Shown here: in pieces, positions 1-64,000 of the stretch | Layout: each line of letters opens with the position of its first letter | Numbering within the stretch: the first letter of the stretch is position 1 | Assembly (NCBI GenBank): GCA_000708835.1 | Contig: DF238762.1 | Span: forward strand, 62,001 to 126,000 | Direction of reading: 5' to 3' | From: Klebsormidium nitens | Lineage: Eukaryota; Plantae; Klebsormidiophyceae | Length of the DNA: 64,000 bases | The notes under the pieces: generated by a model | The model's database searches: none | What the model was told of the DNA's origin: nothing | Seen by the model: the letters and a program-made list of their open reading frames with translations, nothing else | Program-made: the position numbers and the translations under genes

Positions 1-157
1 CAATAAGCATCGATTGACTTTCTATTGCTAAGCCACGTTCAACAAGTACTTGATTCAGTTTTTGAATGAAAAAAATCCATCTCATTAAAAACTCCTTACT
101 TTTTTTTTATAAATCTGTTGACGAGATACAGAAAACGATTGTACTATAAAAATAAAA

Positions 158-230
158 GCCGAGATAGCTCAGATGGTAGAGCATGGGACTGAAAATCCCC
201 GTGTCACCAGTTCAATCCTGGTTCTCGGCA
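158..230 (+). tRNA. trnF: tRNA-Phe(GAA)
   Basis: Cloverleaf GCCGAGA...TCTCGGC-A, anticodon loop CTGAAAA, GTTCAAT T-loop. Confidence 0.95.
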
Positions 231-614
231 TATAAAGAAAACAGATTCTAACGAAAAAACTTTTATATAGTTTATGGTAATTATTTCATAATCAATTGAA
301 TCTTTTTCATTATTAATATTACAAACTTTCTGTAAATACGAATCTATATTTCATTGCTCTTTTATATAAATGATTCAACTAAATTTTTGTGACTTTAGAT
401 TTTTATTACACTTTTAAAAACTATTCACATAATTCACTTTATTTTTAAACAAATTGAATTTGAAGGATCTAATTTAAAATAAACAGAATTACAAAATTAT
501 AAGCAATTTTTTAAGTTGCTTATTAAGTTTATAGGGTAAATCAATATATAATTTAGATAAAAAAAAAGCTTTAAAAACCCTAATGATGAAAACTGATTAA
601 TGTTCACATTACTA

Positions 615-643
615 TTGACAAAGTATCTATTATGCGCTAATAT
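615..643 (+). promoter_or_regulatory. Sigma70-like promoter for trnE-trnY-trnL cluster
   Basis: TTGACA-17 nt-TAATAT, 23 nt upstream of trnE. Confidence 0.7.
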
Positions 644-666
644 ATATCTTAGAAACAAAGGTTACA

Positions 667-739
667 GCCCCCATCGTCTAGAGGCCTAGGACATCTCCCT
701 TTCACGGAGGCGACGGGGATTCGAATTCCCCTGGGGGTA
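667..739 (+). tRNA. trnE: tRNA-Glu(UUC)
   Basis: GCCCCCATCGTCTAG...GGGGGTA, anticodon loop CTTTCAC. Confidence 0.95.
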
Positions 740-789
740 AGCAAAATTATTTTGTATTGCTAATAAAACTACGAAAGCAGTAATATATA

Positions 790-872
790 GGGTCGATGCC
801 CGAGTGGCTAAAGGGAGTGGACTGTAAATCCATTGGCTTATGCCTACGCTGGTTCAAATCCAGCTCGGCCCA
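790..872 (+). tRNA. trnY: tRNA-Tyr(GUA)
   Basis: GGGTCGATGCCCGAG..., anticodon loop CTGTAAA, long variable arm. Confidence 0.95.
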
Positions 873-944
873 TCACATGTATTGTGAAACGAAAAACATA
901 AATCATTGCTTTATATTTATGCTAAAATAGAAGCAGTTTTAAGT

Positions 945-1029
945 GGGGGCATGGCGGAATAGGCAGACGCAGTGGACTTAAAATCCACTGGCCCTTTGGG
1001 CCATGAGGGTTCAAATCCCTCTGCCCCTA
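945..1029 (+). tRNA. trnL: tRNA-Leu(UAA), no group I intron
   Basis: Anticodon arm GTGGA-CTTAAAA-TCCAC is contiguous; long variable arm. Confidence 0.93.
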
Positions 1030-1124
1030 AATTATTTATTGAAAAAGGTAAAAACACCTTTTACAAGTAAAGGTGTATACTTTAATTTGTTCCTTTATTT
1101 TTTAGTATTTGGAGGAAGATTTAA

Positions 1125-1220
1125 ATGCCCACCATATTTGTTTATTTTGGCTTACTTTTTGCTGTCTTAGGATTTGCCCTAGTACTGCTACTTGGGCTTA
1201 GTAAAATTCAATTAATTTAG
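1125..1220 (+). CDS. petL: Cytochrome b6f subunit PetL
   Basis: MPTIFVYFGLLFAVLGFALVLLLGLSKIQLI*, 31 aa, directly upstream of petG. Confidence 0.9.
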   Translation: MPTIFVYFGLLFAVLGFALVLLLGLSKIQLI

Positions 1221-1313
1221 ATATTTCAAAAAGATACAAAGTGTTGTCTTTTTGTAATATGTTAACAAAGATTAAAAATCCTTTTACCTTCATCTTATAT
1301 TTAATATAAAAAA

Positions 1314-1427
1314 ATGGTTGAACCTCTGCTATCTGGAATTGTACTTGGGTTAATTCCCATAACTCTTGCTGGGCTTTTCATGACTGCTTACTTGCAATAT
1401 CGCCGTGGGGACCAGCTAGAACTTTAA
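1314..1427 (+). CDS. petG: Cytochrome b6f subunit PetG
   Basis: [37 protein letters not shown]. Confidence 0.97.
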
Positions 1428-1442
1428 CTATTTTCATAAAAC

Positions 1443-1467
1443 AAGCCCCTTTTTAAAAAAGGGGCTT
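1443..1467 (+). terminator. Stem-loop after petG
   Basis: AAGCCCCTTTT...AAAAGGGGCTT inverted repeat. Confidence 0.7.
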
Positions 1468-1603
1468 TTAAAATAAAAGAAATGTAAATTTTTTAGTAAA
1501 TAAAATTAATGTAATCTATATATTTATCTTAATCAGATAATTGACCTTCAGACTCGTATCAAGTACAATCTTCTTTGCCCCTTTTTTCATTTCTAAGGGG
1601 CAA

Positions 1604-1690
1604 GGAAGGATGGCCGAGTGGTCGATGGCGTAGCATTGGAAATGCTATGTAGGTTTTGGCCTACCGAGGGTTCGAATCCCTCTTCTTCCT
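1604..1690 (+). tRNA. trnS: tRNA-Ser(GGA)
   Basis: TAGCA-TTGGAAA-TGCTA anticodon arm, long variable arm. Confidence 0.93.
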
Positions 1691-1754
1691 CATTTTAATA
1701 AGTTTTTCGTTTTTTAAACAGTTTTAAAAATTTCAATGAAATGACTTATGAAAT

Positions 1755-2405
1755 TTATAACTTTCGGGCATAGTATTCTACAACCAACAGCTCATTTATA
1801 GGAAATCCGATTGCCTCACGTTCAGGCAAATGACGGACACTACCCGTAGATCGGGGAGACTCAACACTTAGATGATTTGGTAGACGAGACAGATTTGTCA
1901 CTGGAAGATTCTCTAAAAGAGAACGAGTTGAAGCTCGATCAATTCGCACTGCAATACGATCTTCCGGTTTACATCTGTAACTAGGAATATTTACTCTATG
2001 ATTATTTACTAAAATATGTCCATGACTTACTAATTGTCTAGCTGCGGGGATAGTTGGAGTAATACCTAAGCGAAACACAAGATTGTCTAAACGCATTTCA
2101 AGAAGCTGTAGCAAAGCTTGACCTGTTCCATCTTTCGATTTTCTAGCAAGCTTGACATAAGTTAAAAGTTGTCTTTCAGTTACACCGTAGTGATATCGTA
2201 ATTTTTGCTTTTCTTTGAGCCTTGCTTGATAAGGTTTTTCTTTTTTTTGACTCTGAATTTTTGCAGACAGTTCAGCAGTTCTACCAGGAAGATGTCGAAT
2301 TCGAGGTTTTTTAGAAGTAAGGCCTGGTATCGGTAAATCAGATTCCTCTTTTTTTGATGTAAGTCGACGTACAATGCGAAGACGCGGACCACAATAACGT
2401 GACAT
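1755..2405 (-). CDS. rps4: 30S ribosomal protein S4
   Basis: MSRYCGPRLRIVRRL...LEMRLDN...ELLVVEYYARK; true start at 2405, the ORF-track N-terminal extension is not S4-like. Confidence 0.95.
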   Translation of the reverse strand: MSRYCGPRLRIVRRLTSKKEESDLPIPGLTSKKPRIRHLPGRTAELSAKIQSQKKEKPYQARLKEKQKLRYHYGVTERQLLTYVKLARKSKDGTGQALLQLLEMRLDNLVFRLGITPTIPAARQLVSHGHILVNNHRVNIPSYRCKPEDRIAVRIDRASTRSLLENLPVTNLSRLPNHLSVESPRSTGSVRHLPEREAIGFPINELLVVEYYARKL

Positions 2406-2599
2406 AAAATAAAACTTTAAAAAAATGGGAGAAGCAAAACAATAATTATGTTTGAAACTTGAAACATATCCTGAAATAAAAAAATAAAATCTTATATAGA
2501 GAAAAAAGTATCTAAAAGGCTTTTGCTTTTTTAACCATCCTTCCTTACAAGCAAATATCAAATGAAGTTTGAAATCTTAGAAAAGTTTTCAAAAAATTT

Positions 2600-2990
2600 T
2601 TGCCTTTTGGTTTCACCGTTCCTATGATACCGGTATAATTTGGCAGGCTCTCTCTAGATACCAGAGTTTTAGAGAAACAAATAGAAACAGACACAATGAA
2701 ATGAATGTATGTCATTTCAACTCTTATAACTCCGATATTAACAGCTTTTAAATGGAAGCATTATAACGGTAATGGAATTTTATTACAAGAGTTTGCTATG
2801 TAGCTAGCCTATCAGTTCAAACTTTATTTAAAAATATTTTTTCAATAATTTTTCTCTCTGCGTTGATACTCTCAAGAGAGTAGTAATTTATTTTGCGTGA
2901 AGCAAATGGATTTTCACCAATCTATATCATAAGTTTTACCCTTGCTTTTTAACAAAGGATAGGAACAAATCCTATTCGAGCCACACATAA
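2600..2990 (-). other. 5' half of trans-spliced group II intron of rps12 (downstream end approximate)
   Basis: Follows exon 1. Hairpin GAAATGA-cATACAT-TCATTTC (plus 2698-2718) presents EBS1 complementary to exon end GTGTAT. No domain V before rps4. Confidence 0.8.
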
Positions 2991-3104
2991 ATACACCCGA
3001 GTACATACTCCTCTTCTTTGAGGACAAGCTCGTAGGGCAGGAGACTTAGTCTTTGAGACTACGCGTTCCCTAGAACCACGTGTCAACTGATGGATTGTGG
3101 GCAT
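2991..3104 (-). CDS. rps12: 30S ribosomal protein S12, exon 1 (114 nt, trans-spliced)
   Basis: [38 protein letters not shown]. Confidence 0.93.
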
Positions 3105-3156
3105 TTTTTCAACCTGTTTAAAAAAGTGCCAATAAATTGTGACTATAAACTTTTTT

Positions 3157-3638
3157 TTAACTATCGGCCCAAGGTACGGATTCCATACTTGCTACTACTT
3201 GATCTACGACACCATATTCTTTAGCTTCTTCTGCCGACATAAAGGAATCTCTTTCTAAATCTTCGGAAATTAAATTGCGAGGTTGCCCAGTGCGAATGGA
3301 ATAAATTCGAGTGATTTCATCACGAATTCGAAGAACCTCATTTGCTTCCATCAGAAATTCGCCCGCTTGTCCATCATAATAAGCGCTTGACGGTTGATGA
3401 ATCATGACTCGAGCATGAGGCATTGCAATACGTTTACCAAATTCTCCTCCCGAAAGAACAAATGATCCCATAGACATAGCCATACCCATGCAAATAGTAG
3501 TAACATCGGGTTGAACATAGTCCATAGTATCAAAAACAGCAAGACCAGCTAAGACTGATCCACCGGGAGAATTTATATACATAAACATTTCCCGTTTCTC
3601 ATCTTCTGCATTTAAATAAACCATAATTCCAACAAGCT
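3157..3638 (-). CDS. clpP: Clp protease proteolytic subunit, exon 2
   Basis: (Q)LVGIMVYL...INSPGGSV...AMSMGS...RVMIHQP. Confidence 0.92.
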
Positions 3639-4203
3639 AATAGAAAGCCACTTTTAAACAAAAATTGGACATCCCTTTAGAACCAAAGCATGCATATTAA
3701 AACGCACTTGGCTCCCCGCCCAAAAAGATATTTTTTATTTCTCTCGTTTGGGTTGTCTATTGTTACAAAAACAAAGCATAGTTACTGCTTTCAATTTTGA
3801 GTGAAAAGCTCTTTTAAAATGATCGATTGTTTCAGACTCAGCTTAACGTTTGCTTAATTTTATTATTTTAATAAGATTGCTACACATCTTTGATAAAAAT
3901 AAATCTTTTCAATTTTTTTCTTCCTTTTTTACTGTAGTGAGCTCCATTATTCTTATTTTTCAATCAGTAGAACAAGAAATGGCTCAAATTTTTTCAAAAT
4001 AGATTCATCAGAATCACCAACAGTAGGTTGTTTTTATTTGTATTTTTCTGCATGTTTGGTTGATGAAAAAAGAGAATTTAGTTTCGCTTAAAATAGCAGG
4101 CTTTCAATTGCTGGATTTCTACCAACAAGTTGCTATGAAGCGTGTGCAATAAAGTAAAAAAAATTTTCTTCTCACACTATCAAGAATTATAGCTAATTCG
4201 CGA
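3639..4203 (-). other. cis group II intron in clpP after nt 136
   Basis: Domain V GAGCCAAGTGCG...GCATGCTTTGGTTC (plus 3680-3714); boundaries TCGCG...CTATT restore conserved CNQLVG. Confidence 0.88.
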
Positions 4204-4339
4204 GATTGCAGATTTCATCATTGACAGCTTGTGCAAGAAAAAGAATTCTTTCTCTATATAGTAAATTATAAATATCTACATAACTTGCATCTTCTTCACC
4301 AGGTAAACGATAAGGAACTTTTGGAACACCAATGGGCAT
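4204..4339 (-). CDS. clpP: Clp protease proteolytic subunit, exon 1
   Basis: [45 protein letters not shown]; spliced total 205 aa. Confidence 0.92.
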
Positions 4340-4634
4340 AAGCAGAAAAACAATACTTTTGATATCAATGCATACGTTTTTTATTATTTATTAGCAACAA
4401 AAAACAAAGGATGCTATGGCAGCTTATAGTATAAACTATAAAAACAATTATAGTTTTTATTTGCACTTATTTTGTTTGAAAAGAATAGAGTATAGTTTAC
4501 TAGTAGATATCAATTAAATGGTATACTAACTAGGCCGTATATGCTCTTATTCGAGAAAAAAGGCAAAAAGACTGCGATAATATAAAAATGATTAACAAAG
4601 CAAAAAATTTCTTGATTCAATAAGGAGTTTTCCT

Positions 4635-6161
4635 ATGGGATTGCCTTGGTATCGTGTTCATACTGTAGTCTTAAATGACCCAGGCCGCTTAATTGCAGTT
4701 CATCTAATGCATACTGCTTTAGTTTCTGGCTGGGCAGGATCAATGGCTTTATATGAACTTGCTGTATTTGATCCTTCTGATCCAGTTCTTGACCCTATGT
4801 GGCGACAAGGAATGTTTGTTATCCCTTTTATGACTCGTTTAGGTGTAACAAAATCTTGGGGAGGCTGGAGTATTAGCGGACAAACAGTTACAAATGCAGG
4901 ACTTTGGAGCTACGAAGGAGTTGCCGGAGTACATATTGTTTTATCTGGACTCCTTTTCTTAGCAGCCATTTGGCATTGGGTATATTGGGACTTAGATCTA
5001 TTTAGAGACGATCGTACAAGACAACCATCTCTAGATTTACCTAAGATCTTTGGTATTCATCTGTTTTTATCAGGTGTTCTTTGTTTTGCTTTTGGAGCTT
5101 TTCATGTAACAGGACTTTTTGGCCCTGGTATTTGGGTATCTGATCCATATGGTTTAACTGGGCGAGTCCAGCCTGTGGCTCCAGCCTGGGGAGCAGAAGG
5201 TTTTGACCCGTTTAATCCAGGTGGTATTGCCTCCCATCATATTGCTGCTGGCATCCTTGGAATTTTAGCAGGCCTATTTCATTTAAGTGTTCGCCCACCT
5301 CAACGTCTGTTTCGTGCTCTTCGAATGGGAAACGTTGAAACAGTTCTATCTAGCAGTATTGCAGCTGTATTTTTTGCTGCATTTGTTGTAGCTGGTACGA
5401 TGTGGTATGGATCCGCAGCAACACCAATCGAACTTTTTGGTCCTACTCGTTATCAATGGGACCAAGGTTATTTTCAACAAGAGATAGAAAGACGAATTGA
5501 AGCACAAGTTGCACAAGGAGTTCCTGCATCTAAGGCCTGGTCTAACATCCCAGCTAAACTTGCCTTCTATGATTATATTGGAAATAACCCAGCGAAAGGC
5601 GGCTTATTCAGAGCAGGAGCTATGGATAGTGGAGACGGAATTGCTGTTGGTTGGTTAGGTCATGCAAGCTTTCAAGACAAAGAAGGGCACGAACTTTTTG
5701 TTCGACGTATGCCTACTTTTTTTGAAACTTTTCCAGTGGTCCTTGCGGATGAAGATGGAGTTGTTCGGGCTGATGTTCCTTTCCGACGTGCTGAATCAAA
5801 ATATAGCGTTGAACAAGTAGGCGTAACTGTCCAATTCTATGGCGGTGAGCTAGATGGGGTGCGTTTTACAGATCCTGCCACTGTTAAGAAATATGCAAGA
5901 CGAGCTCAATTAGGAGAAATTTTTGAGTTTGATCGTGCTACGTTAAAGTCTGACGGTGTTTTCCGTAGCAGCCCACGTGGATGGTTTAGTTTCGGCCATG
6001 CAACCTTTGCTTTGCTATTTTTCTTTGGTCATATTTGGCATGGAGCTCGGACCTTGTTCCGAGATGTGTTCGCTGGTATCGACCCCGACCTCGGTGATCA
6101 AATCGAGTTTGGCGTGTTCCAAAAACTAGGCGATCCTACAACTCGTAGACAGGCCGTTTAA
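4635..6161 (+). CDS. psbB: PSII CP47
   Basis: [27 protein letters not shown], 508 aa. Confidence 0.99.
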
Positions 6162-6215
6162 GCTAAACTCCCCTCTAATTTGAAAAAAGAGGGGTTACAC
6201 AACTCATTCAAACAT

Positions 6216-6320
6216 ATGGAAGCTCTAGTATATACATTTCTTCTCGTAGGTACTCTTGGTATTATATTCTTTGCTATCTTTTTTCGAGAGCCACCAAAGA
6301 TCACTAGCAATAAGAAATAA
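6216..6320 (+). CDS. psbT: PSII protein T
   Basis: [34 protein letters not shown]. Confidence 0.96.
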
Positions 6321-6359
6321 CAAGGACCCTATACAGGGTCCTTAGAACAAGTGAGATAT

Positions 6360-6491
6360 TTAGTCTTCGTGCTCCTCAAAGGGGTCTCTTAGCTCCTTTG
6401 ATGGCTGTCCAAAAGCAGTATAAAGAGCATAACCAGTTACACCTACTAAGAAACAAGAAAGAAAGATTGTGATCAGGGTGGCGGGTTCCAT
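6360..6491 (-). CDS. psbN: PsbN/Pbf1
   Basis: [10 protein letters not shown]...[20 protein letters not shown], antisense between psbT and psbH. Confidence 0.96.
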
Positions 6492-6576
6492 ACAAAAATA
6501 GCTCCTCCTGAAGGGCATATTCTATCATAATACGAAAAGCCAATTAGATCTACGTTAAGCCCCTTCTTATACATAT

Positions 6577-6816
6577 ATGGCGACTAAAACTCTTGACCAA
6601 GATCCTAACAAGCAGCGGCCTGGTGCCGCAGTAAGCAGCGTGCTTAAGCCTTTGAATGCAGAATATGGAAAAGTTGCTCCAGGGTGGGGAACCACTGTCT
6701 TAATGGGAGTATTCATGGCCCTATTTGCTGTTTTCTTGGTAATTATCTTAGAACTTTATAACGCTTCAGTGTTACTTGATGGAGTTCCTGTAAGCTGGCA
6801 GAGCGTGCAAAGCTAA
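6577..6816 (+). CDS. psbH: PSII phosphoprotein H
   Basis: [18 protein letters not shown] motif. Confidence 0.97.
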
Positions 6817-7011
6817 CGTAGCCTCTTGCCATTAAAAAAAGATATTTTTGTAGCCCAATAACTATAACTTTGGGCTACAAAAATATCCAATGTTTATTTG
6901 TTTATTCTTTAAAAGCTTATTTTTTAAAGGTTCCCTGAAAGATTTCTAAATTTGTAAGTTCAATGTTAGGGCGCTCAATCGTGTAATTTTTTATTGATTG
7001 CATTCTACTTT

Positions 7012-7017
7012 ATGGGT
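7012..7017 (+). CDS. petB: Cytochrome b6, exon 1 (ATGGGT)
   Basis: 6-nt exon as in other streptophytes; joins to AAA GTC TAC at 8613 to give MGKVYDW, 215 aa. Confidence 0.8.
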
Positions 7018-7021
7018 GTGC

Positions 7022-7481
7022 TTGTGATTATCTATTACAATTTTTATACTATGACTCTTTAGAAGTTATACCGAGTGGTATGATTTGGCAGCTAATAGAG
7101 CGAATAAAATTAGACTTATGAGACAATTTAAATAAATAGGTAATTTAGGCAAAATGTTTTTAACGAAAATCTTCTTTACGCACATCGGAGAAGAATCAAT
7201 TCATTGGAACAAAAGTTTTACCAAGTCGCATGAGTCCGAGAATAATTGTGAGAAGATAATTCTTTCTCTAGAAACTTAATTGTAATGAATATTACAAACT
7301 TATATGATTCAATTTCATTTAAAAAACTAGAGATAGAAGGGAAAAATGAATAAAAAATTAAACTTTCGTCTCTTTATATTTTTAAATTCAGTAAAAAGAT
7401 TTAAAAAGAGACAGGGCCGTATGAGTTAAAAACTCGTGTCCGGCCCGATGAGAGGAAAACCAAAAGGTTTTCTATCCAGGC
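7022..7481 (+). other. Internal group II intron A nested in petB intron
   Basis: 5' TTGTG, domain V 7414-7446, bulged A 7474 at -8, EBS1 GCACAT (7180-7185) in hairpin loop pairs with preceding GTGTGC. Confidence 0.82.
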
Positions 7482-7753
7482 GACTCGCATCTCTCTTTGT
7501 AAATGATTAAAACAATAAAATCATTAGTCGACTCAGGCTTTGTCTTCGGTGACGGAGAAAAGTAATGCTTGAGTAGGATTGGAGTTTCAACAATCCTGTA
7601 CCGATTTTTTTAAAAATTAGGTTCGTTTAAACAAATGTGCAATTAAAAAACCTTAAAAGTTAGATAAAAAAAAAGCTGGAGTTTGATCAAATCCTTTGAA
7701 TAAACTTCTTTATACCAGTTCTATTTATATAAGGTATAGCATAGGCCTAACAC

Positions 7754-8365
7754 GTGTGAATTGAAGAAACCCATAGATAAAATATTATGACCTTTACTTC
7801 TTAATTCTATTTAAAAGATAAAAAAGTACTTAACTTTTTTGCTTAAAAGGTCTAATTCACTAAAGCGCTCTCTTTTGCCTCTTACAGAAAGGGTAAGAAG
7901 AAAATAACATAGGAGAAATATACAAAAAAGATAAGAAGATATTTTCAATTTTGTAAAAATGCATTTTAGCTTGTATTGACACTTGTATTGTTTTTTGAAT
8001 TGTAAGACAAGCTTATCGTGCTAGATAAAAAATGATTCTAAACATATTTTTTATGCTATCGAAGTACTGAGTGTTAGTATTTTGGATAAAACATTGAAGC
8101 ATAAAACACAATTTTGCAAAGTCTATTCTTATAAAAACAAAAAGTAGTGTCGAATATTTTGCTTTCAATCTAAGGAATAAACCAATAAATCTTAACAAAA
8201 TGAAAAAGAGCCAATAATAAAAGGTATGGCAAACTATATCTAACAAGATTGTTACTTTTTTACAAGTAAAACTTAATTGATATCAGTTTAGAGCCGTGTG
8301 CCTATAGTTTTGCATGCACGTCTCGAAGTGAATTAGTCAGGTAATCTATTAGCCTAACTCATTTT
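7754..8365 (+). other. Internal group II intron B nested in petB intron (3' end +/-1 nt)
   Basis: 5' GTGTG, domain V 8291-8324, EBS1 GTGTTA (8071-8076) in AAGTAC/GTATTT hairpin pairs with preceding TAACAC. Confidence 0.8.
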
Positions 8366-8597
8366 CTGTTCTACGAAATAAACAAAAGAGAAGACGAGAT
8401 AGTTTTTACTAGGCAGAAAAAATTTGAACTATCCTAGTACAAAAGATAAAATAATTTGTATCTTTCCGAAGATATGAATTGTGCCAACTAATAAATTAGA
8501 AAAACATAAATTATTTTTTATATTTTTTGTTATTAGTATGAGCCGGACGATGCACAAGCTTCATGTCCGATTCTAAAATGGAGGAAAGCTTTTATAG

Positions 8598-9254
<657 letters not shown>

Positions 9255-9319
9255 AAAAGTTTTTACTAACTTTGTTTCAATTCAATTAAGACAACCACAT
9301 TCATTATCTAATGGAATAG

Positions 9320-9811
<492 letters not shown>

Positions 9812-9847
9812 ACTTTCAAGCTTATGAAGCAATAAATTTTATTTAGC

Positions 9848-9883
9848 TTTTGCCTAAGGGGAGGAAACCCTCCTTAGGCAAAA
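9848..9883 (+). terminator. Stem-loop after petD
   Basis: TTTTGCCTAAGG...CCTTAGGCAAAA. Confidence 0.75.
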
Positions 9884-10031
9884 AAACCTATTCGACTAAA
9901 AAGTACCATTTAATTATACTAAAATGCAATTTTATAAAATATATCGTTATTTTTTATAAATAGTATTAAAAAACACTATATATTTTTATGATTTTTATTT
10001 GCGATATTTTATTACAAATAAAATGAAACAG

Positions 10032-10060
10032 TTGACAAGAGTTATACAAAGTGTTAATAT
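10032..10060 (+). promoter_or_regulatory. Sigma70-like promoter for psbA 3' precursor
   Basis: TTGACA-17 nt-TAATAT between the petD terminator and the psbA half-intron. Confidence 0.72.
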
Positions 10061-10066
10061 ATACGT

Positions 10067-11123
<1,057 letters not shown>

Positions 11124-11177
11124 GTTTTGTCTCTTGGCTCCTTGCTGGAGTTACCCACGCCTTTAGGGGCGTGGGGG

Positions 11178-11251
11178 GGCGGATGTAGCCAAATGGTGAA
11201 GGCAGTGGATTGTGGTTCCATCATGTGCGGGTTCGAGCCCCGTCATTCGCC
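11178..11251 (+). tRNA. trnH: tRNA-His(GUG)
   Basis: G-1 GCGGATG, anticodon loop TTGTGGT, discriminator C. Confidence 0.93.
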
Positions 11252-11299
11252 CACTTGTCAACTTAGCAAAGTAAGAGTATTCTATTTTTAGATAAATAG

Positions 11300-11370
11300 G
11301 CGGGTATGGTCTAGTGGTAGAATATCTCCTTGCCATGGAGAAGGCGCGAGTTCGATTCTCGCTACCCGCT
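11300..11370 (+). tRNA. trnG: tRNA-Gly(GCC)
   Basis: TCTCC-TTGCCAT-GGAGA anticodon arm. Confidence 0.94.
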
Positions 11371-11702
11371 TAACAACACTTAGTTTTTTTAAAGCTTGAA
11401 AGTCTAAGTATATCACTTATTAGTTTAAATTTATAAGTTTTTAACTTTAAGAATTTATATTAGCTATTTTTTCTTGCTTTTACAAGTATAAAAATCTAAT
11501 ATTATGTCTAAAAAAATTTAAATACTTACTTTTCTTGTTTCAATAAAATAGTGATTTTTCTTCTTGTTTGTAAACTTCAATTTTACTTTAATTTATAAAA
11601 CTTATAGTTAAAACTGTTTTAAACTTTTTTACAAGTCAAGTATGGTTGTAGATATGCACCTACAACCATACTTATTCACTAAACTATGAAATTAGCTAGT
11701 TT

Positions 11703-13166
<1,464 letters not shown>

Positions 13167-13397
13167 TCAGAGTGGAATCGACTCGACCTAAGGCTGACAG
13201 CGTCACTGTGATAGCGATTAGGTATAAGATCCCAAAGAAAAGACTTGTTCTCTTTGGTTAATCATATTGTAGCTCAACTAATGTCTAATTGCAAGTGTAA
13301 GTCTACTTTCATGTATACTGTCTTAATATTAAGCCTAAGCAAATTCATTTGTTTATGGCCATCGATCTATTTAAAAAGCCTGAAATTAAAAAATTGA

Positions 13398-14918
<1,521 letters not shown>

Positions 14919-14924
14919 ACAGGT

Positions 14925-15344
14925 ATGAGCCTTAATCTCCGTGTAATGACACCTATTCGCACTGTTTGGGATGGCCAAGTGCAAGAAGTCATACTACCAA
15001 CCAACAGTGGTCAAGTTGGCATCTTACCTAAACATGCATCTCTTTTGACTGCATTGGATATAGGCGTACTCCGAGTACGCACCAATACCCAATGGGTTCG
15101 TATAGCTCTCATGGGGGGCTTTGCTAAAATCGAAAGTGATCGCGTAACCATCCTTGTAAATGAGGGGGAAAAAGCCTCTGAAATTGACCCCCAAGAGGCC
15201 CAAAAAACTCTTGAATTTGCTCAACTTGGTTTAAATAAAGCTGATGGTCCTCGCCAAAAGATTGAGGCAAAATTAGCATTTCGTCGTGCCAAAGCACGGC
15301 TTGAAGCTGCTACTCAAGCATCTTCTAGTGGTACTTCTTTATAA
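14925..15344 (+). CDS. atpE: ATP synthase epsilon
   Basis: [10 protein letters not shown]...[10 protein letters not shown]. Confidence 0.96.
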
Positions 15345-15370
15345 AAAGAAAGGGCTATTAAAATAAGGAT

Positions 15371-15449
15371 CAACTAGTAGGCAACCCTCCCTCTCTGCCT
15401 TATCTTTGAAAAAGAATATAGGGAGAGAAGGAGGGTTGCCTACTAGTTG
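15371..15449. repeat. 20-bp perfect inverted repeat between convergent atpE and trnM
   Basis: CAACTAGTAGGCAACCCTCC (15371-15390) vs GGAGGGTTGCCTACTAGTTG (15430-15449). Confidence 0.9.
15437..15445 (-). tRNA. trnM: tRNA-Met(CAU) elongator, exon 2 (9 nt TAGTAGGCA)
   Basis: Completes the T-stem and pairs with 5' GCCTACT to form the acceptor stem. Confidence 0.88.
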
Positions 15450-16024
15450 AGTAGAGCTCACTGTTTGAACTCTCTCATAGGATCCGCACGTGCACCTCTC
15501 GACGCATGCGGCTCGAGCACCGTTGTAGCAAAGTAAGATTGGTATAATTGATTCTTTCTTCATTTTAACAAGGCGCTTGAGCAATTAAGCTCTCTAAATC
15601 TATTATGAAAGCAATATACTTTCAGTTTGCTTGTTACTCGATCCTTTGCCCAACATGAAAGTATTGGGCTTACCCTGTCTTACTGATAACACACACCTTT
15701 GTTCTGGCTAGACTTTGCTCCGGCAGCCTTGCTTTTATAAAACTTTTCAGCTTTCAAAAACATATGGGGGTCATACATTGATCCAATCCTTGTATCCCAG
15801 ACTGCGGGCTTTAGCCCATTAAGATTGACAGCGATCCCTTTGTTCATTACGAAGCAATGATTGTCTAACCACTCCAAAGATTGCTGGATGGCTTTCATTG
15901 AAAGCCATTTCTTCCCGCTTCATACACGGCTCATTACTGTCTGCCGTCCTAGGAATTTTCCACGCTCTGACCCACAAGCGCCGGCTTTATTGACCGGATT
16001 GCTATCAGTAGTTTCAGGTCGCAC
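15446..16024 (-). other. Group IIA intron in trnM T-stem
   Basis: GTGCG...CTCTACTCAAC, domain V plus 15481-15514, bulged A at -7, EBS1 TTGGAT (plus 15781-15786) pairs with exon end ATCCAA. Confidence 0.9.
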
Positions 16025-16088
16025 TTGGATTTGAACCAATGACTCTTGCCTTATGAGAGCAACACTCTAACCACTGAGTTAAGTAGGC
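16025..16088 (-). tRNA. trnM: tRNA-Met(CAU) elongator, exon 1 (64 nt)
   Basis: GCCTACTTAACTCAGTGGTTAGAG...TTGCT-CTCATAA-GGCAA...GGTTCAAATCCAA. Confidence 0.92.
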
Positions 16089-16220
16089 ATATCCTTATGA
16101 TACTTTATTGAAAAAATAGCTTTAATATAAAAAAAGTAAAATACAAGAATGATTGATTGAAACGTCAAACTGGGGATGGTCTTCTAACCCAAAACTTGCA
16201 ATAGATTCATAAATTGTTCA

Positions 16221-16988
16221 ATGATAACAACAGATTGGCATGAAGAACTAAGAGCTCTTACAAAAGCCGGCGCTCATTATGGGCACCCAACAAGCCGATG
16301 GAATCCTAAAATGCACCCTTATATCTTTCGGCAAAAAAAAGGTATCCATGTTATTGATTTGGTCCAAACTGTACGTCTTCTTTCCGAAGCATGTCAATTT
16401 TTAACAGTTGCAGCAAGTAAGGGAAAGCAATTCTTATGGATTGGTACTAAGAAACAAGCTTCAAAAGCTGTCATGGAACATGCTAAAAATGCGAAATGCC
16501 ATTTTGTAAACAAAAAATGGCTCGGTGGAATGCTTACAAATTGGCCAACTGTTCGTAGACGAATTTGGAAACTCCAAGGTCTTGAAGCACGTGAAAGAAA
16601 TGGTTATATGGAGCTTCTTCCTAAAAAAGAAGCCTCAATGAAAAGAAAACAACTGGCTCGTTTACGCAAATATTTGGGAGGAATGCGGCACATGACCCGA
16701 TTACCAGATGTTGTTGTGTTAATCGGTCAAAAAGAAGAAATTACCGCATTGCAAGAGTGTGCCAAACTTGGTATTCCAACTGTATGCATTGTCGATACTG
16801 ATTGTAATCCAGACCTGGCTTATATCCCTATTCCTGCAAATGATGATTCAACAGCGTCGATTGGTTGTATTTCAGAACGGTTAGCTGGAGCAATTCGTAG
16901 GGGATATTTCTTGCGTAATGGAAAAAGAACCCGATCACAAGCTAGGATGAAGCACAATAAGGATCCACTTGTCGAAGTGGCAATATAA
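16221..16988 (+). CDS. rps2: 30S ribosomal protein S2
   Basis: GAHYGH...WNPKM, KWLGGMLTNW, IPANDDS. Confidence 0.96.
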   Translation: MITTDWHEELRALTKAGAHYGHPTSRWNPKMHPYIFRQKKGIHVIDLVQTVRLLSEACQFLTVAASKGKQFLWIGTKKQASKAVMEHAKNAKCHFVNKKWLGGMLTNWPTVRRRIWKLQGLEARERNGYMELLPKKEASMKRKQLARLRKYLGGMRHMTRLPDVVVLIGQKEEITALQECAKLGIPTVCIVDTDCNPDLAYIPIPANDDSTASIGCISERLAGAIRRGYFLRNGKRTRSQARMKHNKDPLVEVAI

Positions 16989-17083
16989 CAACTATTAACG
17001 CACGTAGATAATACGTTCACATAGCCTGGAGTAGGTAAAGTCCTGCTCTTTTCATTTATTCTTAGCCGACTATAAAACCAACT

Positions 17084-17833
17084 ATGAGTATTTATTCTGG
17101 TCTATTTGTGGCATCACTAACCCCCGCTTTCCAGCTTGCTAGTGTGGAAGTTGGACAACATTGGTATTGGCAGCTTGGGCAGTTCCAAGTTCATGCCCAA
17201 GTTTTGATCACATCTTGGGTTGTTGCTGCGCTTCTTTTAGGATTAGCAGTTTGGGGGACACGTAGCCTTAAAGCTGTGCCACAAGGGGGACAAGGCTTGG
17301 TAGAATACGTACTTGAGTTTATACGTGACTTGACTCGGACTCAGATTGGTGAAGAAGAATATCGACCTTGGGTACCTTTTATTGGCACTTTATTTTTGTT
17401 TATTTTTGTATCAAATTGGTCAGGGGCCCTTGTACCTTGGAAAGTTATTGAATTACCCAATGGAGAGCTTGCCGCTCCCACAAACGATATTAATACTACT
17501 GTGGCTCTTGCATTACTAACTTCTGTGGCTTATTTTTATGCTGGTCTTCATAAAAGAGGTCTAAGCTATTTTGGTAAGTACGTTCAGCCTACCCCTGTGT
17601 TATTACCAATTAATATTCTTGAAGATTTTACTAAACCTCTGTCGTTAAGTTTCCGACTTTTTGGAAACATTCTAGCTGACGAACTTGTCGTTGCTGTACT
17701 TGTTTCATTAGTCCCTCTTGTAGTACCTATTCCAATGATGTTTCTAGGCCTTTTTACTAGTGGCATTCAAGCTCTTATTTTCGCCACACTCGCTGCTGCT
17801 TATATCGGAGAATCAATGGAAGGACATCACTAA
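17084..17833 (+). CDS. atpI: ATP synthase CF0 subunit IV (a)
   Basis: [18 protein letters not shown]. Confidence 0.98.
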
Positions 17834-17930
17834 AGGATAGGACCACTCTTCAAATAAAAAAAATGCTTTAAAGAGGGAACGGGGCACTAGTCCCAGTGCC
17901 CCGAGCCCTTGGGATATACTTGTGCTTTTT

Positions 17931-18035
17931 TTATAGGTTGCCCTTTCGTGTCGCCAAAACAGCAATAACTAAGGGGCCTGATAAAACAATTAATGCAAGA
18001 ACAACCAATTGAGCGATGACTTCAAAATTTATCAT
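17931..18035 (-). CDS. psb30: PSII Psb30 (Ycf12)
   Basis: [34 protein letters not shown]. Confidence 0.95.
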
Positions 18036-18237
18036 GATTTGCTACACTCCTCTTGCAACAGGTAAAATCTATGGGGTCGAATTGTAAGGACATTTGCTAG
18101 TATACCTATGCACCTATTCTTAGCAAGATAATTATAATAAAAGCGGGTCAAATATTATTACACAGTTTGTACATATATAAGACCTATTTTTTCTCTACAT
18201 AGATAAGTAATATAGGCCAACGCTTTAGCAAAAACTT

Positions 18238-18330
18238 ATGCTCTCTGAATTACAAATTTTTGGTGCACTTCTTGCGGCATTGCCTGTTGGAGCCTTAGCA
18301 CTCGCTTTAGGTAAAGCGCTATACCGCTAA
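18238..18330 (+). CDS. psaM: PSI subunit XII
   Basis: MLSELQIFGALLAALPVGALALALGKALYR*. Confidence 0.85.
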   Translation: MLSELQIFGALLAALPVGALALALGKALYR

Positions 18331-18395
18331 ACAACAAATTTGCCACCAGCCCCAAAAAGCCCCCCAATTGTGGTATAGTGGGGCTGGGAGGCTGA

Positions 18396-18483
18396 GGAGA
18401 GGTGGCTGAGTGGCCGATAGCGATAGATTGCTAATCTGTTGTACGCCCTAGGTGTACCGAGGGTTCGAATCCCTCCCTCTCCA
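18396..18483 (+). tRNA. trnS: tRNA-Ser(GCU)
   Basis: Anticodon loop TTGCTAA, long variable arm. Confidence 0.94.
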
Positions 18484-18503
18484 TTTTTTGAAAGAGTTGT
18501 ATA

Positions 18504-18629
<126 letters not shown>

Positions 18630-18762
18630 TCATATATGGTGAGAGCCGTGGAATCCACGTCGTATGGGAGCCAGACTCCTCCGCCAGCGCTATTCTACAC
18701 TATAGCGTATTCTCAAAAAAAAGTTTTCACTGTTCTTTCTCAAGAAAAATTCACGTAAGCAC

Positions 18763-18846
18763 TGGAGAAAGAGGGATTCGAACCCCCGTTAGTAAAACTA
18801 AAACGATTTTCGAAACCGTCGCAATTGACCACTCTGCCATTTCTCC
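18763..18846 (-). tRNA. trnS: tRNA-Ser(CGA)
   Basis: ACGGT-TTCGAAA-ATCGT anticodon arm, serine-type scaffold. Confidence 0.88.
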
Positions 18847-18898
18847 TATGTATTTTTATGGGCCTGCAACCAATGGCAGGCCCCGCTATCCCGCCTAG

Positions 18899-19084
18899 CT
18901 AGCGGAAGCTAACAGAGGCTTGCCACACAAAAGCTAGCAACAAGAAAAGAACAGGAATGACTGGTAAAACATCTACAATAGGATCAAAAATAGCATAGGC
19001 TTCTGGTAGCTTGCCTAGAAAGAGAATTGCTTCTCCAGTTGGGCGGGCCAAGATGCTACAGAAGATTGAAATAAGAGTTGGCAT
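18899..19084 (-). CDS. psbK: PSII protein K
   Basis: [20 protein letters not shown]...WQASVSFR. Confidence 0.97.
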
Positions 19085-19318
19085 GAGGCATCCTCCAAGT
19101 CTAGGATCAGCTCCTGGTGAGAGCTATTGAGTTCTACTGTATTCAAATAAGCTAAGAGTTTCTCACCAGTGGCTTCTTTATGGTACACCAGCCTACCCTA
19201 AGTAGAAAAGCAATCTTATGTTTAACGATGCTTACTTGACAGAGTCTAACCCTTAAGGTAGCATATAAATACTCAAAACCTAGTACATCTGATAGCTTTA
19301 ACATTTTGTTTAAAAACA

Positions 19319-19390
19319 TGGGGCGTGGCCAAGTGGCAAGGCAGCGGGTTTTGGCTCCGCTATTCGGAGGTTCGAGTCCTTCCGCCCCAG
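19319..19390 (+). tRNA. trnQ: tRNA-Gln(UUG)
   Basis: TGGGCGTGGCCAAG..., anticodon loop TTTTGGC. Confidence 0.94.
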
Positions 19391-19539
19391 GCTCATACTC
19401 TTAGTCTGAGCGTTAGGCTTGTTGATCTTTGTAAAATATATAGATATAATTCAGTTTTGAAATTTTTAGAAGAAAACTTTTAGAAGAGTTGATTGACTGT
19501 CCGATTCAATTGTTTTTTAGTATCATAAGTTCATTGGAT

Positions 19540-19936
19540 CTGCTAACATTAACCGATGAGAGGTCGAAGTTTGTTTCAATAAAAAAGCAAGTTTGACTAT
19601 AAAATATAGGAAGTTCCTTTTTTTATTTATATAGATTTTAGGATAAACTTGAGAGCTTCATTAACTTTTGTTTTATAAAGTATAGGGTTTTTTCTTTTCT
19701 GGGAATTGAATTTTAGTTTTGGAATAAAATTTTTTTAAAGTGTTTAGATTTTTTTTAATAAAAAAGTTTGTTTTCAGGTCTTATTCATTGGAATATTACT
19801 TTCGTTTAGGTTTGTTTCGCTTTTGTAGCAAACAAAGTTTATATTCCTCTTCATTTGGAGCCTTATGAGGTTAATTTCTCACGTTAGGTTCTTAAGCTAC
19901 TTAGGTCACAGTTCAAAAAACGGCCAAGTTTCTATC
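19540..19936 (+). other. 3' half of trans-spliced group II intron of rps12 (start approximate)
   Basis: Domain V GAGCCTTATGAG...CACGTTAGGTTC 19858-19891, domain VI ending TTTCTATC. Confidence 0.85.
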
Positions 19937-20194
19937 ACAACTACGCCTAAAAAACCAAATTCTGCCCTCCGTAAGGTGGCAAGAGTTCGCTTAAGTTCAA
20001 AATTTGAAGTCACTGCATATATACCAGGAATTGCACACACTCTGCAAGAACATTCGGTAGTGCTAGTCAGAGGAGGGCGAGTAAAAGATCTTCCTGGAGT
20101 GCGATATCACATCGTTCGTGGCGCTCTTGACACTGCTGCAGTAAGAGATCGCCAGAGAGCCCGCTCGAAATATGGGGTTAAGCGACCTAAGTAA
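19937..20194 (+). CDS. rps12: 30S ribosomal protein S12, exon 2
   Basis: [17 protein letters not shown]...GVKRPK*; 38+85 = 123 aa. Confidence 0.95.
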
Positions 20195-20292
20195 AAAACC
20201 ACTAAGCTTGATCTATTCAACTAACGTACCCAATAACAGACTATGGCCCTTCTCTAACTCAAGCAAGGGCTCTTGTAAAATAAGGATTGTAT

Positions 20293-20763
20293 ATGTCTCG
20301 TCGCAAGCGTGCTGCTAAGCGTCCACTAAGGCAAGAAATTGTGTATCGAAGTCGATTGGCTTCTATGATTGTAAGCCGTATTCTTAAGAATGGAAAAAAA
20401 TCTTTAGCTTCACGTCTTTTCTATCAAGCAATGGGAAAGGTTAGGGTAAAGGTTAAAAAAGATCCCTTGTCAATACTCAATCAAGCTGTTTTGCATACAA
20501 CTCCCCGAGTTGTATTGAAAGCTCGCCGCATTGGAGGATCAACTTACCAAGTCCCTTTGCAAGTCAATCCGGAGAGAGGCCATGCTCTTGCGATTCGATG
20601 GCTATTAAATGCTTCTCGCAAGCGTCCAGGACGGGACATGGGTTCCAAGTTAGCGAATGAAATTTTAGATGCTTCAAAACGAATTGGAAATGCAATTCGC
20701 AAAAGAGAGGAAGTTCACAGGATGGCAGAAGCAAATAAAGCGTATGCCCATTTACGTTTTTAA
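20293..20763 (+). CDS. rps7: 30S ribosomal protein S7
   Basis: MSRRKRA...RRIGGSTYQVP...MAEANKA. Confidence 0.96.
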   Translation: MSRRKRAAKRPLRQEIVYRSRLASMIVSRILKNGKKSLASRLFYQAMGKVRVKVKKDPLSILNQAVLHTTPRVVLKARRIGGSTYQVPLQVNPERGHALAIRWLLNASRKRPGRDMGSKLANEILDASKRIGNAIRKREEVHRMAEANKAYAHLRF

Positions 20764-20818
20764 GTTGCTAGGACAAAATAGGGCTTGACTCAATCTTAAG
20801 CGAAGGAAGGAGAATTCC

Positions 20819-22327
20819 ATGCTACAGTTTGCCCCGATTGTGCCTGAAGCAATCTTAACAATTTCGTTAATATGTGTCTGTTTTGCTGACCTTTTTCAAA
20901 CAAAGAAAGTTTTTTATAAAAAAGGATGGGAGACAATTTGGATTGCTGCTTTAGGCCTTTTATTATCAATCATTGCTCTTGTGTGGCGATTGCCTCAGCC
21001 TCCGAGTTTAATACTTGGAGGGGCTTTTGCTGAAGATAGTTTGGGAATTGCTTTTCGTCTCATAATTGCAATGGGTTCTTTCATATGTATTTTCTTATGC
21101 TTAGATTATTTTCAAATGGGAGGTACACCTGCCGCAGAATTCACAATTTTTGTGTTGGCCTCAACTATAGGCGGTATGCTTTTATCAGGATCAAATGATC
21201 TTGTACTTGCTTTTGTAGCATTTGAATGTTTAAGTTTAAATTCTTACTTACTCGCAGGGTACACGAGAAAAGACCTTCGCTCACAAGAATCGGCTGCAAA
21301 ATATTTAATTCTTGGAAGTGCGAGTTCGTGTGCTCTTGCTTATGGATTTTCATGGCTTTATGGGCTTGGAGGAGGAAGCACAAGTTTTCAAGAGATAGGC
21401 TTTGCTTTGAACCAATATCCGTCAGTTCCTTTTGCGACTTGGATTGCTTTTTTACTCGTGTTTTTTGGAATAGGTTTCAAATTATCTGCAGCTCCTTTTC
21501 ATCAATGGGCACCTGATGTATACGAAGGATCTCCTACCCCTAGTGCTGCTTTCTTATCTGTAAGCTCAAAGGCTGCAGGCCTAGCTATTGCAGCAAGACT
21601 TTTATGGGTTGTGTTTTCGTCTTTACAACCTCAGGCAGGGCAAATAGTGCAATTACTAGCTATACTTAGCATGTTAGTAGGCAATCTTATAGCTGCATCC
21701 CAATCCCATATGAAAAGGATGCTTGCATATTCTTCTATTGGCCAAATTGGATATTTGTTACTTGCTTTGTCTCTTGAGCATGGTCAAGGACAAAGCAGTT
21801 TGATGCTTTATCTTGGCACTTACGTTTTTATGAATATGGGTGCCTTTGCTTGTACAATTTTACTTAGTTTACAAATAGGCACTGACTCAATTCGAAGTTA
21901 TGCAGGTCTTTTTCAAACAAAACCGTGGATTTGTGGTTGTTTAAGCCTTTGCCTTCTCTCTCTGGCAGGTTTACCCCCTTTAGTTGGATTTTTTGGCAAA
22001 ACCTATCTTTTTTGGGCTGCATGGCAAGGACAACTTTATATTCCTACAATAATAGGAGTGTTCACTAGCGCTTTATCTCTTTATTATTATCTTCGCGTAA
22101 TACGAATTATGTTTACAAGAGAAGCTAAAGGGACCTTAAGTTGGCAACAAATTGCTCTACCTGCACACAAAGAAATAAGTTTTTCTTTAGAAAAAAAAGA
22201 CACACCACCCTTGCTAACTCTGACTCTTGTGTTGTGTGCGAGTACTGTTAGTCTTTTTAGTTTCGTAATTGGTCCACTCACAAGTATTGTTAACGACTTA
22301 TCATTCTTTTATAATGACGGGTTCTAA
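20819..22327 (+). CDS. ndhB: NDH subunit 2, intronless
   Basis: FKLSAAPFHQWAPDVYEGSPTP, KRMLAYSSIGQIGY. Confidence 0.95.
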   Translation: MLQFAPIVPEAILTISLICVCFADLFQTKKVFYKKGWETIWIAALGLLLSIIALVWRLPQPPSLILGGAFAEDSLGIAFRLIIAMGSFICIFLCLDYFQMGGTPAAEFTIFVLASTIGGMLLSGSNDLVLAFVAFECLSLNSYLLAGYTRKDLRSQESAAKYLILGSASSCALAYGFSWLYGLGGGSTSFQEIGFALNQYPSVPFATWIAFLLVFFGIGFKLSAAPFHQWAPDVYEGSPTPSAAFLSVSSKAAGLAIAARLLWVVFSSLQPQAGQIVQLLAILSMLVGNLIAASQSHMKRMLAYSSIGQIGYLLLALSLEHGQGQSSLMLYLGTYVFMNMGAFACTILLSLQIGTDSIRSYAGLFQTKPWICGCLSLCLLSLAGLPPLVGFFGKTYLFWAAWQGQLYIPTIIGVFTSALSLYYYLRVIRIMFTREAKGTLSWQQIALPAHKEISFSLEKKDTPPLLTLTLVLCASTVSLFSFVIGPLTSIVNDLSFFYNDGF

Positions 22328-22713
22328 AAAAACGTTATCATATGAATAGTAAAAAAATTTGTTTTTTTGAGAGAATGTTTGAAAAATTGTGATTTTTTAA
22401 ACGATACAGAAAAATTTAAGCTAAAAGATTAAGTTTTGCTCATGAGCTGGAAATGAGGCAAAGTTGAGATGGTAAAGCTTTGTTTTGCTTTCCATTTCTA
22501 CTCTGTTTCCAGCTCTTTGTTTTCATTTCCAATTGTTTAAAAAAATGTCTAACTTAAAAACAATAATAGTTAAAGACGATTAAAAAAAAATAAAAATTAC
22601 TAATGCGCAATTGTACAATAGCTTAGTTTTTTATTAATGAAAATATTTTATTAGTTTTGATTTGAAAAGATTATTTTTGTTTTAAAATACGTAAAAGATT
22701 TTGTATTTGAATT

Positions 22714-22797
22714 TGCCGCTGGCCGGACTCGAACCGGCACGGATGTTCTCCTCAGGCCCCTCATGCCTGCGTGTCTACCAAGTTCCACCACAGCGGC
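22714..22797 (-). tRNA. trnL: tRNA-Leu(GAG)
   Basis: CAGGC-ATGAGGG-GCCTG anticodon arm, perfect acceptor and T stems. Confidence 0.85.
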
Positions 22798-22913
22798 GGT
22801 TTTTAAGAATCAAATAAGTTCAATTTCAATTTATATGAAAATATCTTTATAAATCTGTTCGGGGGACGTAGCCCCCGTCGTTTTAAAAAATGAAACTTTT
22901 CAATTTACTTTGG

Positions 22914-23018
22914 TTATCCTTCCTGGCTTGCAGTTTGAACATATAAAATCAAAAGAAAAGCAGTAGGAATAAGTATAAACAGTGCAGTAGCAATGAAAGC
23001 CAAGATATTCACTTCCAT
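22914..23018 (-). CDS. psbM: PSII protein M
   Basis: [34 protein letters not shown]. Confidence 0.96.
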
Positions 23019-23241
23019 GGTTCAATGGCTCCGATAGTGATAAAGTGGGCCTGCCCAATGAGGCCTCTTTAAGAAGCAAGCTCTTACATAAGCTTGTGGC
23101 TCATTTGAAATGAGGAGCTTTGGACCCAGGCCTGCTCCTATGCAGAGAAGCAGGGGGCATTCTATCACATCTTATACTTGAAACTTCCTATTGTAATCTG
23201 TCAAAATCTATTTCATTTGTATTAATGCATATGCTTTATTT

Positions 23242-23321
23242 TGCCTTGGAGAGGAATCGAACCTCCACGCCTGAGGCACCAGATTTTGAGTCTAGCGTGT
23301 CTACCATTTCACCACCAAGGC
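23242..23321 (-). tRNA. trnL: tRNA-Leu(CAA)
   Basis: CTAGA-CTCAAAA-TCTGG anticodon arm. Confidence 0.93.
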
Positions 23322-23379
23322 AATCATATCAATATCATAACGCTATTATTATTATCCTTACTTGTTACTAAACAATTTT

Positions 23380-23892
<513 letters not shown>

Positions 23893-24077
23893 TTATGTTA
23901 AGTATTTTCAAAGGGCAATTCACTAACCTTTACTAAATCTTTTTAAGTTGAAACAAACCATTTCTATTTTACAAGCCTGGCAAGCTAACAACAAGCAAGT
24001 AGGTACAAGTTAAAAGGGGAGTATACGGCAAAAACTTTATCCTTTTGGATTGAAAAAAGAAAAGGTTAAGATAATAT

Positions 24078-24182
24078 TGGGGCTTAGCAAGCTTTGAAAC
24101 CAACTAAAGCGCGCACCGTGCGAGAACAAATGGTGGCAGCACAGCAAGATCGCTGAAGTAGGAAGCATGGTAGCTAGCCCCA
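24078..24182 (+). ncRNA. ffs: Plastid SRP RNA (4.5S-like)
   Basis: Terminal stem TGGGGCT/AGCCCCA; apical GTGC-GAGA-AC-AAATG-GT-GGCA-GCAC keeps the A.C and G.G symmetric-loop pairs; sits between petN and trnC, the known ffs locus in streptophytes. Confidence 0.72.
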
Positions 24183-24201
24183 CTTGCTCTTTGAATTTTG
24201 T

Positions 24202-24273
24202 AGGCGGCACCCAGATTCGAACTGGGGAATAAAGGATTTGCAATCCATTGCCTTACCACTTGACGATGCCGCC
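24202..24273 (-). tRNA. trnC: tRNA-Cys(GCA)
   Basis: GGCGGCATCG..., anticodon loop TTGCAAA. Confidence 0.94.
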
Positions 24274-24439
24274 TTTGTTTAAAGAGTATACACGAAAAAG
24301 CCGAGTTGAGTTTATAACAGAAAAAAAAATAAGATGAATTATTCAAAAATTGAATATTTAAACTATTAACAAAATAATAAAAATGAATCAGTTTTTGAAT
24401 TTCTTTTTTATAACATAAGATTTATTTGTTTAATGCACC

Positions 24440-27400
24440 ATGCCTCCTTTTTACTATAATTCTTTTCATGTCACAGTGCCGAACTTGTTGGAAAGCCAAC
24501 AAACTGGGTTTCAACGTTTTTTATTTGAAGGGATTAGCCGTGAACTTTCTTATTTTTCAACAACAATTGATCATAACCTACCAGCAATAGGCAAAATTCG
24601 TATATATATAAAGCATCAAAACTGGGCTTTGGAAAAACCGTCTCATGGCGAGCTTTGGTGTAAAAAAAACCGTCATACTTATGGTGCATGGTTATCTGTG
24701 CCCGTTGTACTCGAGCATGACCTAGGGCATAAAAAAAGAAGTCGTATACGCTTAGGCAAAATTCCAATCATGGATAGCAAAGGAGGCTTTCTAATCAATG
24801 GGGTACCCCGAGCAGTGATTCATCAGGTATTGCGAGCTCCAGGGATTTATTTCCAGAGCAGATGGGTAGGAAATAAAAAGAAAAAGAAAAAGCGAAAAAG
24901 ATGTTATTCGGCTACCTTAATCTCTGAATCTGGCACCTGGTTACGAATTGAAAAAGATCCAAAAGGACGATTTTGGTTATGGGTAAAAAGAAATAAAAAA
25001 GTTAGTATTCTTCTTTTATTAGGATTAATGGGATATGAGTGCATAGACGATACTCAGGCATGTCTGTTCCCCTCTTTCATTGGCGTTGAAGAACCGAATT
25101 TTTTGTTACCTTCATTACGATGGTGGCAAGAAGATGATGACTTAGGAGATCATCTTCCTACAATTAAATGGTGTGCAATCCATTTGTACGATGCAGTATT
25201 TAGAGGTCCTTTCCGGAGAGATTTAAATCTGTATACGTTAACCAAAACAAACAAAAGCGCCTCTTTACGACCAGGTCCTCCACTTTATGAAGAAATGTGT
25301 GAGGAAGGAATGATTCAAAACGAACTGATTGAAAAAAGATTCTATTTAGGAAGGCTAGGAAGATTCAATTTAGAACGCCGGCTTGGATTACCAAATTTTT
25401 GGAATTGTTTTTTATCTATAACACAATCTCAAATAGTTCATCCTCTTCTCAATAATTTAATTGAGATAGAGCATGATCCTGTCCTTTACTTTGGTTATAA
25501 AGATCTTTTGCGCGTGATGCATCGTCTTGCACTGTTTACTCATGGCGATGAGTATGAAGACGATATTGATCATTTAAAAAATAAACGTGTGCTCTCTGTT
25601 GGGGAGCTTATGCAACAAGAATTACATCGGGGAATGAAAGAGCTTATTACATATGCAGCGGATACTGAAGAATGGTGGAAACGACCCCGAAAGAAAAGAT
25701 ACAAAAAGTATGAGCTTGCCTTGGGATGGTGGGATCTTACAGTGCAAGATTTCTTTCCTGGAACCCACGTGAGTGAAGGGTTTAAGCGCTTTTTTGTTTC
25801 TCATCCTTTGAGCCAATTTATGGATCAAACAAATGGTCTGGCGCATCTCGCTCAAAAGCGTCGTATGAGTTGTCTTGGACCTGGAGGTTTAACCCGACAG
25901 ACCGCCTCTTTCCGAATTCGAGATATCCATCCAAGCCAATATGGGCGTGTTTGTCCAATTGAGACTCCTGAAGGCACTAGCGCAGGCCTTGTATCTTCTC
26001 TCGCAAGTCATGCAAAAATAAGTCGGTATGGCTCTTTATGTAGTCCTCTTCGTCCTATATCTCCCAAAGCAAATCTAGCATCCTTTCGATACGTATCTTC
26101 CCAATACGAAGAAAAATACTGGATTTCCACAGGTGATCGAATGCAGGTGGATGAAGGAACCATTGTACCTGCTCGTTATCAACAAGAATTTGTTACGACA
26201 GAATGGGATCAGGTCAGCCTTATTGATGTTTTTCCTATGCAATATTTTTCCGTGGCTTCGTCATTAATTCCTTTTTTAGAACACGATGATGCAAACCGAG
26301 CTCTTATGGGTGCAAATATGCAAAGGCAAGCTCTTCCTCTCTTATCTTTAGAGAGAGCAATAGTAGGTACGGGTATGGAATGGCAAGTTGGTTTTGAATC
26401 TGGCACATTATTAAGAGCAAGAGAGCCATGTCGTGTGGGTTATGTAGATGCTATGAAAATAGCAACGCAAGGCCGACTAAAAGTTGGGATGAATAATTCT
26501 CTCATTCGTTTTAATCAACTATCAACCTATCAACGTTCTAATCAAAATACTTGTTTCCATCAAAAACCGTTTGTAAGCTTAGGAGAATATGTCGAGGCTG
26601 GCGAAACAATAGCGGATGGTCCAAACACTGTAGGTGGGCAGCTTGCATTAGGTAAAAATGTACTAGTAGCATATACGCCTTGGGAAGGATATAACTTTGA
26701 AGATGCCGTTCTAATAAGTGAACGAATGGTTTATGACCATGTTTATACGTCATTACAAATAGAGAAACATCAGATAACTATTTGTGAGACCGAAGCTGGG
26801 CCTGAGCTTGTTACTCGCGAAGTACCTCATTTAAGAGAGCAGTTCTTACGCCATTTAGATCCCCAAGGAATTGTACGAGTTGGCTCGTGGGTTGAGGTTG
26901 GAGACGTGCTTGTGGGTCGGCTTGTGCCTAGAGGTCAAGGGTACGAAGTTACGCCTCAAGAAAGGTTGCTTGCTGCCATTTTTGGAGAACGAGTAGTGAC
27001 AATGGACGAGAAGTGCTTAAGAGTTCCTTTAAGAGGTCGTGGAAGAGTAATCGATGCTCACTGGGTACATCGTGAGGACACAAGTTTTGGACGTATAAAA
27101 TCGATTTATGTGCACATCCTTCAACGTCGAACAATTCAAGTTGGGGACAAAGTGGCAGGGCGGCATGGAAACAAAGGAATTGTTTCTAAAATTCTTCCTC
27201 GCGAAGATATGCCTCATTTGCAAGATGGAACCCCTCTCGACATGGCTCTGAGCCCCCTTGGAGTACCGTCTCGTATGAATGTAGGACAACTATTTGAATG
27301 CCTCTTGGGCCTTGCTGGAAGTTTTCTTGGAAGACACTATCGAATTATGCCTTTTGATGAAAGATGTGAACAAGAAGCGTCTAGAAAACTCGTTCTATCT

Positions 27401-27901
27401 CAACTCTGGGAAGCACGTACGTATACTTCTCATCGATGGGTTTTTGAAGCAGACTCTTTGGGAAAAAGTTATCTTTTGGATGGTAGGACTGGAGATGTAT
27501 TGAAACAACCTGCTACTGTAGGAAAGGCTTATATGTTAAAACTTGTTCACCAAGTAGATGATAAAATTCATGCTAGATCAACAGGTCCTTACTCAAAAGT
27601 AACTCAGCAACCATTGCGGGGTCGATCTAAGCGAGGAGGACAACGAATTGGTGAGATGGAGGCTTGGGCTTTAGAAGGATTTGGTGCCGCTAATACGCTT
27701 CAAGAAATGTTTACCCTCAAATCAGATGATATGCTTGGTCGTAACAAACTTCTTAATACAATAATAGAGGGTCGTCCAATCCCTTCTTCTCCTTCTGATT
27801 TACCCGAAGCTTGCCGATTATTACTTTGGGAGTTGCGTGCTCTTTGTGTTCGAACACAAATTCTACATACTACTCTTTTTTCTTCAATCGCACCTTCATA
27901 A
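24440..27901 (+). CDS. rpoB: RNA polymerase beta (divergent)
   Basis: CPIETPEG, GDKVAGRHGNKG, GGQRIGEME. Confidence 0.96.
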   Translation: MPPFYYNSFHVTVPNLLESQQTGFQRFLFEGISRELSYFSTTIDHNLPAIGKIRIYIKHQNWALEKPSHGELWCKKNRHTYGAWLSVPVVLEHDLGHKKRSRIRLGKIPIMDSKGGFLINGVPRAVIHQVLRAPGIYFQSRWVGNKKKKKKRKRCYSATLISESGTWLRIEKDPKGRFWLWVKRNKKVSILLLLGLMGYECIDDTQACLFPSFIGVEEPNFLLPSLRWWQEDDDLGDHLPTIKWCAIHLYDAVFRGPFRRDLNLYTLTKTNKSASLRPGPPLYEEMCEEGMIQNELIEKRFYLGRLGRFNLERRLGLPNFWNCFLSITQSQIVHPLLNNLIEIEHDPVLYFGYKDLLRVMHRLALFTHGDEYEDDIDHLKNKRVLSVGELMQQELHRGMKELITYAADTEEWWKRPRKKRYKKYELALGWWDLTVQDFFPGTHVSEGFKRFFVSHPLSQFMDQTNGLAHLAQKRRMSCLGPGGLTRQTASFRIRDIHPSQYGRVCPIETPEGTSAGLVSSLASHAKISRYGSLCSPLRPISPKANLASFRYVSSQYEEKYWISTGDRMQVDEGTIVPARYQQEFVTTEWDQVSLIDVFPMQYFSVASSLIPFLEHDDANRALMGANMQRQALPLLSLERAIVGTGMEWQVGFESGTLLRAREPCRVGYVDAMKIATQGRLKVGMNNSLIRFNQLSTYQRSNQNTCFHQKPFVSLGEYVEAGETIADGPNTVGGQLALGKNVLVAYTPWEGYNFEDAVLISERMVYDHVYTSLQIEKHQITICETEAGPELVTREVPHLREQFLRHLDPQGIVRVGSWVEVGDVLVGRLVPRGQGYEVTPQERLLAAIFGERVVTMDEKCLRVPLRGRGRVIDAHWVHREDTSFGRIKSIYVHILQRRTIQVGDKVAGRHGNKGIVSKILPREDMPHLQDGTPLDMALSPLGVPSRMNVGQLFECLLGLAGSFLGRHYRIMPFDERCEQEASRKLVLSQLWEARTYTSHRWVFEADSLGKSYLLDGRTGDVLKQPATVGKAYMLKLVHQVDDKIHARSTGPYSKVTQQPLRGRSKRGGQRIGEMEAWALEGFGAANTLQEMFTLKSDDMLGRNKLLNTIIEGRPIPSSPSDLPEACRLLLWELRALCVRTQILHTTLFSSIAPS

Positions 27902-28063
27902 GCACTTGTAATTTTCATTATTGTTGAAATTTTTTCAAATAAAAAAAGGGCTTATATTATTTTGTAAGGCTATTTCATAATAATGATGACAATGGTTTGC
28001 ATTGTTAGTAAGATAACGATTGTTATCTTTCTTTTTTTGAAAACAAAAGAAAACAAAAAACTT

Positions 28064-30127
28064 ATGACTATAAAAGATAGGCCAACAGCCATATTTGTGG
28101 AGGTCGGGCTGGCACCTCCTGAAATAGTAAAGGCTTGGTGTGAGAGGGTTTTACCTACAGGAGAACGAATCGGTGAGGTCACAAACTCTGAAACAATTCA
28201 TTATCGAACTCATCAACCGATCCCAGATGGCTTATTCTGCCAGCGTATTTTTGGTCCGATAAAGAGTTATCAATGTTTGTGCCGTTTATCTCCAGGGGCA
28301 CGACAAAGCCAAAGTTTAATCGAAGGTTCGAAAGGAGAACGCTACTGTTCTTTTTGTGAAGTCGAGATCACCCGATCGAGTGTGCGACGATATCGTATGG
28401 GACATATTAAACTTGCTACCGCCTTGGTACATCCTTGGTTTATGCAAGAAAACCCATGTCATATAGCTTTAGCTCTGAACATGAAACACAAGTTGATTAT
28501 AAGTTTGGCTTATTTTTCGCTTGCTGTCTCTTATGTTGATCCTCGATCTCTTCAATGTTTAGCTTTAAAACGGCGAGCTCTTTTTACTCCTAGACAAATG
28601 ACTATTCTTTTTTTATACATGGGACGAGACGCTTCTTCTCATCTCCGACGTAAAGAGGTAGGTTTTGGTTCAGAAAGTCTTATCGAACGACTTCAAAGTT
28701 TAGATTTAAAGCAAGTTATTCGACAAGGAGTGTCTTTATGGCAATTGGCATATGACGAATTTGTCGTTTACACCAAAAAACCCGAATTAATAAAGAAAAA
28801 AAAAAGTACGGCTTTGCTCAAAAAAGGAGCACATCGTAAGCGCCAATTGACTAGACGAGCTATTATGGCAAGAAAAATGATTCTGCATCAAGTCCGACCC
28901 GAATGGATGTGCTTTCGCTTGTTGCCAGTGCTCCCTCCTGATCTACGCCCACTGATTAAAATTGAAGGAGAACTATTTGTTTCTTCAGATTTGAATGAGC
29001 TGTATCGTAAAGTTTTATACCGTAATAAGATGTTGCATCATTTTCATTTCTTACACAAAAATTTTGGCAATGTTCCTGAATTGGTTGAGCATCATTCGGC
29101 TCGTATGCTTCAAGAAGCAGTTGATGTACTCATTAAAAAAGGTGTAGAAGGAAAGCCCTATCCTATAAACTCAAAACCTTTACGTTCTTTTAGTCAAGTC
29201 TTGCAAGGGAAAATGGGCCGATTTCGGCAAAATCTGCTCGGCAAACGGGTTGACTACTCAGCTCGTTCAGTGATTGTGGTTGGGCCCGAGCTTGCGATGC
29301 ATCAATGTGGAATGCCTATTGAGATAGGACTCGATTTATTTCAACCTTTTCTTGTGAGAAAACTTATTCAAGTTGAACTTGCAACCAATATGCGACATGC
29401 TCAGCGTCTTATTGATGAGGGCCATTCTTTAGTCATGGAACTTTTACGTCAAACAGTTCAAGATCATACCGTGCTTTTGAATCGAGCTCCCACTCTTCAT
29501 CGCCTTGGAATTCAAGCTTTTCAACCTATGCTTGTATCAGGTCGAGCCATTCAACTCCATCCCCTTGTGTGCGCAGGTTTCAATGCAGATTTTGATGGAG
29601 ACCAAATGGCATTGCATGTTCCTCTTTCTATGGCTGCTCAGGCAGAGGCGCGTTTTCTTATGCTCTCGTCTTTTAATCTTCTTTCTCCTGCCCAAGGAGA
29701 AGCCGTTGCTGTGCCTAGTCAAGACATGCTTCTTGGTTTGTATAGTATGACACATGAACCTATGCCTTATTTCAGTAATGAGGAGGTTTTTTGGGGGAAA
29801 AATAAAGGCTCAATACTTTATTCATTCCCTTGTTTTTTAAACGGATGGGGAGTAATTGAAGCTTATCAACAAGGGTTTATTAGTTTACATTCGAATGTGT
29901 GGATCCAATTAGATACAATTTCTTTTCCATTAGATGGAACTCGTAATGAAAAAGATGAACAAGAGGCTAAAGAAGTTCACTGGGGGGCACAAGGAGCAGA
30001 AGTGAGAATTTATCCAAGGGGTTTATCGCAAAAAGGCTTATGGAGCAAATGCGCTAATTACATCTTAACAAATGCTGGTCGAGTTTTTGTTGGTCTTCCT
30101 CCTCATCGGCGTTTTTTTCATAGTTGA
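28064..30127 (+). CDS. rpoC1: RNA polymerase beta' (intronless)
   Basis: NADFDGD catalytic motif, GKRVDYSARSVI. Confidence 0.95.
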   Translation: MTIKDRPTAIFVEVGLAPPEIVKAWCERVLPTGERIGEVTNSETIHYRTHQPIPDGLFCQRIFGPIKSYQCLCRLSPGARQSQSLIEGSKGERYCSFCEVEITRSSVRRYRMGHIKLATALVHPWFMQENPCHIALALNMKHKLIISLAYFSLAVSYVDPRSLQCLALKRRALFTPRQMTILFLYMGRDASSHLRRKEVGFGSESLIERLQSLDLKQVIRQGVSLWQLAYDEFVVYTKKPELIKKKKSTALLKKGAHRKRQLTRRAIMARKMILHQVRPEWMCFRLLPVLPPDLRPLIKIEGELFVSSDLNELYRKVLYRNKMLHHFHFLHKNFGNVPELVEHHSARMLQEAVDVLIKKGVEGKPYPINSKPLRSFSQVLQGKMGRFRQNLLGKRVDYSARSVIVVGPELAMHQCGMPIEIGLDLFQPFLVRKLIQVELATNMRHAQRLIDEGHSLVMELLRQTVQDHTVLLNRAPTLHRLGIQAFQPMLVSGRAIQLHPLVCAGFNADFDGDQMALHVPLSMAAQAEARFLMLSSFNLLSPAQGEAVAVPSQDMLLGLYSMTHEPMPYFSNEEVFWGKNKGSILYSFPCFLNGWGVIEAYQQGFISLHSNVWIQLDTISFPLDGTRNEKDEQEAKEVHWGAQGAEVRIYPRGLSQKGLWSKCANYILTNAGRVFVGLPPHRRFFHS

Positions 30128-30200
30128 TAAATTTTTGTCCTTTATTGAGTACTAAAAACTTTTTTTATTTCGATATATCAATTTATTTAGGAGTTTAGTG

Positions 30201-33200
30201 ATGGAAAATCAGATCATTCAACTTAAAAAACGGAATAAGTATTACAATGAACGAATTGTAATAAATCAAGGAATAGACAAGAGCTCACTGAAAGCTTTAA
30301 TTGCAAACCTTACATTGGAAGAAAGTGGAACCCAACCTGTTGCAGAGAGACTTGATCGACTCAAATGGCTTGGCTTTCATCATGCTACCCAATTTGGTAC
30401 TTCTTTAAGCATTGAAGATCTTTGGATGCCGTATGCAAAAGAGTGGCTGATTCAAGATGCAGAATATGAAGAAAAAAATTCAGAAAACAGTTTAGAAAAG
30501 GCTGATATGGACGCCGTAGAACGCCTTCGTGCCCTTATTGATACGTGGTCACGAACTGGAGAATCTCTTAAAAAAGAGATGATACTAACTTTCCAGAGTC
30601 TTGATCCCTTTAATCCAATTTTTATGATGGCCTTCTCTGGAGCTAGGGGCAACTGGTCACAGGTACATCAGTTGTTAGGTATGCGTGGTCTAATGTCTGA
30701 CCCACAAGGTCAGATCATCGATCTTCCTATTCGAAGCAACTTTCGGGAAGGTCTTTCAGTTACCGAGTACATTATTTCTTGTTATGGTGCAAGAAAAGGC
30801 GTTGTAGATACTGCCGTTCGAACTGCAACCTCAGGCTACTTAACGCGCCGCCTTGTCGATGTAGCGCAACATGTAATCGTTCGTTCTTCCGATTGTCATA
30901 CTTCTTCTGGGTTTTGGATCCAAGCTTTGCGAGAAACAAAGCAACGAAAAACAGGCTATCACTCATTTCGTCGCACATACCTCACTCTAAGTCACAGGCT
31001 TGTTGGGCGTGTTCTTGCTCAAGACATTCGTTTTGATTCCAAACTTTTAGCCGGATGCGGAGATGATATAGGAAATAACTTGGCAAATTTTCTAAGTTCT
31101 ATATTTTCTCAAAAGATTCAATTGCGCTCTCCTTTTACATGCGCTCAGGCTCGTTCTATATGTCAATGTTGTTATGGCTGGAATCTTGCACAAGGCAATC
31201 TTGTTACTATTGGAGAAGCCGTAGGGATTGTGGCTGCTCAATCGATTGGGGAACCGGGAACTCAACTTACTATGCGAACTTTTCACACAGGAGGAGTTTT
31301 TAGTGGAGAAGTCGCAGAGCAGGTACGCGCACCTTTTAATGGTTTTGTTTATTTTGATCCCGCCCGAGCAAAACGTGTACATCGCTTTGGCGGTGATGAG
31401 AATCGCCAAGCATGGCTTACTCAAGAACCTCTTGAAATTCTTGTCCTTGGTACTCAAGCGCTTGCATTGCAAGTGCCTTCTCTTACTTTAATATCCCTTC
31501 AACCAGGACAAGCTGTGCTTTCTCGGCAGGTGATTGCAGAAATTCGATCTTCTCTTCTTACTTTTACTGAAACTGCAAATAAAGTCATTCATGCAGATCT
31601 TAATGGTCAAGTTTTTCTTCAAAAAGGTAATCGTCTTGAAGCCATTCATAACGATTCGCTTTTTGAGAAAGAAAAAAATGATTCTCGTCTTCCTAGAGAA
31701 CGGATGACTTCGTTGCGACAAGAGGTTCGTGCCTGGGTGATGTCAGCTCAGGAATTACGTTTTTTCAAGCAGCTTCAAACGTTTGATTTATATAAATTGA
31801 ACGATATGATTCAAGCTGGAGCGATTCTACAAAATAAAATTCTTTCTTTTTCTAAGCCTCCAGGAACTCTATCGTTTGAATTTGCTACAAGTATAGCAAC
31901 TTTTAAATGCTCCGATACTGTGTTTTCAAATCATTTTCCTTTTATAGAGCGATGGGGTAGCCTTTGTTTATTTTCGAATGGGTCAAAAAAAGAATCAATC
32001 TCAAAAAAAAAATCAGGCCTTTTGTCTTCATTTTTGTCAATCCGTACAAAAAAGAACATTCGCTTTACTCGATCTAAATGGAATTGTCTTGATTTGCTCT
32101 CTTATAAAAATGATAAAACAATAGTTCGATGGCCACCAGACTTAGTACGCGCAAAATTTCAAATGAGAGAAATAGGCTCTTCTTATTCTGCAACCTCGTT
32201 GCGCTCTTGCCCTGTGTTTCCTCAAGATGAAAGAAAACGTCATGGTCATGTGTTTCTTTCACAAACTTTTTTTACTAAGAATACAGGTAGTTTTTTGCAA
32301 AAAGTTGGCGTTTATGATCAACATTGGGCACAATTACTTTTCCGTAACGAGGATTATGTCGGGTTATATCCGTGGAATAGAGGAATCAATTTGGAAAAAG
32401 GTTTGTCCCCTTGGGCTCATGGTACTTTTATACAATCAGTTGATACTGCTAATATATGGTTTCCTAGGCAGACCAAAGGCCTTTTATATAAACTAGGATA
32501 TAACAATACGGAAGGTTCTCTCTTAATAGACAATTTGGGGAATTGGCGCTTGGACGGCAATTGGAACGTTTATTTGTTGAAACCAATTTGGGTACCATCG
32601 ATTGGATTACAAGCTTTATATAGTCAGTTAGGGGCATGGATTTTGCCAAGAAAGTTACCTTTGTATTATTCGAATAAGGTCAAAACATTTTCTGGTCATG
32701 TAACAAAAATGTATGCGAACTATTTAATACTTCGACATGGTATTCCTTATCTTGCTAACCCCGGCACAGTCCTTTTTCAGGGCCCTGGTAGTCCGATTTG
32801 TCAAGGAGAACCTTTGATTGGTCTTGTATATACTCGTCCTAAAACCGCCGATATTGTCCAAGGCTTACCTAAAGTAGAACGTTTACTTGAAGCTCGGATA
32901 TCTCACCCTCTTGTACATTATGCTAAAGAACTCTTTTATAGACTTTTTCAAGCAAATTATCAAAGATGCTTTCAAAAGGATAAAGATCCTAAGTCTCTTG
33001 TATATACAGAGGCAAACATTGAAAAAGCACAAGCTTTTCTTTTAGATGCAGTCCAAGAGGTCTATCAATCTCAAAAGGTAGGGATTTCAGACCGTCATTT
33101 GGAGCTTATTGTTCGACAGATGACTTCATTAGTGATAGTGAATGGAAATAGAGAGATTAGAAATCAGCCAGGAGATATTGCTCGTCATAGGCAAACTTTT

Positions 33201-33566
33201 TCTTATAGCAAAATTTTAACTTCTCCTGTACCAACTCATCCATTGATCTTAGGGATTACCAGAGCAGCTTTAACTACTGAGAGTTTTCTTTCGGAAGCCG
33301 GCTTTCAAGAAACAAGCCGCGTACTTGCTCGCTCAGCTAGCCGGGGAAGGATTGATTGGCTTAGGGGTATCAAAGGAAGAGTTATGATTGGAGAATTAAT
33401 TCCTGCAGGGACTGGTGTTTTATCTATAAGCCCTCTTTTTTTATCTCCGACTGCTTTAAAAAATAAAAAACAGCTTTGGTACGATTCAAATCAATCATTA
33501 TTCAATTCAAAAGACTCTATCTTGGATTTAGTATTAAGCATTCAAAAAACAATTCCGGAATCATAA
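30201..33566 (+). CDS. rpoC2: RNA polymerase beta''
   Basis: GYLTRRLVDVAQ, EPGTQLTMRTFHTGG, QGLPKVERLLEAR. Confidence 0.95.
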   Translation: MENQIIQLKKRNKYYNERIVINQGIDKSSLKALIANLTLEESGTQPVAERLDRLKWLGFHHATQFGTSLSIEDLWMPYAKEWLIQDAEYEEKNSENSLEKADMDAVERLRALIDTWSRTGESLKKEMILTFQSLDPFNPIFMMAFSGARGNWSQVHQLLGMRGLMSDPQGQIIDLPIRSNFREGLSVTEYIISCYGARKGVVDTAVRTATSGYLTRRLVDVAQHVIVRSSDCHTSSGFWIQALRETKQRKTGYHSFRRTYLTLSHRLVGRVLAQDIRFDSKLLAGCGDDIGNNLANFLSSIFSQKIQLRSPFTCAQARSICQCCYGWNLAQGNLVTIGEAVGIVAAQSIGEPGTQLTMRTFHTGGVFSGEVAEQVRAPFNGFVYFDPARAKRVHRFGGDENRQAWLTQEPLEILVLGTQALALQVPSLTLISLQPGQAVLSRQVIAEIRSSLLTFTETANKVIHADLNGQVFLQKGNRLEAIHNDSLFEKEKNDSRLPRERMTSLRQEVRAWVMSAQELRFFKQLQTFDLYKLNDMIQAGAILQNKILSFSKPPGTLSFEFATSIATFKCSDTVFSNHFPFIERWGSLCLFSNGSKKESISKKKSGLLSSFLSIRTKKNIRFTRSKWNCLDLLSYKNDKTIVRWPPDLVRAKFQMREIGSSYSATSLRSCPVFPQDERKRHGHVFLSQTFFTKNTGSFLQKVGVYDQHWAQLLFRNEDYVGLYPWNRGINLEKGLSPWAHGTFIQSVDTANIWFPRQTKGLLYKLGYNNTEGSLLIDNLGNWRLDGNWNVYLLKPIWVPSIGLQALYSQLGAWILPRKLPLYYSNKVKTFSGHVTKMYANYLILRHGIPYLANPGTVLFQGPGSPICQGEPLIGLVYTRPKTADIVQGLPKVERLLEARISHPLVHYAKELFYRLFQANYQRCFQKDKDPKSLVYTEANIEKAQAFLLDAVQEVYQSQKVGISDRHLELIVRQMTSLVIVNGNREIRNQPGDIARHRQTFSYSKILTSPVPTHPLILGITRAALTTESFLSEAGFQETSRVLARSASRGRIDWLRGIKGRVMIGELIPAGTGVLSISPLFLSPTALKNKKQLWYDSNQSLFNSKDSILDLVLSIQKTIPES

Positions 33567-33867
33567 TTATAAAACCAAAGCCGAGGGTCCATAAAATATT
33601 CGGTAAAAATTTCCACTGAAAAAAGAAACCCGTTTTCAATCTTTTCGCTTTTGAATTCTTTTTAAGAATTCAGTTTTTTTATTTACATTCAATGAATCTT
33701 CATTAGGGCTACTGTTGATCTATAAAAGTGCCCACGATTGATGTGGGCCTTTTTATCCCTTTGGTGAAAAAACTCTAGATTACTTGCTCTTGACGTGAGC
33801 CCAGAGTAATATTCATTGTTGTTCAAAAAGATAACTTTTTTCAATATCTGCTTATAGTTCTTTGTGA

Positions 33868-33939
33868 GCGCTCATCGTTCAAAGGATAGGACAGTGGCCT
33901 TCTAAGCCTCTGATATAGGTTCGAATCCTATTGGGCGTA
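33868..33939 (+). tRNA. trnR: tRNA-Arg(UCU)
   Basis: Anticodon loop CTTCTAA, GGTTCGAATCC. Confidence 0.9.
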
Positions 33940-33940
33940 A

Positions 33941-34026
33941 AGGAGAGAGAGGGATTCGAACCCTCGGCAGCTAAAGGCTGCACCGGTTTTCAAAACCGGA
34001 ACAATCGTCCACTCTGTCATCTCTCC
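33941..34026 (-). tRNA. trnS: tRNA-Ser(UGA)
   Basis: CCGGT-TTTGAAA-ACCGG anticodon arm. Confidence 0.93.
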
Positions 34027-34094
34027 CTGTTCTATAGGATAGCTTGCATGTTCGTTCATTGGGCTTTTGCTTGAGACAAATACTATACAAGGAG

Positions 34095-34575
34095 TTGCGA
34101 TCATGTAAATGATTTGAGGAAGATGGGGTTGTAAGCAAACCTTATGGGCATCTAGCAGATCGTTTGCTGAGAGGCAAGAGGTGACAGCTGCTAGTAAAGC
34201 TTTAATAAACCAAGAGGGTTTTCCTTCTAAGCTTCTATTTGCTTGTGCTTCAAGGCAATCCATGAAATAAGCGTAAGTTTTTTATTAAAAATGTAAATGT
34301 GTTTAGTCTTATTTCTCTCTTTGAAAGAAGACCATCTCGAGCAGCATTACGTGTAATGGGTTAGCTTGCTGAGCTTTTAACCTCTTTCAATCAAAAAAAC
34401 ATGTACCCAAGCCGAGAAGGCTTAGAGGAGGACAGGAACAGGTATGTTTTCTAGTTGGTCCATTCATGCAGATAAAGAAGATAGATCAGTGAATCTGTTG
34501 AAACGAGCCGGATGAAACGCAAAATTCATGTCCGGTTCTTCAAAAAGGAAAATCAAAAGGTTTTCCTATTCCTGC
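34095..34575 (+). other. Group IIB intron in the psbZ 5' UTR
   Basis: 5' TTGCG, domain V 34505-34538, bulged A 34568 at -8, EBS1 TTCCTT (34221-34226) pairs with preceding AAGGAG. Confidence 0.85.
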
Positions 34576-34582
34576 AAGCAAT

Positions 34583-34771
34583 ATGATCCTTCCTTTTCAA
34601 CTATCTCTTTTTGCTTTGGTTGCCATCTCTTTTTTGTTAGTCATTGGGGTCCCAGTAATCTTGGCTTCGCCTAATGGATGGTCTAGTTCTAAGAATCTTG
34701 TGTTCTCAGGCACCTCCTTATGGATTGGCCTTGTCTTTTTGGTGGGTCTTTTGAGCTCTTTTACTGGATAA
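34583..34771 (+). CDS. psbZ: PSII protein Z
   Basis: [29 protein letters not shown], 62 aa. Confidence 0.96.
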
Positions 34772-34819
34772 AGGAGTAATAAAACTTTTTTTGCTTATTA
34801 AGTAAGATAATTTTTAATG

Positions 34820-34892
34820 CACGCTCTGTAGGACTCGAACCTACGACATCAGGTTTTGGAGACCTGCGTTCTACCAACTGAACTAAGAGCGC
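34820..34892 (-). tRNA. trnW: tRNA-Trp(CCA)
   Basis: Anticodon loop CTCCAAA. Confidence 0.94.
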
Positions 34893-34902
34893 TCAATTCC
34901 TT

Positions 34903-34976
34903 TAGGGCTGACAGGATTCGAACCTGCGACATTTTGTACCCAAAACAAACGCGCTACCAGGCTGCGCTACAGCCCT
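34903..34976 (-). tRNA. trnP: tRNA-Pro(UGG)
   Basis: TTTGT-TTTGGGT-ACAAA anticodon arm. Confidence 0.94.
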
Positions 34977-35025
34977 TGTACTTTCTATTGTACATCATAT
35001 GGACGTGGCAGACGAAGTACAATAG

Positions 35026-35226
<201 letters not shown>

Positions 35227-35336
35227 TGTAGTATCGTCATTTCAATATTTTCAATTGTTTAGGGTCCCTGATTTCTTTAGGGTCCCTAGGCCATTGAGCT
35301 TTTTCTTCTCCTCCCTACCCTACAGACGAATCTTAT

Positions 35337-35534
35337 ATGGCAAAAGCCAAAGGCGCAAGAGTTACCGTAACGCTCGAATGTACTTTGTGTAATGAAAATC
35401 GTTCAAAACGGTCGGCTGGAATTTCACGCTATACGACTCAAAAGAATCGTCGTAGTAATCCAGGTCGTCTTGAATTAAAAAAATTCTGCACTCATTGTAA
35501 CGAGCATACCCCTCACAGAGAGATAAAAAAATAA
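35337..35534 (+). CDS. rpl33: 50S ribosomal protein L33
   Basis: MAKAKGAR...LECTLC...LELKKFC. Confidence 0.95.
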
Positions 35535-35549
35535 ATAAAAAGGTTGAAC

Positions 35550-35792
35550 ATGAAAAGAGAGAGAGAGCTCCGTCCTGCACGGGCATCTCGTCGCCGCTTC
35601 CCCCCAGTGAAGTCTGCTGAACAAATTGATTATAAAAATACTGATTTGTTGAGACGTTTTGTAAGCGAACAAGGAAAACTTTTTCCTCGAAGAATGAATC
35701 GTCTCACTTCCAAGCAGCAGCGTGCAATGACCTGTGCGATCAAGCGAGGCCGTCTGCTTGGATTATTGCCTTTTCTTAATCGCAAGGATTAG
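35550..35792 (+). CDS. rps18: 30S ribosomal protein S18
   Basis: [18 protein letters not shown]...[13 protein letters not shown]. Confidence 0.94.
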
Positions 35793-36160
35793 CTTTCGAC
35801 TAAAAGAGAAGGAGTTTGTAGCGTGAAGCTAAGGAGAGCCGAAAAAGCTTCAGGATCACAGACCCCCATTTGGGCCAAAGATCGGCGGTCTAGGGCAATT
35901 CCCATTTTCCGCAGCCTGTGAATTGCAAGGCTGTAACGGTATCCTTCGTGCGCCATCGCAGCATTGAGGCGCACGATCCAGAGACGGCGCAAGTCTCGCT
36001 TGCGCCTCCCTTGGTCTCGGTGAGAATATTCTAGTGCTTTTGTTGCTCGTTGACTAGCAGTTCGAAAAAGGGTTGATTGAGAGCCTCTGAAGCTTTTAGT
36101 CAGGGCAAGAGTTCTATTTCTACGCCGTTTTGCTACGTAGCCTCGTTTGATTCGAGTCAT
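35789..36160 (-). CDS. rpl20: 50S ribosomal protein L20
   Basis: [14 protein letters not shown]...[11 protein letters not shown]. Confidence 0.95.
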
Positions 36161-36299
36161 AAGTAGGTTTATTTTATTAAGATATGGGCTTGAATGCATT
36201 CATAAGCCTAGAAGTCAAAGGATTAGGCGAGTTAGCAACAATTATGAATCTCTCTTGACAAGACTTTAATAATATGCCATGATGTTCAATAAAAGTTGA

Positions 36300-36373
36300 G
36301 GGATTGTAGTTCAATTGGTTAGAGCACCGCCCTGTCAAGGCGGATGTTGCGGGTTCGAGCCCCGTCAGTCCCG
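36300..36373 (+). tRNA. trnD: tRNA-Asp(GUC)
   Basis: GGGATTGTAGTTCAATTGG..., anticodon loop CTGTCAA. Confidence 0.95.
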
Positions 36374-36519
36374 TACTGATTTGTTGAGACGTTTTGTTTC
36401 AATAAGTAATTCCAGTAATGCTTTTTATTGACCTTTGTGTATTTTAAAAAGCTAGATTTCATTCCTTTTTTATTTTTAATTCTATATCATAAGTCTTATA
36501 AAATTTTCTATTCAAAAGT

Positions 36520-39500
36520 TTAAAAAGAATTGAGTAGCTCTCCCGCCCGCCATCCAGGTTTTTTATACGTAAGAATCCCTGCTGATTTACTAAGTTGGAA
36601 AAAAGGGTTCATCTGACCAGTTTTTTTGTTTATTTCATTTGATAATTGATTTTTAAAAAGATTAATAGGAAGAGAACCTGGAAGAGATTGGATTATCGAA
36701 TGGCTAGTACTAGAGTTCCAAATAATTGCAGTAAGTTCTTCTGTTTCCAGTCTTGCAATCGTTTGTCCGCGCTCTAAGTTAGCCGAGTAAGATAATTCAG
36801 CGACCCTCCAATTTGACTTTTGGGTCTCTTTTTGTGCCCAAACGGCTCGAGACTGCATTAGAGAGAAAACATTTTGTAAATTTGGCCATATCCATACTAT
36901 TAACCAGGTTATCAGTTTTTGAATTTCATAAAACGTGGCGTATAAATCACTTTCTGATCGATCTGTCTCATTAAATAATAACCACCGCAGGTCGCTTGTA
37001 CTATAAGTCAAATCCCATCCTCGATGCATTCCCGTGGTAACAGCATGATAACTTCTCCAAAGAGGTCCACATTCATGAGCGCTCATAAGCATCCCGCTTG
37101 TTGCAATTTCTGCTCGTTGTGCTGCTGTTAAAGATAAAGGCTCAGCAGCTAAAGCTGCTGGATCTTCAATGCTTCCTGTATGAGGGTTAGCTCGATCAAA
37201 AGTTTTAGATAAAAGTTTCCGAGTTCGCTCTTTCATCCGAATCTTGCGTCTATGCTCTCGGCTTCGTATCCATTCGGGCATAGTCAAAAATTCCATGTGT
37301 TCCTTAAGCATAGGCCTTAAGTACTCTGCAACCTTTGGATTTTGTGCAAGGTTTATCCACATTTGATCGACTCTCTTATTGTCAGCCTTCCATTTGTTAT
37401 CTTTTAATTCTTGCATTTTAATCTCCCAGCTTTTTTGCGGGTTGGAGTCAGTCGGGTCTAAGCCAAATAGTCTGTGATGTATTGGCGATAAGTCATTCAT
37501 TACATAACTATCTACATACGTGGCGAGCACATGAAGACGACGATACGGAGCTACCCATACTTTGGTGCAGATTGGATCAATTTTTTCTTCTTTATAGATC
37601 CATTGAAAAAAAGGCATCCAAGCATGTAAAAAGTGAAGATCATCAAGACTTATATTTTTCGAAAAAGATTCATCTAAATGCCAAACTCGATCGGGTTCTT
37701 CTGAAAAAAGTCTTACATTATTATTGCTAGGAAAAGGATTCGCAACAAATTCTCTTAGTTCTAGATCCGTAGGAGCATCCTTTAATGGGCTACCGCCTGA
37801 CCAGATTAGAAGAGCAGCACCTGATTTTTTATCTTGCACCTCACGCAATTCTGCGACTTCAAGAGGTCGACCGTATTCTTCTGGATTTATTTGTTCTTCT
37901 TGTTGAAAAGAATGTGGGCGTGGCATATGAAAAAAATAAAGAATGAGAGGTTCCCAAACATAATTAAGATGCAAGAGTTCTTCATCTTTTACCATAACTT
38001 GAAGCGATGGGTGCGGTATCGTAATAGGCCGAAGCTCATCGTAGTACCGCTTTTTTCCTCGCCATCCAAAATATGGATACAAAGATGCTGTATGAACAAA
38101 TGGCTCTTTTCCTCCTAGCGGATCTTCTTCATCAAGTCCTGGAAAGCGGAATAAAAGAAGTGGTAACGATTTGTAAAGAGAAAGGGTGTTCTCTTCTCTT
38201 GCTTGTACAATTCCAACTCCATTGCTTAAAAATGGGTTGCCATATGATTTGTTTTTGTACACGCTTTTGAGACTTCGTTTTTTAAAAGAGTGCACAGGAT
38301 TCGTAAGAGGAGCAAGGGGATTTTGTTTTGCAAGAGCCCATAGCAATTGCCAACATATATCGATTATTGGTTTGTCCATTTGTTTGAGCTGTCGACTTAT
38401 GCCTATGCGGTTCATCAAAAATTCTGATTTAAAAATTGGTTGCTCTGAGTCATTTTCAAGACATTCATAATATAAGTCTCCTCCTGCAACAAGCGCTAAA
38501 GAACGAATGATTTCTGACCAAGCGGCAGTGGCTGTTGGGTCTCTTCTATAACCTATTGGATAGGAAGGCTCTCCAAATGCAAATCGTTCAAGATAACTAT
38601 AACGAAAGCGTATCTCTCCAACATTGTAAACAGGAAATCTTGTTACACCAGGAAGAAGAAAAGCACTTACTACCCACTTACTAAGATGACGATATATATG
38701 AGCGCGACCATCGCGAAAGAAATAATAGGGCGAAAGACGCGTCATACTAGCTTGTTCTTCTCGCATAAGAGAACGTAAAGCTTTCTCGACACGGGTCCAA
38801 GTGGGAGTGATCTGATGAAGGTCTTGTAAATAAGAAGCTTTTTTCCACATAAAAAAATTGGATGCTGCATCTGATGCACTAGCAGGATTATGCGATTTGT
38901 TTCTTCTCACGAATAAGGCATCGTCCCATCCCCATTCTTTTCCCCATTGAAGATGTAAGCTTGCTTGAGCTTTACATAAGGCTATTTCATTTACGAAACT
39001 ATGCATTTCTGCTAGAGTGTAGCCTTGACTCCGGGGAAGCACCTGTTGTAACATTTCACCTTTCAATCGAAAGGTTCCCATACTCATCATAAGAGCTTGA
39101 AAAATACGTTCTCGGTCTACCCAGTTTAGACCTTTCATTGTATAAACTTTGCGCCATCTTCGTTTTCGAAGCAATGGCTCTTTAATTGTGAGAAGAGTTC
39201 CAACGCCAAATCGAATGCCGTAGCGAGTTCGAGGAAACTTATCTAAAAGCCACAAAAGATATAAGAGAGCGGCAGGTGGGTTCCAATCATCGGGATTAAG
39301 AAGCTCCATCGTTTCCCATCCAGTAATTCCACCCTCTGGTGGTAAAGCAACCCATTCTCGTATATCCTGTTGACCTAGAGTAGCCTTGAGAGCTAGCTTT
39401 GCTTTCCGAATCTCTGGAGGGTCATCCTCTAGCTCTTCAATCTCATAGTCTTCTTCTTCTGCTTCTTTTTCTAATTGGTTTGGCATTCCTAAAATATCCC

Positions 39501-41715
39501 AATAATCTAATGTCAGATATCCGGTATTTGGAAGAAAACCAAACATTTTTTCTTCATAAGACAGGCCTCCCATAGATGACCGCTCTCGTAATTCTCTGAC
39601 AGCTAAATAAGAATCACTATGTTCTGTCTCATAGAAGATGTTCAAGCCTTCAACAACAAATAAACAAGGAATCGTTGCAGCAGCAACCATAAAATGCCGT
39701 ACCATATAGTCTTCTGCAATGGTTTGAGGACGATCCATACTTGGAGCAATTGTGCCATCATCTAAAATTTCATCTTCTCGTATTATCTGAAACAATGGCC
39801 CTGGGCCACCGTTCGTTGATCCATTTGAACCAACCGAAGAAGTGCCCCCAGCACTTCCTTTTGAAGAAATACCTTTTCCCTGCCGAGAAACATTTTTCTC
39901 TATTGAATTTTGACCAAATGTCCATTTCATGGAAATCGTTTTTCCGCTCATGCTCATTTGATCCTTATAAAGGGACCAATCAAGTTTTAATTGAATCACT
40001 GGCAATCTCCAATGATCTGAAGCAAGTTGAAACCACTCATCTCTTCTTGATCCGATTGGTTCGATAAATAGACTTGATTTCGGCACAAGGATATCTCGTA
40101 TACCTGCATCGCAACGAGTATCTATCCCAGCAATTGTAGAAAGTTCTGCATCGCAAATATTTGACATGCGTAAAAAAAGGTTAATCATTCGAATCCGTTT
40201 GGCTACAAAGGTTCCTCCACCTGGATGATCCAATGTATGCTGGGCTCCAGCTAGCATTCCCTTATGATTTATAGCTCTTTCTAATGTCCACTGAAATCGA
40301 CGCTCGTTCCCACGCTTTTCTAAATATCTTTTTATTGAGACAGGCACAATATGCCATATTCTCCATCCTAACGAATAAAAAAGACCAACGAAACGAAGGG
40401 GTATGAGTGTCCACCAAACAACGTTATAAAAAAGATGTCTTGTTAAAAACAATGTGAGCTGAGCAATTGGGTTTTTCAAAATTACTCCAAGGGCGTCATC
40501 ACATGACGGCCCTACTCGACGACTCAAATGATGAGCTTGGTCTAGTTGCTCAACCAAAATGGAATTAGTTTTTGTATGAAAACTTATACTTACAAGAGTA
40601 ACTCTGTCATAAACAAGTTCGGCAATATTTTCTATAGATTCTGCTATATTAACAATTACACGAGCAACTTCAAAAGACATCCAATTTATTAACCTAGGTT
40701 TTATAGACAAGACAACTAAAGGAGAAATGCCTATACGAAAGAGGTTTTGAAATAGCATAAAGCGAGGTTGAACCCAGCTATTTGACCGCAATTGGAGGCT
40801 GTTAACCACTTGTGGCCAAAAGCTATGAGTAGGCTTTTGTTTCCAATAAAGATGCCAAATAGATAAAGGTGATAGGCTTATTGCGTCACGTAATTCTTGT
40901 CTCAGAGTGTTTTCTTCTTGATATTGGATGACTAATCCCACTCCGCATGATATGAATAGAGCCCACCAAAGGTCAAAGCTTATTAATTGGAATGAAGGTG
41001 TAAAAATTGAACTAGAATATGCTCGACCCCGTAATGACAATATTTTGTAGAACAAATGAGAAAGCCTCAATAAAATTTGTTGATCAATCCAAGGTTTTTG
41101 ACTTTTTTTTTGAAACCAAGGAAAAGTTGTTTCCTTCAAAAAACATTCTTTCCATTCATGAAAAAATTTATAATTTAAATTTTTAGATTTACTAGTAGAA
41201 TGCTTATAAAATTTTTTTGTCCATTGACTTTTACTTTTCGTTTTGTCAAAGTCGACTTTTTCTGTCCACAGGTTTCTCTTAAAATGTCTTATAGAAGATT
41301 GATTTTGAAACTCATTTATTGATTTTCTTTTTTCTCGAGAATAGCAAAAATTCTTATATTTTCTTATTTGTCGAGTTTCGTATTGATTGTCTAAAGTTTT
41401 AACATTCTTTTTAGTTGAAATAAGAGTTTGTTTGCTTTTCTTATCTTTTTTAAAGTTCTGAAAACTTTTTGGAATTTTTTTTATTAAAGCTTTATTATTT
41501 ATATGCGAATCTTGGATTGTTTTTGCTAAAAAATGGTTATTTGAATCATCTAATTGGGACCAAATGTGTTTCAATTTATTTTTTATATCAATTTGTTTTT
41601 CTTTAGGAAGTAAAAAATTATCTTTTAAAATCAGTTTTTGTATAGGTTTGGCTAACCTATTTTCTCTTAGGGGATCTTCGGTTTTTCGCAGATTCAAGAA
41701 TTGAATAAGCAGCAT
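36520..41715 (-). CDS. ftsH: FtsH/Ycf2-like giant plastid protein, highly divergent
   Basis: 1731 aa, one TM segment, residual AAA features (PCLFVVEG, GYTLAEMHSFVNEIAL, LALVAGG); size and context fit algal ftsH/ycf2. Confidence 0.7.
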   Translation of the reverse strand: MLLIQFLNLRKTEDPLRENRLAKPIQKLILKDNFLLPKEKQIDIKNKLKHIWSQLDDSNNHFLAKTIQDSHINNKALIKKIPKSFQNFKKDKKSKQTLISTKKNVKTLDNQYETRQIRKYKNFCYSREKRKSINEFQNQSSIRHFKRNLWTEKVDFDKTKSKSQWTKKFYKHSTSKSKNLNYKFFHEWKECFLKETTFPWFQKKSQKPWIDQQILLRLSHLFYKILSLRGRAYSSSIFTPSFQLISFDLWWALFISCGVGLVIQYQEENTLRQELRDAISLSPLSIWHLYWKQKPTHSFWPQVVNSLQLRSNSWVQPRFMLFQNLFRIGISPLVVLSIKPRLINWMSFEVARVIVNIAESIENIAELVYDRVTLVSISFHTKTNSILVEQLDQAHHLSRRVGPSCDDALGVILKNPIAQLTLFLTRHLFYNVVWWTLIPLRFVGLFYSLGWRIWHIVPVSIKRYLEKRGNERRFQWTLERAINHKGMLAGAQHTLDHPGGGTFVAKRIRMINLFLRMSNICDAELSTIAGIDTRCDAGIRDILVPKSSLFIEPIGSRRDEWFQLASDHWRLPVIQLKLDWSLYKDQMSMSGKTISMKWTFGQNSIEKNVSRQGKGISSKGSAGGTSSVGSNGSTNGGPGPLFQIIREDEILDDGTIAPSMDRPQTIAEDYMVRHFMVAAATIPCLFVVEGLNIFYETEHSDSYLAVRELRERSSMGGLSYEEKMFGFLPNTGYLTLDYWDILGMPNQLEKEAEEEDYEIEELEDDPPEIRKAKLALKATLGQQDIREWVALPPEGGITGWETMELLNPDDWNPPAALLYLLWLLDKFPRTRYGIRFGVGTLLTIKEPLLRKRRWRKVYTMKGLNWVDRERIFQALMMSMGTFRLKGEMLQQVLPRSQGYTLAEMHSFVNEIALCKAQASLHLQWGKEWGWDDALFVRRNKSHNPASASDAASNFFMWKKASYLQDLHQITPTWTRVEKALRSLMREEQASMTRLSPYYFFRDGRAHIYRHLSKWVVSAFLLPGVTRFPVYNVGEIRFRYSYLERFAFGEPSYPIGYRRDPTATAAWSEIIRSLALVAGGDLYYECLENDSEQPIFKSEFLMNRIGISRQLKQMDKPIIDICWQLLWALAKQNPLAPLTNPVHSFKKRSLKSVYKNKSYGNPFLSNGVGIVQAREENTLSLYKSLPLLLFRFPGLDEEDPLGGKEPFVHTASLYPYFGWRGKKRYYDELRPITIPHPSLQVMVKDEELLHLNYVWEPLILYFFHMPRPHSFQQEEQINPEEYGRPLEVAELREVQDKKSGAALLIWSGGSPLKDAPTDLELREFVANPFPSNNNVRLFSEEPDRVWHLDESFSKNISLDDLHFLHAWMPFFQWIYKEEKIDPICTKVWVAPYRRLHVLATYVDSYVMNDLSPIHHRLFGLDPTDSNPQKSWEIKMQELKDNKWKADNKRVDQMWINLAQNPKVAEYLRPMLKEHMEFLTMPEWIRSREHRRKIRMKERTRKLLSKTFDRANPHTGSIEDPAALAAEPLSLTAAQRAEIATSGMLMSAHECGPLWRSYHAVTTGMHRGWDLTYSTSDLRWLLFNETDRSESDLYATFYEIQKLITWLIVWIWPNLQNVFSLMQSRAVWAQKETQKSNWRVAELSYSANLERGQTIARLETEELTAIIWNSSTSHSIIQSLPGSLPINLFKNQLSNEINKKTGQMNPFFQLSKSAGILTYKKPGWRAGELLNSF

Positions 41716-41741
41716 CTGATCAAATTGGGAAAGACTGTTTT

Positions 41742-42533
41742 TTACGTTTTTTGAAACAATAAAAAAAAAAAAGGATTTATCTGCTTTGAACTCGGTTGAT
41801 CAAAATTTTTAAAATTGTTTTTTACCTTTGTACTTAAGCTATATGGATCAATATGTATTTCAAAATCATTTTTTTTATGAAGTTGGTTTCTTTTAAAATA
41901 TGAATGCCAATATTCTTCATTTTCATACAATTGGTTTGCTTTTAAAACCATTTGTTTTGGTAAAATTCTAACTTTAAATGTTTTATTTTTGGTAAACAAA
42001 TCAAGTTTATATATTAATGAACTTTCGTCGCACCACGTGTTTGAACGAAGTAAAGAAGATTGACTTTTAATTATAGACTCAAAAAAATCAAAGGTTTCAT
42101 TTTTGCAAAGGTTGAAGTTTCTGCAATTTATAAAAATGTTTTGATTTTTATTATCTTTTATTTGTTTGTTTTTTAATATATAACTCCCATAACGAATAAG
42201 TGATTCCTGAATTGTCTTATTTACTTTCCAGTCCTTCGCAATTCGACTGGGAAGAGTGCTAGACTGACTCAATGGGCCCAGAAAACTCACTAAGTCCACA
42301 GTTCTGTTCGCAAATATAGACTCGGATGTTTGAAAAGGCCGCGTCCAAGGCATAGACCAAAGTGGTTGGCTTTGTGTCCGATTTATTATAGCTTGCGATA
42401 ATAAAAAATCTTTTAACACATTTATGGAAGACACATTATCTAAATAAAAAGTTTCATTTTTATCATTTTTAATTTGATAGGTGCTTTTATTGATAAAAGC
42501 TTGAGAAGAGCCTGCTATCGAGCACTTAAACAT
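41742..42533 (-). CDS. ORF263, possibly frameshifted N-terminus of ftsH/ycf2
   Basis: 263-aa Lys/Asn-rich ORF ending 26 nt before the ftsH ATG; T12 run at 41761-41772 links the two frames. Confidence 0.5.
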   Translation of the reverse strand: MFKCSIAGSSQAFINKSTYQIKNDKNETFYLDNVSSINVLKDFLLSQAIINRTQSQPLWSMPWTRPFQTSESIFANRTVDLVSFLGPLSQSSTLPSRIAKDWKVNKTIQESLIRYGSYILKNKQIKDNKNQNIFINCRNFNLCKNETFDFFESIIKSQSSLLRSNTWCDESSLIYKLDLFTKNKTFKVRILPKQMVLKANQLYENEEYWHSYFKRNQLHKKNDFEIHIDPYSLSTKVKNNFKNFDQPSSKQINPFFFLLFQKT

Positions 42534-42719
42534 CCAAAAGTTTCGTTTTTAGAAACGGAAAGAGACTTGTATTGCATATCTATTGTTTATTAAGAATAGC
42601 AGACTTTTTGTTGGAGAAACTCTTCTAGCGTTAAGAGGGTGTTGAGCGTTTGTTTTTTGCCCCCAAAACTTTTATTTACAAGTCTATGTTCGACTATTTT
42701 TTCAATAGAATGAGAAAAA

Positions 42720-43787
42720 TTAGCTTTCCATAGGGCTACCAAAAACTTTCGCAAATTTTTCTTTTACTAGAAGACCAGAATCAATAGGTTCTAGGGGATC
42801 TTTTCGTAGCCGGTGACGTAGGCATAACGGAATCACTGTCAAGATATCTTGAGCAGTTACTTCATTTCTTCCACCAAGCGCTGCAAGTGCCTTAGCAGCT
42901 CGGTAAGTAACAATATCTCCTCGAAGTCCATCTACGTCTAATTCAGAGCATACTTGTGAAATTTTGATCTTATGATCATAAGAAATTTCTACTGATTTTA
43001 AGCGCTCCCGTGCTTGAATAACTTTTTGTCTCATGCTTTCTTGAGAAGCTTCCCATGCTTGTTGAAAAGCTTCGGGTGCTTCTTCAAAAGAAGCTCTTTG
43101 TTCAACAATCTGAACCCGTAGCTCTGGTTCTTTTACTGTACCAACTTGAGCATGCATACCAAAACGATCGAGTAATTGGGGACGAAGCTCTCCTTCTTCT
43201 GGGTTGCCAGATCCGATAAGTATGAAACGTGCCGGGTGAGATACAGAGATACCTTCTCTTTCTACTGTGTTCCATCCCGAGGCTGCTGCATCGAGAAGTA
43301 CATCTACTAGGTGATCGTCGAGTAAGTTTACCTCATCTACATAAAGTATGCCACGATTTGCTTTTGCTAAAAGGCCTGGCTCGAAAGCTTTAACACCTTC
43401 TGTAAGAGCTCGTTCAAGATCAATCGTGCCACATACGCGATCTTCAGTAGCTCCTAAAGGAAGATCAACCATAGCAATTCTTGTCTTTGTAATAGGAATT
43501 TCCTGATTGTTTATGACCTTTTTTCTTACTTCATGGCTCATTAACTGCGGGTCCCGTGGATCTGAATTAAACGGGTCGTTTTCAACAACTTCAATTTCAG
43601 GCAAAAGGTCTACAAGTGCTCGAACAGTCGTTGATTTGCCTGTACCCCTGTCTCCCATAATCATAACTCCACCAATCTTGGGATCAACAACATTGAGTAG
43701 CAACGCTAGTTTCATTTCTTTTTGTCCGACAATCGCAGTAAAAGGAAAAACCGAGCGTTCGTTCTTTTTTTCGGGAGTAGACTGCAT
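42720..43787 (-). CDS. chlI: Mg-chelatase subunit I
   Basis: [27 protein letters not shown]. Confidence 0.98.
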
Positions 43788-43879
43788 AGATTCACTTTTC
43801 GATAAATACTTTACTTGATTCTGATGGTGTTTTTAGACAGCCCCAACAGAAGGGGCCGTCCTACGGGGGCCAGCTATGT

Positions 43880-45400
43880 TTAGTTTGAACTAGCCAAGAA
43901 AGCCTCAGTATGCTCTTGTATTGCTTTTTTGAGAATCTCTTCCGCTTCTTCGGTGAATGTCTTTGTAGAGCGGATAATTTCACCAAACTTTGGTTCGTTT
44001 GCTTCAATGAAACTTCTCAAAGAGGCAAGGAATTTTCTAACTTGGCCTACTTCAATTTTGTCTAAGTATCCATTGATTCCAGTATAGATAGTAGCCACCT
44101 GTTGCTCAACAGAAAGCGGAGCAGTTTGAGCTTGTTTGAGTAGTTCTCGTAATCTTTGACCACGAGCCAATTGGTTTTGCGTGGCTTTATCTAAGTCTGA
44201 TGCAAATTGTGCAAAGGCCTCAAGTTCAGCAAATTGAGCTAATTCAAGTTTTAGCTTCCCTGCTACTTTTTTCATTGCTTTGATTTGAGCTGCCGATCCC
44301 ACTCGAGATACGGATATTCCCACATTAATTGCAGGTCGAATGCCTGCATTGAACAAATCTGCAGAAAGAAAGATCTGTCCATCCGTAATGGAAATAACAT
44401 TGGTTGGAATGTAAGCAGATACGTCTCCTGCTTGTGTCTCTACAATAGGAAGAGCCGTCATGCTTCCTTCACCTAATTGAGAACTAAGTTTTGCAGCTCT
44501 TTCTAATAAACGAGAATGAAGATAAAAAACATCTCCTGGATAAGCTTCACGACCCGGTGGACGACGCAGTAAGAGAGACATTTGTCTATATGCTTGGGCT
44601 TGCTTTGATAAATCATCGTAAATTACCAAAGCATGCTGTCCTTTGTACATAAAGTACTCAGCCAGTGCAGCTCCAGTGTACGGAGCTAGAAACTGAAGAG
44701 TAGCTGAAGAATTTGCATTTTCTGCGACTACAATGGTATATTCCATGGCTCCACGCTCAGTCAATACATTCACGACTTGAGCCACAGAAGAGGCTTTTTG
44801 TCCAATTGCTACATACACACAAATGACATTTTGACCTTTTTGATTTAAGATGGTGTCAATTGCAACTGCTGTTTTACCGGTTTGTCGGTCTCCAATGATG
44901 AGCTCTCGCTGTCCTCGACCAATAGGAATCATAGAATCAATTGCCAGCAAACCTGTCTGCATAGGTTCGTATACAGAACGACGAGAAATAATCCCTGGAG
45001 CAGGAGATTCAATTAGGCGAGAATCAGAACTGTCGATTGCTCCTTTTCCATCAATGGGATGCGCAAGTGCGTTTACTACTCGGCCTAAATAAGCTTGGCC
45101 TACTGGAATTTGAGCAATTTTACCTGTTGCCTTGACCGAGCTGCCTTCTTGAATAGTAAGCCCTTCTCCCATTAACACAGCACCTACATTATCAAGCTCT
45201 AGATTAAGAGCAATGCCAATAGTGCCATCTTCAAACTCTAATAGCTCTCCGGCCATTACTTTATCTAAGCCATAGATGCGTGCAATTCCATCCCCTACCT
45301 GTAGAACCGTTCCTACATTCATAACTCGCACTTCTTGCGTGTACTCTTCAATCTGCTTACGGATAATACTGCTGATCTCATCAGGACGGATGGTGACCAT
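43880..45400 (-). CDS. atpA: ATP synthase alpha
   Basis: [18 protein letters not shown]. Confidence 0.98.
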
Positions 45401-45506
45401 AGCGAAAAAGGAACAAGTTTGAGTGGAAAAAAGCATAGAGAAGGGTAAGGGCATACCAACCCTATCCATTGAGCAATGGCTGTTCAAATTTTAAAGCTAC
45501 TATTTA

Positions 45507-46043
45507 CTATTTTAGCAGACCAATTCGTTCTGCATTGTTAGTGATTACTGCCTCTTGAGCCTCTTTATGAAGCTGTGAACGAATTGCTTCCTGTGCCCGT
45601 TTAAGTGCAGATCTAGAAACACGAAGTTGGACACGTGATTTAGCTCGGCTCAGCCCTAAACGTAAGGAAGCTTCTCTCCAAGCTTCGATTTCTTTGAATG
45701 CTCCTTGTCCAGCCCAAAACATTGCTGATTCATGCTTATCCATAGCAAGCATGCCTTGTATGCGAATGTTTTTTGCTTGTTTTTTTGCCGCCTCAAGCCC
45801 ACCTTTTGCTTGTTCTAAACGAGCAGTTGCTTCTGCGTATCGATTGTCTGCATCTTGTAAAGAAGCTTCAATTGCTTGTTTTCTTTCAATCAACAAAGAA
45901 TTAATAAGTCCACTTCCAAAGTAAGCCAAGATTCCAATAACGACCCCTAGATTGAGAAGATTTGTCTCAAATGGGTCGCTATTTATACCCCAAGATGACC
46001 CCGGAGAGAGCCATTCAAAATCCGGCCAGATGCATTGCACCAT
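45507..46043 (-). CDS. atpF: ATP synthase CF0 subunit I (b), intronless
   Basis: WGINSDPFETNLLNLGVVIG, located between atpH and atpA. Confidence 0.9.
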   Translation of the reverse strand: MVQCIWPDFEWLSPGSSWGINSDPFETNLLNLGVVIGILAYFGSGLINSLLIERKQAIEASLQDADNRYAEATARLEQAKGGLEAAKKQAKNIRIQGMLAMDKHESAMFWAGQGAFKEIEAWREASLRLGLSRAKSRVQLRVSRSALKRAQEAIRSQLHKEAQEAVITNNAERIGLLK

Positions 46044-46300
46044 GCTTTCTCCTTACACTAATAATCTCCCACCCTGAACGGCCAAAGCCACCAAAAAGGG
46101 GCACTTTTTTAGTAAGTGATTATTGAAGCACTATTTCTTGCCGATTTTCTTCGATTCATACTGTGCATCGTTCTATGTACAGTTTTGTTCCAACTTTCAA
46201 AAAATGAAGTTAGATTTGAAGGTGAGAAAAAAAGCTTAGCTTGTAGGCTATTTAAATTGCCTACTAAATTCAGATTTTGTTACTCGAACTCATTTAGTTT

Positions 46301-46648
<348 letters not shown>

Positions 46649-47006
46649 TCAACATTCGTTTGAATAAGAGAAGATTCGTATAGACTCTTTCAAACGAGAA
46701 ATAAGTAGTCAAAAAAGTATCCACTTGATTTTCAATTATACCCTTTCTCTAAGATCATAAAAAGGATTTTATCTCGCTTTTTTAAGTAAAAAAGAGTTTT
46801 GAATCTTTTTTTTTATACAAATGTCTTTCTTATTTTTTTAATATTATCTATAATGCTATCTATTTTATATACATAAAATATTTTTATGTATTCAATTAAA
46901 AAATAAAGAGAGAATGATATTTTACATATATTTGTGTTTTGAGTTAGAGGGAATTTGAGTGTAAAATAAAATGGGGACCTATAAGATTCAGAGCAGAGGA
47001 GTATTT

Positions 47007-48539
47007 ATGAAGCTGGCTTATTGGATGTACGCGGGCCCTGCCCATATTGGCACTTTGCGTGTTGCAAGTTCTTTTAAGAATGTACATGCTATTATGCATG
47101 CGCCTCTTGGAGACGATTATTTTAATGTAATGCGCTCGATGCTTGAAAGAGAACGAGATTTTACACCAGTTACAGCGAGTATTGTAGACCGTCACGTTCT
47201 TGCTCGCGGATCTCAAGAAAAAGTTGTTGAAAATATTACTCGCAAAGATAAAGAAGAACGACCTGATCTGATTGTTCTCACACCAACCTGTACTTCGAGT
47301 ATTTTGCAAGAAGATTTACAAAATTTTGTAGATAGAGCTTCTATGGGGGCTGATTGTGATGTCATTTTGGCAGATGTCAATCATTATCGTGTCAATGAGC
47401 TTCAGGCTGCTGATCGAACTTTAGAGCAAGTAGTACGTCACTATTTAGAAAAAGCAAAGCGACAAGGATGCCTTCATATAAGAAAAACAGAGAAACCTTC
47501 TGCCAATATTTTAGGTATTTTTACGTTAGGATTCCACAATCAGCACGATTGTCGCGAATTACGTCGCCTATTGAAAGAACTAGGTGTTGAGACTCATCAA
47601 GTTATCCCTGAAGGAGGATCCGTAAGCCAATTGCAGTTTCTACCAAACGCATGGTTCAATATAGTGCCATATAGAGAGGTTGGATTAATGGCAGCCGAAT
47701 ACTTAGAAAAAGAATTTGGTATGCCTTATGTGTCTACAACTCCTATGGGAGTCGTGGATACCGCCCGTTGCATTCGCGAAATACAGAGCATTATTAATGC
47801 TCAAGCAGGTCATGAAATGGTAAATTACCAATCTTATATAGACCAACAAACACGCTTTGTGTCTCAAGCTGCTTGGTTTTCTCGATCTATTGATTGTCAA
47901 AATTTGACTGGTAAGCGAGCAGTTGTTTTTGGAGATGCTACCCATGCAGCCTCAATGACTAAAATCCTTTCTCGAGAAATGGGTATCCAAGTAGTATGTG
48001 CAGGTACTTATTGCAAGCATGATGCAGGTTGGTTTCGAGAGCAAGTTGCTTCGTTCTGTGACCAAGTTTTGATTACAGATGATCATACTGAAGTTGGGGA
48101 CCTTATTGCTAAGGTTGAGCCAGCAGCTATTTTTGGAACACAAATGGAACGACATATTGGTAAGCGTCTTGATATCCCCTGTGGGGTCATTTCTGCACCG
48201 GTTCATATTCAAAACTTTCCTTTAGGTTATAGACCTTTTCTTGGATATGAGGGCACAAACCAGATAGCTGATTTGGTATATAATTCTTTCACCCTTGGGA
48301 TGGAAGATCATCTTTTAGAAATCTTTGGTGGACACGATACAAAAGAAGTGATTACAAAATCTCTTTCTACAGATACCGATCTGCGATGGAGTGCTGAAGG
48401 ACAAGCCGAACTAAGCCGTATTCCTGGATTTGTACGCAGCAAAATCAAACGAAATACTGAAAAATTTGCTCGTCAAAACAATCTAAATGAGATTACAGTT
48501 GAGGTTATGTATGCTGCTAAAGAATCATTTACTCAGTAA
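47007..48539 (+). CDS. chlB: Light-independent protochlorophyllide reductase subunit B
   Basis: [15 protein letters not shown]. Confidence 0.98.
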
Positions 48540-48985
48540 TAATGAATAATTAATTTGATTTCTGTCTCATGTAAGACTTACATGAGACACATGCTTTATC
48601 TACTCCAAAGCAGTTTGAGTCGGCGGTTTACTACATTAAAAGAAAAGTATTAAGGAAATGTTGTGTTTTGTATAAGAAAGCAATTACTAGATAAAAAATA
48701 TTTTGTTTTTTATATTACTTTTATCCTTTGCTTCACTTTTTTTCTTTATTTGACTTTTTCAACAATTTACTATTATGTAAATTGCGAATTGGATTTATTT
48801 ACTTTTGTAAATATGTAAATAGCTTTTTAAAAAGGTATAAAGTTTTTTATTTGATTTTTAGTTATACAAATAAACATTAAAAAAACTTATTATGTTTTTA
48901 TGTTTTTTAAATTGTTGATAAGGAGTCGAATAGCATTATTTGAACGAACACGCTGCACGATGCCCTATCGACATCGTACAAGCAA

Positions 48986-49435
48986 TTATCGCTTAGAAAA
49001 TTGAGAGGACTTACGAGCTTTTTTAAGCCCATATTTTTTTCTTTCTTTTACCCGAGGGTCTCGTCTCAAAAGACCTTGACGTTTAAGAGGCCGACGGTTG
49101 TCGGCTTGCATTTTGCAGAGAGCCCTAGCCACCCCTAAAGAAATAGCTTGAGCCTGAGCGGACAACCCTCCACCACGTACCCTTGCGACAATATCATGTC
49201 TATTTTCTTTAGCAAGCGCGAAAAGGGGAGCTTTAACCGCTTGAAGATAAGCAGGGTTATCTTGAAGATACACGCGTCCGCCGGTGCCATTGATCAAAAG
49301 ACGGCCTTTGCCTTTTATGAGTTGGACTCTTGCTACAGCACATTTACGTCGACCCGTACCTAAGAGTTTTACTTGTTTTAAAACACTTGTTGAAACATTA
49401 GACGTATTGAAATTTGCCGAAGTGTTTAATGTCAT
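48986..49435 (-). CDS. rps9: 30S ribosomal protein S9
   Basis: GTGRRKCAVARV...ERKKYGLKKARKSSQFSKR. Confidence 0.96.
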   Translation of the reverse strand: MTLNTSANFNTSNVSTSVLKQVKLLGTGRRKCAVARVQLIKGKGRLLINGTGGRVYLQDNPAYLQAVKAPLFALAKENRHDIVARVRGGGLSAQAQAISLGVARALCKMQADNRRPLKRQGLLRRDPRVKERKKYGLKKARKSSQFSKR

Positions 49436-49542
49436 TATTCTTATTGCTTGATTGGTTATAGGTTAAGAAGATTGAATCTTAAGAAATCAAGTTTTTTTGC
49501 ATCCAGTTGGCAAAAAAGCGAACTTTTTTAAAAATTTTGCTC

Positions 49543-50487
49543 TTATTGAATTTTGTTTTTTACATAGTTGTTCTTTGAATCAAATTGTTTATGAACAAGT
49601 ATGTTTGAAGGCACTGTTAAAGCAAATCGTAGAAGAGGAATATACACTGCAATTGCCTGTCTGGCAGCTCGTTGCACCGCTTCAATAGGCTGAATTGTTC
49701 CATTGGTCCAGATATCAAAAAGTAATAAATAGAAATGGTCTTGTTCTTGCTCGTTATATTTCTCAAAAGTTAGAGCACTTTGCTCTTTAGACAATTCGTT
49801 TTTTACTTGTTCTTTTTTTATAAAATGAGAATCTTTTTGATATAATGTATCGGATATTATTTCTTTTTTAAGACGTGAAGTGTTCTCGTTGAAATCAAAT
49901 CCGGTTTTTCGTTCAGTTTTTTGAATTTGATAATCAACTTGAAGAATTGGATTAAATCGTGCATCAAGAAGAAGTCCTTCTTCGTGTTCACCTCCATCTC
50001 GAATTCGAAAACCTGACCCTCTTTCAATAGTAAGTTCAAGCTCAAGTTCTAAAGGAACAACTACAGTTAGAATCGTTTGATTTGGGCTCAAACAATGTAT
50101 ACCTTCCGGTAAAAGAATATGTCTTGCTTCAAATACACCAACTTTCTGATCTATTTTTAATACAGCTGTTTTTCCTTTTATCGGCATGCCTAGCAGCACC
50201 ACTGAAGATAAATTCATCATTATGTCACGAATTGTTTCTCGAATTCCGGGAAGTGCGAGGTATTCGTAACATTTTTTTTCTCTTTTTGTAAGCCATGAAT
50301 GTCTAATTTTTAGTGTCCCAAAGCATGTTCCTTCAAAGCCTTTTAACAAACAACGTCTTAGACCAACAGCAAGAGTTGTAGCTTCTGAATGAGATAAAGG
50401 AGCAAGCATTATTCGTTCATGGTGTAGAGAAGTTGATATCTGTACCTGCTGTAAAGATTGAACTCTATATCTAGACGTCGGAGTCAT
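49543..50487 (-). CDS. rpoA: RNA polymerase alpha (divergent, no recognisable CTD)
   Basis: LALPGIRETIRDIMMNL, FDIWTNGTIQP; canonical position after rps11. Confidence 0.88.
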   Translation of the reverse strand: MTPTSRYRVQSLQQVQISTSLHHERIMLAPLSHSEATTLAVGLRRCLLKGFEGTCFGTLKIRHSWLTKREKKCYEYLALPGIRETIRDIMMNLSSVVLLGMPIKGKTAVLKIDQKVGVFEARHILLPEGIHCLSPNQTILTVVVPLELELELTIERGSGFRIRDGGEHEEGLLLDARFNPILQVDYQIQKTERKTGFDFNENTSRLKKEIISDTLYQKDSHFIKKEQVKNELSKEQSALTFEKYNEQEQDHFYLLLFDIWTNGTIQPIEAVQRAARQAIAVYIPLLRFALTVPSNILVHKQFDSKNNYVKNKIQ

Positions 50488-50508
50488 GGTATCTGTCTCG
50501 TTGTGATT

Positions 50509-50901
50509 CTAGAGCCTTCTTTTCTTGGGTGGTCTACACCCATTATGAGGAATAGGCGTAACATCTCGTACTAAAGTTACACTTAGTCCCCCAATTCTTA
50601 GTGCACGCAAAGCCATATCTCTTCCTGGTCCTGGCCCACTCATTAGGACTTCAGCTTGCTTTAAACCTTGATCAAGAGAACGTCTTACTGCACTTTCAGT
50701 CGCCATTTGACTTGCAAATGGGGTACGCTTTTTGCGTCCTTTAAATCCGCAGGCTCCTGAAGAAGACCAAGATAAAACTCCACCACGTAAATCAGTAACA
50801 GTTACAATAGTATTATTGTAAGTTGCTTGAATATGAACAATACCTTTAGGAACTCTTCGCTTAGACTTGCGATTGCTGATCTTTCTAAATGTTCTGGCCA
50901 T
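50509..50901 (-). CDS. rps11: 30S ribosomal protein S11
   Basis: [12 protein letters not shown]...[17 protein letters not shown]. Confidence 0.97.
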
Positions 50902-51018
50902 CTGCTATGATCTTTTTTTTATTGATTGAAGCCTTTTTGTTGTATTTTTTTTGTTTTTATCTAAGCCCCCTTTATAAAAAAATATGAAAAAAGAGGAAGA
51001 TGAGAAAAGCATAAAACA

Positions 51019-51099
51019 TTATCCTTGTCTTTGTTTATGTTTAGGGTTGTTACAGAGAACCATAACTTTTCCCCGTCTTCGAATCAAACGACAACTTTC
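51019..51099 (-). CDS. rpl36: 50S ribosomal protein L36, exon 2
   Basis: [26 protein letters not shown]. Confidence 0.93.
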
Positions 51100-51620
51100 G
51101 CTTGGATAGGACATCTAAGGTTGTCCTTCTTTTTAGAACCGGACATGAGCTTTTTTCTGCTCATCCGGCTCTGGCCTACTTCTCTATTAATGGTTTTAAC
51201 AACCCTTGTTAAGAAAAGGCAGCAAACTTATGAACTTCTTATGAATTAAGTTTACTTCCTTTCATCCAAAAATTGGATGTTAATCAATTTGCCTGGGTCA
51301 GCAATTAGAGAATTTTGGAGCCTAGCTTGTACCGTTCCCTCTTTGTTCTTGTTAAATGCTAAACTAACATGCTCTGTGAATGCTAGTCTTTAGAGTGTTT
51401 AACAGGGAAAAGCATATATCTGTGCATGCAGTTATTTCGATACTTTGTTGCCAGTTAATGATTATCACTCCATTATTCTTTCAGATTTATGACTGGCTTT
51501 TAAGCCTCATTTTCTTCCTAGCTTTCACGAACTGCGTCTCCACAACTCGTCTAGGATAATCGTATCTTTTTAGCATCATTTAGCTTTCAAGATTTTCTCA
51601 CCCATGGTTATAGATCGCAA
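51100..51620 (-). other. Group IIB intron in rpl36 after nt 33
   Basis: TTGCG...CCTATCCAAGC, domain V plus 51136-51171, bulged A at -8, EBS1 ACAGAT (plus 51418-51423) pairs with ATCTGT. Confidence 0.92.
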
Positions 51621-51653
51621 ACAGATCTTACGCACTGAAGCACGTACCTTCAT
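51621..51653 (-). CDS. rpl36: 50S ribosomal protein L36, exon 1
   Basis: MKVRASVRKIC; spliced total 37 aa. Confidence 0.93.
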
Positions 51654-51733
51654 ATTAATTTTTGCGTTACTAAATTATTGATTATCTACTCTCGAGTAAG
51701 AATGGACCTTAAGCAATTTTAAGTTTTAATTGA

Positions 51734-52129
51734 TTACCAAATAAAACATAACACCTCACCCCCAATCTTCTTTTCTCTAGCTTTTTTTCCAGTCATAATT
51801 CCTTCAGGTGTCGATAGGATGGCAATCCCTACTCCTCCTAATACTCCAGGTATTTCTTTGTGATTAAAGTAGACACGTAAGCCTGGTTTGCTTATTCTTC
51901 GAAGGCCAGTAAGGCAAGGCGCTCGATCTTTCCCTTTATAACGAAGTGTAAGACTAATTTTTGGTTTTTTACCAGGAATACGTAACCAATGCTCAAGATA
52001 GCCTTCTTCATACAGGATTTGAGAAAGGCTTTCTGTCACTTTTGTAGCAGAATATTGGGTTGTTCTTTCTCGGTTCTTACTAGCATTACGTATAGATGTG
52101 ATCAATCCAGCAACCGTGTCATTGTTCAT
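51734..52129 (-). CDS. rps8: 30S ribosomal protein S8
   Basis: LRRISKPGLRVY...ILSTPEGIMT...GGEVLCFIW. Confidence 0.96.
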   Translation of the reverse strand: MNNDTVAGLITSIRNASKNRERTTQYSATKVTESLSQILYEEGYLEHWLRIPGKKPKISLTLRYKGKDRAPCLTGLRRISKPGLRVYFNHKEIPGVLGGVGIAILSTPEGIMTGKKAREKKIGGEVLCFIW

Positions 52130-52209
52130 TCAATTGAATGTTCATATAAATCAATAATTGAGAGAGGAATCTCTCTTTATTTCATTCTTTGATCAGATTT
52201 TTTTAATAT

Positions 52210-52566
52210 TTATTTAGGCCTAACAAATAGAGTAATGTTACAAGTAGGCTTTCTAATCGGAAAAGCTCGGCCTTGTGCTCGGGGTCGAAAGCGCCGCATC
52301 TTAGGTCCTTGATCAACCCAAGCATTGCTTATGTAAAGTTCCGCTCTCTCTAATCCAAAATTATTTTTTGCATTTGCCCCTGCTGCATACACTACTTTTA
52401 AAATGGGGATCATTGCTCGGTAAGGAAGAAACTCAAGCAAAACTAGTGCGTCAAGATAAGTGCGTCCTCGTATTTGATCAAGCACCCTCCGTACCTTATA
52501 AGGGGACATTGTGACTCCCCGAAGCACAGCTTTTTTGTCTAGCTCATTATTCTTTATGCGAACCAT
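52210..52566 (-). CDS. rpl22: 50S ribosomal protein L22
   Basis: MSPYKVRRVLDQIRGR...RFRPRAQGRA. Confidence 0.96.
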   Translation of the reverse strand: MVRIKNNELDKKAVLRGVTMSPYKVRRVLDQIRGRTYLDALVLLEFLPYRAMIPILKVVYAAGANAKNNFGLERAELYISNAWVDQGPKMRRFRPRAQGRAFPIRKPTCNITLFVRPK

Positions 52567-52581
52567 ATAAAGCTCCCTAAA

Positions 52582-52860
52582 CTATCGACGTGATTTCTTA
52601 TCTCCTTTGGGGTGACCACGAAAGGTACGGGTTGGAGAAAACTCTCCCAATTTATGTCCTACCATTTCATCCGTAATAAACAGAGGTATGTGTTCTCTTC
52701 CATTATGTACACCAATTGTGTGCCCAATCATGAGAGGAAGAATTGTAGAGCAGCGTGACCATGTTATTACTACTTCTTTTCCGCCCTTTGCATTCAAGCG
52801 CCTTATCTTGCTAAGAAGATGATCTGCAACAAAAGGACCCTTTTTTAAAGATCTTGCCAT
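52582..52860 (-). CDS. rps19: 30S ribosomal protein S19
   Basis: [11 protein letters not shown]...[11 protein letters not shown]. Confidence 0.97.
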
Positions 52861-52890
52861 TTCTACCTCTTCAATCAACCGTTGGTTTTT

Positions 52891-53745
52891 TTATAAAACA
52901 GACTTACCAGATTTGCGTCGGCGCAAAATTAATACACTACTATGTTTGTGACGATCCCGAGTGCGTCTTCCTAAAGTTGGAAAACCCCATGGGGTAAGTG
53001 GTCTTTTGCGGCCTACAGGTGCACGCCCTTCTCCTCCACCATGAGGGTGATCCACAGGGTTCATTGCAGCTCCTCGTACTTTCGGACGACGACCTACCCA
53101 TCTCTTCCATCCTGCTTTCTTTGCAGGTAAACCCCAACCTGGGTGCCAGCTTACTTGTCCAATTACTGCATAACAACGCTGAGGGACTAAACGAACTTCA
53201 CCAGAGGGCATGCGTAAAGCAGCAAAAAGCCCTTCTTTAGCGATTAGTAGAGCTAAAGAACCAGCTGCTCGAGCAATTTGTCCTCCTTGTCCAGGCTGTA
53301 GCTCGATATTGTGTACTGCTGTTCCTAATGGAATACGCCTTAGAGGGAGAGCATTACCTGCTTCAATCGGGGCATTTGGACTTGCAATTAAGTGATCACC
53401 TCTACGCAATCCTCGACATCCTAAAACGTAGCTCTTTTCTCCGTCCTCATAGTGAACCAAACTGATAGGGGCACTTCGGTTTGGATCATATTCAACTGTA
53501 GTCACAAGACCAATAATCTCCAATTTTTTCCTTTGAAACTCAATAAGACGGTATTTTCTTTTATGCCCTCCCCCACGATGACGACTAGTGATTACACCCC
53601 TATTGTTGCGTCCTTGTTTACGATGCTGACCCGAGACTAACCGTCTCTGAGGACCAGGTTTCCAACTATGTCTCTCCCATTCCCATACATAATTTTTCTG
53701 TGCCTTTGAGCGCAATAGCCTTAATTTGCGGCTAACTACTTTCAT
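52891..53745 (-). CDS. rpl2: 50S ribosomal protein L2, intronless, divergent N-terminus
   Basis: [29 protein letters not shown]. Confidence 0.96.
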
Positions 53746-54235
53746 GTTGTATCCTTTTTACGCCTATAGATGTTACTAAATCATATATTAATTCCTGAAT
53801 CAAAGTAGATTTTCAAACTTTGATTTTTTTTTGCAATAAACTTTTTGTATATCTATCTGTCAAAAATTGTATTTTTATTTTGTCAACGTGTTTTATGACA
53901 ATAAAAAGAATTAACATTGTATACGAATACAATATATAACTTTTAACAATAAGTTTATAAGCGCAACTCTAAAAAAGTAAAATTGTCATATTTTTCATAA
54001 AATAATAAAAATATTGCTTTGCGATTGTTCCCAAATGTCAATATAATTTTAAATGGTTTGCTAGTATTTTCTAAATAGCCTACTTTAACATTCAAGACTA
54101 TTTATATATAACCAAATGAACTTTGTATAGTTCTCTTCATAGTTTAAAAACAGCTTGTAGTTTTTTTATTAAAGAGTAATAACTTTAATAGTTTGATATT
54201 TTTTAGCTATTTGCCAATGAATGAAATAAGAATTT

Positions 54236-54309
54236 TGCATCCAGCAGGAGTCGAACCCGCTAACTCTCCAATTATGAGTTGGGCGCTTTCACCGTTCAGC
54301 CATGGATGC
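54236..54309 (-). tRNA. trnI: tRNA-Ile(CAU)
   Basis: GCATCCATGGCTGAA...CCCAACTCATAATTGG, the plastid trnI-CAU scaffold. Confidence 0.9.
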
Positions 54310-54347
54310 ATTCTTTTTTGTTATGCAGTTTTTTAAAAAAAGAAGTT

Positions 54348-54701
54348 TTATGATAATTTTTGCTTAAGGCGGTTCTTTTTAGAATGAAATGAACGCAAAT
54401 AGTATAGTTTACTTCTACGAATTTTATATCGACGAAGCACTTGAATAGTTGCAATCTTTGCAGAATGAAGAAGTAACACTCTTTCAACATTTACGACTTG
54501 TGCTAATCGTCGTAGTGTAACTGTTGTACTTGCTTGATTTGAATGAATTCCAAGTACTGTACCTTGAAAGGGTTGAATTCGAGATTTGTTGCCTTCTTGA
54601 ATTAAGACTCCGACCCTTAATAGATCTCCAGGTCCAATGACTGGAATGCTGGGCTTGCATTCTTTCGCTTGCAACTTTCCAAGTAATTCTTGATAGCTCA
54701 T
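54348..54701 (-). CDS. rpl19: 50S ribosomal protein L19
   Basis: IQEGNKSRIQPFQG...RRSKLYYLR. Confidence 0.94.
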   Translation of the reverse strand: MSYQELLGKLQAKECKPSIPVIGPGDLLRVGVLIQEGNKSRIQPFQGTVLGIHSNQASTTVTLRRLAQVVNVERVLLLHSAKIATIQVLRRYKIRRSKLYYLRSFHSKKNRLKQKLS

Positions 54702-54799
54702 ATTATGTTTCTGATTTTTTTAACGATCGGGTTTATTCTTTTTGACAACGTTTGCTTTGCTTTTTTAATGCATTTTTCAATCTTTCAATTGAAAGATAT

Positions 54800-54873
54800 T
54801 GGCGGAGACAGGATTTGAACCTGTAACCTCAAGGTTATGAGCCTTGCGAGCTACCTAGTTGCTCTACTCCGCT
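54800..54873 (-). tRNA. trnfM: Initiator tRNA-fMet(CAU)
   Basis: CAAGG-CTCATAA-CCTTG arm, A1xC72 mismatch. Confidence 0.92.
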
Positions 54874-55321
54874 AATTTTATTTAAGTATATTAGATTTAA
54901 ACTTAAATATCAAGCTTGTATTTTGAGTATGAACTATTCTTTTTCAATTTCAAATAGTCCAAAAGTTTAATGATTACTGAAAAATATGCAATAATTAATA
55001 TATTAAAAATTGTTATTCTCAGTTGCTTTTTTCTTTTTAAAATGAAGTAACTAAGTAGAGGTAGAATCTTTTTTATTGTAAATTGATACAACAAATAAAT
55101 GTTCTCTACTTATTTGCTTTATTCGAAGTAGATGCATTTGTATGATATCTTATTTAAAATAAGATATTTTCTGATGTGTATAAATAAACACATTCTATAT
55201 TTTGATAAAATAGTTTTAGTAACTATTTCTACCCGATTATCTAAAATATTCAATATTAAGGATTCTATTTGATCAAGAACTCAGGTGGCAGAAAAGAAGT
55301 AAAATTGCAAAGCAAATTTAG

Positions 55322-57779
<2,458 letters not shown>

Positions 57780-57797
57780 AGATTTGATAATTTAGAT

Positions 57798-57824
57798 GAG
57801 TCGGAGAGAATCGATCTCCGACTC
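57798..57824 (+). terminator. Stem-loop after psbC
   Basis: GAGTCGGAGA...TCTCCGACTC. Confidence 0.7.
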
Positions 57825-57931
57825 GCCGTATTCTTTTTTTTCTAAGAAAAATCGATTGAATCATTTTTTAGTACATCTAAAATTTTTATTCTTTAATTTT
57901 TAATACGTCTCTTTTTTATTTTATTCGGACG

Positions 57932-58822
57932 ATGAGCAAAGTACAAACTGGTCTTTCTGTGTTACGTGGCTGGGTTATACGTTTTTTAGATCAAGAATTA
58001 GAAATAGCTTGCACGGCGGTGCGCCAGATTCAAGAAATTGAAAGAGTTTACATTCGTTATCAAGATGCACCACATCTAACCTATGATCAGTTTCAGACTT
58101 TAAGGCTTTATTTAGATACGATCCGAGAACAAGCTTTAGATGAAATGGAGCAAAGCCTACTTCATTTTGAAAGATTTTTTTGGTTCCGAACAGAACAAAA
58201 GCAACTTACTTTTCAAAACAAGCTTTGGTTTATTGAAGGGATTGTATGGGAAATGAATCAATCAACAGAAATTCTTCAACAACAGCTTAAAATAAATGGT
58301 CTAACTGCTGACGAACCAATTGGGCTTATTCCTAGATCAATAGCTCGAACGTTTTCACGTTTACAAACCGAGTTGGATCCTGATGCAGAACCTTTGCTTA
58401 TGCAAGAGTTTAAACTGATTCGTTACCAAGCGATAGCCTCGTTTCAATTTTTAGGTCATTTGTTATTTTTTCCATGGGTATCTCAACAAATTCTTAAAAT
58501 CTTTTTTTTTAAGCCCATCCTTTCGCATTGGTGGAATACAGGACAACGAGAGCTTTTTCTTAATTCTTTTCAAGAACAAAAAGCACTTGAAGAACTTCAA
58601 AAATTAGAGGACACTGCATGGCTTGATTTACTTATGACTTATTCATCTGAGGTTCCTCTATCTCTTTTTATCAATACGATTCATGAAAGAGCATTACAAC
58701 TTGTAGCAAGTACTAATGATTATAGTATCCAAGCTTTAGTGCAACTTTGTACTGATGGGATTTTTGTTTGCACATTGCTTTTATTACTTGCATTTAGCCA
58801 AAGAAAATTGTCTCTTGCTCAA
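57932..58822 (+). CDS. cemA: Envelope membrane protein CemA, exon 1
   Basis: PIGLIPRSIARTFSRLQTELDP, WWNTGQRELFLN; ends ...LSLAQ before GTGCG. Confidence 0.9.
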
Positions 58823-59313
58823 GTGCGTGCTGTCAAAGTTTGTGGGTTTTATAAAAATGAAAAAAAATGCTAACCAATCACAAAAAGTTTTTGGGACAGT
58901 AGCATGCATTGATTTATTTTAAGTTTTTAAAAACTTGAAAATTTTTGATGTCACAATTTAGTTTTTGTTATTTATTAACTTTGTCTTTAAACGTAGATTG
59001 TTTATTGCTTTGCTATTTTTGATAGCGTGCAGGTGGATATTAACCGGACCAGAGAGAGCGCTCCGGTTTATTTTAGTTAAATATGGTCCACAAGTTTGAA
59101 GAAAATTTTTAAGGACAACAAATATTGTGAAAAATCACCCTAATCTTTAAACAGTTATATCGGTTCAAAACGCTGGTAGAGCCCAAGAAATTTTCGGGCC
59201 AAAATGAAAATCTTGTATTCTCTTACAAGAAAGTCATTCTTGTGAGCCGAGTGTTCTATTTGGCACATGCTCGGTTCGAAAGTCAAAACAAAAATGATCA
59301 AGTTTTGTCTTAT
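58823..59313 (+). other. cemA group II intron 1
   Basis: GTGCG...GTCTTAT, domain V 59244-59277. Confidence 0.87.
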
Positions 59314-59346
59314 TCGTTAATATATGAGCTGTTTTATAGCTTGAGT
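59314..59346 (+). CDS. cemA: CemA, exon 2 (33 nt)
   Basis: SLIYELFYSLS, supplying the conserved (Y)SLS before DTMKAF. Confidence 0.85.
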
Positions 59347-59836
59347 GTGCGTCTTTTAACCTATTTGCAGCAAGCTTTCTTCGCTATAGTAAAACTAAAA
59401 AGGTCGCTGAGGAGCGGGCTATTACAGCTAGTGTTACTTTTTTTAATTCTTAAAAGGTAGTAAAAATGAATAAGCAATATGAATCACCTTGTAGATTAGA
59501 TCCCAAATGAAGTGGAAATTTTCAACGAAAGTGCTTGCTAATGCTCAATAGCGAGGTCTTGTGATTTTAGAGGGTGTACAAGCTTGACCTTAGTAAAGAT
59601 AATTGAAAGCTGCAAAATATAGAAAAGTCAATTTCCATAGACAATATTCTCTATGGAGATCAGGAAAAAAGATATAATAAGCAAAGTACTTTGTATTTTT
59701 TCTTATCTAGCATCAATAAGAAGATTTTTGATTAACAGATTATTTGAAATTGAATGCTAGTGAAAGAGCCGTATGAAACTTGTATTCGTTTCACGTCCGG
59801 TTCAAAAGGAGGGAGATAAAAAGATCCTATCTCACC
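59347..59836 (+). other. cemA group IIB intron 2
   Basis: GTGCG...CCTATCTCACC, domain V 59766-59803, bulged A 59829 at -8, EBS1 GCTCAA (59543-59548) pairs with TTGAGT. Confidence 0.9.
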
Positions 59837-60088
59837 GATACCATGAAAGCTTTTTTAATTTTGCTTTTTACAGATTTATTAATAGGTTTTCATTCTCCTC
59901 ATGGATGGGAAATATTAATTGAATCTTTTATGACATATCTTGGTTTTGCTCCAAACCAATATGTTGTTTCTCTTTTTGTTTCTACTTTCCCAGTTATTGT
60001 AGATACAGTCTTTAAGTATTGGATCTTTCGTCATCTTAATCGCGTATCTCCCTCTATTGTGGTAACTTACCATACGATGAGTGAATAA
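59837..60088 (+). CDS. cemA: CemA, exon 3
   Basis: [25 protein letters not shown]...[12 protein letters not shown]. Confidence 0.93.
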
Positions 60089-60186
60089 TCTTCCTTCTCC
60101 TTTGTTACGTCTAGAGGTACCATGAGGTAAGGGGTGAGCTTAGTCTCTAGGCGCAGGGGAGGATCATTGATACATTTATCCAAGAA

Positions 60187-61131
60187 ATGCTCCATCATAA
60201 AAGTTTTTTGTTCAAAACCTTTCTTTTTTTTATTTCCATTATAAGTTTACTAGGTTTGCCTAGCTTTTCTTATGCATATCCTGTTTTTGCCCAGCAAGGA
60301 TATGAAAATCCTAGAGAGGCGACTGGTCGAATTGTTTGTGCGAACTGTCATTTGGCAAAGAAGCCAGTAGATCTTGAAGTTCCACAATCTGTTCTTCCCA
60401 ATACAGTATTTGAAGCTGTAGTAAAAATTCCTTATGATTTACAAGCTAAGCAAGTGTTAGGCAATGGCAAAAAAGGAGGGTTAAATGTAGGGGCTGTTCT
60501 TGTACTGCCTGAAGGGTTTCAACTCGCACCTCCCGAAAGGCTTTCTCCCGAGCTTAAAGAAAAAGTAGGGAATTTAGCTTTTCAACCTTACAATTCTGAA
60601 CGTAAGAATATACTTGTTGTAGGACCTTTACCAGGAAAAAAATACCAAGAGATCGTATTTCCGATCTTATCTCCTGACCCAACTACCCAAAAAGGTGCAT
60701 ACTTTTTAAAATATAGCTTTCATGTTGGTGCAAATCGAGGACGAGGGCAAATTTATCCGAATGGTAGTAAAAGCAACAATACTGTGTATAGCGCGTCTTC
60801 GACTGGAACAATTACCCAAATTTCTAATCGAGATAAGGGAGGTTTTGAAGTAACAATTGAAGCTGCTGATGGAGCTAAAGTGGTAGATGTAGTGCCGTCT
60901 GGGCCTACATTGATTGTATCGAAAGGCGATACTATTAAAGCTGATCAACCTCTTACAAATAACCCAAATGTTGGAGGTTTTGGACAGGCTGACGCCGAAG
61001 TTGTTTTACAAGATCCTACGAGGCTTACTGGCTTGATTTTATTCTTTGGTTCTGTTGTTATTGCTCAAATTTTCTTGGTTTTGAAGAAAAAGCAATTTGA
61101 AAAAGTTCAGCTTGCTGAAATGAACTTTTAA
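60187..61131 (+). CDS. petA: Apocytochrome f
   Basis: [25 protein letters not shown]. Confidence 0.99.
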
Positions 61132-61879
61132 GATGATTTAGTTCGCTAAAAAAAATTGACTCTTTCTATTTCAACAAATAAACCAAGCATTCGTCCTTTT
61201 TGCTCAAAGCCTAAGTTAGTCAACTTTTTGCAAGGAATTTTATAATCAAAGTACTCACAATTGAGTACAATCAGGAACTATGAGCATCAATAGGCCCTGT
61301 CTATTTAGGTGTGCCGAACAACAACTATTTCTTTTAAAAAAGAAGTTTTTTGTTTTGCATAGTAGTGATTATAAGCCAATATTTCATCAAACTATTCTTT
61401 TTTTTCGACTTCGAGAGAACAGATTGTTGTCGCAAAAGTGTGGCTTATTTTTTTTTCAAGCAAACATATGTTTTTTTGGATTTATAGTTCTTACGCATAG
61501 AAAAAAGAACTTCATTGATTTATTTCTTATAACGAGCAAAAAATCGTACGTTTATATAAAACCAAATTTGATATTTGGTGCTCACTTTCATGCCTATATG
61601 TTGAGTATTCGTTGTAGATCGAATTGCCTTGAACACACTTTTCAGTGGGATACGATTATCAATACTCATCCCTTGGCTAAAGAGGTAATCGATTACTTAG
61701 GTGGGGCTTTCTCTGCTTTTTAAAAGCACCGTTACTGAATATTTTTGTGATTCATATGCTTTAGTGGTATAATGATTGTGCAGGGAAAGGTTAATATGTG
61801 CTGCACAAAGTTTGTGTGCACTGATCTACCCAATTTAGCCGCTCCATCTACAAGGAGTAATCTAAGAAAGGAGGCTCTC

Positions 61880-62131
61880 ATGTCGGGAAACACTGGGGAA
61901 CGCCCCTTTGCAGACATTCTTACAAGTATTCGCTATTGGGTGATTCATAGCATTACCATACCTTCTCTTTTTGTTGCTGGCTGGCTTTTTGTAAGTACCG
62001 GGTTGGCTTACGATGTGTTTGGAAGCCCTCGTCCAAATGAGTATTTTACAGAAGATCGTCAAGAAGTTCCCTTAGTGACTGATCGTTTCGGCTCTTTAGA
62101 ACAAATCAACGGCTTTACCAAAGGAATTTAG
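61880..62131 (+). CDS. psbE: Cytochrome b559 alpha
   Basis: [28 protein letters not shown]. Confidence 0.98.
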
Positions 62132-62140
62132 GAGGCATTT

Positions 62141-62263
62141 GTGACTATCGATAACAGTTCTTATCCAATCTTTACTGTCCGATGGCTCTCGGTGCACGCT
62201 TTGGCTGTTCCTACGGTGTTTTTCCTTGGAGCAATTACTGCAATGCAATTCATCCAGCGTTAA
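62141..62263 (+). CDS. psbF: Cytochrome b559 beta (GTG start)
   Basis: [38 protein letters not shown] upstream. Confidence 0.97.
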
Positions 62264-62284
62264 AAAATCTATAGGAGCATCGAC

Positions 62285-62401
62285 ATGACCGAGCCTAATC
62301 CAAACAAGCAGACCGTGGAGCTCAATCGGACAAGTCTCTACTGGGGGCTTCTTCTTATTTTTGTGCTTGCGATCTTATTTTCAAACTACTTTTTTAACTA
62401 G
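62285..62401 (+). CDS. psbL: PSII protein L
   Basis: [27 protein letters not shown]... Confidence 0.97.
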
Positions 62402-62494
62402 CCTGCTAAGGGCAGATAGCCTCATAGGCTATCGTTTGCAAGCTATAAGGAAAGAGTTACCGCTTTGAGTGAATACCAAAAATAAGGAGAGAGA

Positions 62495-62623
62495 ATGTCC
62501 AACACTGGAACCACTGGAAGGATTCCCCTGTGGCTGGTTGGCACAGTGGCTGGCCTAGCCGTCATTACCCTGGTAGGGGTGTTTTTTTATGGGGCCTATT
62601 CTGGTTTAGGATCATCCCTCTAA
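62495..62623 (+). CDS. psbJ: PSII protein J
   Basis: [15 protein letters not shown]...[13 protein letters not shown]. Confidence 0.97.
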
Positions 62624-62755
62624 AACCTTAGGTCTCAAAAAAAAAGCTTCGAACCAATTGAAGGTCATAAGCCTTTTTACTAGCCTGGCAACTCAACTTT
62701 TAGAAAAAGTTGCCAGCGTTAGACGCTCACACTTTTTTTTTCATCTTTTACAAAT

Positions 62756-62983
62756 ATGAAGAAAAATATGAAGAAAGATAAAGAGTATTATATTTGGCTA
62801 TATAATATAACTGAGTTCTGGGAGCTTAGGAAGATTGAAAATGATTGGACTTTAAAGTCTACCGCTAAACAGGCGCATAAAGATTATATGATGAGTCTAC
62901 TGGCAGGGAAGGACGCTACGGCAAATTGTTTTGCTACTCTCTTAGTCATTTGTACAATCGATAGAATCAATACTTTAGAATAA
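62756..62983 (+). CDS. Hypothetical ORF75
   Basis: ATG-initiated, protein-like composition, no recognised homology. Confidence 0.3.
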   Translation: MKKNMKKDKEYYIWLYNITEFWELRKIENDWTLKSTAKQAHKDYMMSLLAGKDATANCFATLLVICTIDRINTLE

Positions 62984-63078
62984 GCTTATAACAACTTTGT
63001 GTACTATCCCCTAAGAAATATTGCTTTTGTCATGTTTTTTATTGCCACAAACTTTAACAAAAAAACTAACTTTAAGTA

Positions 63079-63621
63079 ATGACTAGGCAAAAAGACGTTC
63101 ATCATTCTCTTTCAGAAGAAGAATTTGTTTTAAACAAGGAGTTAACTGGTGAAATTCCTTTACCAAGCTCTATAAATATAAATGAGCAAAAGTTCAAAAA
63201 TGAGAAGACTTGGTTCAGTAAGTTTATTTTTGTTTTTAAAGGATTAATCTTCAGCGGATTTTTTCTTTTACTGAGCGGAGGGTATATATTGTTTTGTTTT
63301 AGGCTGACTACTCGACAAAATTACGCCACCACATTTTATTCCAGGGTGGCCAGTCTCACTTCATCTTGTCATTTAAGTAATGCAATGCCAACGACTATTG
63401 CATTAGCTACGCCTAGTTCTGTTTCGAAGTCTGTTTCTGTTAATGCACAGACAACAATTCGCTCCGATCCTTCAAAAACTAGCTCTAGCTCTTTACATCG
63501 TAGTAAATCTTATAATATTCCAAAAAATATTCTTTCTATAGAACCACCGCCCGTTCACGCACGATATATACTTGTATTAAAAAAATGGACTCTAGTCCAT
63601 CTTATTGTCGAGCAGTGCTAA
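63079..63621 (+). CDS. Hypothetical ORF180 with one hydrophobic segment and a Ser-rich tract
   Basis: ATG-initiated 180-aa ORF, no recognised homology. Confidence 0.3.
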   Translation: MTRQKDVHHSLSEEEFVLNKELTGEIPLPSSININEQKFKNEKTWFSKFIFVFKGLIFSGFFLLLSGGYILFCFRLTTRQNYATTFYSRVASLTSSCHLSNAMPTTIALATPSSVSKSVSVNAQTTIRSDPSKTSSSSLHRSKSYNIPKNILSIEPPPVHARYILVLKKWTLVHLIVEQC

Positions 63622-64000
63622 AGAACGCAGATTGTGGGGCTAGGAGTAGGATTGAAATAACCAAACAAGATAAAAAAAAGAAAAAACACAGGCATTCTAA
63701 AGGTCGGAAAGGATCTTTTTGGCGTCCTCTGAAGAAAAAACTTCAAATCCGTAGAAGAAAGAGTGGTAAAAGAGCCCTAATTGGGATAACAGCTTCTACC
63801 CGAGATTATTCTCAAGAAAAAGATCTCTGCGAGGGGGAGGGCTTTAATCCAAGAATCATAGTATCTTCTCATAGTGAAATTGCCTTGATCGGGATGGCCT
63901 ATTCGCTCTATTGCCAATCCTGTATGCAATTGCCGTATGCTATTCCTTTTTTGCCGCAAATTCTCCCTATCATCGTAAAAACTGCGATTGCAAATTTTTC

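Follow-up and report, generated by a model that had tools for sequence, protein, structure and literature searches.

Does the 5' end of the petB intron exist in one piece in the plastid genome of Klebsormidium nitens, or is it assembled by the removal of another intron that has settled inside it? The question is raised by a stretch of 64,000 nucleotides (contig DF238762.1 of assembly GCA_000708835.1, positions 62,001 to 126,000 of the forward strand), here called the window, in whose numbering all positions are given. Its gene order (clpP, psbB, psbT, psbN, psbH, petB, petD, psbA, trnH, trnG, rbcL), its many tRNAs and its G+C content of 33-42% mark it as part of a green-lineage plastid genome. 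The two-codon petB exon ATGGGT is followed by GTGC (7018-7021), by a stretch reading TTGTG...CTATCCAGGC, and by GACTCG (7482-7487), the sequence from 7482 onward being GACTCGCATC. In the original prediction the middle stretch was an internal intron, here called A, that splits the first bases of a host group II intron. The reading favored here, at a probability of roughly 0.7, is that petB intron 1 is a functional twintron, a double one with a second internal intron (B), and that A is excised on its own, restoring GUGCG at the start of the host (Table 1).

Table 1. Features of the petB locus and the putative paralogues of intron A, in window coordinates.
Feature	Position	Strand	Description or basis
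petB 5' leader, conserved	6975-7011	+	adjoins exon 1 upstream; invariant runs 6975-7004 and 7006-7036 (nine variants)
petB exon 1, ATGGGT (Met-Gly)	7012-7017	+	RNA contig joint; same ATGGGT in orthologues
Host (outer) group II intron, first four bases GUGC	7018-7021	+	orthologues; RNA-skipped stretch begins at 7017/7018
Internal intron A (putative), 460 nt, no ORF, group II type	7022-7481	+	UUGUG...AGGC ends
A, predicted EBS1 hairpin	7170-7194	+	stem 7170-7177/7187-7194; loop 7178-7186
A, predicted domain V	7414-7446	+	33-nt hairpin GGGCCG...CGGCCC with 2-nt bulge; one variable column (loop base)
A, predicted domain VI and 3' end	7452-7481	+	hairpin 7452-7476, bulged A 7474
Host intron, 5' part of domain I, from G5 (GACUCG...)	7482-7753	+	first 21 nt invariant
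Internal intron B, 616 nt, GUGUG...CUGU	7754-8369	+	second nested group II intron, in host domain I; RNA joints
Host intron, 3' part	8370-8612	+	RF00029, conservation, consensus fold, end of RNA-skipped stretch
petB exon 2, to stop codon	8613-9254	+	ORF, translation, RNA joint
psbZ-leader intron (putative), UUGCG...CUGC	34095-34575		paralogue of A
rpl36 intron (putative), 521 nt, UUGCG...AAGC	51100-51620	-	L36 reading frame

That one intron lies inside another is demonstrated by comparison with other streptophyte algae, whose psbH-petB regions were retrieved via their psbH proteins. In Chara (L017/L018) and Chaetosphaeridium (L016) exon 1 runs straight into an unbroken intron start, ATGGGT|GTGTGACTTG, as it does in a third alga (L023), ATGGGT|GTGTGACCTG; the consensus form of this unbroken start is ATGGGT|GTGTGACYTG. 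Removal of A from the Klebsormidium sequence in silico gives ATGGGT|GTGCGACTCG, with ten bases that match the orthologues save for two pyrimidine transitions. A thus sits exactly between nucleotides 4 and 5 of the ancestral petB intron, where the original prediction had put it, with coordinates that were right to within a few bases. The related claim that excision of A restores a canonical 5' end stands as far as the restored sequence is concerned, which is that of the orthologues; that A is excised separately we infer from its conservation, its junction being absent from the RNA contigs. The stronger wording, that there is no host 5' splice site before A has been removed, goes too far: the bond 7017|7018 and host nucleotides 1-4 are present, and A merely separates these four bases from G5 and domain I.

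The host intron is 519 nt long once A and B have been taken out in silico. In the consensus fold of eight variants treated in this way, the proposed pairing of host nucleotides 7-10 (CUCG) with CGAG at 8395-8398 is recovered within a longer closing stem (host nucleotides 7-23 with 8380-8398), which A does not touch and in which U8-A becomes U.G in two variants with the pairing kept. Besides this closing strand of domain I, the 3' part holds domain V (8540-8573), domain VI and the 3' end; the RF00029 match to host domains V and VI is weak (8538-8615, 29.2 bits). One candidate for the EBS1 of the host, ACCCAUAG (7769-7776, inside B), is complementary to UUAUGGGU of the leader and exon 1 at 8/8 positions, including a single G.U pair. 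Its sequence differs from strain to strain, however, whereas that of exon 1 is constant, so that the match is probably due to chance.

Several further observations concern the surroundings of exon 1 and the same site in other algae. The leader is constant in strains that differ by 20-25% over the remaining psbH-petB spacer, where 43% of columns are invariant (nine variants). It may contain an IBS2 for A and/or the host, a translation-start or ribosome-binding region, or a protein-binding site; no clear Shine-Dalgarno sequence is visible in it. Among the other loci, petB is uninterrupted in L013/L014 and L022. A JGI metagenome contig of streptophyte plastid type, rich in A+T (L015, 4407-5048), has a petB intron that apparently begins GGGUGG directly after ATGGGT, another non-canonical 5' end at the same ancient site. 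No "empty site" lacking A was found in more distant Klebsormidiophyceae, for which the contigs with a 92%-identical psbH stop just past that gene, and no Entransia contig was found in the sequence collections searched.

What does the RNA show? The data available are Logan contigs from four runs (X1, X2, X4 and X10), a form of assembly from which rare forms are lost. The mature junction is seen directly in one of the four: a 1252-nt contig from X10 joins 7016/7017 to 8612/8613, skipping 1595 nt (7018-8612) and bringing ATGGGT and AAAGTC together in frame. Exon 1 is therefore ATGGGT, the entire stretch 7018-8612 is missing from the mature RNA, and the outer intron is removed to give the correct mRNA; an alternative first exon, ATGTTA at 6963, which the original prediction had named as a condition under which it would fail, is refuted by the same joint.

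Removal of B on its own is equally plain. Its joint, 7753 to 8370 with 616 nt skipped, occurs in three of the four runs (X1, X2 and X4), and an 845-nt contig from X2 lacks B yet retains the 3' part of A (7240-7481) and, beyond it, host intron sequence continuing into exon 2. Excision of B can thus precede that of A and that of the host intron, with the outer sequence retained. For A alone, the corresponding junction from 7021 to 7482 (GGGTGTGC|GACTCG, proposed in the original prediction as a check in the form ATGGGTGTGCGACTCGCATC) was found in none of the contigs of the four runs. A 1152-nt contig from X4 is unbroken across both borders of A, as is an X2 contig across the 3' border. The exact 20-mer of the A junction had a single match among JGI metagenome contigs, on a GC-rich bacterial contig and at about the frequency expected by chance, which is uninformative. 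Read depth in the metatranscriptome X1 follows sequence conservation along the locus, several strains being combined, and was set aside as evidence.

How far does A itself resemble a group II intron that could splice? Its predicted domain V is a hairpin of about the usual 34 nt with the 2-nt bulge, and in domain VI the bulged A 7474 lies 8 nt before the 3' border, within the 7-8 nt typical of group II introns. The loop of the EBS1 hairpin reads A-CGCACAU-C (CGCACAU at 7179-7185), and CGCACAUC, that is, EBS1 with the base adjacent to it, pairs at 8/8 positions with GGUGUGC|G, the end of exon 1 with host nucleotides 1-4 and the first base after A, a match equalled by 8 of 2000 shuffled introns. 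The claim that the IBS1 of A, GUGUGC, spans both the exon and the start of the host is borne out by this exact complementarity to the invariant loop bases GCACAU, by a C that would pair with the first base after A, an additional contact suggested by complementarity, and by covariation in the stem; the host bases GUGC thereby double as the 3' end of the IBS1. The putative fold of A has a z-score of -3.8.

Other features of A depart from the group II norm. Its first base is U instead of G and its last two are GC instead of AY, so that its ends do not follow the GUGYG/AY consensus. In domain V the triad is GGC where AGC is usual, the start is GGGCCG where GAGCCG is usual, and there is a G-C pair where most group II introns have G.U. 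RF00029 gave no match on A at E values up to 10, and the best Rfam plastid domain-V model matches weakly (17.5 bits, E 2.7). As Rfam also misses B, whose removal is proven by RNA, the Rfam test discriminates poorly in this genome. The rule of EBS1 plus adjacent base seen in A holds for B too, AGUGUUAG pairing at 8/8 positions with CUAACAC|U; two variants, L007 and L004, begin B with A instead of G (AUGUG and ACGUG). Taken as part of the twintron reading, A probably is a group II intron in working order, to judge from its sequence.

The deviant ends can be placed in context by candidate paralogues, found by scanning the window for domain-V-like hairpins. One splits the CxxC zinc motif of rpl36, and its joined exons encode a full-length L36 (Pfam PF00444, E 7.7e-20, residues 1-37 on profile positions 1-38), so that the borders of this intron are unable to slide. 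On this evidence an intron with UUGYG...GC ends can be spliced in this plastid. The other lies in the psbZ leader. All three introns start with UUGYGAU and end in GGAAAAYC...GGUUUUC(C)UAUYCNNGC, and they are 67-72% alike across domains V-VI; the psbZ intron has the same spacing of the bulged A as A, and the rpl36 intron the same terminal motif, CUAUCCNNGC. Since the 5' flank and A both finish in GC, borders placed 1-2 nt further left would in themselves give an identical product; with the rpl36 borders fixed and the ends shared, those of A are set at 7022 and 7481. The same ends in the rpl36 intron also argue that those of A are a trait of the family and not a sign of decay. A BLAST search of the window found no close paralogue of A, the best similarity being 72% and confined to domains V-VI. 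PMC4877394 nowhere uses the name "rpl36" in its text, and no column is given to this gene in the table of introns of PMC4007539.

Some other features of the window were noted in passing. The petD gene (9329-9811) is uninterrupted and has no intron. A strong match to the group II domain V/VI model RF00029 (10311-10401, 49 bits) stops some 30 bases upstream of the psbA reading frame, whose start is at 10374, in agreement with published work that places a group II intron in the psbA gene of Klebsormidium. On the plus strand a domain-V-like hairpin of 38 nt (59766-59803) is followed by a domain-VI-like stretch. Finally, the minus strand carries a full-length Rfam match to IsrR at 56808-56994 (173 bits). 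IsrR is a cyanobacterial antisense RNA to isiA, and the match is probably the antisense strand of the homologous psbC gene.

The evidence that bears most directly on the state of A comes from its relatives. An exact psbH protein match led to nine other Klebsormidium-type contigs and so, with the window, to ten loci, which represent nine distinct sequences in three clades. A is at the identical site in all ten, and the most distant variants differ from the window at about 25% of its positions. These differences are distributed very unevenly. In the presumed core, which comprises the initial 15 nt, the loop of EBS1, domain V and everything from the V/VI junction onward, 9 of 92 columns vary, against 161 of 382 in the rest of A (Fisher, 6e-10; nine variants), and five of the nine are loop bases, four in domain VI and one in domain V. 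The seven EBS1 loop bases are invariant, and domain V of A is better conserved than that of either the host or B. Each border of A lies within one of the two longest runs of invariant columns found between psbH and petB exon 2: the longest, 7466-7502, takes in the 3' strand of its domain VI, the 3' border and the first 21 nt of the host that follow it, and the other, 7006-7036, the end of the leader, exon 1, GTGC and the first 15 nt of A. The catalytic and exon-binding parts of A have thus been conserved selectively.

Individual helices also covary. The EBS1 stem has a double change from C-G to U-A as well as changes from U.G to U-A; the domain VI hairpin is retained although its loop changes between AAAA and UUCG and one G.U pair is replaced by A-U; and several stems of domain I show double changes. 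A consensus fold of A comprises 103 pairs, six of them compensatory, in a closed domain I (nucleotides 6-240), further stems, and domains V and VI. In it 98.8% of cells are paired, as compared to 41-48% with slid partners, a difference to be read with the fact that the fold derives from the same alignment and that the variants make up only three clades. With a fold predicted from the window alone, 53% of changed cells remain paired, a value within the 40-54% obtained with slid partners, so that this test does not separate the two; the same holds for B and for the spacer. The case therefore rests on selective conservation and the individual helices.

Several readings of these data have to be weighed. 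The main rival is that the petB intron is a "zombie" twintron, in which A is dead and the 1595 nt (979 after loss of B) leave in one step that uses the host 5' site, 7017|7018, together with host domains V and VI. There is precedent for it in plant mitochondria, where a host intron is spliced despite a dead insert in its domain I (sdh3i349g2-twin; PMC7049729), and it would account for an A-only junction that goes unseen while that of B is seen, for the X2 and X4 contigs that cross the 3' border of A, and for the non-canonical ends, unusual domain V and sub-threshold Rfam scores of A. The contig data are, however, too insensitive for the missing junction to count as absence: even the mature junction, which is necessarily present in any RNA library, was captured in one run of four, so that the failure to see A leave on its own is weak evidence. 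Nor does A look like a zombie. Such inner introns are described as decayed, with the bulged A lost and EBS-IBS pairing weakened (PMC7049729), whereas the domain V, bulged A, EBS1 loop and both ends of A are the most conserved parts of the locus, and its helices covary.

The position of the insert also speaks against removal in one step. In group II introns, nucleotides 3-4 (the epsilon-epsilon' interaction) and nucleotide 5 (lambda-lambda') make separate contacts with the core. An insert of 460 nt between nucleotides 4 and 5 would hold these contacts apart and should impair catalysis by the host. On balance we consider it unlikely that A is dead.

Another possibility is that A is excised but that host splicing is independent of this, A being removed in parallel or from the released host lariat, with its core kept intact by selfish mobilization in trans. 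The paralogues in rpl36 and the psbZ leader do point to past mobility, intragenomic proliferation of introns has been proposed for Klebsormidium (PMC4877394), and a reverse-transcriptase/maturase ORF has been reported in the psbA intron. Against this, no close copy of A is present in the window and its site is the same in 10/10 loci, which gives no sign of recent movement of a kind able to maintain the core in the absence of host-level selection, and we regard the idea as improbable. As to whether there is a nested intron at all, exon 1 might lie elsewhere, or the locus might hold one ordinary intron of 1.6 kb with domain-V-like hairpins that arose by chance. Nothing beyond the weak Rfam scores of A speaks for this, and it is already refuted by the RNA joints, which put exon 1 at ATGGGT and show B to be separately excised, and by the orthologues, whose unbroken ends define the insert to the base; chance hairpins would hardly be invariant across 25% divergence. 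Its remaining probability is negligible.

The strongest argument for a functional twintron is accordingly one of selection. At a fixed site, and lacking a reverse transcriptase of its own, A would be expected to keep an intact ribozyme core only through selection at the level of the host. With no ORF, a single fixed site and no recent copies, only the cost to the host of failed A splicing would explain a core that has come intact through 25% divergence. A would then have to be excised on its own, and necessarily before the host is spliced. Since A carries no maturase ORF, its splicing must rely on proteins supplied in trans.

A functional twintron could have arisen and could work as follows. 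An ORF-less A would have entered the petB intron of an ancestral streptophyte between nucleotides 4 and 5. In the precursor RNA, the loop CGCACAU of a hairpin in its domain I would bind GUGUGC, composed of the final two bases of exon 1 and host nucleotides 1-4, as well as the first G after A. Its domains V and VI, with A 7474 as the branch point, would then cut at 7021|7022 and 7481|7482. Ligation would rebuild the host's GUGCG beside the closing stem of domain I, and the host intron, 519 nt once B has gone, could then fold and splice ATGGGT to AAAGUC. A more elaborate version can be imagined, in which cytochrome b6 depends on three ordered group II splicings within one intron, A binds to the 6-nt exon 1 together with the first four host bases, A and the host compete for this short exon, the removal of A is a rate-limiting checkpoint, and the family of A, the rpl36 intron and the psbZ-leader intron spread by retromobility, invading the petB intron on the way; as a whole this version is doubtful.

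Why would a functional twintron here matter? The group II introns of plant-lineage chloroplasts are regarded as old, fixed and immobile, and a double twintron in a petB intron that land plants also possess would demonstrate group II mobility in an early streptophyte plastid. The nesting also corrects the intron count and annotation of Klebsormidium plastid genomes: two papers on these genomes, PMC4877394 being one of them, list a single petB intron and do not use the words "twintron" or "nested". If A is excised first, the locus is a natural case of a host 5' GUGYG assembled by prior splicing, and it could be of use in studying in what order introns are spliced, which nuclear factors assist degenerate introns, and what departures from the consensus (UUGYG...GC) group II ends tolerate.

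Group II twintrons were described in the chloroplast of Euglena, beginning with that of psbF (Copertino and Hallick, 1991, as cited in PMC8393795 and PMC7049729) and followed by complex ones excised as several introns (Drager and Hallick, 1993, as cited in the same two sources); according to what these and other sources say of them, twintrons have since 1991 also been described in cryptophyte and red-algal plastids, cyanobacteria, fungi and plant mitochondria. The petB locus shares with the Euglena cases a group II intron within an important part of another, in a plastid photosynthesis gene, as well as an inner intron that is small and ORF-less and the presence of more than one inner intron per host (here A and B). 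In Euglena stepwise excision restores the outer intron; for A such excision is what its conservation suggests. The setting is also different: a streptophyte primary plastid and not the secondary plastid of a euglenid, with an ancient petB intron shared with land plants as the host. The insertion lies inside GUGYG after nucleotide 4, whereas that of Euglena psbF is in domain V, and the UUGUG...GC ends of A differ from those of the Euglena case.

Plant mitochondria offer a second comparison, with one functional twintron (atp9i87g2-twin) and two zombies (cox1i1149g2-twin and sdh3i349g2-twin) described by Zumkeller, Gerke and Knoop (2020; PMC7049729), who call twintrons "a novelty for plant organelles." These too belong to a streptophyte organelle, their inner introns are paralogous to others of the same genome, and for them as for A it has to be asked whether the inner intron is spliced or carried along, one zombie lying in domain I of its host. 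They occur in lycophytes and hornworts, and their zombies have a decayed domain VI and weak EBS-IBS pairing, in contrast to the intact and invariant counterparts in A.

Within its own genome, A resembles the rpl36 and psbZ-leader introns in its UUGYGAU start, in domain VI and the 3' end, in size (460-521 nt), in the lack of an ORF, and in the base beside EBS1 that would pair with the first base downstream. It differs in interrupting another intron, where they interrupt coding sequence or leader, in a domain I too diverged to align with theirs, and in a GGC triad in domain V where they have AGC. Lineage-specific group II introns have been reported from the Klebsormidium chloroplast (Lemieux, Otis and Turmel, 2016; PMC4877394), and no twintron from a streptophyte plastid came up in our literature search. 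The petB nesting is another case of a known class, the twintrons, and as far as we found it is new for a streptophyte plastid; its points of interest beside the known cases are the lineage, the ancient host of land-plant type, the two inner introns, the insertion within GUGYG, and the non-canonical ends.

Follow-up and report, generated by a model that had tools for sequence, protein, structure and literature searches.

Klebsormidium is a soil alga. The stretch of its DNA analysed here (64,000 nt, hereafter the window) carries chloroplast genes in the order psbB-psbT-psbN-psbH-petB-petD, in which, according to open reading frames and translations, petB is split and petD is uninterrupted. Positions 6950-8700 of the window are 100% identical to DF238762.1 (GCA_000708835.1). 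There is also a psbA exon with group II domains V-VI in front of it, and the set of introns in the window agrees with Table 2 of Civan et al. 2014, where Klebsormidium is scored as having introns in petB and psbA and none in petD. Among group II domain V-VI matches in the window, the best (49 bits) is at 10309-10401, directly before the psbA 3' exon, which fits the trans-spliced psbA intron described for Klebsormidium (PMC4007539). The features recognized in and around petB are the following.

7005-7017, plus strand: petB 5' exon as seen by the host intron (sequence; RNA joint 7017/8613).
7018-8612, plus strand: host (outer) petB group II intron, 1595 nt, holding element A and intron B (RNA joint skipping 1595 nt).
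7020-7481, plus strand: putative internal intron A, with limits ambiguous by 2 nt, from 7020-7479 to 7022-7481 (fold; restoration of the host 5' end).
7657-7663, plus strand: candidate host EBS2, AAGUUAG, pairing with 7005-7011 (alignment of ten DNAs).
7681-7705, plus strand: host EBS1 hairpin assigned by homology, with stem GUUUGAUC/GAAUAAAC and loop AAAUCCUUU at 7689-7697 (position and context of 40 covarying loops).
7732-7753, plus strand: hairpin X, with apical stem AGGU (7732-7735)/GCCU (7745-7748), loop AUAGCAUAG and 3' tail AACAC (alignment; duplex energies).
7754-8369, plus strand: internal group II intron B, 616 nt, starting with GUGUGA and ending with CUGU, free of ORFs (RNA joint 7753/8370).
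8052-8059, plus strand: candidate EBS2 of B, UAUGCUAU, pairing with host 7736-7743 (RNAduplex, -9.8 kcal/mol).
8062-8082, plus strand: EBS1 hairpin of B, with stem AAGUAC/GUAUUU and loop UGAGUGUUA (complementarity; stem kept in relatives).
8291-8324, plus strand: domain V of B, 34 nt, with AGC triad and a 2-nt bulge on the 3' strand (fold; nearly invariant in relatives).
8325-8369, plus strand: domain VI region and 3' end of B, with candidate branch A8361, 8 nt before the splice site (consensus fold).
8370-8400, plus strand: host sequence after B, UCUACGAAAUAAAC, leading into the 3' strand of the helix that closes domain I (folds; alignment with land-plant closing strands).
8540-8612, plus strand: host domain V (8540-8573), domain VI (8582-8604), candidate branch A8605 and intron 3' end (fold, z = -2.8).
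8613-9254, plus strand: petB exon 2 to the stop codon (ORF; translation; RNA joint).

Exon 1 of petB is the hexanucleotide ATGGGT (7012-7017), which carries the ATG. Its last four bases, GGGU (7014-7017), are the IBS1 of the host intron, and the candidate IBS2, CUACUUU (7005-7011), lies in the 5' UTR. The mature outer junction is present in an RNA contig of run X4, and the host 3' end gave a weak match to Rfam RF00029 at 8538-8615 (29 bits). Alignments show the host intron to be homologous with those in petB of Chara and land plants; judged from them, it is the positional homologue of the land-plant petB intron. With the land-plant and charophyte introns it shares the site after ATGGGT or ATGAGT, the GUGYGACU start, the EBS1 hairpin, a conserved domain I hairpin for which we coined the label hairpin X, the domain I closing strands and domains V and VI. 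Those introns measure 615-1014 nt and have no insertion at the site of B, whereas the Klebsormidium core amounts to only 519 nt without A and B; it is the nested insertion that brings the Klebsormidium petB intron to twice the usual length. The core, which starts GUGCGACUCG, was built with a script by cutting out A (7020-7479) and B, and was used for folding and alignment. Both the minimum-free-energy and the consensus folds of this core pair 7484-7500 with 8382-8398 as the domain I closing helix. Global minimum-free-energy folds of these AT-rich introns conflict with the consensus folds and were used only locally.

RNA data came from four runs, all of them Logan contigs of environmental metatranscriptomes, which represent related strains and are not raw reads of this strain. 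In X1, X4 and X11, runs from three studies, contigs link 7753 to 8370, skipping 616 nt (GT..GT) without positional ambiguity, and the joined RNA reads GGCCTAACAC|TCTACG. The initial annotation had delimited B as 7754-8365 and predicted a junction GGCCTAACAC|CTGTTC (within one nucleotide). Its 5' site is exact, the real 3' end lies 4 nt further right, at 8369, and the contigs carry TCTACG in place of CTGTTC. The X11 contig spans 7414-7753 and 8370-8446: B is absent, whereas host intron sequence and the A 3' junction persist unspliced, which indicates that B was removed while the host intron remained. Excision of B alone, with the host still present, agrees with the earlier proposal of a second splicing event on the path to a translatable petB mRNA. 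The contig shows that such an intermediate occurs and is not proof of a compulsory order. Contigs with unspliced B occur in the same runs, with the B 3' end retained to 8394. Two of the three B joints (X1 and X4) are in contigs that stop 30 nt past the joint, which is the behaviour expected where spliced and unspliced paths merge in a de Bruijn graph. Both joints of a twintron were observed, the inner at 7753|8370 and the outer at 7017|8613, and B lies wholly inside the host intron.

The joined contigs differ from the window in having G at 7680, C at 7711 and AT or AC inserted after 7663. Ten DNA loci were retrieved through the exact psbH protein, comprising the source record and nine metagenome assemblies that are 78-98% identical to it over the region. 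Both B and A are full length in all nine metagenome relatives, several of which share variants of the joined contigs (7680G, 7711C and the AT after 7663). Since B is kept in 10 out of 10 DNA loci (78-100% identical), the joint is attributed to splicing and not to an allele devoid of B; such an allele as the source of the joint appears, from these loci, very unlikely.

The anatomy of B points to the same boundaries. GUGUG at 7754-7758 coincides exactly with the RNA joint and conforms to a GUGYG 5' boundary. GUGUUAG (8071-8077), in the EBS1 hairpin, pairs perfectly with CUAACAC (7747-7753), a 7-mer match expected 0.028 times in shuffled B, and GA, which precedes it in the loop, pairs with UC (8370-8371). 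All nine nucleotides of GAGUGUUAG (8069-8077) are complementary to CUAACAC|UC, the host sequence as ligated, and this fixes 8369|8370 as the 3' splice site independently of the RNA. In subgroup IIA, the EBS1 loop pairs with both exons in this manner (PMC4424553). The stem of this hairpin is preserved among the relatives via one-sided changes, and the EBS2-like UAUGCUAU lies immediately 5' of the hairpin, its partner being AUAGCAUA (7736-7743). The domain V stretch of B folds overall no better than shuffles (z = -0.76). Searches with Rfam, including Intron_gpII, gave no match to the domain V of B or of A at E<=1, and the host domain V alone was found, weakly. A8361 is invariant but paired in the predicted fold, and no clearly bulged branch adenosine is predicted. 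The 3' terminus of B is GU instead of the usual AY. In the most divergent relatives, L004 and L006 (L004:10349-12124 and L006:10347-12115), G7754>A occurs together with a change of the penultimate base, G8368>A, and B starts with ACGUG and AUGUG, respectively. In group II introns the first and the penultimate base are in contact, and the paired change looks like covariation of the intron ends. No ORF of note was detected in B, and splicing must consequently depend on factors supplied in trans. Within the 64-kb window, blastn retrieved no paralogues of B, A or the host core. Considering the RNA joint, the EBS1/IBS1 pairing and the conservation in DNA, B is an intron of its own within the petB (cytochrome b6) intron, as had been claimed initially.

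A second internal intron may be present in the 5' part of the host. Element A contains a strong domain V/VI-like fold at 7414-7475 (z = -4.05), and cutting A out restores a canonical GUGCGAC at the host 5' end. The candidate EBS1 of A, GCACAUC (7180-7186), pairs over 7 bp with GGUGUGC (7015-7021), which would set A at 7022-7481, with the start UUGUG. No RNA joint for A was found among the contigs of the four metatranscriptome runs, and in one contig B is spliced and the A 3' junction is unspliced.

Homologues of the host intron were obtained through psbH relatives, which yielded Chara (L014), a partial Chaetosphaeridium locus (L016) and a land-plant-like locus (L020), and further petB introns were collected by scanning metagenome contigs for the pattern of the exon 1/intron boundary. 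With L014, L015 and L020, the set comprised 40 distinct full-length petB introns of 615-1014 nt, 33 of them following ATGAGT and 7 following ATGGGT. The loci left out were L011/L012, L013, L018 and L019, where petB is intronless, L017, where no petB exon 2 was found, and L016, which ends inside the intron. In the 40 introns, covariation with exon 1 is seen in a hairpin loop that precedes a shared anchor by 38-58 nt: this loop reads ACUCA (or AUUCG, ACUCG) with ATGAGT, and ACCCA, GCCCA or AUCCA with ATGGGT. This covariation identifies the upstream loop as the EBS1 of petB introns. In Klebsormidium, the hairpin at 7681-7705 stands at the same distance (48 nt) as in the homologues, with the same UUAUAC motif after it. 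The loop AAAUCCUUU of this hairpin is unchanged in all ten Klebsormidium DNAs, and AUCC (7691-7694) within it faces GGGU (7014-7017), forming only 4 bp. On this assignment by homology, B leaves the predicted host EBS1 hairpin (7681-7705) intact. The candidate EBS2 is situated shortly before this hairpin. The EBS2-IBS2 pairing predicted for it has 7 bp in most relatives and one mismatch in this strain, and is supported by a compensatory change in L004 (C7005>T with G7663>A). The mismatch is caused by position 7660, which is U in this strain and G or no base in most relatives.

The insertion point itself belongs to another element of domain I. The 22 nt preceding B align with AAAGUAUAGCAUAAAUCUAAAGUUC of Chara and GGUUCUAGUAUGAAUCUGAGGUUU of land plants, and the land-plant counterpart of hairpin X is made of GGUUC, the loop UAGUAU and GAAUC, plus outer pairs. 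The Klebsormidium stem of hairpin X is a candidate, and consensus folding offers a competing pairing of 7744-7750 with 7616-7622. Hairpin X doubles as the 5' exon of B, containing both its IBS2, AUAGCAUA, and its IBS1, CUAACAC. As placed by the alignment, B is located at the 3' foot of the predicted hairpin X, 13 nt before the domain I closing strand, where Klebsormidium CAC|UC corresponds to land-plant GGU|UU. No insertion was found at this site in any of the 40 comparison petB introns. Position 7732 is A in this strain and G in all nine relatives, so that a possible UAGGGU/AC|UCUA pairing spanning the B site is weaker here.

Other assignments in this region were considered and discarded. B could have been placed in the 3' part of the EBS1 hairpin, as ACGAAAU follows B in the way that it follows the Chara hairpin; the alignment, however, matches the flank of B to an element downstream of EBS1. 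CCUAAC was considered as a tetraloop-receptor on the model of CAUGG...CCUAAGG in L023, but the required pairing is missing in most taxa. A perfect complement of exon 1, ACCCAT (7769-7774), occurs 15 nt inside B, and as a host EBS1 it would be excised with B. The site reads ACCGU in L002, L004 and L006, one such 6-mer per 1.6 kb is not unusual, and its complementarity to exon 1 is taken as chance.

The explanation that we favour, and hold to be likely, is that the petB intron is a twintron in which B is inserted in domain I at the foot of hairpin X, reads host RNA as its exons and leaves first, the host EBS1 remaining intact. B would recognize the host exons through its EBS1 with CUAACAC, through two loop bases with UC, and through the EBS2-like sequence with AUAGCAUA. 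It is excised as a unit from the unspliced host, and the host RNA is religated at 7753|8370. While B is unspliced, its exon-binding sites, which cover 15 of the 18 nt of hairpin X, would keep this hairpin unfolded, and B would put 616 nt between hairpin X and the closing helix, presumably hindering the folding of the host. On this view, the host ribozyme would mostly wait for the departure of B before it folds and links the 6-nt exon 1 to exon 2. It is reasonable to infer that the removal of B is obligatory for host splicing.

It is possible, though unlikely, that B is spliced but its removal is dispensable. The folded B would in that case bring its own ends together, the host would splice around it, and the order of events would be kinetic. 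Folded group II introns do hold their two splice sites close, and nested introns whose inner member is not necessarily the first to leave are known (PMC8393795). In the petB intron, however, the exon-binding sites of B pair with most of hairpin X (15/18 nt), and RNA with B spliced and the host unspliced was abundant enough to be assembled in three runs; it is also often the case that the inner intron must go first (PMC4424553).

A more far-reaching version of the favoured twintron would make the removal of B a regulated, rate-limiting switch for cytochrome b6, with a trans factor licensing the splicing of B and the start codon being joined only then. The start codon is in exon 1, and no cytochrome b6 can therefore come from unspliced RNA. 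We regard such a switch as quite doubtful; if it existed, it would form, together with A, a two- or three-step splicing cascade within a streptophyte plastid, and it would be the first twintron in the lineage leading to land plants.

The model of the initial annotation, in which B (7754-8365) occupies the terminal loop of the host EBS1 and its removal pairs TAGCATAG with CTGTTCTA so as to present GCCUA to exon 1, is very doubtful. Its pairings exist on paper: TAGCATAG (7737-7744) and CTGTTCTA (8366-8373) are pairable at seven of eight positions, one of them as G.U. However, CTGT (8366-8369), which supplies four of the eight stem pairs, leaves with B, as follows from the RNA junction at 8369|8370 and from the B loop, whose complementarity to CUAACAC|UC places the site at 8370, so the closing stem cannot form as proposed once B has been removed. 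The stem is also broken in L004 and L006, where 7742 G stands opposite 8368 A. GCCTA (7745-7749) is pairable with exon 1 TGGGT (7013-7017) with two G.U pairs and is the longest contiguous complement to UGGGU nearby, with 5 bp as against 4 bp for AUCC/GGGU, but the match is at chance level: a shuffled host intron should have about 15 G.U-tolerant 5-bp sites, and the real one has 11. The GCCUA segment is invariant in the ten DNAs; as both EBS1 candidates are invariant within Klebsormidium, this genus does not discriminate between them. The comparison with other taxa does. Where exon 1 is ATGGGT, the segment aligned to 7745-7749 can pair with the exon in 9 of 11 cases, but in all 33 ATGAGT introns it reads AUCUG, AUCUA, ACCUG or AUCUC (xxCxx), and, by keeping a C opposite the exon A, none of the 33 can pair 5/5. 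The covariation with exon 1 is found in the upstream hairpin loop instead, which argues against the claim that B interrupts the host EBS1 stem-loop. By alignment, the GCCUA formerly called EBS1 is the 3' strand of the predicted apical stem of hairpin X.

A 'zombie' twintron, in which B would not be spliced separately and the joint would come from the DNA of B-less relatives or from DNA carry-over in the RNA libraries, is extremely unlikely, for although the joined contigs hold variants absent from the window and contigs alone are no proof of transcription, ten DNA assemblies, the same variant haplotypes included, contain B, the X1 and X4 contigs end 30 nt past the joint as fits a merge with the unspliced path in the same sample, and the joint falls exactly at the GUGUG start and the EBS1/IBS1 pairing of B.

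Twintrons are documented in the plastids of euglenids, cryptophytes and red algae, in cyanobacteria, in archaea and, recently, in plant mitochondria. As a kind, nested group II introns are already known (PMC8393795, PMC4424553). Those of the Euglena gracilis chloroplast include the psbF twintron (Copertino & Hallick 1991) and complex twintrons (Drager & Hallick 1993), both as summarized in PMC8393795 and PMC4424553. On the strength of these summaries, the petB intron resembles the Euglena cases in that a group II intron lies within a group II intron of a plastid photosynthesis gene and the inner one is excised as a unit, and possibly in having more than one internal intron per host. Unlike in Euglena, the host here is an ancient streptophyte petB intron common to land plants, in a primary green plastid. 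The inner intron of psbF is described as lying in domain V, whereas B is in domain I, beside the exon-binding arm; the Euglena introns are described as much reduced, whereas B has 616 nt, and its EBS1, EBS2 and domain V are clear.

Plant mitochondrial twintrons (Zumkeller, Gerke & Knoop 2020), such as atp9i87g2ii1114g2 in Phlegmariurus, are comparable, as outlined in PMC10012718, in that they occur in a streptophyte organelle and have a maturase-less inner group II intron. According to the same outline, the distinction between functional (sequential) and 'zombie' twintrons has to be settled by RNA data there too. The two differ in organelle, B being plastid, and in that the inner introns of the mitochondrial cases are described as having recognizable paralogues elsewhere in the genome, whereas none was found for B in the 64-kb window. 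Nested group II introns that are spliced sequentially are also described for Trichodesmium (Pfreundt & Hess 2015) and for Porphyridium plastids (Perrineau 2015), and the petB intron shares with them, as these studies are summarized, sequential nested splicing in a photosynthetic bacterium or plastid. The introns in those summaries are mostly mobile, ORF-bearing and recently inserted, whereas B is ORF-less, and it is conserved across Klebsormidium lineages down to 78% identity.

Full-text searches of the literature on twintrons in Klebsormidium, petB and streptophyte chloroplasts gave no earlier description of this twintron; the word twintron is absent from two Klebsormidium plastome papers, where the petB intron is listed as single. 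A functional twintron in a plastid of the green lineage was apparently unreported before. In Lemieux et al. 2016, seven of the group II introns are noted as Klebsormidium-specific and as having probably proliferated inside the genome, and the psbA intron is noted to contain an RT/maturase ORF. It is plausible that this ORF was the source of the activity that once inserted B. A spliced twintron within the petB intron inherited by land plants means that an old, immobile intron was itself invaded, and it offers a natural system for asking whether an insertion in domain I forces the order of splicing. For annotation, it is a caution that G.U-tolerant 5-bp matches are too common for calling EBS1, and that covariation among homologues is needed.

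Two further observations concern relatives and the window at large. An intronless petB, uninterrupted over 215 aa, is encoded at L011:3526-4173 and L012:954-1601 in a taxon whose psbH is 77% identical to that of the window; this taxon may be of use in dating when the petB intron was gained or lost near Klebsormidiophyceae. On the minus strand of the window, 56808-56994 matches Rfam IsrR, the antisense RNA of isiA, with 173 bits. This match most likely reflects an isiA-related protein of the CP43 type encoded on the plus strand, and does not imply an antisense RNA.

Follow-up and report, generated by a model that had tools for sequence, protein, structure and literature searches.

Group II introns interrupt several plastid tRNA genes of streptophytes, for which the available parts of Lemieux 2016 and Civan 2014 give the sites trnK(uuu)_37, trnV(uac)_37, trnI(gau)_39, trnA(ugc) and trnG(ucc)_23. 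Published insertion positions are 23, 37, 39, 43 or just after the anticodon, which bears out the statement in an initial annotation of the present DNA that known plastid tRNA group II introns lie in or near the anticodon arm or in the D arm. Here, we describe a tRNA-Met gene, trnMe(CAU), of the chloroplast DNA of Klebsormidium nitens, which is split by a group II intron in the T-stem. It was found in the window, that is, the whole stretch of 64,000 nucleotides of contig DF238762.1 that was analysed. Like the streptophyte plastid tRNA introns, the trnMe intron is a group II intron of a chloroplast tRNA gene and stable within its lineage; those introns are mostly ORF-less and dependent on trans-acting factors, and the trnMe intron is likewise ORF-less. 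In contrast to these introns, which reside in the D stem or in the stem or loop of the anticodon arm, it is inserted in the 3' strand of the T-stem (64/65). The insertion leaves a 3' exon of 9 nt and interrupts the acceptor/T-arm helix, and the roles of IBS2 and IBS1 fall to the T-loop and the T-stem. As far as sampled, the trnMe intron is confined to Klebsormidium.

The same host gene carries a group II intron in the plastids of florideophyte red algae, where the insertion lies behind the anticodon and includes a maturase gene (Janouskovec et al. 2013, PMC3607583). The two introns have in common the GTGYG start, domains V and VI, and a gene hidden from annotation; however, the Klebsormidium intron sits at 64/65 and is ORF-less, and was thus gained independently. 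The initial annotation's view that trnM is normally intronless holds for streptophytes, where the gene is intact in two other plastid contigs (L018 and L138), but not for the florideophytes.

Organellar tRNA group II introns outside the anticodon loop are also represented by the streptophyte mitochondrial trnS-GCUi43g2 (PMC10012718). This intron is found at position 43, is mitochondrial and belongs to a family with paralogues, whereas for the trnMe intron no sequence paralogue was detected in about 114 kb of plastome (window plus about 50 kb; blastn, nhmmer and profile HMM), so that recent intragenomic copying is not supported. A location in the T arm, as in trnMe, is known for introns at non-canonical positions of archaeal and red-algal nuclear tRNA genes; these archaeal and algal T-arm introns, however, are short, of the bulge-helix-bulge type and removed by a protein endonuclease and a ligase, while the trnMe intron is a ribozyme-type group II intron.

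Our search turned up no publication that places a group II intron in the T arm of a tRNA. The trnMe intron is unmentioned in the available parts of Civan 2014, Lemieux 2016, Hori 2014, Janouskovec 2013, the 2023 work of the Knoop group and a 2026 tRNA review (EMBO J); as far as these sources are accessible, it is absent from the 34-site list of Lemieux 2016 and from Table 2 of Civan 2014. Judging from the accessible text, the sites of Lemieux 2016 are numbered alphabetically and sites 22-32 correspond exactly to the eleven sites of land plants running from rpoC1 to ycf3, so that a trnMe intron has no place among them. The 2026 review gives a trnMe group II intron for florideophytes only and describes the K. 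nitens plastome as devoid of tRNA-Thr and tRNA-Val only. The tRNA gene counts of Civan 2014 were considered as a sign of how trnMe had been annotated, and were set aside because they become ambiguous once trnK is placed in the LSC. Most likely, scanners reported the 64-nt body as tRNA-Met and the loss of the 3' strand passed unnoticed. More plastomes of the Klebsormidiophyceae are reportedly described by Glass et al. 2023 (J Phycol).

The trnMe locus lies within the gene order rbcL(-), atpB(+), atpE(+), trnMe(-), rps2(+), atpI(+) and is composed of the following elements:

16097..16102, minus strand: putative promoter, -10-like box TATCAT, 8 nt upstream of tRNA nt 1
16025..16088, minus strand: 5' exon of trnMe(CAU), 64 nt, ending in ...GGTTCAAATCCAA, aligned to nt 1-64 of intact trnM
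15446..16024, minus strand: ORF-less group II intron, 579 nt, GTGCG...CTACTCAAC, between tRNA nt 64 and 65
15437..15445, minus strand: 3' exon of trnMe, TAGTAGGCA, 9 nt, the same as nt 65-73 of the intact trnM of L018

The split, with a 9-nt 3' exon behind a group II intron in the T-stem of tRNA-Met as initially proposed, was confirmed to the base on the minus strand, and the exon lengths of 64 and 9 nt add up to a tRNA of 73 nt on either side of an intron of 579 nt. Since linear and standard numbering coincide in a 73-nt tRNA, the insertion site is 64/65 in standard numbering. The 5' exon comprises the 5' strand of the acceptor stem, the D arm, the anticodon arm (CAU), the variable loop, the 5' strand of the T-stem and the T-loop, together with four of the five 3' nucleotides of the T-stem. 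What is left for the 3' exon is U65, which closes the T-stem with A49, the acceptor 3' strand (66-72) and the discriminator A73. The intron ends GTGCG...AAC can be read directly at 16024-15446, right after the break in the tRNA.

As had been anticipated for tRNA scanners, Rfam recovers the tRNA in truncated form only, at 16081-16024 (36.9 bits over model positions 8-63 of 71), and ARAGORN calls no tRNA at the genomic locus; it is the intron at 64/65 that makes gene finders miss trnMe. Both Rfam matches at the locus, tRNA and group II domains V-VI, are above their gathering scores. Upon joining of the exons, ARAGORN reports a tRNA-Met(cat) cloverleaf of 73 nt with a 7-bp acceptor stem and a 5-bp T-stem, in agreement with the idea that the 9-nt exon restores both stems. 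The expected joined-exon sequence is ...AAATCCAA/TAGTAGGCA, and the expected junction in the mature tRNA is ...AAAUCCAA-UAGUAGGCA(CCA). In relatives, the -10-like box reads TATAAT or TATGAT, within a conserved block CAATRAAGTATNAT amid flanks of 62% identity; a strict promoter scan made no call at 16097..16102.

Concerning the identity of the gene, the intact 73-nt trnM of L018 and L138 is located just downstream of atpE on the opposite strand and is followed by trnV and ndhC. The Klebsormidium exons tile this gene, with the 5' exon corresponding to nt 1-64 and the 3' exon to nt 65-73; 68 of the 73 nt are identical to L018 trnM, among them all of the last 30, and two of the five differences amount to a compensatory change of the anticodon-stem pair 28:42 from C-G to U-A. 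Exon tiling, the position downstream of atpE and the compensated pair 28:42 identify the split gene as the orthologue of the streptophyte elongator trnM, with its stems under selection. Apart from trnMe, the window contains two CAU tRNAs:

54874-54799: initiator-type CAU tRNA with a 1:72 mismatch and an initiator-type anticodon stem
54310-54235: tRNA of the trnI-CAU type, antisense to the Rfam plastid ycf2 5'UTR family

No second elongator-type CAU tRNA was detected by ARAGORN and Rfam in DF238762.1 35,500-149,775 (window plus L020-L022, L033 and L136), corresponding to the whole LSC and to 22 kb of the inverted repeat, with ndhH as the far limit, and the intact trnM elsewhere that would have spoken against the initial proposal is not found there. 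The remaining part of the record, 149,776-181,482, comprises about 29 kb of the inverted repeat and the small single-copy region. According to Lemieux 2016, trnMe(cau) is present in Klebsormidium, and genes ancestrally upstream of the rDNA operon stay on that side, with the exception of tufA. LSC-origin genes thus keep to one side, so that trnMe should fall within the scanned part, and the split gene is the one candidate there. Since plastids of Klebsormidium are presumed to import tRNA-Thr and tRNA-Val, import of tRNA-Met is conceivable as well. As to other split tRNAs (Thr, Val), no further truncated tRNA match was obtained in the window with Rfam at E<=0.05.

Further RNA genes were recorded in the course of these scans. 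At 22714-22797 on the minus strand, ARAGORN reports a class II tRNA-Leu(gag) for which there is no Rfam tRNA match even at E<=0.05; this putative tRNA has a good acceptor stem and T arm and an odd anticodon loop. Two copies of trnF(gaa) were noted, one in the LSC (158-230 of the window) and one in the inverted repeat (L021:16384-16456), where it lies between ycf4 and the gene for 16S rRNA. Also in the inverted repeat, the 23S gene is followed by one for 5S rRNA (L033:19251-19368, 70.6 bits); 5S rRNA is absent from the Klebsormidium plastome according to Civan et al. 2014, while rrf is retained according to Lemieux et al. 2016.

Contigs of relatives were reached through atpE homologues and represent four Klebsormidium lineages, namely K. 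nitens-like (L001-L006), K. mucosum-like (L011, L012), L014-L016, and L017. The split position is identical in all four, as judged from 12 loci of separate assemblies (NCBI, ENA, JGI) with 10 distinct sequences. Mean pairwise identities across the four lineages are distributed over the locus as follows:

80 alignment columns upstream of trnMe: 61.5%
5' exon: 99.0%, with a single change, G/A at position 26
Intron: 73.7%
3' exon: 100%
80 alignment columns downstream of trnMe: 46.2%

These data bear on the trivial explanation of a chance resemblance or an assembly artefact, in whose favour only ARAGORN's miss of the gene can be cited. The chance of a specified 9-mer directly after domain VI is about 4e-6, and together with its recurrence in 10 distinct sequences from independent assemblies this excludes chance; moreover, the same structure is present at all 12 loci, and the Rfam matches exceed the gathering scores. 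We, therefore, regard this explanation as refuted by the recurrence in independent Klebsormidium assemblies and its residual probability as negligible. A metagenome scan with the 18-nt exon-intron junction produced 101 matches, each of them unrelated (many being the T-arm/acceptor end of an ordinary tRNA), and no Klebsormidium contig.

A block of 38-39 nt (alignment A1, columns 502-540) is missing at 15603/15604 from the intron of K. nitens NIES-2285, whereas every other Klebsormidium lineage has it, as do the RNA contigs of X2 and X5. The gap has the look of a deletion specific to this strain, in a peripheral region of the intron.

The interior of the intron contains the hallmarks of a group II ribozyme, which, together with the exon stretches they contact, are located as follows:

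16020..16024, minus strand: 5' splice-site consensus GUGCG, invariant in 10/10 sequences
16036-16032, minus strand: IBS2, GUUCA, in the T-loop of the 5' exon (tRNA nt 53-57)
16030-16025, minus strand: IBS1, AUCCAA, tRNA nt 59-64, the last six of the 5' exon
15842..15846, minus strand: EBS2, UGAAC, complementary to IBS2 over 5 bp, occurring once in the intron, within an invariant block of 22 nt
15786-15781, minus strand: EBS1, UUGGAU, complementary to IBS1 over 6 bp, occurring once in the intron, in an invariant hairpin loop of domain I
A15787, minus strand: delta, immediately 5' of EBS1, with U+1 of the 3' exon as a possible partner
15481..15514, minus strand: domain V, 34 nt, with AGC triad, GAGA tetraloop and 2-nt bulge; 95.5% identity
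15448..15477, minus strand: domain VI, with the bulged branch-point A 15452 in seventh place counted from the 3' end; terminal ...AAC of the intron at 15446

Domains V-VI match RF00029 at 15516-15446 with 44.2 bits against a gathering score of 40. The EBS and IBS partners are all invariant, so that their pairings rest on complementarity, without covariation; the stem of the EBS1 hairpin, though, exhibits a compensatory change from A-U to G-C (columns 301/319), and pairs with changes on both sides are found in domain VI (columns 678/703, 682/698 and 685/695). For the whole precursor, RNAalifold on the 10 distinct sequences yields 186 consensus pairs, 27 of which show compensatory changes. The intron alone accounts for 162 pairs, with 97.6% of the cells being standard pairs and 27 compensatory pairs, as opposed to 3-7 when the partners are slid by 1-3 columns; none of 500 shuffles matched this compensatory count, which, the sequences being related, does not translate into a probability. 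The z-score of the intron fold is -5.8. There is no ORF of note in the intron, and the Rfam class models D1-D4 do not match it at E<=1. Assignment to subclass IIA, as in the initial annotation, has as its only point the single possible delta-delta' pair (A15787/U+1), which is expected by chance in one of four cases. Taken together, these features describe an ordinary group II intron whose insertion site is of a new kind.

Within domain V, the triad nucleotide G (15512) faces A (15485) and not the usual U; this is invariant in the four Klebsormidium lineages. Given this G-A opposition and the lack of an intron ORF, protein helpers are probably needed; nuclear factors or the plastid-encoded maturase-like orf453 could fill this role.

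Elsewhere in the window, sub-threshold Rfam domain V matches, which we take as further group II introns, are located at 19857-19892, 34503-34575, 51078-51173 and 59764-59835. The first of these is just upstream of the rps12 exon-2 coding sequence and was read as the 3' half of the trans-spliced rps12 intron; the last one falls within the range of the called cemA gene. The trnK(uuu) gene is located just before the window (L136:3681-4345, minus strand; about 60,315-60,979 of DF238762.1). Its 5' exon of 37 nt is followed by AAGTTAAATGGGG, in contrast to the GUGYG start of the trnK intron of L018, and, judged by sequence, the 5' end of the Klebsormidium trnK intron appears to be non-canonical.

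RNA data were available as assembled contigs from X1, X4 and X5 (labelled RNA by guess) and from X2 (a metatranscriptome). The intron region is present in all four runs, and both exon-intron junctions are spanned in X2, X4 and X5, whereas the X1 contig (15525-16071) reaches the 5' exon-intron junction only. In X4, a contig of 641 nt (15438-16078) has a depth of 49, compared to 4.5-5.9 for atpE, and the depth is zero beyond 16086; this pattern fits RNA and not DNA. The X5 contig starts at 15437, which is the 3' end of the tRNA, and in both X4 and X5 the intron-bearing contigs end within one base of the tRNA discriminator, contig ends being weak evidence of RNA ends. Hence, unspliced RNA with roughly tRNA-like ends accumulates. 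All contigs at trnMe are unspliced, and neither joined exons nor a lariat junction were seen; a 73-nt structured tRNA would not be captured by ordinary RNA-seq, and contigs drop rare forms.

The convergent transcripts of atpE and trnMe have an inverted repeat in common:

15370..15450, both transcripts: inverted repeat with 31-nt arms at 15370-15400 and 15420-15450, 94% complementary

On the minus-strand RNA, the hairpin has a predicted stability of -57.6 kcal/mol (z = -11), and its arm on the trnMe strand takes in the final five nucleotides of the intron plus all of the 3' exon. Opposite the exon, the distal arm of L014-16 and L017 has drifted while the 3' exon is unchanged, which implies that the exon is kept for the tRNA and not for the hairpin. 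RNA depth is zero at 15384-15422 (hairpin loop and inner arms) in all four runs, despite abundant flanking transcripts.

The atpE contig of X1 ends at 15364 and continues into a non-templated, purine-rich 22-mer, GAAGAAAAAAAAGAGAAGAGGG. Heteropolymeric tails are added during chloroplast RNA decay, and the 22-mer resembles such tails.

With these data at hand, it can be asked whether the gene functions at all, considering that an intron unable to splice might have killed trnMe and that tRNA-Met might be provided by an intact copy in the remaining inverted repeat or by import from the cytosol. Spliced RNA is missing among the contigs, the underlying RNA-seq being of the ordinary kind that is ill-suited to a 73-nt tRNA; the catalytic triad pair of domain V is a G-A; the plastome is already devoid of the tRNA-Thr and tRNA-Val genes; and about 31 kb of the record extend beyond the scanned range. 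A dead gene is, however, difficult to reconcile with exons conserved at 99-100% between flanks at 46-62%, with 27 compensatory intron pairs and invariant EBS and IBS elements, or with the compensatory change in the anticodon stem relative to the outgroups. Also, drift of the hairpin partner has left the 3' exon untouched, and, going by Lemieux 2016, genes of LSC origin are all in the scanned territory. Loss of function is, thus, improbable, and the split locus very probably serves Klebsormidium chloroplasts as their functioning gene for elongator tRNA-Met.

For a functional trnMe, two orders of splicing and end maturation can be compared. The initial annotation held that the unspliced precursor cannot form an acceptor stem and that end maturation must, as a consequence, come after splicing. 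The break that the intron introduces into the acceptor/T-arm helix, by which RNase P and RNase Z normally recognise a tRNA, speaks for that order. However, the two ends of a group II intron come close to each other upon folding, and an acceptor stem across the intron is for this reason plausible; indeed, the consensus fold obtained with RNAalifold pairs columns 1-7 with 709-715, so that a 7-bp acceptor helix is predicted to close the whole precursor, contrary to the first of the two statements. The second one is at odds with the intron-containing contigs that end at 15438 and 15437 and with the lack of depth in the hairpin loop in any run, and also with the predicted hairpin itself, in which an uncut trailer would tie up the 3' exon as well as the 3' splice site (-57.6 kcal/mol). 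An attached trailer would thus be a competitor of the acceptor stem and of the 3' splice site alike; in combination with the contig ends, these considerations favour 3' cleavage before splicing, the reverse of the initially proposed order. End maturation, at any rate, need not wait for splicing. We consider a real and spliced intron whose removal comes first and whose ends are matured second unlikely, albeit far less so than loss of function of the gene.

The reading we prefer, at a probability of roughly 85%, is that trnMe, in its ancestral position downstream of atpE on the opposite strand, is split at 64/65 by an ORF-less group II intron of 579 nt that is spliced along the following pathway; splicing itself, the order of its steps and the cofactors are what we infer from the structures and contigs described above. 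In a first step, trnMe would be transcribed on its own, nearly without a leader. Secondly, the 3' trailer would be cut at the discriminator base, as otherwise the stable downstream hairpin would sequester the 3' exon. EBS2-IBS2 (5 bp) and EBS1-IBS1 (6 bp) pairing would then bind the T-loop and the 3' strand of the T-stem in the 5' exon, whereby the T arm would unfold. In the fourth step, the bulged A15452 is proposed to attack at the 5' splice site; A64, whose 3'-OH is thereby freed, would then attack the 3' splice site at 15446/15445. Finally, the joined 73-nt RNA would refold into the cloverleaf and gain CCA.

A more far-reaching proposition, which we put forward tentatively and hold at somewhat below even odds, combines several elements. 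According to it, this would be the first T-arm group II intron of any tRNA gene, with EBSs reading the near-universal T-loop; its host would be the sole elongator tRNA-Met gene of the Klebsormidium plastid, counted as an ordinary, intact gene in published annotations; and the 3' end would be cut prior to splicing on an intron-bridged, tRNA-like fold, since the uncut trailer would lock the 3' exon in a hairpin.

The finding corrects the annotation of an essential gene, as surveys give the Klebsormidium trnMe as present without an intron, and similar hidden split genes may account for some of the supposedly missing organellar tRNAs. The insertion sites of group II introns in tRNA genes, so far known from the D and anticodon arms, now include the T-stem, with an exon as short as 9 nt. 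The intron also adds to the signs that group II introns have colonised odd sites of the Klebsormidium plastome. For the biology of Klebsormidium chloroplasts, trnMe provides a test case of whether RNase P and RNase Z can act on an acceptor/T-arm helix that is interrupted by a 579-nt ribozyme, and likewise of how the folding of the tRNA and that of the intron compete for one set of T-loop nucleotides.

Follow-up and report, generated by a model that had tools for sequence, protein, structure and literature searches.

The psbZ locus of Klebsormidium raises the question of whether a plastid translation signal can be split at the level of DNA, in such a way that the Shine-Dalgarno (SD) sequence and the start codon would be brought together only by the removal of a group II intron, and, if so, what this would mean for the synthesis of PsbZ. 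In both published analyses of Klebsormidium plastomes, introns were located by setting genes or proteins against homologues free of introns (PMC4877394, PMC4007539). The group II introns specific to Klebsormidium that Lemieux et al. (2016; PMC4877394) describe number seven and lie at sites within genes, and psbZ is named there once, for gene order only; Civan et al. (PMC4007539) located introns via protein alignments, and psbZ is absent from their text. An initial annotation of the DNA, made from the sequence, had placed an intron between the SD and the start codon of psbZ, and it is this proposal that is followed up here.

Materials and Methods

The window, that is, the whole stretch of DNA analyzed (64,000 nt), comprises positions 62,001-126,000 of contig DF238762.1 (GCA_000708835.1), plastid DNA of Klebsormidium. 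Logan contigs from four RNA-type public runs (X1, X2, X7, and X8, belonging to four studies and bearing two species labels) were aligned to positions 33650-35050; the type of these runs is a guess (“RNA?”), the contigs are strandless, and the comparison was made with contigs only. The land-plant-type intronless comparators (63-73% identity) came from a metagenome scan with PsbZ, which yielded no further psbZ loci of Klebsormidiophyceae; for Interfilum, Hormidiella, Streptosarcina, Entransia, and Streptofilum, PsbZ is available only as protein records without contigs.

The intron was compared in five sequences, those of the window and of four other Klebsormidium-type plastome contigs (L001-L003 and L006). 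The six-domain model was built by hand from the same five sequences on which it was scored, and its counts were made by script. For the exon-binding sites, every aligned intron position was scanned in the five sequences for complementarity (G·U allowed) to their own exon-1 end.

Results

The psbZ Locus

The window encodes a PsbZ protein (PF01737) with 98% identity to that of Klebsormidium flaccidum. The gene lies head to head with trnS-UGA, an arrangement (5′psbZ-5′trnS) that has been named as an ancestral gene pair (PMC4877394), and is followed, in order, by trnW and trnP (both on the − strand), psaJ, rpl33, and rps18. The features of the locus are:

30198-33566, + strand: rpoC2, the upstream gene in the local order
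33868-33939, + strand: trnR-UCU, between rpoC2 and trnS-UGA
33940-34027, − strand: trnS-UGA, the divergent upstream neighbor of psbZ (ARAGORN and Rfam tRNA)
34059-34094, + strand: exon 1 of the psbZ leader, in which spliced contigs start; likely mature 5′ end near 34059-34066
34084-34088, + strand: UAUAC, a weak IBS2 candidate, which in each of the five homologues can pair with intron nt 257-261
34089-34094, + strand: AAGGAG, the SD and IBS1, last 6 nt of exon 1, with the junction at 34094; GGAG(G) in intronless relatives
34095-34575, + strand: ORF-less group II intron of 481 nt, 5′-UUGCG...UGC-3′, excised in RNA contigs and with homologues at the same site
34576-34582, + strand: AAGCAAU, untranslated start of exon 2, which in the spliced RNA separates the SD from the AUG by 7 nt (11 nt in L001-L003)
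34583-34771, + strand: psbZ coding sequence, a single unbroken frame of 62 codons and a stop

The DNA thus reads ...ACTATACAAGGAG (34094), TTGCG...CCTATTCCTGC (34575), AAGCAAT and then ATG (34583), and the distance from the SD to the AUG is 488 nt in the unspliced RNA and 7 nt in the spliced one. The homologues are 93-96% identical to the window in the leader (34040-34094), 86-89% in the psbZ coding sequence, and 72-79% in the intron.

Splicing of the Leader in RNA Contigs

A single joint, 34094 to 34576, is found in X2, X7, and X8, which come from three studies; it skips 481 nt, its skipped stretch ends in TT..GC, and it has zero positional ambiguity. The second species label belongs to X7. 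In X1, a contig starting at 34576 is preceded by the loose end ACTATACAAGGAG and so shows this junction too, and no alternative joint appears in the four runs. The spliced product reads ...ACAAGGAG joined to AAGCAAU-AUG, and four additional transcript contigs from other samples (L004, L007, L008, and L009) carry the same arrangement, ACAAGGAG-AAGCAAT-ATG. The junction is therefore present in at least seven independent datasets with two or more species labels, and the intron is excised precisely in vivo and its exons are ligated. With this, the RNA junction that had been anticipated from the DNA is there, the intron boundaries that had been predicted are exact to the base (the Rfam match to domains V and VI also ends at 34575), and the layout AAGGAG-7 nt-ATG, against 488 nt before splicing, is the one that the spliced contigs carry.

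Unspliced, intron-bearing contigs are also found, at lower depth. In X7 the depth is 235 upstream, ~1050 in the intron, 4212 in the junction unitig, and ~7080 in exon 2; such a steeply uneven depth, together with a junction unitig that stands far above the flanking depth, constitutes an RNA-like signal. The comparison of junction and intron k-mer depth gives a spliced fraction of roughly 70-80% in X2, X7, and X8, a rough estimate; in X1 the k-mer depth is 7.3 for the intron and 12.9 for exon 2, and junction depth is absent.

The 5′ End of the Spliced RNA

The spliced contigs L004, L007, L008, and L009 start at 34059, 34066, 34060, and 34059, respectively, so that the mature 5′ end would lie near 34059 and the spliced leader would measure ~43 nt; in X7, contigs starting at 34065 reflect k−1 graph overlaps and were excluded as 5′ ends. 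The initial annotation had considered that TACTAT at 34081 might serve as a −10 element, with transcription starting downstream of the AGGAG, and this is contradicted for the spliced RNAs, which hold AAGGAG and reach back to ~34059. A promoter scan found no sigma-70-type promoter on the + strand upstream of 34059, and its sole promoter-like match (34082-34109) lies on the − strand and faces trnS. Some contigs extend upstream through antisense trnS, and upstream read-through of this kind is known for the psbD/C/Z operon of land plants (PMC7154907).

Architecture of the Intron

Homologous introns of 469-509 nt occupy the same site in the four other Klebsormidium-type plastome contigs, three of which (L001-L003, with PsbZ 95% identical) are environmental assemblies. 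The intron is present in each of the five long contigs of genome type. The domains of the intron in the window are:

34102-34403, + strand: domain I, closed by CAUGU/ACAUG (nt 8-12/305-309) and UGAUU.GAGG/UUUC.AAUCA
34409-34423, + strand: domain II, a short hairpin (pair table and RNAalifold)
34430-34461, + strand: domain III, with GGAC/GUCC conserved and an inner helix that covaries in RNAalifold
34468-34498, + strand: domain IV, short, variable, and ORF-less, with an 18-nt insertion in L001-L003
34505-34538, + strand: domain V, 34 nt, with an AGC triad, a 2-nt bulge, and a GNRA-type loop
34544-34570, + strand: domain VI, with a bulged A34568, the putative branch point, 7 nt from the 3′ splice site

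Domains V and VI of the window match Rfam family RF00029 at 34503-34575 with 33.8 bits, which is below the gathering score of 40 (local E = 2.5e-5), and the homologues reach 47 (L001), 47 (L002), and 42.4 bits (L003), with matches that end exactly on their predicted 3′ splice sites. The domain V of the window is also matched by RF04357 and RF04336, the closest Rfam models being those of domain V of plastid petD and ndhA/ndhB. This 34-nt hairpin (GAGCCGG AUGAAAC GCAA AAUUCAU GU CCGGUUC) covaries in its distal stem, AUGAA/UUCAU against AUGAGGC/GCCUCAU, and the CUAUU of domain VI is invariant in all five homologues. The bulged A lies at the distance of 7-8 nt from the 3′ splice site usual for group II introns, and branching at it is predicted.

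Scored on the five sequences from which it was itself derived, the six-domain model, with its basal stem closing domain I, contains 103 pairs, of which 91.9% of the sequence-by-pair cells are canonical and 11 pairs are compensatory, against 38-49% canonical cells and 1-5 compensatory pairs in register-shifted controls. RNAalifold, run independently, recovered the IC arm, the EBS1 hairpin, and domains III, V, and VI, with 11 compensatory pairs. Within domain I, a C-G compensation occurs in I(i) of L003, and the pair 67/86 of IC(iii) is seen as C-G, G-C, and A-U. In the run of the organism designated B, the one substitution that falls on a modeled pair, U69 to C, turns a G·U into a G-C, and the rest lie outside the modeled pairs.

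The intron has no maturase or reverse transcriptase ORF, its domain IV being of ~30 nt, and on its + strand there are no frames of 30 codons or more, except for one of 48 codons that enters psbZ out of frame. A blastn search of the 64-kb window found no paralogous source intron, the only similarity being at the level of domain V, to the petB intron and to an intron at 51.1 kb. A second candidate for a leader intron, a domain V match at 59764-59835 followed by CGATACC-ATG, proved to be the cemA intron, in which the exon-2 frame continues.

The boundaries depart from the group II consensus at both ends. The 5′ boundary is UUGCG in all five homologues, in which positions 2-5 fit the consensus GUGYG and position 1 is a U; the 3′ boundary is UGC, also in all five, whose last base is the Y of the consensus AY and whose penultimate base is a G, and three of the other four RF00029 matches in the window end in AU or AC. 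The variant U...G is thus conserved in five out of five homologues and is accurately used in vivo. As a more speculative side claim, the pair U1/G(n−1) could be regarded as a natural covarying replacement of the conserved G1/A(n−1) boundary contact of group II introns. Taking together the RNA joint, the canonical domains V and VI, and the homologues at the same site, the stretch 34095-34575 is a genuine cis-spliced, ORF-less group II intron, situated between the SD and the start codon of psbZ as had been proposed.

Predicted Pairing Between Exon and Intron

Three stretches of the intron bear on the recognition of exon 1:

34306-34332, + strand: EBS1 hairpin with the 7-nt loop U-CUCUUU, in which EBS1 would be 34317-34322 (intron nt 223-228)
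34221-34226, + strand: UUCCUU (intron nt 127-132), earlier taken as EBS1 and rejected, in the 3′ strand of a conserved hairpin (nt 119-134)
34351-34355, + strand: GUGUA (nt 257-261), EBS2 candidate, complementary to UAUAC at 34084-34088; the GUAUA of L001-L003 also pairs

Intron nt 223-228 form the only 6-mer site that could pair with the end of exon 1 in each of the five sequences, and make up most of a conserved 7-nt loop (nt 222-228). The candidate has the form CUCUUU in the window and in L006, but CUUUUU is found in L001-L003, and its exon partner would be AAGGAG or AAGAAG. In L001 and L002 the change of C to U leaves a G·U with the exon, and in L003 the exon AAGAAG restores an A-U, in such a way that a stepwise series from G-C to G·U to A-U links exon position −3 with intron nt 225, as far as comparison of the sequences can tell. 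A 6-mer match alone is near chance (~1.3 per intron), and the support for EBS1 lies in the loop context and in this series; on these grounds CUCUUU at 34317-34322 is most likely EBS1, and the CUCUUU/CUUUUU loop would provide the EBS1-IBS1 pairing expected of a group II intron. The base just 5′ of it, U34316, could pair with the A that is the first base of the 3′ exon. The EBS2 candidate sits 3′ of EBS1, which reverses the canonical order, and such a match is expected by chance.

The initial annotation had assigned EBS1 to UUCCUU and had the SD as its partner. The second part stands, inasmuch as the SD hexamer is by definition IBS1, but the first does not, as UUCCUU lies in a conserved hairpin stem and, in L001-L003 and L006, no longer matches the exon end, the CUCUUU loop being conserved instead. 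This loop is one base off the anti-SD core CUCCUU.

The Hexamer as a Probable Ribosome-Binding Site

It had been suggested to look for AGGAG-N7-ATG in intronless relatives. From Chaetosphaeridium to land plants, in intronless streptophytes GGAG or GGAGG is found 9-11 nt before the psbZ AUG, with the form TTGGAGGATT-N4-5-ATG in land-plant-type contigs and CTTGGAG-N11-ATG in Chaetosphaeridium; the psbZ of Arabidopsis has been classed among the plastid genes with a strong SD (PMC7154907). The spliced Klebsormidium leaders have GGAG-N7 (window and L006) and GGAG-N11 (L001-L003), and the SD of L003, AAGAAG, indicates that it can weaken. As GGAG(G) is conserved in the intronless relatives, the intron sits directly behind the ancestral psbZ SD, having split this ribosome-binding site, which splicing restores.

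The use of the SD in this plastome is deduced from enrichment at gene starts, the plastid 16S lying outside the window. The arrangement AGGAG-N5-11-start precedes at least 13 recognized genes in the window, as against 1 in a reversed-sequence control, and among them are psbB, psaJ, and rpoC2 (all with N7), ndhB, chlB, psbC, psbE, psbF, psbL, psbJ, and psbN; with 139 copies of AGGAG in the window, random placement is estimated to leave fewer than one in such a position. The last 25 nt before the AUG of the psbZ precursor, which form the 3′ strand of domain VI, contain no GGAG. The SD is at a working distance only in the spliced RNA (7 nt, as against 488). No aptamer-like or sensor element was found. 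In thermodynamic folding in silico, the GCUUUU at the 5′ end of the spliced leader can pair with an AGAAGC that spans the junction, which partly hides the SD; as a mechanism, this SD-hiding hairpin was discarded, its pairing being broken in L006.

Discussion

A Proposed Course of Events

The whole of these data is best explained, with a probability that we would put at about 0.8, by a leader intron that is spliced, whose IBS1 is shared with the SD, and whose removal would yield the RNA from which PsbZ is efficiently translated. The psbZ RNA would have its 5′ end near 34059, and domain I of the intron would bind the end of exon 1 through the SD hexamer AAGGAG, acting as IBS1, whose likely partner is the loop CUCUUU at 34317-34322. 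Branching would then take place, presumably at A34568, with the assistance of trans-acting proteins, a help that is presumed because the intron encodes no maturase; the only maturase-like ORF of the plastome has been reported in the psbA intron (PMC4877394). Ligation of the exons would produce a leader of ~43 nt with AAGGAG-N7-AUG, the standard start layout of this plastome. Since SD-like elements are missing from the 25 nt before the AUG of the precursor, a stretch that is folded into domain VI, efficient translation of PsbZ would be expected only from the spliced RNA, a dependence suggested by the conservation of the SD in psbZ and by the use of such sequences in the plastome. As regards its origin, the intron could have arrived by reverse splicing into an SD that happened to be IBS-like.

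Alternative Explanations

An alternative explanation for the joined form is that it represents an intronless DNA copy, either from a heteroplasmic plastome or from a nuclear insert of plastid DNA, or else an assembly artefact, which would take advantage of the fact that the joined form comes from RNA-type libraries only, with run types that are guessed and contigs that are strandless. However, it is scarcely credible that such a copy should have breakpoints matching the group II boundaries to the base, at the very position where the Rfam model ends, that the same junction should recur in so many independent datasets and under more than one species label, that the joined contigs should share a transcript-like start near 34059 and stop short of trnS, and that the depth profile should be RNA-like, the intron being carried, moreover, by every one of the long genome-type contigs. 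It is also very unlikely, although somewhat less so, that most of the psbZ mRNA starts downstream of AAGGAG, either at TACTAT or inside the intron, leaving the SD outside the functional message. The lack of a + strand sigma-70-like promoter upstream of 34059 would fit with this, as would the blindness of contig data to minor 5′ ends, but the junction unitig amounts to ~60% of exon-2 depth in X7 (4212 as against 7082), AAGGAG is present in every spliced contig, and the only promoter-like match in the vicinity is directed toward trnS.

If the splicing of a leader that contains the SD is accepted, what is left to weigh is the meaning of this coincidence for translation. The intron could be a neutral passenger that merely landed at an SD which, being purine-rich, resembled an IBS, with PsbZ translated independently of the SD. 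Many plastid mRNAs are translated without an SD, such initiation being common in these organelles; L003 tolerates AAGAAG, the spacer varies from 7 to 11 nt, and the plastome of Klebsormidium has many lineage-specific introns that have been attributed to intragenomic proliferation (PMC4877394). Even so, we find it rather improbable that the signal is dispensable, as it is conserved in psbZ from Chaetosphaeridium to seed plants, the leader exon is better conserved than the coding sequence, SD-like sites are strongly enriched at the gene starts of the window, and the window holds no close paralogue of the intron that could mark a recent spread. In the opposite direction, the arrangement could be a translational checkpoint, in which light, development, or stress would act on splicing, for example by way of a factor encoded in the nucleus, and splicing would set the amount of PsbZ. 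A single hexamer is both SD and IBS1, and by the logic of the sequence the pairing of the precursor with the 30S subunit and that with EBS1 would be mutually exclusive; appreciable unspliced RNA exists in the contig data, and there is a bacterial precedent in which splicing decides whether a ribosome-binding site precedes the start codon (PMC3984707). Nevertheless, in those runs that allow an estimate, which come from different studies, the spliced fractions are alike (~70-80%), a sensor element was looked for in vain, and every group II intron must be removed, so that dependence on splicing does not in itself amount to regulation; a checkpoint of this type is, for the moment, a doubtful proposition.

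Significance

The psbZ intron exemplifies functional introns that are missed by plastid annotation based on reading frames, and its recognition corrects misannotated PsbZ models of 67 residues, whose start had been placed within the intron. In plastids of the green lineage, introns are normally described from coding or tRNA sequence, whereas this one splits a translation signal. It offers two natural test beds: one for the contribution of the SD to plastid initiation, given that the precursor and the spliced RNA differ only in the distance between SD and AUG, and the other for a possible competition between group II splicing and ribosome binding over shared bases. In its conserved U at +1 and penultimate G, the intron presents a natural variant of a contact studied until now mostly by mutagenesis, and it also constitutes a new character for the evolution of the plastome in Klebsormidiophyceae. 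If the checkpoint were to prove true, a green-lineage plastid would have a ribosome-binding site under the control of a ribozyme, a case that to our knowledge has not been described.

Comparison With Known Systems

With the ORF-less introns of streptophyte plastids (petD, ndhA/ndhB, and those specific to Klebsormidium), the psbZ intron has in common the six-domain fold, the 34-nt domain V, the domain VI with its bulged A, and the lack of a maturase ORF, and it differs from them in lying within a non-coding leader, while theirs are in coding or tRNA sequence. It also differs in its boundaries, UUGCG...UGC, from the other RF00029 matches of the window, most of which have the usual ends. Its presence agrees with a plastome already known for the gain of extra introns (PMC4877394).

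The initial annotation had judged an intron in such a position very unusual for plastids. This holds for green plants as far as searched, as literature searches found no description of a green plastid with a group II intron in a leader or UTR, but the plastids of euglenoids have an intercistronic intron, between rps4 and rps11 (PMC5572947), which is likewise in a plastid, outside the coding sequence, and in a transcribed spacer. This is the nearest plastid precedent. It is a degenerate intron of group III type in an intron-saturated lineage, whereas that of psbZ belongs to a streptophyte and is a group II intron of full size, and there is no report of the euglenoid intron parting an SD from its start codon. 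Its first description is said to have been that of Stevenson et al. in 1991.

Outside plastids, bacterial group II introns also reside outside coding sequences, in intergenic positions or close to terminators. As a rule these are mobile, encode maturases, and avoid disturbing the genes of the host; in contrast, the psbZ intron is ORF-less, is vertically conserved at a single site, and interrupts a functional translation signal. In function, a likeness is found in the c-di-GMP allosteric ribozyme of Clostridioides difficile (Lee et al., 2010; reviewed in PMC3984707), which is also an intron of a 5′ UTR whose correct splicing sets the ribosome-binding site at a working distance, although it is a bacterial group I intron in which an aptamer selects the splice site, and that of psbZ has no evident sensor or alternative splice site. 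Set beside all these systems, the psbZ intron is a bona fide group II intron, distinguished by an unusual and consequential position and by the unusual bases of its boundaries.

Conservation of the psbZ Leader

The leader exon of psbZ and the spacer toward trnS (window 34040-34094) are 93-96% identical between lineages, against 86-89% for the psbZ coding sequence, and because identity is higher here than in the coding sequence, the alignment suggests that this segment is under additional constraints. The candidates that suggest themselves are the intron-binding and Shine-Dalgarno (SD) sequences, the binding of a protein by which the 5′ end is set, or the divergent trnS promoter.

A promoter-like match overlaps part of this region:

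34082-34109, minus strand: match to a sigma-70-like promoter at 10 of 12 positions (TTTACA-16 nt-TATAGT)

It is directed at trnS(UGA) and overlaps the psbZ 5′ splice site; its -10 box, reverse-complemented, approximates the TACTAT that the initial annotation had raised as a possible -10 element. The -35 portion is not kept in the related Klebsormidium-type contigs L001-L003.

In the spliced leader (34063-34098 joined to 34576-34579), a 5′-proximal GCUUUU is predicted to be able to pair with AGAAGC, which spans the junction, giving the SD a predicted accessibility of 0.14 in the ligated RNA; this pairing is possible in the spliced RNA only, and is broken in L006, another related contig with the homologous intron.

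Gene Models and Other Introns

L001-L003, 2501-2704: gene-caller model of a 67-residue PsbZ, whose start ATG is made by terminal intron bases (TTTATGC/AAGCAATCAATATG)
57932-60088: cemA, interrupted by a group II intron with its domain V/VI end at 59835
19857-19892: domain V-only match, closely upstream of the rps12 exon-2/rps7 region

As the intron-borne ATG is lost on splicing, the 5-residue N-terminal extension of PsbZ in these relatives is an annotation artefact. A second leader intron at cemA is ruled out, since exon 2 stays in frame across the splice site (...HSPHGWE... and further residues), so that the ATG 7 nt beyond it is internal. The 3′ half of the trans-spliced rps12 intron could account for the domain V match.

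Antisense Matches

33941-33991, 18431-18483 and 1645-1690, antisense to tRNA genes: Rfam "Plastid-psbI-rps4 3′UTR RNA" matches, below the gathering score
56808-56994, minus strand, antisense to psbC: strong IsrR match

The first three look like tRNA-complement artefacts, and the IsrR match is likewise nothing more than the complement of psbC, a homologue of isiA.

Intron Boundary Bases

The psbZ leader intron begins with U (34095) and has G as its penultimate base (34574), where the typical group II pair is G...A; both are unchanged across the five lineages, and this U/G boundary may be a natural covariation of the G...A contact.
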